This document shows positions 1 through 24,000 of a DNA stretch of 24,000 nucleotides, one piece after another (the stretch's first letter is position 1; each line of letters begins with the position of its first letter). Where the stretch lies: contig JANYJS010000102.1 of assembly GCA_025361765.1 (NCBI GenBank), forward strand, positions 11,166 through 35,165, given 5' to 3'. The translations under genes were made by a program, and so were the position numbers. This DNA comes from Bacillota bacterium. Its GTDB lineage: Bacteria; Bacillota; Clostridia; Peptostreptococcales; Anaerovoracaceae. The notes under the pieces were generated by a model that saw nothing but the letters and a program-made list of their open reading frames with translations, was not told the DNA's origin and did not search any database.

Positions 1-1560
1 GACTGCGGCCTTGCCTTTCCTGAAGATGAAATGCTTGGAATCGACATCGTTATCCCAGATTTTACTTATCTATTGAAAAACAGAGATAAAATACGCGGCA
101 TGGTTATTACCCATGGTCATGAAGACCATATTGGTGCAATCCCATACTTTTTAAAAGAGTTCAATATTCCAGTCTATGGCACCAAACTCACCTTAGGATT
201 AATTGGTAATAAACTTAAAGAACATGCTATCGCAGGAAATTTGATTACAATAACTCCTGGCAATATCTTTAAGCTTGGTGTATTTTCGATAGAGGCGATC
301 AGAACCACCCATTCAATTGCCGATTCAGTTTGTTTATCCATAGAAACACCTGCAGGAATCATATTTCACACGGGCGACTTTAAATTTGATTATACGCCGC
401 TTCATGGTCAACGCATGGATTTTCATAGACTTGCCGAATTAGGTAATAAAGGGGTTTTGCTGATGCTTGCTGATAGCACGAACTCAGAGCGAAAAGGATA
501 CACGGCCTCAGAAAAAACCGTTGGCATCGCATTGGAAAACATTTTCAGAGAAACTAAAGACAGAATTATCATTGCTACGTTTTCATCAAATGTTTATCGC
601 GTTCAAATTATTATTGATGCCGCAGTCAAGTATGGCCGCAAAATCGCTATATCTGGTCGCAGTATGGTAAATGTCATCAACGTGGCTACTGAACTTGGTT
701 ACCTGAACGTCCCAGAAAATGTCCTTGTTGATATCAATAAGACCAAGCATATTAAAGATGAAGAGCTGGTTATTATTACCACTGGCAGCCAAGGGGAACC
801 CATGTCCGCTTTGTCAAGAATGGCAGCAGGAGATCACAAAGCGATACAGATCAAAAAAGGAGACACGGTTATTTTATCATCAAGTCCCATACCGGGGAAT
901 GAGAAAACCATTTCAAACATATTGAATAAGCTTTTCGAAAAAGGTGCTGACGTGATTTACTCTGATATAGCCGATATTCATGTTTCTGGACATGCGTGTG
1001 AAGAAGAACTTAAATTAATGCATGCGCTCATAAAACCTAAATTTTTCATGCCGGTGCATGGAGAGTATAGACATCTGAGGCAACACGCTATAATTGCTCA
1101 GGATATGGGTTTGTCAAAGGAAAAAATATTTATTGTTAAGGTAGGTCAGGTCCTAAATCTCACGAAAAATAATGTTGTCGTCTCAAAGGAGACTGTAGTT
1201 TCCGGAAATGTCATGGTTGATGGTCTTGGCGTTGGAGATGTCGGAAATATTGTGCTAAGAGACAGAAAACTTCTTTCTGAAAGTGGGCTTATCATTGTGG
1301 TAGCTGCGGTTGAGCGTGGAACAGGAATTATTTGTTCTGGGCCGGATATCATTTCGAGGGGCTTTGTTTATGTGCGAGAATCCGAAGATTTGATAGATTC
1401 TGCTAGAAATGCCGTTAAAAACAGACTGGATCAATGCCAGTCAGACGGAATCAAGGATTGGTCTGCACTCAAAGGCGCAGTCAAAGATGAGCTTAGAAGT
1501 TTTATTTATGAGAAAACAAAGAGAAATCCGGTAATTCTTCCTATATTTTTGGAGGTATAA
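1..1560 (+). CDS. rnj: Ribonuclease J (metallo-beta-lactamase / beta-CASP RNase), 5' end truncated by the window edge
   Basis: The frame is open from nt 1 (DCGLAFPEDEMLGIDIVIPDF...). It carries the metallo-beta-lactamase motif HGHEDHIG. Length and C-terminal domain are typical of Firmicutes RNase J. The ATG at 31 in the track is internal. Confidence 0.9.
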   Translation, partial: DCGLAFPEDEMLGIDIVIPDFTYLLKNRDKIRGMVITHGHEDHIGAIPYFLKEFNIPVYGTKLTLGLIGNKLKEHAIAGNLITITPGNIFKLGVFSIEAIRTTHSIADSVCLSIETPAGIIFHTGDFKFDYTPLHGQRMDFHRLAELGNKGVLLMLADSTNSERKGYTASEKTVGIALENIFRETKDRIIIATFSSNVYRVQIIIDAAVKYGRKIAISGRSMVNVINVATELGYLNVPENVLVDINKTKHIKDEELVIITTGSQGEPMSALSRMAAGDHKAIQIKKGDTVILSSSPIPGNEKTISNILNKLFEKGADVIYSDIADIHVSGHACEEELKLMHALIKPKFFMPVHGEYRHLRQHAIIAQDMGLSKEKIFIVKVGQVLNLTKNNVVVSKETVVSGNVMVDGLGVGDVGNIVLRDRKLLSESGLIIVVAAVERGTGIICSGPDIISRGFVYVRESEDLIDSARNAVKNRLDQCQSDGIKDWSALKGAVKDELRSFIYEKTKRNPVILPIFLEV

Positions 1561-1563
1561 GCT

Positions 1564-1899
1564 ATGAATGTTTATGATAAGGCTCACGATTTAGCCAGAT
1601 CCCTAAAAGAATCACAGGAATACAAGGAGTATGCTAAGATTAAGGCAGAAGTATCCTTAAACCCTGATCTCAGTGAAATGCTGAATGATTTTCAAGAAAA
1701 ACAATATGCCCTTCAAGCGCAACAGATGATGGGTCAAGATTTTACGCCAGGCATGATGGAACAAGTGCAGGAACTCATGCAGATTATCATGCGTGATCCT
1801 TTAGCTGCGCAATATGTTCAGGCACAAATGATATTTTCGAAGCTGGTAGCTGACATTTATGGCATATTAGGGGAGGTCATCAAATTTGATCAAGACTAA
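1564..1899 (+). CDS. YlbF/YmcA (UPF0342) family helical protein
   Basis: 111 aa, helical and Gln/Met-rich (MNVYDKAHDLARSLKESQEYKEY...), resembling YlbF/YmcA/YheA-type proteins. It starts 3 nt after the rnj stop. No Cys residues are present. Confidence 0.55.
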   Translation: MNVYDKAHDLARSLKESQEYKEYAKIKAEVSLNPDLSEMLNDFQEKQYALQAQQMMGQDFTPGMMEQVQELMQIIMRDPLAAQYVQAQMIFSKLVADIYGILGEVIKFDQD

Positions 1900-2968
1900 C
1901 GCAATTTACCAAAATAGAATTCAAAAGGTTAAAACAGCCGCAAATGAAAAGAATGTCAAATCATTTTGGATTACGAAGCCAGAAAACAAGTTTTATGTTT
2001 CCGGTTTTCAATCATCTAATTATTTTATTTTGCTCACTGAAGACAGGAATTATTTGTTGACTGATTTCCGCTATATCGAAAGCGCCAGTCGTCTAAAAGA
2101 TACTTTTGAGATTGTTTTGATTTCAAATGAATTTACGCCTTGTGACTTTTTAAGGGATCATGGGGAAATTGGCCTTGGGATTGAATATAAAAGCATCACC
2201 TTTGATTTTTATAATGACATTATAGAGAAATCGGCCATAAAGGAAGTGCTTCCTGCGGACAATATCATTGAAAAAATTAGAATGATCAAAGAACCTGAAG
2301 AGCTCTTAAAAATCAAACAAGCTGCAGAGATAGCAAATCAGGGATTTTACCATATGTTGAATTATATTGAAACTGGTTTAACAGAAAAAGAAATCGCGTT
2401 TGAACTTGAATTTTTCATGAAAAGAAATGGCGCAGATGACCTGGCTTTTGACTCAATTGTCGCATCTGGGGAAAGAGGCTCCTTTCCACATGCAATGCCA
2501 ACGGACAGAAAAATTCAAAAGGGCGAATTCATTACTCTTGATTTTGGCGCAAAGGTTCAGGGATACTGTTCAGATATGACACGTACAATTGGCATTGGTC
2601 CATTAAGCGCCAAGCAAAAAGACATATATGCTTTGGTTTTGGAAGCGCAAATAAAATCTCTTTCTCAGCTTAAGGTTGGCCTCAAAACCTCAGATATCGA
2701 TAAAATTGCAAGGACTATTATAACCGATGCCGGTTATGGAGCCTATTTTGGTCATGGTCTTGGACATGGTGTTGGTCTTGAAATTCATGAAGCACCAACT
2801 TTGAATCCCTCAAGCGCTGAAGTTCTTGACCATAATATGGTTGTCACTATAGAGCCTGGCATCTATTTGCCTGGCGATTTTGGCCTTAGAATCGAAGACT
2901 TGGCAGTTGTTACGAATTCTGATATAATCACTCTGTCATCGGTTGAAAAAGAATTAATCATTCTTTAA
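1886..2968 (+). CDS. M24B family Xaa-Pro aminopeptidase/dipeptidase
   Basis: Creatinase-like N-domain plus a pita-bread fold, with metal ligands in DFGA...D...HGLGHGVGLEIHE...EPG...RIED. TTG start at 1886 lies 8 nt after GGGGAGG. It sits directly upstream of efp, as in Bacillus (yqhT-efp). Confidence 0.85.
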   Translation: MIKTNAIYQNRIQKVKTAANEKNVKSFWITKPENKFYVSGFQSSNYFILLTEDRNYLLTDFRYIESASRLKDTFEIVLISNEFTPCDFLRDHGEIGLGIEYKSITFDFYNDIIEKSAIKEVLPADNIIEKIRMIKEPEELLKIKQAAEIANQGFYHMLNYIETGLTEKEIAFELEFFMKRNGADDLAFDSIVASGERGSFPHAMPTDRKIQKGEFITLDFGAKVQGYCSDMTRTIGIGPLSAKQKDIYALVLEAQIKSLSQLKVGLKTSDIDKIARTIITDAGYGAYFGHGLGHGVGLEIHEAPTLNPSSAEVLDHNMVVTIEPGIYLPGDFGLRIEDLAVVTNSDIITLSSVEKELIIL

Positions 2969-3000
2969 GATAGTAAATAATTTAGTCGGAGGTATAAAAA

Positions 3001-3561
3001 ATGGTTTACGCAAGTGATTTCAGGAAGGGAATTACATTTCAGATAAATGGGGAGCCGCATGTTGTTCTTGATTTTCAGCATGTTAAGCCAGGAAAGGGCG
3101 CCGCTTTTGTGAGAACGAAATATAGGAATATTCTTACTGGAGCAACCCGTGAGGAAGCTTTCAACCCAAATGATAAATTTCCCAAGGCTCATATCGAGAC
3201 AAAAACAATGCAATATTTATATAATGATGGTGAACTATATTATTTCATGGATCAAGAAACCTTCGATCAAGTTCCAATTATGCAGGAGCAAGTTGAAGAC
3301 GCCATTCTTTATTTAAGAGAAAATGATCTTGCAACTATTAAGTTTTATAAGGGCAATGCGTTTCTGGTTGAGCCGCCAAACCTCGTTAATCTGAAAGTCA
3401 CAGAAACTGAACCCGGGGTAAAGGGCGACACTGCCAATAACGTAACCAAAGCAGCAACGGTTGAGACCGGAGCGGTACTGCAGGTGCCGATTTTTATCCA
3501 AGAAGGCGAAATCATAGCTATTGATACGAGAACCGGAGAATATTTATCAAGAGCAAAATAA
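3001..3561 (+). CDS. efp: Translation elongation factor P
   Basis: 186 aa with the loop [13 protein letters not shown] carrying the conserved Lys. RBS GGAGGT lies upstream. The similarity to EF-P runs the full length. Confidence 0.95.
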
Positions 3562-3576
3562 TGATAAAAGTTCACA

Positions 3577-3614
3577 AGATTTCGCAAAACATTAGTATTG
3601 CGAAATCTTTTTAT
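3577..3614 (+). terminator. Rho-independent terminator after efp
   Basis: An 11-bp perfect stem, AGATTTCGCAA (3577-3587) with TTGCGAAATCT (3598-3608), has a 10-nt loop and is followed by TTTTATT. Confidence 0.8.
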
Positions 3615-3666
3615 TAAAACTATTTGCTGCTCGTTAAAAGGTTTAAATTTGAAATGAGGAAGTCCT

Positions 3667-4704
3667 ATGACTAAAAAAACAAAATCACGGGAAAAACATA
3701 AATTATTTATAAGCCTAGTTCTGATTGTCATACTGGCGATCACAGCCTTAGCCGTATTATCAAGCTATTTAGCCAGCACCAACAGTCCTGTTAACGCCGC
3801 AAATTCAGAAGTAATTAATGTTGAAATTCCAAAAGGAAGTTCAACTAAAAAAATCGCATCTATTCTTTTGGAAAACCAATTAACAAAGTCCGTATCAGCG
3901 TTTAAATTACAGTCGAGAATAAAAGGTTATGACGGGACTTACAAATCTGGCTTCTACAGGTTGTCGCAAAGTATGTCTATGGAGGAAATTATGATCGCTT
4001 TGCAAAAGGGAACAGCAGTAACAGTTCGTTTCACCATACCGGAAGGATTTGACTTGAAAAAAATTACTGAAAGATTGGCTAGCGAAAACCTTATAAACCC
4101 CGAAAAATTCTCGCTTCAAGTGGAACAAGGCGTCTTCGATTATAAATTTTTAAAAGATGCTCCGGCTGGCAAAGAAAGGTTAGAAGGTTATCTTTATCCT
4201 GACACCTATGAGGTGTTTCCAGATTCGAGCGAAGAGCAAATTATAAATAAAATGCTTTTAAGATTTAACCAGGTTTTCACAGATGCTTATTATGCTCGTG
4301 CAAAGGAACTTGGCATGAGCGTGGGCGAAGTTATGACTCTAGCATCAATCATTGAGCGAGAGGCCATTATTCCTGAAGACAGAGCAATTATCTCAAGCGT
4401 ATTTCACAATAGGCTTAAGATTAAGATGCCCTTACAATCTTGTGCAACTGTACAGTTTATTTTAGGAGATCAAAAGGCAAAATTAACCAATAAGGATATC
4501 GCCATTGATTCGCCTTATAATACGTACATTATCAATGGTCTTCCGCCAGGGCCCATTTGCTCACCTGGCGTTGCTTCTATTGAAGCAGCTTTATACCCGG
4601 AAGATACGAACTATCTCTATTTCCTGGCCAAAGGCGATGGGAGCAGCGTTTTTTCCGTAACTTATGAGGATTTCTTAAAAAACAAGGATGCCTATATCAA
4701 TTAA
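3667..4704 (+). CDS. mltG: Endolytic murein transglycosylase MltG (YceG-like)
   Basis: N-terminal TM anchor (LFISLVLIVILAITALAVL) and a YceG domain with the conserved IIEREA catalytic Glu region and the LPPGPICSPG motif. Confidence 0.9.
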   Translation: MTKKTKSREKHKLFISLVLIVILAITALAVLSSYLASTNSPVNAANSEVINVEIPKGSSTKKIASILLENQLTKSVSAFKLQSRIKGYDGTYKSGFYRLSQSMSMEEIMIALQKGTAVTVRFTIPEGFDLKKITERLASENLINPEKFSLQVEQGVFDYKFLKDAPAGKERLEGYLYPDTYEVFPDSSEEQIINKMLLRFNQVFTDAYYARAKELGMSVGEVMTLASIIEREAIIPEDRAIISSVFHNRLKIKMPLQSCATVQFILGDQKAKLTNKDIAIDSPYNTYIINGLPPGPICSPGVASIEAALYPEDTNYLYFLAKGDGSSVFSVTYEDFLKNKDAYIN

Positions 4705-4746
4705 ATCTCCGGTATCACTGCCGTTAAACTCATATAAAGGTGAACA

Positions 4747-5391
4747 ATGAGCAACATAACTAACGAGAAAGTGCTGCATTACATTGATGAACTCTATAGG
4801 CCATCAAATAAAATGCTTTCAAATTTACGAATAGCAGCTGAAAAAAGGGATATCCCGATAATGACCCGGGATGCTGAGATGATGATGGAATCAATCATCA
4901 GAATGAGCAGACCCAAAATGGTTTTAGAGCTGGGAACTGCAATTGGTTATTCTGCTATATTTTTTGCAGCAACAGATCCGAATTTGACCATAACAACTCT
5001 GGAAATCAGCGATAAAATGGTTGATGAAGCTATTGCTAATATTCAAGAGGCGGGATTTTCAGAACGTATCGACGTACAAAAAGGGGACGCTGCTGAACTT
5101 TTGACAAAGATCACTCAAAAGTTTGATCTCATATTTATTGACGCAGCCAAGGGTCATTACAAACAATTCTTTAACCAATGTTTAAACCTTGCAAAGCCGG
5201 GCACTATCATCGTATCTGACAATATTCTTTATAAAGGTATTACCGCCTGTGATTCATTTTTGGAAAGCAGAAGAAATAAGACCATCATGAGGCGCATGAG
5301 GGAGTATTTGACATATATCACCCATCTTGATGGGGTGCAGACCTCCGTTCTACCTGTTGGAGATGGCATCGCAATAAGTATTATTAAATAG
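4747..5391 (+). CDS. trmR: Class I SAM-dependent O-methyltransferase (family 3, YrrM/TrmR-like; candidate tRNA ho5U methyltransferase)
   Basis: SAM-binding motif VLELGTAIGYSA and an acidic loop FIDAAK. Its position after mltG and before a U32 gene matches the Bacillus yrrL-yrrM-yrrN/O order. Confidence 0.7.
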   Translation: MSNITNEKVLHYIDELYRPSNKMLSNLRIAAEKRDIPIMTRDAEMMMESIIRMSRPKMVLELGTAIGYSAIFFAATDPNLTITTLEISDKMVDEAIANIQEAGFSERIDVQKGDAAELLTKITQKFDLIFIDAAKGHYKQFFNQCLNLAKPGTIIVSDNILYKGITACDSFLESRRNKTIMRRMREYLTYITHLDGVQTSVLPVGDGIAISIIK

Positions 5392-5403
5392 AGGTTAAAT
5401 GAC

Positions 5404-6651
5404 ATGGGAAAAATAGAGCTACTCGCCCCAGCTGGAGATCTTGAAAAGCTTAAAATAGCCATTGATTATGGCGCGGATGCTGTGTATTTTGGTGGCGAGA
5501 TGTTTGGTCTGCGTTCTGGCGCAAAAAATTTTACAATTGAAGATATTCGCGATGGCGTCGACTATACCCACAAATATGGGCGGAAGATTTATATGGCTAT
5601 CAATATATTTGCCCACAATGAGGATATTCACCTTTTGGAAGATTATCTTTTGAGTCTTAAAGGGATTCCAATAGATGCCTTTATTGTATCAGATCCTGGT
5701 ATTTATTTGTCCATAAAGGCTAAGCTTCCAGAAGCTGAAATTCATTTGAGTACTCAGGCAAACACGACCAATTATAAAGCTGCAGAGTTCTGGCACAGTC
5801 AGGGCATTAAACGCATTGTACTGGCCAGAGAATTATCTCTTGATGAAATCACTGAGCTTCGTGTCAACACATCACCTCAACTTGAAATAGAAGCGTTCGT
5901 TCAGGGTGCCATGTGCATCTCGTATTCAGGCAGATGTCTCATGAGCAATATCATGACAGATCGGGATGCAAACAGGGGAGAATGTTCACACCCATGCCGA
6001 TGGCAGTATCACTTAGTTGAAGAAAAAAGGCCAGGAGAGTATTTCCCTATATTTGAAGATGAACGCGGTAGCTACGTCTTTAATTCAAAAGATCTATGTA
6101 TGCTGGAATTCATACCGGAGCTCATCAATGCTGGGTTGACTTCGGCTAAAATAGAAGGGCGGATGAAAAGTGTTTTCTATGTTGCGACTGTTGTTGGGGC
6201 ATATCGTAAAGCTATAGATAGTTATTACCAAAATCCAGAATCCTATCGATTTGACCAAAATCTCTTGACTGAGCTTAAAAAGGTGAGTCATAGAAATTTC
6301 ACAACTGGATTTTACTTTAATAAACCATCAAATGAAGATCAAAATTATCAAACCAGCAGTTATACGAGAGAATATGATTTTCTTGGCATTGTAAAGTCTT
6401 ATGACGACGAAAATAGGCTTGCCACTATTGAGCAAAGAAATAGAATTTTTGTCGGTGATCAGATTGAAATTATTGGCCCTTATACGGATTATTTCGACCA
6501 GACAGTAGAAATGATGCTTAATCCAGAAGGTGAACATATAGATTCAGCGCCCCATGCTCAGCAAATAATCCAAATAAAAATGAACAAACCCGTAAAGGAA
6601 AATTTCATGTTAAGAAAGCTTCACGTGAAGGAGGTTCACAATGAACAGTAA
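5404..6651 (+). CDS. Peptidase U32 family protein (YrrO/TrhP-like Fe-S protein; candidate O2-independent tRNA hydroxylase)
   Basis: U32 N-terminus MGKIELLAPAGDLEKLKIAIDYGADAVYFGG. A four-Cys motif C171-x6-C178-x15-C194-x3-C198 (nt 5914-5997) matches the Fe-S motif reported for U32 hydroxylases. Confidence 0.85.
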   Translation: MGKIELLAPAGDLEKLKIAIDYGADAVYFGGEMFGLRSGAKNFTIEDIRDGVDYTHKYGRKIYMAINIFAHNEDIHLLEDYLLSLKGIPIDAFIVSDPGIYLSIKAKLPEAEIHLSTQANTTNYKAAEFWHSQGIKRIVLARELSLDEITELRVNTSPQLEIEAFVQGAMCISYSGRCLMSNIMTDRDANRGECSHPCRWQYHLVEEKRPGEYFPIFEDERGSYVFNSKDLCMLEFIPELINAGLTSAKIEGRMKSVFYVATVVGAYRKAIDSYYQNPESYRFDQNLLTELKKVSHRNFTTGFYFNKPSNEDQNYQTSSYTREYDFLGIVKSYDDENRLATIEQRNRIFVGDQIEIIGPYTDYFDQTVEMMLNPEGEHIDSAPHAQQIIQIKMNKPVKENFMLRKLHVKEVHNEQ

Positions 6652-8158
6652 TGATGACATTAAAATCGAAGAAATTATTAATTCCGACAAACTTCAATAT
6701 CATGAAAAAAGAGCCAATCTTGCAAGAGAAGCTGAAAATCTTCTTAGCTATGTTGATGTGAGCGATCAAGTAAAAAGTGCCATGAAGTCCGGCATCCTTC
6801 ACGATATGAATGAGGGGAATAGACCTTATAGGCCAAGATATATTCTTCCTGATTATAAAAAATTTCTCGAGCAAGGCAGCGCTTATCTTAATATTGAACC
6901 ACCAAAGGATTTTTATGAAGCAGTGAATGCACTGTTGATTCTTTACCGTTATGTCCCTTCTATAACGGGTTATCCTGTTTATGTAGGACAGATTGATGAC
7001 TGTCTTGAACCCTTTGCCGATACAGTTACACCAATTGAGCTTGAGAAACTGATGCGCATGCTCTTAATCAATATTGATCGTACTTTACCCAGCGCTTTTG
7101 TGCATATGAATATTGGCCCCAAAGAAACGAGAGTAGGAAGACTCGTTATTCAACTCGAACGCGAGTTGAAAAAGACGATCCCGAACGTATCCTTAAAATA
7201 CGATCCGGATATCACGCCAGATGACTTCGCAAAGTATGCCATAGAATCAGCGCTGGATGTCATTAAGCCTTACTTTGTCAATCATAGACTCATGTCTTCA
7301 CAGCTCGGGGATGACTATGGTGTTGTCAGTTGTTATAACACGCTTAGAATAGGCGGTGGAGCGCATACCCTATGCCGGATAAATTTAAAGGAAATCTCAA
7401 AATCCGCAGAGAACTATAATGATTTCAAAGAAAACAAGTTGAAAGATGCCGTGATTGCATTAGCAGAATTGACAAATGCAAAGACAAAATATCTTGTTGA
7501 AAAATCTCGCTTTTTCGAGTCTAGTTTCCTTGCTAACGAAGGGATTATTGATTTAGAAAAATTTACGACTATGCCAGCAGTCTATGGCTTGTATGAATGC
7601 GTTGAAATTTTATCCGGAGAAAAAATGGGTCATTCCGAGATGGCAAACAGTATGGCAGAAGAAATCGTAAAATTATTCTATGATTACATTAAATCTGAAC
7701 CAGCAGTATATTGCGGCGGTACCGAGGGTAAACATGGCGTGCATGCCCAAAGCAATATAGACACAGATGTTGACGTTACGCCTGGTGTGCGAATTAAGTA
7801 TGGCGAAGAGCCTGGTGTTTTCGACCATATGCTCTTATCCAGCAAACTGCACAAATATTTTGATACAGGCTGTAGTGATATCTATGTTTTTGAAGAGACA
7901 GCTAAGGGCAATATCGATGGCATGCTCGAAATTATCAAAGGTGCTATTAAAAACGGAATCCGAATTTTATCAGTCAACTGTGAAAGTTCGGAATTTATAA
8001 GGATCACCGGATATTTAGTCAAGAAAAAAGATATAGAGCGATATTTTAATGGGGGTTTACTGCGAGAGGACTCTGTTGTATTAGGCGCCGAATCATTGAT
8101 GCCAGGGCATTTATTGGATAGAAAGGTCAAAGGACTTAATGGAAGCGTCAGTAAATAG
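6641..8158 (+). CDS. yjjI: Short glycyl radical enzyme, YjjI family-like (function unknown)
   Basis: 505 aa. A glycyl-radical-like C-terminal motif FIRITGYLV places Gly457 at nt 8009-8011, and a candidate thiyl Cys231 (VVSCYN) lies at 7331-7333. A GRE activase follows immediately with a 20-nt overlap. RBS GAAGGAGG precedes ATG 6641. The family call is from recollection of YjjI and has not been searched. Confidence 0.7.
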   Translation: MNSNDDIKIEEIINSDKLQYHEKRANLAREAENLLSYVDVSDQVKSAMKSGILHDMNEGNRPYRPRYILPDYKKFLEQGSAYLNIEPPKDFYEAVNALLILYRYVPSITGYPVYVGQIDDCLEPFADTVTPIELEKLMRMLLINIDRTLPSAFVHMNIGPKETRVGRLVIQLERELKKTIPNVSLKYDPDITPDDFAKYAIESALDVIKPYFVNHRLMSSQLGDDYGVVSCYNTLRIGGGAHTLCRINLKEISKSAENYNDFKENKLKDAVIALAELTNAKTKYLVEKSRFFESSFLANEGIIDLEKFTTMPAVYGLYECVEILSGEKMGHSEMANSMAEEIVKLFYDYIKSEPAVYCGGTEGKHGVHAQSNIDTDVDVTPGVRIKYGEEPGVFDHMLLSSKLHKYFDTGCSDIYVFEETAKGNIDGMLEIIKGAIKNGIRILSVNCESSEFIRITGYLVKKKDIERYFNGGLLREDSVVLGAESLMPGHLLDRKVKGLNGSVSK

Positions 8159-8861
8159 AATTATCCAATCTTCATTGGTAGATGGTCCTGGTAGCAGAAC
8201 TGTCATATTTATGCAAGGTTGCAACATGTCCTGTCTTTATTGCCATAACCCTGAAACCCAAAATGCAAGCCCAAAAGCAAAGCATTATAGCTTGGAAGAG
8301 CTCTTTGATTTAATCGAAAAACATCAGGATTTCATCGAAGGCGTTACATTTTCAGGCGGCGAATGCACCCTTCAGCATGAGTTTATTATCGCATTCTATA
8401 AACTACTTCATGAGCGCACTAAACTGACTTTGTTCCTTGATACTAATGGCCTAGTATCAAGCGACATAATGATTGATTTAATAAATCATTCTGACGGCCT
8501 TATGATTGATTTAAAGGCTTTTAGCCAAGATTGCCATCGTGCGTTAACCTATACCGACAATAGCGCTGTGAAGGAGAATATTAGGCTAGCCGCACAGAGT
8601 GGAAAATTGCATGAAGTACGTTTAACCCTCGTCGAAGATTTTAATGATGATCCTGATGAACTTAGCGCCTATTTCGATTTTGTCTTAGCTTTGCCGGGAG
8701 ATACAAGACTGAAGATCATTCCATACAGTCCATTCGGTGTCAAGGGCAGTTTCGGCCATAAGAGAGCGTATCCAAAAGAAAAATACGACTTGCTTGTTGC
8801 AATGGGGCAGCGCATATTAAAAGACAGAGTTCTAAAAGTCTGGTATAATTGGAGGAAATAA
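8139..8861 (+). CDS. yjjW: Glycyl radical enzyme activating protein (radical SAM, YjjW/PflA-like)
   Basis: Activase N-terminal signature VDGPGSRTVIFMQGCNMSCLYCHNPET, with CX3CX2C at nt 8220-8243. At 240 aa it has no extra ferredoxin insert. Confidence 0.85.
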   Translation: MEASVNRIIQSSLVDGPGSRTVIFMQGCNMSCLYCHNPETQNASPKAKHYSLEELFDLIEKHQDFIEGVTFSGGECTLQHEFIIAFYKLLHERTKLTLFLDTNGLVSSDIMIDLINHSDGLMIDLKAFSQDCHRALTYTDNSAVKENIRLAAQSGKLHEVRLTLVEDFNDDPDELSAYFDFVLALPGDTRLKIIPYSPFGVKGSFGHKRAYPKEKYDLLVAMGQRILKDRVLKVWYNWRK

Positions 8862-8862
8862 T

Positions 8863-9222
8863 ATGAATAATGAGGAAAAAATCGGGAGTGTTAAAATAGC
8901 CGATGACGTAATAGCCACTTGTGCAATGAATGCAACAACTAAAACAGAAGGCGTTGCCGATTTGAGCGCTGGAATAACCGATACCATTTCTAAAAACATT
9001 TTGGGTAAAACATCGCTTTCAAAAGGGATAAAAATCCTTCAAGAAGAGCAGGGGATTACTGTTGATGTCCATATTGTTGTCGACTATGGTGTAAAAATAC
9101 CAGAAGTTGCGTGGAATGTTCAAGAGAATGTTAAAAAGGAAATTGAAAGCATAACTGGTTTAAAAATCAAATCGGTCAATATCTTTGTTCAAGGGGTTAG
9201 CTTTGAAAAGAATGCAGAATAG
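8863..9222 (+). CDS. Asp23/Gls24 family envelope stress protein
   Basis: 119 aa (GSVKIADDVIATCAMNATTKTEGVADL...). It lies directly upstream of nusB, as Bacillus yqhY does. RBS GGAGGA is present. Confidence 0.85.
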   Translation: MNNEEKIGSVKIADDVIATCAMNATTKTEGVADLSAGITDTISKNILGKTSLSKGIKILQEEQGITVDVHIVVDYGVKIPEVAWNVQENVKKEIESITGLKIKSVNIFVQGVSFEKNAE

Positions 9223-9246
9223 AAGAATTTGGAGGGCACAATTCAT

Positions 9247-9651
9247 ATGAAAAGGTCAGAAGCAAGGGAATTAGTTATGCAGCTTCTATATCAAATGAAT
9301 ATTCAAAAAGATTATGGCGATGCCATTAAAGAGCGATTCGTTTTGGAGTACTTACCAAAATCTAATCAAACTGCTTATTTTGATGATTCACTGTCGACAG
9401 TACTGAATAACTTGGAACAAATTGATCAAGAGATTGAAGCATGTAGCGATAACTGGAAGATTAACCGGATTGACCAGGTAGATTTAGCCATATTAAGACT
9501 TTCTATAGCAGAGCTTTTGTTCATGGAGAATATCCCTGATTCTGCCTCTATTAATGAAGCAGTGGAATTAGCAAAGAAATATGGCGGATCCAATTCAGGC
9601 AAATTTATCAATGGAGTTCTCGGTAAGATTTCAAGAGGAAAGAATGCTTAA
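9247..9651 (+). CDS. nusB: Transcription antitermination factor NusB
   Basis: [16 protein letters not shown] is a typical NusB N-terminus. I prefer ATG 9247, preceded by GGAGGG at 9232-9237, over the TTG at 9229 used in the track. Confidence 0.9.
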
Positions 9652-10615
9652 AAAAGACTATTATCTCGGACTGGACACGAGCAATTACACCACTTCGATT
9701 GCTATTGTTGATTCCGATTTTAATGTGATAGCGGATCAGAGAAGATCTTTACGGGTTAAGGATGGCAGCCGCGGCCTTAGGCAATCGGAGGCCCTTTTTC
9801 AGCATAACGAAAATATACCGGATATGTTAGAAAGTATCTTTAAAATAATTGAAAAAAGCCAAATAAATGCTATTGGCGTAAGCAATAAGCCAAGACCCTT
9901 AGAGGGTTCTTACATGCCTGTTTTTAACGCTGGTGTAAACTATGCTAAAGTGATTAGCTCTGTTTTAAACTGCCCGTTATATTCATTTTCTCATCAAGAA
10001 GGGCATATTGAGGCGGCGCTCTCATCCTCACTTTTTAAGGAAAGTCCTAAATTTATTACTTTACACCTATCTGGTGGAACTAGTGAAGTTTTGTCCATTG
10101 ACAATTCCAGCTTCGGCTATGGAATCAAAGTTATCGGAGGGAGTAAAGATATTTCCTTTGGTCAGTTGATTGACCGAGTAGGCGTTGCGCTTTCGCATCC
10201 ATTTCCTTGCGGCGAAATTTTGGATCAGATTGCCAATAATTACCGGGGCAAAAATTTGCATTTATTGACCCCGATTTGTGTTGATGGATTGGTCTTTAAT
10301 CTTTCAGGGCTTGAAAGCCAATGCCAGAGAATCATCGCATCTCATTGTGACGCCGAAGCGCTCATTTATGAGTTGTTCTATATAATAAGTCAGTCTTTAT
10401 GTCAAATTGCCAAAAATTCAGTGGGTGAGAACCATAACAATAAAATTCTTTTTGTTGGTGGCGTTTCTGCAAGTAAATTTGTAAGGAACTATATTATAAA
10501 TTACTTTAAGGGTAAAGAAATCATACCGGTGTTCGGTGATCCAACATTTTCTACTGATAATGCAATTGGATGCGCCATTCTTTGTGCGAAATCCTTTATT
10601 GGATATCAAGGCTGA
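9644..10615 (+). CDS. Divergent Kae1/TsaD-like (peptidase M22 / ASKHA fold) protein, function unknown
   Basis: [17 protein letters not shown] resembles the TsaD phosphate-1 motif (GIETSCDET), and [11 protein letters not shown] resembles the TsaD HxxGH metal motif. The likely start is ATG 9644 (MLKKDYY), which overlaps the nusB stop by 8 nt. The track start at 9581 lies inside nusB. Confidence 0.6.
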
Positions 10616-10628
10616 AGGAATTTAAATT

Positions 10629-11840
10629 ATGGCTATAAAACCGATTAAAGTGTCACAAGTGAATAGTTACATCAAACGCATACTGCAAACAGATCCTGTT
10701 TTAGGAAATATTTCCGTAACCGGAGAAATTTCCAATTTGAAGTTTCACGGTACTGGTAATGTCTATTTTTCTTTGAAGGATAATGACAGCAAACTGAATT
10801 GCTTTTTATCATTGGAGTATTTAAAAAATTTGCACTATGAATTAGTTGATGGACTTTCGATTGTAGCCTCGGGAAACATCTATGTCTATGAACGAGGCGG
10901 ATCCTATTCGCTGAATGTTAAGGATATTTATATAGAAGGTGTGGGGAATTTAAGTATTGCCTTTGAAAAGCTTAAGGAAAAGCTTCAAAATGCTGGTTAT
11001 TTTGATCTTAGTCATAAAAAAATGATTCCTTCATTTCCCGGAAAAATCGCGGTAATAACCTCTGAGACTGGGGCTGTAATTCAAGACATTATAAAAACAA
11101 TCAAAATGCGAAATAATTATGTTGATATCCTGATTTTTCCTAGCTTGGTTCAAGGGAAAGGGGCAGCGCCTTTGATTGCAAAAGCAATTGAGGATATCAA
11201 TCAATTTTACGCGGACGTGGATACTATAATAATAGCCCGAGGAGGAGGCTCTATTGAAGAGCTTTGGGCCTTCAATGAAGAAATCGTCGCTGAGCGTATT
11301 TTTTCTTCCGTTATACCGATCATCTCAGCTATTGGCCATGAAACAGATTTTACCATAGCTGATTTTGTTGCTGATCAGAGAGCAGCCACTCCCACGGCCG
11401 CAGCTCAACTTGCCGTTCCTGAAACAATTCAAATTCAGCTTTATCTGGATGATCTAGCGTCACAAACGAAAAGATATTTGAATCATAAAATAAGCCTTTA
11501 TGACATGAAGTTAAGCAGCCGTAATTTTGATGCTTTAAAACAAATATTCATTTCTAGCATCGCACTTAAAACTTATAAAGTTGAGCAGTCAAAGGACAAC
11601 ATTCATCAAAGGTTAAGACATATCATAGTTGTAAACGAAGGCGTTTTGGAGGCTCTTAAAGCAACAATTGATGGTCTTAGTCCTTTGCAAATTATGGAAC
11701 GAGGATATGGCGCGATTATAAACAATGTGGGGAGACTTGTCAGATCCATAAGTGAAGTCAGTCAGGGAGAAGACATTGACATAAGGCTTAAAGATGGCAA
11801 TATATTAAGTACAATTACCCAAATAGCAATAAAGGAGTGA
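10629..11840 (+). CDS. xseA: Exodeoxyribonuclease VII large subunit
   Basis: 403 aa with an OB-fold N-terminus (VSQVNSYIKRILQTDPVLGNISVTGEISN) and the catalytic region IIARGGGSIEELWAFNEE...GHETDFT. Confidence 0.92.
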   Translation: MAIKPIKVSQVNSYIKRILQTDPVLGNISVTGEISNLKFHGTGNVYFSLKDNDSKLNCFLSLEYLKNLHYELVDGLSIVASGNIYVYERGGSYSLNVKDIYIEGVGNLSIAFEKLKEKLQNAGYFDLSHKKMIPSFPGKIAVITSETGAVIQDIIKTIKMRNNYVDILIFPSLVQGKGAAPLIAKAIEDINQFYADVDTIIIARGGGSIEELWAFNEEIVAERIFSSVIPIISAIGHETDFTIADFVADQRAATPTAAAQLAVPETIQIQLYLDDLASQTKRYLNHKISLYDMKLSSRNFDALKQIFISSIALKTYKVEQSKDNIHQRLRHIIVVNEGVLEALKATIDGLSPLQIMERGYGAIINNVGRLVRSISEVSQGEDIDIRLKDGNILSTITQIAIKE

Positions 11841-11846
11841 GTGAGA

Positions 11847-12065
11847 ATGATTAGCGATACAGAGATGACTTTTGAAATGGCTTTAGCAAAGCTTGAAGCT
11901 GCCGCAGATGCTTTAAAAAAAGACAGCACAACACTAGAAGAGGCTATGAATTATTTTGATGAAGGTTTAAAGCAGTACAATTACTGCAGTAAAATTCTTG
12001 CTGACGCCAAACAAAAGGTGCTATTATACGAAGCAGAAAACAATAGTCTGAAGGAGATGGACTAA
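11847..12065 (+). CDS. xseB: Exodeoxyribonuclease VII small subunit
   Basis: FEMALAKLEAAADALKKDSTTLEEAMNYFDEGLKQYNYC is typical XseB. ATG 11847 follows AAGGAG at 11832-11837. GTG 11841 is an alternative start. Confidence 0.85.
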   Translation: MISDTEMTFEMALAKLEAAADALKKDSTTLEEAMNYFDEGLKQYNYCSKILADAKQKVLLYEAENNSLKEMD

Positions 12066-12066
12066 A

Positions 12067-12963
12067 ATGAACAACATGGAGTACGCTCGGCTTAAGGCAT
12101 TCGTTGATTTGCATTTACTTGACTTCTTGCCAGAGGTTGACAATAATAGTATTACGATTTATGATTCGATGAAATATAGTCTAGAAGCTGGAGGAAAAAG
12201 GCTTAGACCCATACTGCTTCTTGAATCCTATAACTTTTGCGGAGAGAATATGTATTTGGCACTTCCTTATGCCTGTGCCGTTGAGTATATTCACACCTAT
12301 TCTCTCATTCATGATGATTTACCAGCTCTGGACAATGATGATCTTCGTAGGGGTAAACCCACCAATCACAAGATTTATGGGGAAGCAATCGCCATCATTG
12401 CCGGAGATGGGCTTTTGAATTCTGCTTTTGAGCTTATGAATAAAGATATGCTTTTGTATCTAGATGATCCTATAAAACTAAAACGCCGTATTAAAGCATC
12501 CTATGAAATATCAAAGGGAGCCGGTTGTAAAGGAATGATTGCAGGGCAGGTGGCTGATTTAGAGGCGGTCAATAAGAATTGTTCAAAAGAATTGCTTGAT
12601 TATATTCATGTCAATAAAACAGGTGCTTTGATTGTTGCATCGGTGCGTGCGGGAGCGCATCTAGGCGGAGCATCAGATAATATCCTGCATAGCTTAACGC
12701 TTTATGCGGAAAATATAGGTCTTGCCTTTCAAATTGTAGATGATATTCTCGATCTTTATGGCAGCGAAGTTGAAATGGGAAAGACTGTTGGCAGTGACTC
12801 CAAATTAAACAAGGCGACCTATCCTGCTTTGTATGGGCTAGACGCTTCTATGACAAAACTTAAGGAACTTCACAAGGCTGCTATCACTGCACTTGAACCT
12901 TATGGTAAGAGGGCAGATTTTCTCATTGAACTTGCAAATGAATTGGCAATTCGTATAAAATAA
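12067..12963 (+). CDS. ispA: Farnesyl diphosphate synthase (polyprenyl synthetase)
   Basis: First Asp-rich motif HDDLPALDNDDLRRG, second Asp-rich motif VDDILD, and the GKRLRP motif. It follows xseAB as in Bacillus. Confidence 0.9.
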   Translation: MNNMEYARLKAFVDLHLLDFLPEVDNNSITIYDSMKYSLEAGGKRLRPILLLESYNFCGENMYLALPYACAVEYIHTYSLIHDDLPALDNDDLRRGKPTNHKIYGEAIAIIAGDGLLNSAFELMNKDMLLYLDDPIKLKRRIKASYEISKGAGCKGMIAGQVADLEAVNKNCSKELLDYIHVNKTGALIVASVRAGAHLGGASDNILHSLTLYAENIGLAFQIVDDILDLYGSEVEMGKTVGSDSKLNKATYPALYGLDASMTKLKELHKAAITALEPYGKRADFLIELANELAIRIK

Positions 12964-12972
12964 TGCTATAAT
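12943..12972 (+). promoter_or_regulatory. Candidate sigma-A promoter for the downstream large ncRNA
   Basis: TTGGCA (12943-12948), an 18-nt spacer, then an extended -10 TGcTATAAT (12964-12972). The predicted TSS near 12979-12980 coincides with the 5' arm of the RNA closing helix. The -35 lies inside the ispA 3' end. Confidence 0.5.
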
Positions 12973-12976
12973 AATT

Positions 12977-13545
12977 CGAGTGGCGCAGTATTCTAGTCAG
13001 AGATTGTTGTTTTTGAGGGCGGGGCTAAAAATCCGATAAAGGGCACATCGATGAAGCTCCTTGTATTTGCTGCCGACGCCCAGTCGGGGGTATTTACTGG
13101 GAGAAAGAAGGTCAGGGCGATCCATAATGGCATATGGGCGTGAACCCTGTCTTCGTGGAGGCTTAAGGCTTATGCTTTAAGTATAAACCTGAGAAGTTGC
13201 AAGCTAGCAGCTTTTCAGTGTAGCCTGCCTTGAGTGGATAAAGGGAATAACAGATTAGATTCTTGTAAGTTCACGGCCGGGACTTCCTGATAATTGCTGT
13301 TTGAAACTAGTCTGCAAAAGAGGCTGAGAAACAATTATACTGGTGGGGAAAACCCCTAGACTGTATCATAAGTATATCAAGGATTACAGTACAAGCTAAG
13401 TGGCAATCCAGTACTTCGTACGGTAACGACGGAGGCAATGATTTAAAGGGGAACCGCTGATGTGGCGACTAATCAGCATCGTTGTGGGAAATCCAACTGG
13501 ACCTAAGCAGTAAAGTTTACTTGATATACTGCCACTTGTCTATTT
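12977..13545 (+). ncRNA. ole: OLE (ornate, large, extremophilic) RNA
   Basis: A 596-nt ORF-free gap between ispA and a 4-TM protein gene, followed by dxs and tlyA, which is the published OLE locus architecture. G+C is locally elevated: 31/60 and 32/60 for 13021-13140 against 18/60 for 13561-13620. A 12-bp long-range helix joins 12977-12990 to 13527-13538, with many local hairpins inside. The ends are approximate. Confidence 0.8.
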
Positions 13546-13559
13546 TTAAAGGATATAAA

Positions 13560-14111
13560 ATGAAACTTAAAAAAAATAAAGCTTCCACAAAGGATCATAA
13601 ACAATGGGTGGTATTGATTACGTTTGCCGCCTTTCTTTTATCAGTATTTATGAGTTATTTTTCAAAAATTCTGCTGGATAGCACCGGAAGGTTTATTTCA
13701 TTTGCCATACTGATTTTCATCATTTTTTTAGGAATCTTTTTCGATGCTATTGGTGTCGCTGTGACTGTCGCCGATGAAAGACCATTTCATTCAATGGCTT
13801 CCGCAAAGGTAAAAAGTGCTTCAAGTTCCATATTTCTTATTCGAAACGCCAGTAAGGTATCAAATTTCTGCAATGATGTCATTGGTGATATTTGCGGTAT
13901 TATTAGTGGTACGTCAGCGGCTTATATTATTGTAAAAATGCAAGGGGACTATCCAGCCATAGATATGGCCATAGTTTCGATTATTTTGAGCGGTTTAATA
14001 GCCGCTTTAACAATTGGCGGGAAAGCCGCAGGTAAAGAATTTGCCATGAATTATCCAAAAGAAATAGTAACTGCAGCAGGCAAAATCATATCGATATTCG
14101 AGAAGAAATAA
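13560..14111 (+). CDS. oapA: OLE-associated protein A (small four-TM membrane protein)
   Basis: 183 aa from ATG 13560 (MKLKKNKAST...). Four hydrophobic segments are present: WVVLITFAAFLLSVFMSYF, FISFAILIFIIFLGIFFDAIGVAV, VIGDICGIISGTSAAYIIV and MAIVSIILSGLIAALTIGG. It lies immediately 3' of the OLE-like RNA and 5' of dxs. Confidence 0.75.
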   Translation: MKLKKNKASTKDHKQWVVLITFAAFLLSVFMSYFSKILLDSTGRFISFAILIFIIFLGIFFDAIGVAVTVADERPFHSMASAKVKSASSSIFLIRNASKVSNFCNDVIGDICGIISGTSAAYIIVKMQGDYPAIDMAIVSIILSGLIAALTIGGKAAGKEFAMNYPKEIVTAAGKIISIFEKK

Positions 14112-14182
14112 TGGATTTGTAAAGGATTAATCAGGGCATAAGAATATAGGATGCATATAACTAAGAAAGAAGAAAAGATATC

Positions 14183-16060
14183 ATGAGCAAAAAAATATTG
14201 GAATATCATTTCCCAGAAGATTTAAAAACCATGTCTGACCATGAGCTTGGATTATTATCATATGAAATCAGAGATTTTCTAATAGATATTGTTTCTAAAA
14301 CTGGTGGCCACATTGCTTCTAATTTAGGCGTGGTTGAGCTTACTATAGCGCTTCATAAGGTTTATAACAGCCCAAGAGATAAAATCGTCTGGGACGTGGG
14401 TCATCAATCCTATACCCATAAGATTCTGACCGGAAGAGCTAAACAGTTTCATACTTTAAGGCAGCTTAATGGGCTTAGCGGATTTCCCAAAAGGCAAGAA
14501 AGCCCACATGATACTTTCGACTCTGGCCATAGCAGTAATTCAATATCAGTAGCCCTTGGCCTTGCTTGCGCTAGAGATATCAAAGGGGATCAAGAATCGA
14601 TTATAGCTGTAATAGGAGATGGGGCTCTCAGTGGTGGCGTCGCCTACGAAGCATTAAACAACGCTGGTCATTCAAAAGAGAATATGACCGTTATTTTAAA
14701 CGATAATGAAATGTCTATTAGTAGAAATTCAGGAGGCATGTCTTCACATCTTGGGAAACTTCGGGTGTCAAAAGAGTACAATGCGTTTAAAAAGCAACTC
14801 AAGAAAACCATTTCCGGTATCCCTATATTGGGCGATAGTCTTTATAGTGGTCTTGGGCATTTTAGAAATGCCATTAAATATGCCGTAGTTCCCGGAGTCA
14901 TTTTTGAAGAATTGGGTTTTAAGTATCTCGGACCTGTTGATGGCCATAACATACATGATTTGATTGAAGTATTCGAAATTTCCAAATTAGTCGAAGGGCC
15001 GATTTTAATCCATGTTGTTACAAAAAAAGGCAAAGGTTATACAACTGCCGAAAAAAGTCCTTCTAAATTTCACGGTGTAGGCCCATTCGACCCAGCTACC
15101 GGCGAAATGCACGATCAGTGCTCGGCAAAGGCCTATTCAACGATATTTGGCAATAAGTTGATTGAATTAGCGAATGAAGACCAAAGTATTGTTGCTATTA
15201 GTGCTGCTATGATTGAAGGAACTGGCCTCGAAAAATTTGCTGAGCGGTTTCCATTAAGGACTTTCGATGTTGCTATCGCGGAGCAGCATGCAGTTAGTTT
15301 TGCTGCCGGATTGGCATTAAACGGCTTAAAGCCAGTAGTGGCAATTTATTCGACTTTTTTGCAGCGCGCCTATGACGAAATTTTAATGGATGTTTGCCTG
15401 CAAAATCTACCCGTCATTTTTGCGATTGACCGTGCCGGAATTGTTGGTGCAGACGGAGAAACGCATCATGGTATTTTTGATTTGTCATTTCTCACTTCAA
15501 TGCCCAATATGACAGTCATGGCCCCAAAAGATGACAAAGAGCTTTCAGCCATGCTGGATTATGCGTTTAAATTAGGGACACCATGCGCAATAAGATATCC
15601 TCGCGGTAATATTGAAAATTTTGAAGGCAATGAGTGTGAAAACCCTATAAATGGATCATCGGAAATTTATAGATCTGGCACAGATGCTACGATCATTGCT
15701 GTGGGAAAAATGATGGCAAATGCAATTAAAGCCCTAGATTATATTGAGTTAAGAGGTAAGAGCGTTGAGCTTATCAATGCAAGATTTGTGAAACCCCTCG
15801 ATATCGCAACTATTATTAAAAGCGCTACTAAAACTAAAATTATTATTACTTTAGAAGATAATACGCTCTGCGGAGGTTTTAGCAGTAGCATTGCTTTGGC
15901 GATGGCAGAAAATCAAATCGAAGGTGTAAAGCTACATGCCTTTGGTTGGCCGGATAAATTCATTCAGCATGGAAGTATTTCTGAGCTCGAAAAAATATTT
16001 GGTCTCGATCCTATAAGTTTAGCTGATAAGGTGTGTGAAATTATTGAAGGAAAGAATTGA
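14183..16060 (+). CDS. dxs: 1-deoxy-D-xylulose-5-phosphate synthase
   Basis: 625 aa with GGHIASNLGVVELTIALH, the ThDP motif GDGALSGGVAYEALNNAG...NDN, and a transketolase-like C-terminal domain. Confidence 0.95.
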   Translation: MSKKILEYHFPEDLKTMSDHELGLLSYEIRDFLIDIVSKTGGHIASNLGVVELTIALHKVYNSPRDKIVWDVGHQSYTHKILTGRAKQFHTLRQLNGLSGFPKRQESPHDTFDSGHSSNSISVALGLACARDIKGDQESIIAVIGDGALSGGVAYEALNNAGHSKENMTVILNDNEMSISRNSGGMSSHLGKLRVSKEYNAFKKQLKKTISGIPILGDSLYSGLGHFRNAIKYAVVPGVIFEELGFKYLGPVDGHNIHDLIEVFEISKLVEGPILIHVVTKKGKGYTTAEKSPSKFHGVGPFDPATGEMHDQCSAKAYSTIFGNKLIELANEDQSIVAISAAMIEGTGLEKFAERFPLRTFDVAIAEQHAVSFAAGLALNGLKPVVAIYSTFLQRAYDEILMDVCLQNLPVIFAIDRAGIVGADGETHHGIFDLSFLTSMPNMTVMAPKDDKELSAMLDYAFKLGTPCAIRYPRGNIENFEGNECENPINGSSEIYRSGTDATIIAVGKMMANAIKALDYIELRGKSVELINARFVKPLDIATIIKSATKTKIIITLEDNTLCGGFSSSIALAMAENQIEGVKLHAFGWPDKFIQHGSISELEKIFGLDPISLADKVCEIIEGKN

Positions 16061-16853
16061 TATTCTGCTTGTGAATAAAGGCTTTTTTCTGTCTAGGGAA
16101 AGAGCCAAAAGTTCTATTATGGCCGGAATTGTCTATGTTGACAACCAGCGCTGCGATAAAGCAGGATCTATGATTGACGTCGATTCCCAAATATACGTTA
16201 AGGAAAATTTATGCCCTTTTGTCAGCAGAGGTGGGCTTAAATTGGAAAAAGCCTTTAAAGCCTTTAATTTGGATTTAGAAGGCTTAGTTTGTATGGATAT
16301 CGGCGCTTCAACGGGTGGTTTTACAGATTTTATGCTCCAAAATGGAGTTTCAAAAGTATATACTGTTGATGTCGGATACGGTCAATTGGATTGGAAACTG
16401 CGTAACGATCCTAGGGTAGTAAATATGGAAAAAATCAATATTAGATATTTGGATATTAAGAAAATTCCTGAATCAATTGATTTTATTAGCATTGACGTAT
16501 CTTTCATCTCTCTCAAATTGGTTTTCCCCATTGCTGCTGCTTTGCTCAAAGATAATGGTTATATAGTTTGTCTTGTAAAGCCCCAGTTTGAAGCAGGCAG
16601 AAATAAGGTTGGGAAAAATGGCATCGTTCGTGATCAAGATGTTCAAATAGAAGTATTAAATAATGTAGCCGGTTATGCTACTGCCCGAGGCCTTGCCGTG
16701 CAGGGCATTACTTACTCCCCAGTAACTGGGGCTAAAGGAAATATTGAATATTTATTATTATTGAAAAAAAATGATGATAGCACTAATCTTAATTATGAAT
16801 TAATAAAACAGACCGTGCAAGAAGCGCATGAGTCACTAGGAGGCAAACTATGA
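16035..16853 (+). CDS. tlyA: TlyA family rRNA (cytidine-2'-O)-methyltransferase (S4 + FtsJ domains)
   Basis: S4-like N-terminus (RIDILLVNKGFFLSRERAKSSIMAG), SAM motif DIGASTGGFTD and KPQFE. GTG start at 16035 overlaps the dxs end by 26 nt; TTG 16044 is an alternative. Confidence 0.85.
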   Translation: MKLLKERIDILLVNKGFFLSRERAKSSIMAGIVYVDNQRCDKAGSMIDVDSQIYVKENLCPFVSRGGLKLEKAFKAFNLDLEGLVCMDIGASTGGFTDFMLQNGVSKVYTVDVGYGQLDWKLRNDPRVVNMEKINIRYLDIKKIPESIDFISIDVSFISLKLVFPIAAALLKDNGYIVCLVKPQFEAGRNKVGKNGIVRDQDVQIEVLNNVAGYATARGLAVQGITYSPVTGAKGNIEYLLLLKKNDDSTNLNYELIKQTVQEAHESLGGKL

Positions 16854-18049
16854 AATTCTCGAAAAAGCTTGAGCAAATGGAACATTCTCCAATAAGAAAG
16901 TTTTATAAATACGCCGCTGAAGCAGAAAGAAAGGGAAAGAAAATATTTTATCTTAATATCGGGCAACCTGATATTAAAACCCCCAAAGTATATTTTGACG
17001 CCATTAAGCATTTTAATGAGGAAGTATTGGCTTATATGCCTTCTCAAGGTATACCAGAACTCATTGAGGCTATGCGTAAATATTATGAACAGCATAAAAT
17101 ATATTATGACAGTGAAGATATTATCATAACACAAGGGGGTAGTGAAGCACTGACGTTTACTATGTTATGCATCACAAATGATGGCGATGAAATCATAGTT
17201 CCAGAGCCGTTTTATACGAATTACAATATTTTTATAAAGGGAACTGGCGCCAAAATAGTCCCACTTACGACAAAAGCTGAAGATGGTTTTCATTTTGCCA
17301 AGAGAGAAGATATTGAGAGCAAAATCACTAAGCGTACACGTGCAATTTTGTTAACAAATCCCGGAAATCCAACAGGCACTGTTCTGTCAAAGAATGAAAT
17401 GCGTATGATTGCAGATATCGCTAAAGAACACGATTTATTCATCATTTCTGATGAAGTGTACCGGGAGTTTGTTTATGACGGAAGTCCTATGACCAGCTTT
17501 GGGCAGCTTCCTGACGTTAAAGACCGAGTGATTCTGATTGACAGCATTTCTAAAAGATTCAGTGCCTGCGGCGCCAGAATCGGAGCTGTAATCACAAGAA
17601 ATAAAGAACTTCAAAATCATCTTATGAAGCTTTGCCAAGGTCGGTTAGCAAGTCCAACTTTAGATCAAGTTGGCGCTGTCGCCCTATACAATTTGCCAAG
17701 CGATTATTTTGATGATGTCATAAAGGAATACCAAAAAAGAAGAGATGTAGTCTATGATTATCTGAGTAAAATAGAGGGCGTAGTTTGTCAAAAGCCTTCT
17801 GGGGCCTTTTATTTAACAGCTAAACTGCCAGTTAATGATGCTGAAGAGTTTTTGATATTTATGTTGACCGCTTTTGAAGATCATGGTGAAACAGTCATGT
17901 TTGCTCCCGTTGAAGGTTTTTATGAAACAGAAGGACTAGGAAGAGATGAGATCAGAATTGCCTATGTATTAAATACAAAAGATTTGACTAGGGCCATGGA
18001 GCTTCTAAAATTTGGCTTAGAAAAATATCTAACCCTGACGACTGTATAA
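16850..18049 (+). CDS. Pyridoxal-phosphate-dependent class I aminotransferase (aspartate/aromatic type)
   Basis: 399 aa with NIGQPD, NPGNPTG and the PLP-lysine motif SISKRFSACGARIG. An ATGA start/stop overlap links it to tlyA. Confidence 0.85.
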   Translation: MKFSKKLEQMEHSPIRKFYKYAAEAERKGKKIFYLNIGQPDIKTPKVYFDAIKHFNEEVLAYMPSQGIPELIEAMRKYYEQHKIYYDSEDIIITQGGSEALTFTMLCITNDGDEIIVPEPFYTNYNIFIKGTGAKIVPLTTKAEDGFHFAKREDIESKITKRTRAILLTNPGNPTGTVLSKNEMRMIADIAKEHDLFIISDEVYREFVYDGSPMTSFGQLPDVKDRVILIDSISKRFSACGARIGAVITRNKELQNHLMKLCQGRLASPTLDQVGAVALYNLPSDYFDDVIKEYQKRRDVVYDYLSKIEGVVCQKPSGAFYLTAKLPVNDAEEFLIFMLTAFEDHGETVMFAPVEGFYETEGLGRDEIRIAYVLNTKDLTRAMELLKFGLEKYLTLTTV

Positions 18050-18065
18050 TTTTGGAGGATATGCT

Positions 18066-19403
18066 TTGAGCAAAAATACTTACCATATTACGACCTTTGG
18101 CTGTCAGATGAATGAGCATGACTCTGAGAAGCTTGCTGGGATGCTGTTACAGATGGGTTATTATGAAAGTCCTGATAAATCAGCTGCTGATGTTATTATT
18201 ATCAATACTTGCAGCGTTCGTGAACATGCAGACGAACGTTTTTTTGGCACTCTGGGCCAACTTAAGAAAGTGAAAGAGGATAACCCACTCAAAACCATTG
18301 CTGTATGCGGATGCATGATGCAGCAACCTCATATCGTTGAAAAGCTTAAATCCAAATATCCTTGGATCGACATCATATTTGGCACCCATAACTTACAGGA
18401 ATTCCCAAAACTATTGTCAAACTCATTGAATGATCGCAATAAAACCATTGATGTTTGGCGTGAAAATGGAGATATTGTAGAAGGATTACCTGCGAAAAGA
18501 AAGTACGATTTTAAATCTTTTGTCAATATTATGTACGGCTGTAATAATTTTTGCTCATATTGTATCGTCCCATATACCCGTGGCAGAGAACGCAGCAGAC
18601 ATCCTTCCGAGATCATATCAGAAATAGAGGCCCTTGTTTTAACCGGCGTCCTTGAAATTACGCTATTAGGTCAAAACGTGAATTCCTATGGTAATAATTG
18701 TGATTTTGACATGAGTTTTAGTGAGTTAATCTATAAATTAAATGATATCCAAGGGCTTGAGCGCATCAGGTTCATGACATCACATCCTAAAGATTTATCC
18801 GATGATCTTATTCAAGCCTATCGAGATTGTTCTAAGCTTTCCAAATATATACATCTACCGATTCAATCTGGCAGCAACAGAATTCTAAAGAAGATGAACA
18901 GAAACTATACACGAGAAAATTATCTGTCTATAGTTGAAAAGCTTAGGATTGCGGTTCCGGGAATTGCCATTTCAACAGATTTCATAGTGGGTTTTCCTGG
19001 CGAGACTGAGGATGATTTCCAGGATACGATCGACTTAGTGGATAGCATAGGTTTTGATTCTGCCTACACCTTCCTTTATTCTATACGTAAAGGGACTCCT
19101 GCCGAGTCTTTTTCCGATCAAGTACCAGAAGACATTAAACATAAGCGTTTTAATAGATTGGTTGAAGTTTTAAATAAGCATTCTGCTTTAAGAAACGAAG
19201 CCTATCAAGGGAAATTGGTTCAAGTACTTGTTGAGGGACCAAGTAAAAATAACAAAATGATTTATGCCGGCAGAACTGACACCAATAAACTTGTCAATAT
19301 CCGAACTAATAAAGAGGCAATTGGAAAAATTATTGATGTGCTTATTACCGAAACAAGGTCCTTTAGTCTATTTGGTAAAGCAGTAGATTCCGAGAGGTAT
19401 TAA
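18066..19403 (+). CDS. miaB: tRNA-2-methylthio-N6-dimethylallyladenosine synthase (radical SAM methylthiotransferase)
   Basis: UPF0004 N-domain Cys residues (TFGCQMN, NTCSVRE, CGCM), a radical SAM CNNFCSYC motif and a TRAM C-terminus. TTG start lies after GGAGGA. Confidence 0.92.
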   Translation: MSKNTYHITTFGCQMNEHDSEKLAGMLLQMGYYESPDKSAADVIIINTCSVREHADERFFGTLGQLKKVKEDNPLKTIAVCGCMMQQPHIVEKLKSKYPWIDIIFGTHNLQEFPKLLSNSLNDRNKTIDVWRENGDIVEGLPAKRKYDFKSFVNIMYGCNNFCSYCIVPYTRGRERSRHPSEIISEIEALVLTGVLEITLLGQNVNSYGNNCDFDMSFSELIYKLNDIQGLERIRFMTSHPKDLSDDLIQAYRDCSKLSKYIHLPIQSGSNRILKKMNRNYTRENYLSIVEKLRIAVPGIAISTDFIVGFPGETEDDFQDTIDLVDSIGFDSAYTFLYSIRKGTPAESFSDQVPEDIKHKRFNRLVEVLNKHSALRNEAYQGKLVQVLVEGPSKNNKMIYAGRTDTNKLVNIRTNKEAIGKIIDVLITETRSFSLFGKAVDSERY

Positions 19404-19404
19404 A

Positions 19405-22008
19405 GTGATATTGACACCCATGATGACGCAATATCAGGAAATCAAAGAGAATTACAAGGACTGTATTCTGTTTTTTAGGCTTGGTGATTTTTATGAGATG
19501 TTTTTTGATGATGCCTTAACTGCATCAAGGGAAATGGAAATTACTTTGACAGGCAGGGACTGTGGACAAGAGGCTAGAGCCCCCATGTGCGGTGTTCCTT
19601 ATCATGCAGCTGATGTCTATATAGCAAAACTTGTAAATAAAGGTTACAAAGTTGCCATATGTGAGCAGGTGGAAGATCCTGCCCTTGCTAAAGGAATCGT
19701 AAAAAGAGAAGTCGTTAGGATCGTAACACCAGGAACAGTTTTGAGTCAAACCATTCTTGACGAAAAAGAGAACAATTATTTGGTTTCCATTTATATGGAT
19801 GAGACTGGAGCAGGGCTTGCCTTTACTGATCTTTCAACCGGAGAACTCAAAGCGACTGAATTTGACATTTTAGTCTATCGGGATATGCTTCGCAACGAAA
19901 TCGCCAAAATTCACCCGAAAGAAATTGTTGGCAATGTTTATATGCAAAATGATGATTTTTTAGATGATGTAAAGTTCTCGTCCGACGCCTATTGTGAAAC
20001 AATAGCGGATGGTTATTTTAACACTACCGACGCCGAGGAACTCATTCTACGTCAATTTAAACTCAAAACGCTAAGTGGACTTGGAATCGATGCTAATAGT
20101 CACCTCGTTAAGGCGCTTGGGGCACTATTATCTTATCTATTTAGTACACAAAAGCATACTCTTTCACATATCAATAATCTTCAGATTTATAACTCAGCCA
20201 ATCATATGGCTCTAGATAAATCGGCACTTAGAAATCTTGAAATAACGGAAACGCTAATTGACCAAAAAACTCAAGGCTCACTATTAGGAATCTTAGATAA
20301 GACCCACACGGCAATGGGTTCAAGGAAAATGAAAAGATGGTTAAGAGAACCATTAAATCAACTGTCTAGCATACAAGAAAGGCTTGATTCTGTTGAAATT
20401 CTAACCAATGACATCCTGTTAAGGAATGATTTAAAGGAGGCTTTAAAACAAATATACGATTTAGAGCGTCTCTCCGGCAGGATAGGGTGCGGCAATGCAA
20501 ACGGAAGGGATTTAAGCGCACTTAAGCAATCTATATTTGTAATCCCAGAACTAAAAAGCGAACTCTCTGTTACAAATGCTGTATTACTAAATAAGTTAAA
20601 CGATGCTATCGATTCTCTTAATGACCTTTATTCTTTAATACATAGAAGCATAGCTTCAGATCCTCCATACACCATTAAAGAAGGGGGTTTGATTAAAGCT
20701 GGCTACTCTGATGAACTTGACCAAGTCAAGTTTTCTATACGAGATAGACAAAATTGGATTGGCGCTCTTGAATCTGTCGAAAAAGAGCGAACAGGCATTA
20801 AATCCTTAAAAGTCGGATTTAATAAAGTTTTTGGCTATTATATAGAAATAACCAAGTCCTATTTTCATCTTATTCCAGATAATTATATTAGAAAACAAAC
20901 TCTTGCGAACTGTGAGCGATTTATAACTCAAGAGTTAAAAGAGGCAGAAGCATTGGTATTGAATGCTGAAGCAAAAATAAACCAATTGGAATACCAGATA
21001 TTTACTGATATTAGAACCGGCATTCAGGAATTTCTGCCTATTTTGCAAAAAACATCTGACGCTATTGCATCTTTGGATGTTTTGCTTTCTTTTGCAGAGA
21101 TCAGTGTTAAACTGGGCTATATAAAGCCATCGGTTAATAGTTCAAATATTTTAGAAATTGTTAAAGGTCGTCATCCAGTCATTGAACAAACGATCAAAAA
21201 CGGACTGTTTGTATCAAATGATACCTATGCAGATAGCAGTGACTCAAGTTTGCTTCTAATAACTGGGCCGAATATGTCCGGAAAATCAACTTATATGCGG
21301 CAAACCGCTCTCATTGTTCTCATGGCCCAATCAGGCTGTTTCATTCCTGCCGAATCGGCAGAAATAGGTATAGTAGATAAAATTTTCACACGAATTGGTG
21401 CGTCAGATAATCTATCACAAGGTCAAAGCACATTTTTTGTTGAAATGACCGAACTGGCTTATATTTTAAATACCGCCACAGATAAGAGCCTTGTGCTTTT
21501 AGACGAAATTGGCAGGGGAACCAGCACCTATGACGGATTAAGCATTGCCTGGGCTGTGGTTGAATACTTATGCAATAAGAAAAATCGTATAAAAACTTTA
21601 TTTGCCACGCATTATCATGAGCTTACGCAGCTAGAAGGCATTATTAAAGGATTTAAAAATTTAAATGTTGATGTAAAAGACACTGATGGCAGCATTGTTT
21701 TTCTTCATAAAATTGTTTCCGGCAGCGCGAGCAGAAGCTATGGCATACATGTAGCAAGGCTTGCGGGAGTTCCAAGAGAACTGCTTGATGTTGCCGAAAA
21801 AAAGCTATCTCAGTTAGAGAGCACATCTGTCACATTAACCTTTCAAACCGATTTGATCAAAGAAGATACGCAATCTGTACAAATCTCATTATTTGATGAT
21901 GTATTAAATCCGATCATTGAAAAGGTTAGAGCCCTTGATCTCATGAGCATAACGCCATCTCAGGCGATAGGATACCTCGAAGAATTGAAAAATGAGCTCG
22001 CTAAATAA
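19405..22008 (+). CDS. mutS: DNA mismatch repair protein MutS
   Basis: TPMMTQYQEIK, the mismatch-binding motif GDFYEMF, Walker A GPNMSGKST and the DEIGRGTSTYDG motif. Confidence 0.95.
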   Translation: MILTPMMTQYQEIKENYKDCILFFRLGDFYEMFFDDALTASREMEITLTGRDCGQEARAPMCGVPYHAADVYIAKLVNKGYKVAICEQVEDPALAKGIVKREVVRIVTPGTVLSQTILDEKENNYLVSIYMDETGAGLAFTDLSTGELKATEFDILVYRDMLRNEIAKIHPKEIVGNVYMQNDDFLDDVKFSSDAYCETIADGYFNTTDAEELILRQFKLKTLSGLGIDANSHLVKALGALLSYLFSTQKHTLSHINNLQIYNSANHMALDKSALRNLEITETLIDQKTQGSLLGILDKTHTAMGSRKMKRWLREPLNQLSSIQERLDSVEILTNDILLRNDLKEALKQIYDLERLSGRIGCGNANGRDLSALKQSIFVIPELKSELSVTNAVLLNKLNDAIDSLNDLYSLIHRSIASDPPYTIKEGGLIKAGYSDELDQVKFSIRDRQNWIGALESVEKERTGIKSLKVGFNKVFGYYIEITKSYFHLIPDNYIRKQTLANCERFITQELKEAEALVLNAEAKINQLEYQIFTDIRTGIQEFLPILQKTSDAIASLDVLLSFAEISVKLGYIKPSVNSSNILEIVKGRHPVIEQTIKNGLFVSNDTYADSSDSSLLLITGPNMSGKSTYMRQTALIVLMAQSGCFIPAESAEIGIVDKIFTRIGASDNLSQGQSTFFVEMTELAYILNTATDKSLVLLDEIGRGTSTYDGLSIAWAVVEYLCNKKNRIKTLFATHYHELTQLEGIIKGFKNLNVDVKDTDGSIVFLHKIVSGSASRSYGIHVARLAGVPRELLDVAEKKLSQLESTSVTLTFQTDLIKEDTQSVQISLFDDVLNPIIEKVRALDLMSITPSQAIGYLEELKNELAK

Positions 22009-22044
22009 GTCATATCCAAATTCATTAATTTAGGAGATCGTCTA

Positions 22045-23913
22045 ATGGAAAATAGGATACATCATAGAATCCAGGAATTGCCTCAGGAAGTTGCCGACAA
22101 AATTGCAGCTGGGGAAGTTATTGATAGACCTCTTTCTGTTGTTAAGGAACTGGTTGAAAATGCTATAGATTCTGGCGCGGATTCCATTATAATTGAGTTT
22201 AGAAATGGTGGAAAAACTTATATTAGAGTGACTGATAATGGTGCTGGCATCGATTCTTGCGATGTAGAACTCGCTTTTAAAAGGCATGCAACGAGCAAGA
22301 TTGAAACGGCAAAAGATTTAGAAAGTATTCAATCTCTTGGGTTCAGAGGCGAAGCTTTATCCAGTATTTGTGTTGTATCAAAGACAGAAGTGATTACCAA
22401 AACCAGTACAGGTGTAGCCGGGTTTCGCATGCTATTTTCCGGCAGCCAAATCTTAGAAAAGTCTGAAATAGGTTGTCCACAAGGGACGACAATTGTCGTT
22501 ACAGATTTATTTTTCAACACACCAGCAAGATATAAATTCATGAAACCTGAATCAACTGAAACTTCCCTAATTATAGATTTTGTGTCCAAAATGGCACTAG
22601 CCTATCCGTCTATTAAAATAAGACTGATTAATAATGGAAATATCCTGTTTTCCACTTCTGGGAAAGGTGATTTGTTTGATAATATTTTAATGATATTTAA
22701 TACGGATGTTGCGAAGAAACTCATACATATAGAAGACCTGGATAATAATTTTAGTATTGAAGCCTACATTTCGGTACCAAGTTTTACGCAAGCCTCACGA
22801 AAAAATCAGATTATTTTTGTCAATGGCCGCACCATTAGCAGTAAAATAATCGATCAAGCAATTGCTGCAGCTTATAGAGAAAAAACCCCAGAAAACAGGT
22901 ATCCGTCTGCCTTTATTTTTTTTCATCTACCACCCGCTCAGTTAGATGTGAATATTCATCCGAATAAAAAAGAAGTTCGGTTTGAGGACGAAAAGGCAGT
23001 TTCGGCCTTTATTCAAAAGGCTCTACTAGATGGGTTGTCCAGTAAATTTGCCATACCCGAGGTTACAGGAAAGAGCATTTTTGCCTCGTCAGAAAAAATA
23101 ATGGAGCTTCCTATTACTGAACAGATTAATATCAAACAACTGTTTGCTGCGAAAAGGGAATCCGAAAGTCTTTATAAACTTTCTCAAATTAGTAGTGATA
23201 AAAATAACGAATATATAGATCATAAATTTTCATACAACGATCGAAAACTCGAGGTTCACGGCGATGGAAAAGAAGAATTTCACGATCATGGTTTGTTATT
23301 AAAAGAAGGGAAAAATCACAATAACGTAGCCGCATTTGACGTACTGAGCCTTGCCGTTACCGGAATTATATTCGATACTTATATAACAGCCGTCGATGAT
23401 GATCATTTTTACCTGATTGACCAGCATGCGGCTCATGAAAGGGTTTTTTATGAGATGCTCATGTCTTCCTATTGCAATAGGCCTATCGGAATTCAAACTA
23501 TTATATTTCCATTCACAGTCAACACGTCTTTTTCCGTCAGTGAGACCAGTGAGAACTGGCTTTCAGTATTGAAATGTCTGGGATATGATCTGGTCATTTT
23601 TGGGCCTAAAATATATCGCGTAGATGGGATACCTATGTTCATGAACCTTGATGAGGCAAAACTGTTTTTGGATGACTTCTTGGAAAACATTTCTGATCAT
23701 ACGAATTTTGAAGATAGAAATATGATTGAAAAAATCATATCTAAAGCTTGCAAAAGCGCTATAAAAGCACATGATAAACTCAGCAGTCAAGAAGTTAAGC
23801 AACTATTACTTGACTTGTCCAAAACTGATAAGCCCGGTTCTTGCCCTCATGGGAGACCAGTATATATTAAGCTTAGTAAGCATGAAATTGAAAAGCTTTT
23901 TAAGCGTGTATAG
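22045..23913 (+). CDS. mutL: DNA mismatch repair endonuclease MutL
   Basis: GHKL ATPase N-terminus (VVKELVENAIDSGA, DNGAGI, GFRGEAL). The C-terminal endonuclease motif DQHAAHERVFYE and CPHGRP indicate a MutH-independent type. Confidence 0.95.
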   Translation: MENRIHHRIQELPQEVADKIAAGEVIDRPLSVVKELVENAIDSGADSIIIEFRNGGKTYIRVTDNGAGIDSCDVELAFKRHATSKIETAKDLESIQSLGFRGEALSSICVVSKTEVITKTSTGVAGFRMLFSGSQILEKSEIGCPQGTTIVVTDLFFNTPARYKFMKPESTETSLIIDFVSKMALAYPSIKIRLINNGNILFSTSGKGDLFDNILMIFNTDVAKKLIHIEDLDNNFSIEAYISVPSFTQASRKNQIIFVNGRTISSKIIDQAIAAAYREKTPENRYPSAFIFFHLPPAQLDVNIHPNKKEVRFEDEKAVSAFIQKALLDGLSSKFAIPEVTGKSIFASSEKIMELPITEQINIKQLFAAKRESESLYKLSQISSDKNNEYIDHKFSYNDRKLEVHGDGKEEFHDHGLLLKEGKNHNNVAAFDVLSLAVTGIIFDTYITAVDDDHFYLIDQHAAHERVFYEMLMSSYCNRPIGIQTIIFPFTVNTSFSVSETSENWLSVLKCLGYDLVIFGPKIYRVDGIPMFMNLDEAKLFLDDFLENISDHTNFEDRNMIEKIISKACKSAIKAHDKLSSQEVKQLLLDLSKTDKPGSCPHGRPVYIKLSKHEIEKLFKRV

Positions 23914-23921
23914 GGGGATGT

Positions 23922-24000
23922 ATGAAAACACCATTGGTAATAATTGTTGGTCCCACAGCGGTTGGAAAGACAGGATTTGCGATTGAAATTGCGAAGCAAT
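23922..24000 (+). CDS. miaA: tRNA dimethylallyltransferase, 3' end truncated by the window edge
   Basis: MKTPLVIIVGPTAVGKTGFAIEIAKQ has the MiaA P-loop GPTAVGKT. RBS AGGGGGA is at 23912-23918. The mutL-miaA order is conserved in Firmicutes. Confidence 0.8.
   Translation, partial: MKTPLVIIVGPTAVGKTGFAIEIAKQ

Follow-up and report, generated by a model that had tools for sequence, protein, structure and literature searches.

The 596-nt gap between ispA and the next gene in the 24-kb stretch of DNA analyzed here (the window) almost certainly holds an OLE (ornate, large, extremophilic) RNA gene (12964-13551, + strand), and the reading frame that follows it (13560-14111) is, with the same near certainty, oapA. 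A search of the window with the Rfam covariance model RF01071 returned 12964-13551 (+) at 456.4 bits (E 3.5e-131), for a family gathering score of 50 bits. The match spans model positions 1-616 of 616, is not truncated and lies on the + strand only; the structured core runs from the start of helix P1 at 12977 to 13538. An earlier note on this DNA had called an OLE RNA locus, given the accession as RF01071 and proposed this search. The + strand match, which covers most of the gap, bears out both the call and the accession. A scan of the window at the Rfam gathering thresholds found no second family, riboswitches included. As an overall explanation, we hold it highly probable that the locus is an OLE RNA gene plus oapA, with the scheme of expression, architecture and mechanism set out below.

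The class itself is known rather than new, as the earlier note had also held. OLE RNA was reportedly described by Puerta-Fernandez et al. in 2006, with H. halodurans, C. acetobutylicum and C. botulinum as representatives. A curated Rfam model exists for it, more than 700 species are on record as carrying it, and it ranks with the largest bacterial RNAs that still await a biochemical function. The present copy is a typical, ordinary member of the class at a typical locus.

The gap is bounded by the ispA stop codon (12961-12963) and by an ATG at 13560 with AAAGGA in front of it (13548-13553), and no ORF of 60 aa or more occurs on either strand in 12964-13481. These boundaries agree with those given earlier, and every string quoted at the time was found where it had been placed. 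The G+C counts for two 60-nt segments within the gap (31/60 and 32/60) were also right, whereas 13561-13620 contains 17/60 rather than 18/60. Overall, the OLE sequence has a G+C content of 44.2%, compared to 38.4% for the whole window. The + strand folds with a minimum free energy (MFE) of -196.6 kcal/mol (z = -5.65), and none of 100 shuffled sequences folds as well; the - strand gives a z of -0.31. The structure of the gap thus exceeds chance and is strand-specific. An RNA from the minus strand was rejected on this z-score together with the lack of any Rfam match on that strand.

The OLE sequence is 86.7% identical to that of its closest relative, the metagenome-assembled genome (MAG) L049 (ELA049), and about 71-72% identical to the OLEs of Marinisporobacter and Alkaliphilus. 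The nearest OLEs (from a Eubacteriales MAG, Marinisporobacter and Alkaliphilus), an OapA homolog labelled Anaerovoracaceae (59% identical) and the genes for a YjjI glycyl-radical enzyme and its activase within the window all agree with a host among the anaerobic Clostridia, without proving it. An exact OapA match is found on MAG GCA_043724625.1, and the same locus stands unannotated on public MAG contigs.

Covariation and architecture of the RNA

For comparison, 120 loci were retrieved with the 19-mer at 13038-13056; the H. halodurans genome is not among them. Two loci, from Streptomyces (L034) and TA06 (L118), proved to be chance 19-mer matches and were dropped from the set. The structure was tested on 108 OLE RNAs in a MAFFT alignment (A1), the kind of comparison that had been proposed earlier, and both conservation and covariation were found. 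Canonical pairs form in the present sequence at 128 of the 145 Rfam consensus pairs. Across the alignment, 87.0% of cells are paired versus 72.2% after shuffling, double changes occur at 140 of 173 pairs, and slid controls give 39-49%. The covariation score equals 0.466 versus 0.193 for shuffled alignments, with 0 of 500 shuffles as high and slid controls between 0.09 and 0.16. Of the roughly 570 nt, about one in four is invariant or nearly so across Bacillota, and the present sequence departs from none of the invariant or nearly invariant columns of A1. The consensus secondary structure forms here and covaries strongly in the relatives. Covariation further shows the architecture: P1, P2 and P3 join both ends, P3 encloses a 5' domain (P4-P9), and a separate 3' domain follows. 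These three helices are absent from the Rfam consensus structure and present in the published OLE model. All features described below lie on the + strand.

P1 closes the whole RNA by pairing CGAGUGGC (12977-12984) with GCCACUUG (13531-13538). It is 97.2% paired (A1 columns 7-13 with 830-836), and both sides change at six of its seven pairs. C12984:G13531 appears as UA in 57, CG in 30 and UG in 16 of the 108 OLE RNAs. Only G12985 remains unpaired before P2, whose 5' strand (12986-12996) pairs with CUAGACUG (13356-13363) in two segments, CAG 12986-88 with CUG 13361-63 and UCUAG 12992-96 with CUAGA 13356-60. The segments are 99.7% and 100% paired, and the helix is fully formed in 107 of 108 sequences; U12992:A13360 is UA in 89, CG in 15 and UG in 4, and the CAG/CUG segment has rare double changes at all three pairs. 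The MFE structure of the window adopts the P2 pairing as well. The P2 5' strand contains a CUAG palindrome, at a location that the literature names as an OapA contact; OapA binds near P2 and P4a (PMC9723947, PMC12265935).

P3/P3.1, which encloses domain 1, joins AUUGUUGUUUUU (13003-13014) to AGAAACAAUUAU (13327-13338) over 12 positions with a single U.U mismatch; P3 plus P3.1 typically comprise 12 bp (PMC12265935). The inner eight pairs are 95.1% paired, with changes on both sides at seven of them. The outer four pairs (13003-06/13335-38) are poorly aligned in A1 and reach 48.9%, a low value that probably stems from alignment scatter in a gappy region.

Of seven helices proposed in the earlier note, the alignment leaves two unsupported. 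Its 12-bp closing helix stands in its outer 7-8 bp (12977-12984/13531-13538), which are P1, and fails in its inner part, CAGTA 12986-90 with TACTG 13527-31; the 2-nt bulge drawn between the two is not one, since C12984 pairs with G13531. All five inner pairs are possible in 17 of 108 sequences, three of them are unpaired in 57-61 of 108, and compensatory changes occur in 0, 1 or 2 of 108 sequences per pair. The segment is also mutually exclusive with P2 and with the covarying helix 13371-81/13520-30. The window MFE uses P1 (8 bp) and a GCAGU/ACUGU pairing. It could be argued that the pairing of the invariant 5' CAGUA with UACUG at the 3' end of the domain-2 closing helix, open to a minority of OLEs and combined with the compact form, is a lineage-specific conformational switch that frees the CUAG palindrome to which OapA would bind. 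Such a switch would extend P1 at the cost of P2 and four pairs of 13371-81/13520-30, and the 17 sequences able to form it include the present one and its closest relative. We consider a switch highly doubtful, since the pairing shows no covariation and the sequence's own MFE prefers P2.

The second proposal to fail is the hairpin CCCAGT/ACTGGG (13079-84/13096-101), which is complementary yet invariant and clashes with the covarying P5. It is 94.9% complementary, four of its six pairs depart solely by unpaired cells, and one pair alone has any double change (119:131, CG/UG with 3 UA). The hairpin was rejected because the basal pairs of P5 covary and GCCCA is the conserved L5.1 loop. The four remaining local hairpins (13345-56, 13160-82, 13113-17/13145-49 and 13456-61/13472-77) match the Rfam consensus structure.

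The 5' domain opens with the P4 hairpin of the Rfam consensus (13018-13037; stem 13018-23/13032-37), which is 98.8% paired and carries the A-rich loop GCUAAAAA at 13024-31. This loop reads CCUAAAAA or GCUAAAAA in 105 of 108 sequences, and in the cryo-EM structure of Clostridium OLE the A-rich loop of P4 is the A-A dimer bridge (PMC12286853, PMC12265935). Downstream lies the invariant palindrome CAUCGAUG (13046-13053), inside the conserved block AAAGGGCACAUCGAUGAAG. Positions 13045-13052 (ACATCGAT) are identical in 108 of 108 sequences, in a set itself retrieved with the overlapping 19-mer, and every base of 13038-13056 is invariant in A1, the same 19-mer having been used for retrieval. Published descriptions state palindromes near P2 and P4a, with no sequences given (PMC12265935, PMC9723947). 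CAUCGAUG would be the P4a/J4a-5 palindrome, in the area where the OapC k-turn lies and OapA makes its second contact.

P5/P5.1 (13057-13103; Rfam consensus) pairs 13057-77 with 13083-103 around the loop GCCCA (13078-82); it is 96.8% paired, 13 of 19 pairs change on both sides, and the loop is GCCCA in 104 of 108 sequences. P6 and P6.1 (13107-13154), likewise in the Rfam consensus, comprise 13107-17/13145-54 and 13122-26/13133-37 with the loop AUGGCA (13127-32). P6.1 is 98.5% paired, and its loop is ANGGCA in all 108 sequences; P5.1 and P6.1 are published as kissing loops (PMC12265935). P7, placed by the Rfam alignment, is a 20-nt hairpin (13162-13181) versus a family median of 46.5 nt, with 27 Rfam model positions replaced by 2 nt. 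Next comes a further Rfam consensus hairpin (13189-13218), which by helix order would be P8; variation or loss of P7 and P8 has been published (PMC12265935). The P9 arm (13227-13324; Rfam consensus) stacks four helices below the loop ACGGCCG (13273-79, with GGCC at 13275-78). GGCC recurs in each of the six commonest variants of this terminal loop, which together account for 67 of 108 sequences; six sequences lack the loop. The P9 palindrome forms a symmetric kissing loop, with covariation among GGCC, GAUC and AGCU (PMC12286853). Beyond P3, the small GGGG-AAAA-CCCC hairpin (13345-13356) retains its Rfam pairs 13345-47/13353-55, which are 99.1% paired with all three changing on both sides; C13356 belongs to P2.

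The 3' domain (13371-13530) is closed by the 11-bp helix 13371-81/13520-30, which is 95.6% paired and changes on both sides at all 11 pairs, and it holds 13390-94/13508-12, P12.2, P13, P14 and P14.1. The last four, drawn as in the Rfam consensus, form a putative OapB-binding module (13407-13501). Within it, P12.2 (13407-12/13496-501) is 99.7% paired, P13 (13414-22/13427-34) 92.8%, P14 (13435-42/13478-85) 96.3% and P14.1 (13456-64/13469-77) 86.0%. P13 has the GNRA tetraloop GUAA (13423-26) and a single bulged nucleotide, U13419; P14.1 ends in the tetraloop GCGA (13465-68). A GNRA loop is present in P13 in at least 105 of 108 sequences and in P14.1 in 108 of 108. The P13 GNRA loop and a one-nucleotide bulge are the published determinants of OapB binding, and the helix names follow the same source (PMC7936274).

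OapA, the promoter and the gene neighborhood

The gene at 13560-14111 (+) encodes a 183-aa membrane protein with four helices. Its ATG lies 21 nt past P1 and 6 nt after the ribosome-binding site (RBS) AAAGGA (13548-13553). A start at TTG 13482, which would yield a 209-aa ORF overlapping OLE, was rejected: homologs of about 183 aa fully cover the product of the ATG at 13560, and the RBS precedes 13560. An oapA homolog lies directly 3' of OLE at 99 of 102 loci, in line with the published ole-oapA tandem arrangement (PMC9723947). Hydrophobic segments are found at residues 17-35, 50-68, 107-125 and 134-152, and an AF2 model of moderate confidence (pLDDT 67.6, pTM 0.55) has long helices at 8-41, 44-70, 87-130 and 136-164. 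The protein contains a DxxxD motif, DVIGD at 106-110, with D106 and D110 invariant in 39 homologs; this motif is distinctive of OapA (PMC11332333). By these features, the protein qualifies as an OapA in the published sense.

The CNNM model PF01595 scores 18.0 bits (E 0.0024) against this OapA, below the Pfam gathering cut-off of 28.4, so the protein is not assigned to the CNNM family. No match was obtained with Pfam or NCBIfam at E 1e-3 or in a sequence search of the PDB. Foldseek ranks 1-4 are MtCorB structures (7M1T and 7M1U), with a probability of 0.98-1.00, a TM of about 0.52 and E 0.1-0.4; the same CNNM/CorB relationship has been published for H. halodurans OapA (PMC11332333). The present protein ends after its fourth helix, without a CBS pair and without a CorC domain.

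Upstream, a predicted promoter of the sigma-70/sigma-A type (12943-12972, +) combines TTGGCA (12943-12948) and an 18-nt spacer with TGcTATAAT (12964-12972), an 11/12 consensus match with the TG of an extended -10. The 3' end of ispA carries its -35, and the closest relative has TGCTATAAT in common at this promoter. Promoter matches of at least 9/12 within 18 nt 5' of P1 occur at 78 of 111 OLE loci versus 5 of 85 in a control zone. In B. halodurans, OLE has been described as highly stable, as transcribed from a proximal promoter and as having its 5' ends where P1 begins (PMC3413148). This promoter, whose extended -10 ends at 12972, most likely drives transcription of the RNA. Transcription would then start around 12979-12980, at the start of P1, and drop the outermost two P1 pairs. 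Read-through from xseA-xseB-ispA probably also yields OLE. A search after OLE found no intrinsic terminator, so co-transcription of ole and oapA, followed by processing or stabilization of the core, is to be expected.

The gene context named earlier (xseA, xseB, ispA, membrane protein, dxs, tlyA) was confirmed by Pfam and NCBIfam. Farnesyl diphosphate synthase, IspA (12067-12963, +), matches NF045485 with 334.9 bits for a cut-off of 275, and Dxs (14183-16060, +) matches TIGR00204 with 805.9 bits. In the comparative set, ispA lies directly upstream of OLE at 73 of the 95 loci with room for it, and dxs directly after oapA at 69 of 83. Neither oapB nor oapC is present in the window.

Proposed mechanism and competing explanations

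The mechanism we propose is drawn from work on the OLE RNAs of H. halodurans and Clostridium. Two OLE RNAs would dimerize via the A-rich L4, the P5.1/P6.1 kissing loops and the P9 GGCC, all of which are intact in the present copy. OapA, expected to bind OLE RNA cooperatively in a 2:1 ratio, would bind palindromes near P2 and P4a and tether the RNA to, or possibly through, the membrane; the palindromes it contacts here may be the CUAG in P2 and CAUCGAUG. OapB would recognize the P13 GNRA loop and bulge, and OapC and bS21 would bind the P5-P6 region. The particle would be a regulator that responds to stress, namely alcohol, cold, excess Mg2+ and poor carbon sources. Its role would most likely be to control OapA, taken as a CNNM/CorB-like divalent-cation transporter without CBS and CorC regulatory domains. 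OLE RNA would thereby supply the regulatory module that these domains provide in MpfA/CorB. That OLE regulates transport by OapA is a tentative reading, argued from analogy, to which we give slightly less than an even chance.

On the same identity, OLE could instead be mainly a ribozyme, for instance the nucleotide-second-messenger synthase that the Breaker laboratory is said to have speculated about, with OapA merely an anchor. We think this unlikely; it counts against a ribozyme that about 20 years of work have, to our knowledge, brought no report of catalysis by OLE, and no feature of the window bears on catalysis. In favor of a ribozyme, OLE is as large and as structurally complex as ribozymes typically are, its share of roughly 25% invariant nucleotides is typical of them as well (PMC12265935, PMC11332333), and many invariant unpaired blocks, such as AAAGGGCACAUCGAUGAAG and GUAGCCUGCCUUGAGUG, lack an assigned partner. 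However, in cryo-EM OLE is a dimeric scaffold whose protein-binding pockets are exposed (PMC12286853), and the anticorrelation of OapA with MpfA, together with their shared Mg2+ phenotypes, favors control of transport (PMC11332333). Published hypotheses on OLE function include a ribozyme, a transmembrane RNA and a 'bTOR' master regulator (PMC12265935).

Two further explanations do without a stable OLE particle. A long structured 5' leader could control oapA-dxs in cis, as a riboswitch or attenuator, and the layout lends itself to this: there is no terminator-like site between the RNA and oapA, the start codon comes just 21 nt after P1, and the RBS is immediately downstream of the RNA. These same features make co-transcription with oapA likely. 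Yet experiments on the OLE family have revealed an abundant, very stable and discrete RNA that binds OapA, OapB and OapC (PMC3413148, PMC9723947, PMC7936274). The invariant quarter of the RNA goes far beyond the needs of a leader, and neither a covarying terminator, anti-terminator or RBS-sequestering helix nor, in the Rfam scan, a riboswitch was found. We therefore judge a cis leader very improbable. The gap might also be a coding region in decay, or a spacer rich in G+C by chance, with fortuitous complementarity, a view that could draw on the two unsupported helices among the seven proposed. This view is already refuted by the RF01071 match and the covariation, and the strand-specific fold, the conserved promoter and gene order and the absence of ORFs of at least 60 aa in 12964-13481 also speak against it, leaving it a negligible chance.

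With these alternatives weighed, the OLE reading can be compared to known systems. Compared to the OLE family, the present copy matches over its full length and has all Rfam consensus helices plus P1, P2 and P3. Its conserved blocks are invariant; L4, the L5.1 GCCCA, the L6.1 AUGGCA and the P9 GGCC are intact, as are the P13 GNRA loop with its bulge and the P14.1 GCGA loop. It also shares the promoter abutting P1, oapA in tandem and the ispA/dxs/xseAB/tlyA neighborhood. It differs in its compactness, with 572 nt (12972 to 13543) versus a family median of 609 and a 7-nt linker in place of a small hairpin at Rfam positions 424-437. The short P7 and the missing small hairpin after P2 are common to its closest relative, and the compact form is within published variation (PMC12265935). 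Its host, too, sets it apart, being probably an uncultured anaerobe of the Clostridia type.

The protein resembles, by description, the OapA of H. halodurans (BH2780 type, WP_010898928.1), which is ole-adjacent, has a mass of about 20-21 kDa, four transmembrane (TM) segments and DxxxD, and shares the weak CNNM similarity and CorB-like fold. Relative to MpfA/CorB/CNNM (PF01595; 7M1T, 7M1U), the TM fold is alike, but the present OapA has four TM segments versus their three, lacks the CBS pair, CorC and the CNNM-type conserved proline and has DxxxD (PMC11332333). The GOLLD, ROOL and raiA motif RNAs are likewise large, highly structured and homo-oligomeric; their structures and contexts are unrelated, none has a dedicated membrane-protein partner, and none has an Rfam match in the window.

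As a discovery the locus carries little weight, OLE having been described in 2006 and the copy being typical, and for testing OLE function this instance offers no advantage over the existing model systems. Its value lies in annotation and in its form. Annotations should replace the 596-nt "gap" with ole and the downstream "hypothetical protein" with oapA. The RNA is among the shortest full-function-looking OLEs in the sample, with all dimerization and protein-binding motifs kept, and such a compact variant can suit structural work on the OLE 3' domain.

Identity of the RNA between ispA and oapA

A scan of the 24-kb window against Rfam returned no family other than the ornate, large, extremophilic (OLE) RNA (RF01071). 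The match covers 12964-13551 on the + strand, scores 456.4 bits (E = 3.5e-131) against a gathering score of 50 and spans model positions 1-616 of 616, so it is not truncated. When the consensus structure is projected on the window, 128 of its 145 pairs are Watson-Crick or G-U. An earlier note, made from the sequence alone, had read this locus as OLE, proposed this search and named the correct accession; the reading is supported by the Rfam match, covariation and gene context, except for two of its seven helices. OLE RNAs have been known since 2006 and are catalogued across Bacillota; this one is an ordinary example of the class.

The sequence bears out the boundaries in that note: ispA stops at 12963 (TAA, 12961-12963), and the next credible start is the ATG at 13560, which has an AAAGGA ribosome-binding site six bases 5'. 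The ORF listing agrees that 12964-13481 lacks ORFs of at least 60 aa on both strands, and each string that the note quoted occurs at its coordinates. Its G+C counts hold for 13021-13080 and 13081-13140, while 13561-13620 contains 17/60 rather than 18/60. Overall, the G+C content of the element is 44.2% versus 38.4% for the window. The predicted fold is well beyond chance on the + strand only (minimum free energy [MFE], -196.6 kcal/mol; z = -5.65; 0/100 shuffles as good), with a z of -0.31 on the - strand.

Covariation and helical architecture

Relatives were retrieved with the invariant 19-mer AAAGGGCACATCGATGAAG, searched for in a single genome of each species; at least 120 loci matched. Among the matches listed, 118 are real OLE loci; a Streptomyces contig (L034) and a candidate-division TA06 contig (L118) carry the 19-mer by chance and contain no OLE. 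The closest relative among these matches is L049, a Eubacteriales metagenome-assembled genome (MAG) with 86.7% identity across the whole RNA, followed by the OLE RNAs of Marinisporobacter, Alkaliphilus and Petromonas (~70-72%). Two genuine OLE-oapA loci lie on contigs labeled 'Succinivibrio sp.' (L079, CAVGTL010000054.1, 3209-4428) and 'Pseudomonas sp. ISL-84' (L100, JAGGRA010000014.1, 5996-7348). To our knowledge, OLE is confined to Bacillota, and these contigs are therefore probably mis-binned or contaminant.

From the matches listed, 108 full-length copies were aligned, and pairs were counted for the Rfam structure and three terminal helices outside the Rfam annotation. Paired cells amount to 87.0%, versus 72.2% in column shuffles, and the covariation score is 0.466 versus 0.193 (0/500 shuffles as high). 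When the 3' partners are slid by 1-3 columns, pairing falls to 39-49% and the covariation score to 0.09-0.16. The covariation anticipated for orthologous gaps is thus present, with changes on both sides in 140 of 173 pairs. It outlines an architecture in which P1-P3 join the ends, P4-P9 form a 5' domain and a separate domain lies 3'. Helix names beyond P1-P4, P12.2-P14.1 and the named loops were inferred from sequence order; all helices and motifs described here are on the + strand.

Four of the local hairpins proposed from the sequence (13345-13356, 13160-13182, 13113-13117/13145-13149 and 13456-13461/13472-13477) are consensus helices of the Rfam structure. The proposed 12-bp closing helix survives in its outer part, which is P1 (12977-12984 with 13531-13538; 97.2% paired, 6/7 pairs changing on both sides). 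Its 2-nt bulge does not, as C12984 pairs with G13531 instead (UA in 57 sequences, CG in 30, UG in 16). The inner segment, the invariant CAGTA (12986-12990) with TACTG (13527-13531), occupies alignment columns 15-19 with 825-830 and is not supported. At three of its five positions, 57-61 of the 108 sequences lack a pair, compensatory changes are nearly absent (0, 1 or 2 sequences per pair), and all five pairs can form in 17/108, including the window and L049. This pairing competes with P2 and with the helix that closes the 3' domain. P2 joins CAG (12986-12988) to CUG (13361-13363) and UCUAG (12992-12996) to CUAGA (13356-13360), and is 99.7-100% paired. In 15 sequences U12992:A13360 is replaced by C:G, and each of the three CAG/CUG pairs shows rare double changes. 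The 3' side of the inner segment belongs to the 11-bp 3'-domain helix (13371-13381/13520-13530), in which 11/11 pairs covary. The MFE structure of the window likewise contains P1 and P2-type pairing. Because it does not covary, the CAGUA/UACUG pairing is probably fortuitous; it might conceivably form as an alternative conformer of OLE.

The other helix that was not retained is the hairpin CCCAGT/ACTGGG (13079-13084/13096-13101): it cannot form together with P5, and the basal pairs of P5 covary. Although 94.9% of its cells are complementary, departures at four of the six pairs consist solely of unpaired cells, and a double change occurs at one pair only (columns 119:131, CG/UG with 3 UA). The invariant L5.1 loop bases CCCAG are complementary to the invariant P5 3' strand CUGGG in ~95% of OLE RNAs. 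P3 (13003-13014 with 13327-13338) comprises 12 positions with one U.U mismatch. Its inner eight pairs are 95.1% paired, with double changes at 7/8; the outer four are 48.9% paired and not supported by the alignment.

Functional motifs, promoter and gene neighborhood

All elements tied to function in the literature are present in the window RNA. These are the A-rich P4 loop GCUAAAAA (13024-13031), the invariant CAUCGAUG (13046-13053), the conserved P5.1 loop GCCCA (13078-13082), the P6.1 loop AUGGCA (13127-13132), the palindrome GGCC in the P9 terminal loop (13275-13278), the CUAG palindrome within P2, the GNRA tetraloop GUAA of P13 (13423-13426) with its single bulged U13419, and the P14.1 tetraloop GCGA (13465-13468). 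The P4, P5.1, P6.1 and P9 loops are reported as RNA dimerization bridges, with OapA contacts near P2 and P4a, OapB reading the P13 loop and bulge, and palindromes placed near P2 and P4a without their sequences (PMC12286853, PMC12265935, PMC9723947, PMC7936274); we infer that these palindromes are CUAG and CAUCGAUG. The RNA is compact, with 572 nt (12972 to 13543) versus a family median of 609. P7 (13162-13181) is a 20-nt hairpin, among the shortest in the sample (median, 46.5 nt; L049, 19 nt), and a 7-nt linker (13364-13370) stands in place of the small hairpin at model positions 424-437. Both traits are common to L049 and lie inside published variation.

A predicted extended -10 promoter (TTGGCA, 12943-12948; 18 nt; TGcTATAAT, 12964-12972; + strand; 11/12 match) ends four bases 5' of P1, and TGCTATAAT is also present in L049. 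Among the matches listed, 78/111 OLE loci have a promoter match of 9/12 or better no more than 18 nt 5' of P1; the figure is 5/85 for a control zone lying 100 nt upstream. For B. halodurans, a proximal promoter and RNA 5' ends at the beginning of P1 have been published (PMC3413148). No terminator-like site was found 3' of the OLE RNA, so co-transcription with oapA is likely.

Pfam and NCBIfam matches agree with the gene context described earlier (xseA, xseB, ispA, OLE, oapA, dxs, tlyA). Among the matches listed with room for the neighbor, 73 of 95 loci have ispA directly upstream of OLE, and 69 of 83 have dxs directly after oapA. The exact OapA protein is also encoded by an NCBI MAG contig (GCA_043724625.1, JAYSMP010000071.1) and a Logan assembly, both with the ispA-gap-oapA-dxs layout of the window. 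Gene callers leave the 596-nt gap (2405-3000 in the MAG contig) empty, and OLE is consequently missing from both annotations.

Several neighboring genes deserve mention. The tlyA ORF as listed (GTG, 16035) overlaps the dxs end by 26 nt (16035-16060), and its true start may lie further downstream. Between nusB and xseA, a + strand ORF (9581-10615) looks like a divergent TsaD/Kae1 paralog, with NCBIfam TsaD scores of 111-132 bits, far below the cut-offs of 208-296. Because it overlaps nusB (9229-9651) by 71 nt and its homology begins near residue 28, translation probably starts near 9650. A YjjI-like glycyl-radical enzyme (6641-8158) and its radical-SAM activase (8139-8861), both on the + strand, fit an anaerobic host. 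They are followed by an Asp23/YqhY family gene (8863-9222, +); yqhY is among the genes most often near ole and is linked to cell-wall stress (PMC12265935).

OapA and the proposed working of the particle

The 183-aa product of 13560-14111 gave no Pfam or NCBIfam match at E = 1e-3. We identify it as OapA because of its tandem position, four hydrophobic segments (17-35, 50-68, 107-125 and 134-152), DxxxD motif and sub-threshold CNNM/CorB likeness. Among the matches listed, 99 of the 102 loci giving a hit carry a homolog on the OLE strand, immediately 3' of the RNA. Such an arrangement defines oapA: the two genes are reported to "almost always reside in tandem" (PMC9723947). The DxxxD motif, distinctive of OapA (PMC11332333), is DVIGD (106-110), and both aspartates are invariant in 39 homologs. 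The CNNM family (PF01595) scores 18 bits (E = 0.0024), below its cut-off of 28.4. A moderately confident AlphaFold model (pLDDT, 67.6; pTM, 0.55) has as its four best PDB fold matches the archaeal CNNM protein MtCorB (7M1T, 7M1U; probability, 0.98-1.00; TM, ~0.52; E, 0.1-0.4). A CorB-like relationship has been published for H. halodurans OapA (PMC11332333), and public names of the homologs include "hypothetical", "CBS domain containing-hemolysin-like" and "CorB". The protein resembles CNNM transporters yet falls outside their family.

For this window, the analysis shows OLE identity, a covarying architecture, a predicted promoter of its own and a tandem oapA. By analogy with published work on other species, two OLE RNAs would dimerize via the L4, P5.1/P6.1 and P9 loops, and OapA would tether the dimer to, or possibly through, the membrane. 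OapB, OapC and bS21 would bind the RNA, and the particle would help cells with alcohols, cold, excess Mg2+ and poor carbon sources. Our preferred, tentative reading is that OLE would act as the regulatory module for a CNNM-like cation transporter without CBS or CorC domains. An undiscovered ribozyme activity is the main alternative and seems improbable.
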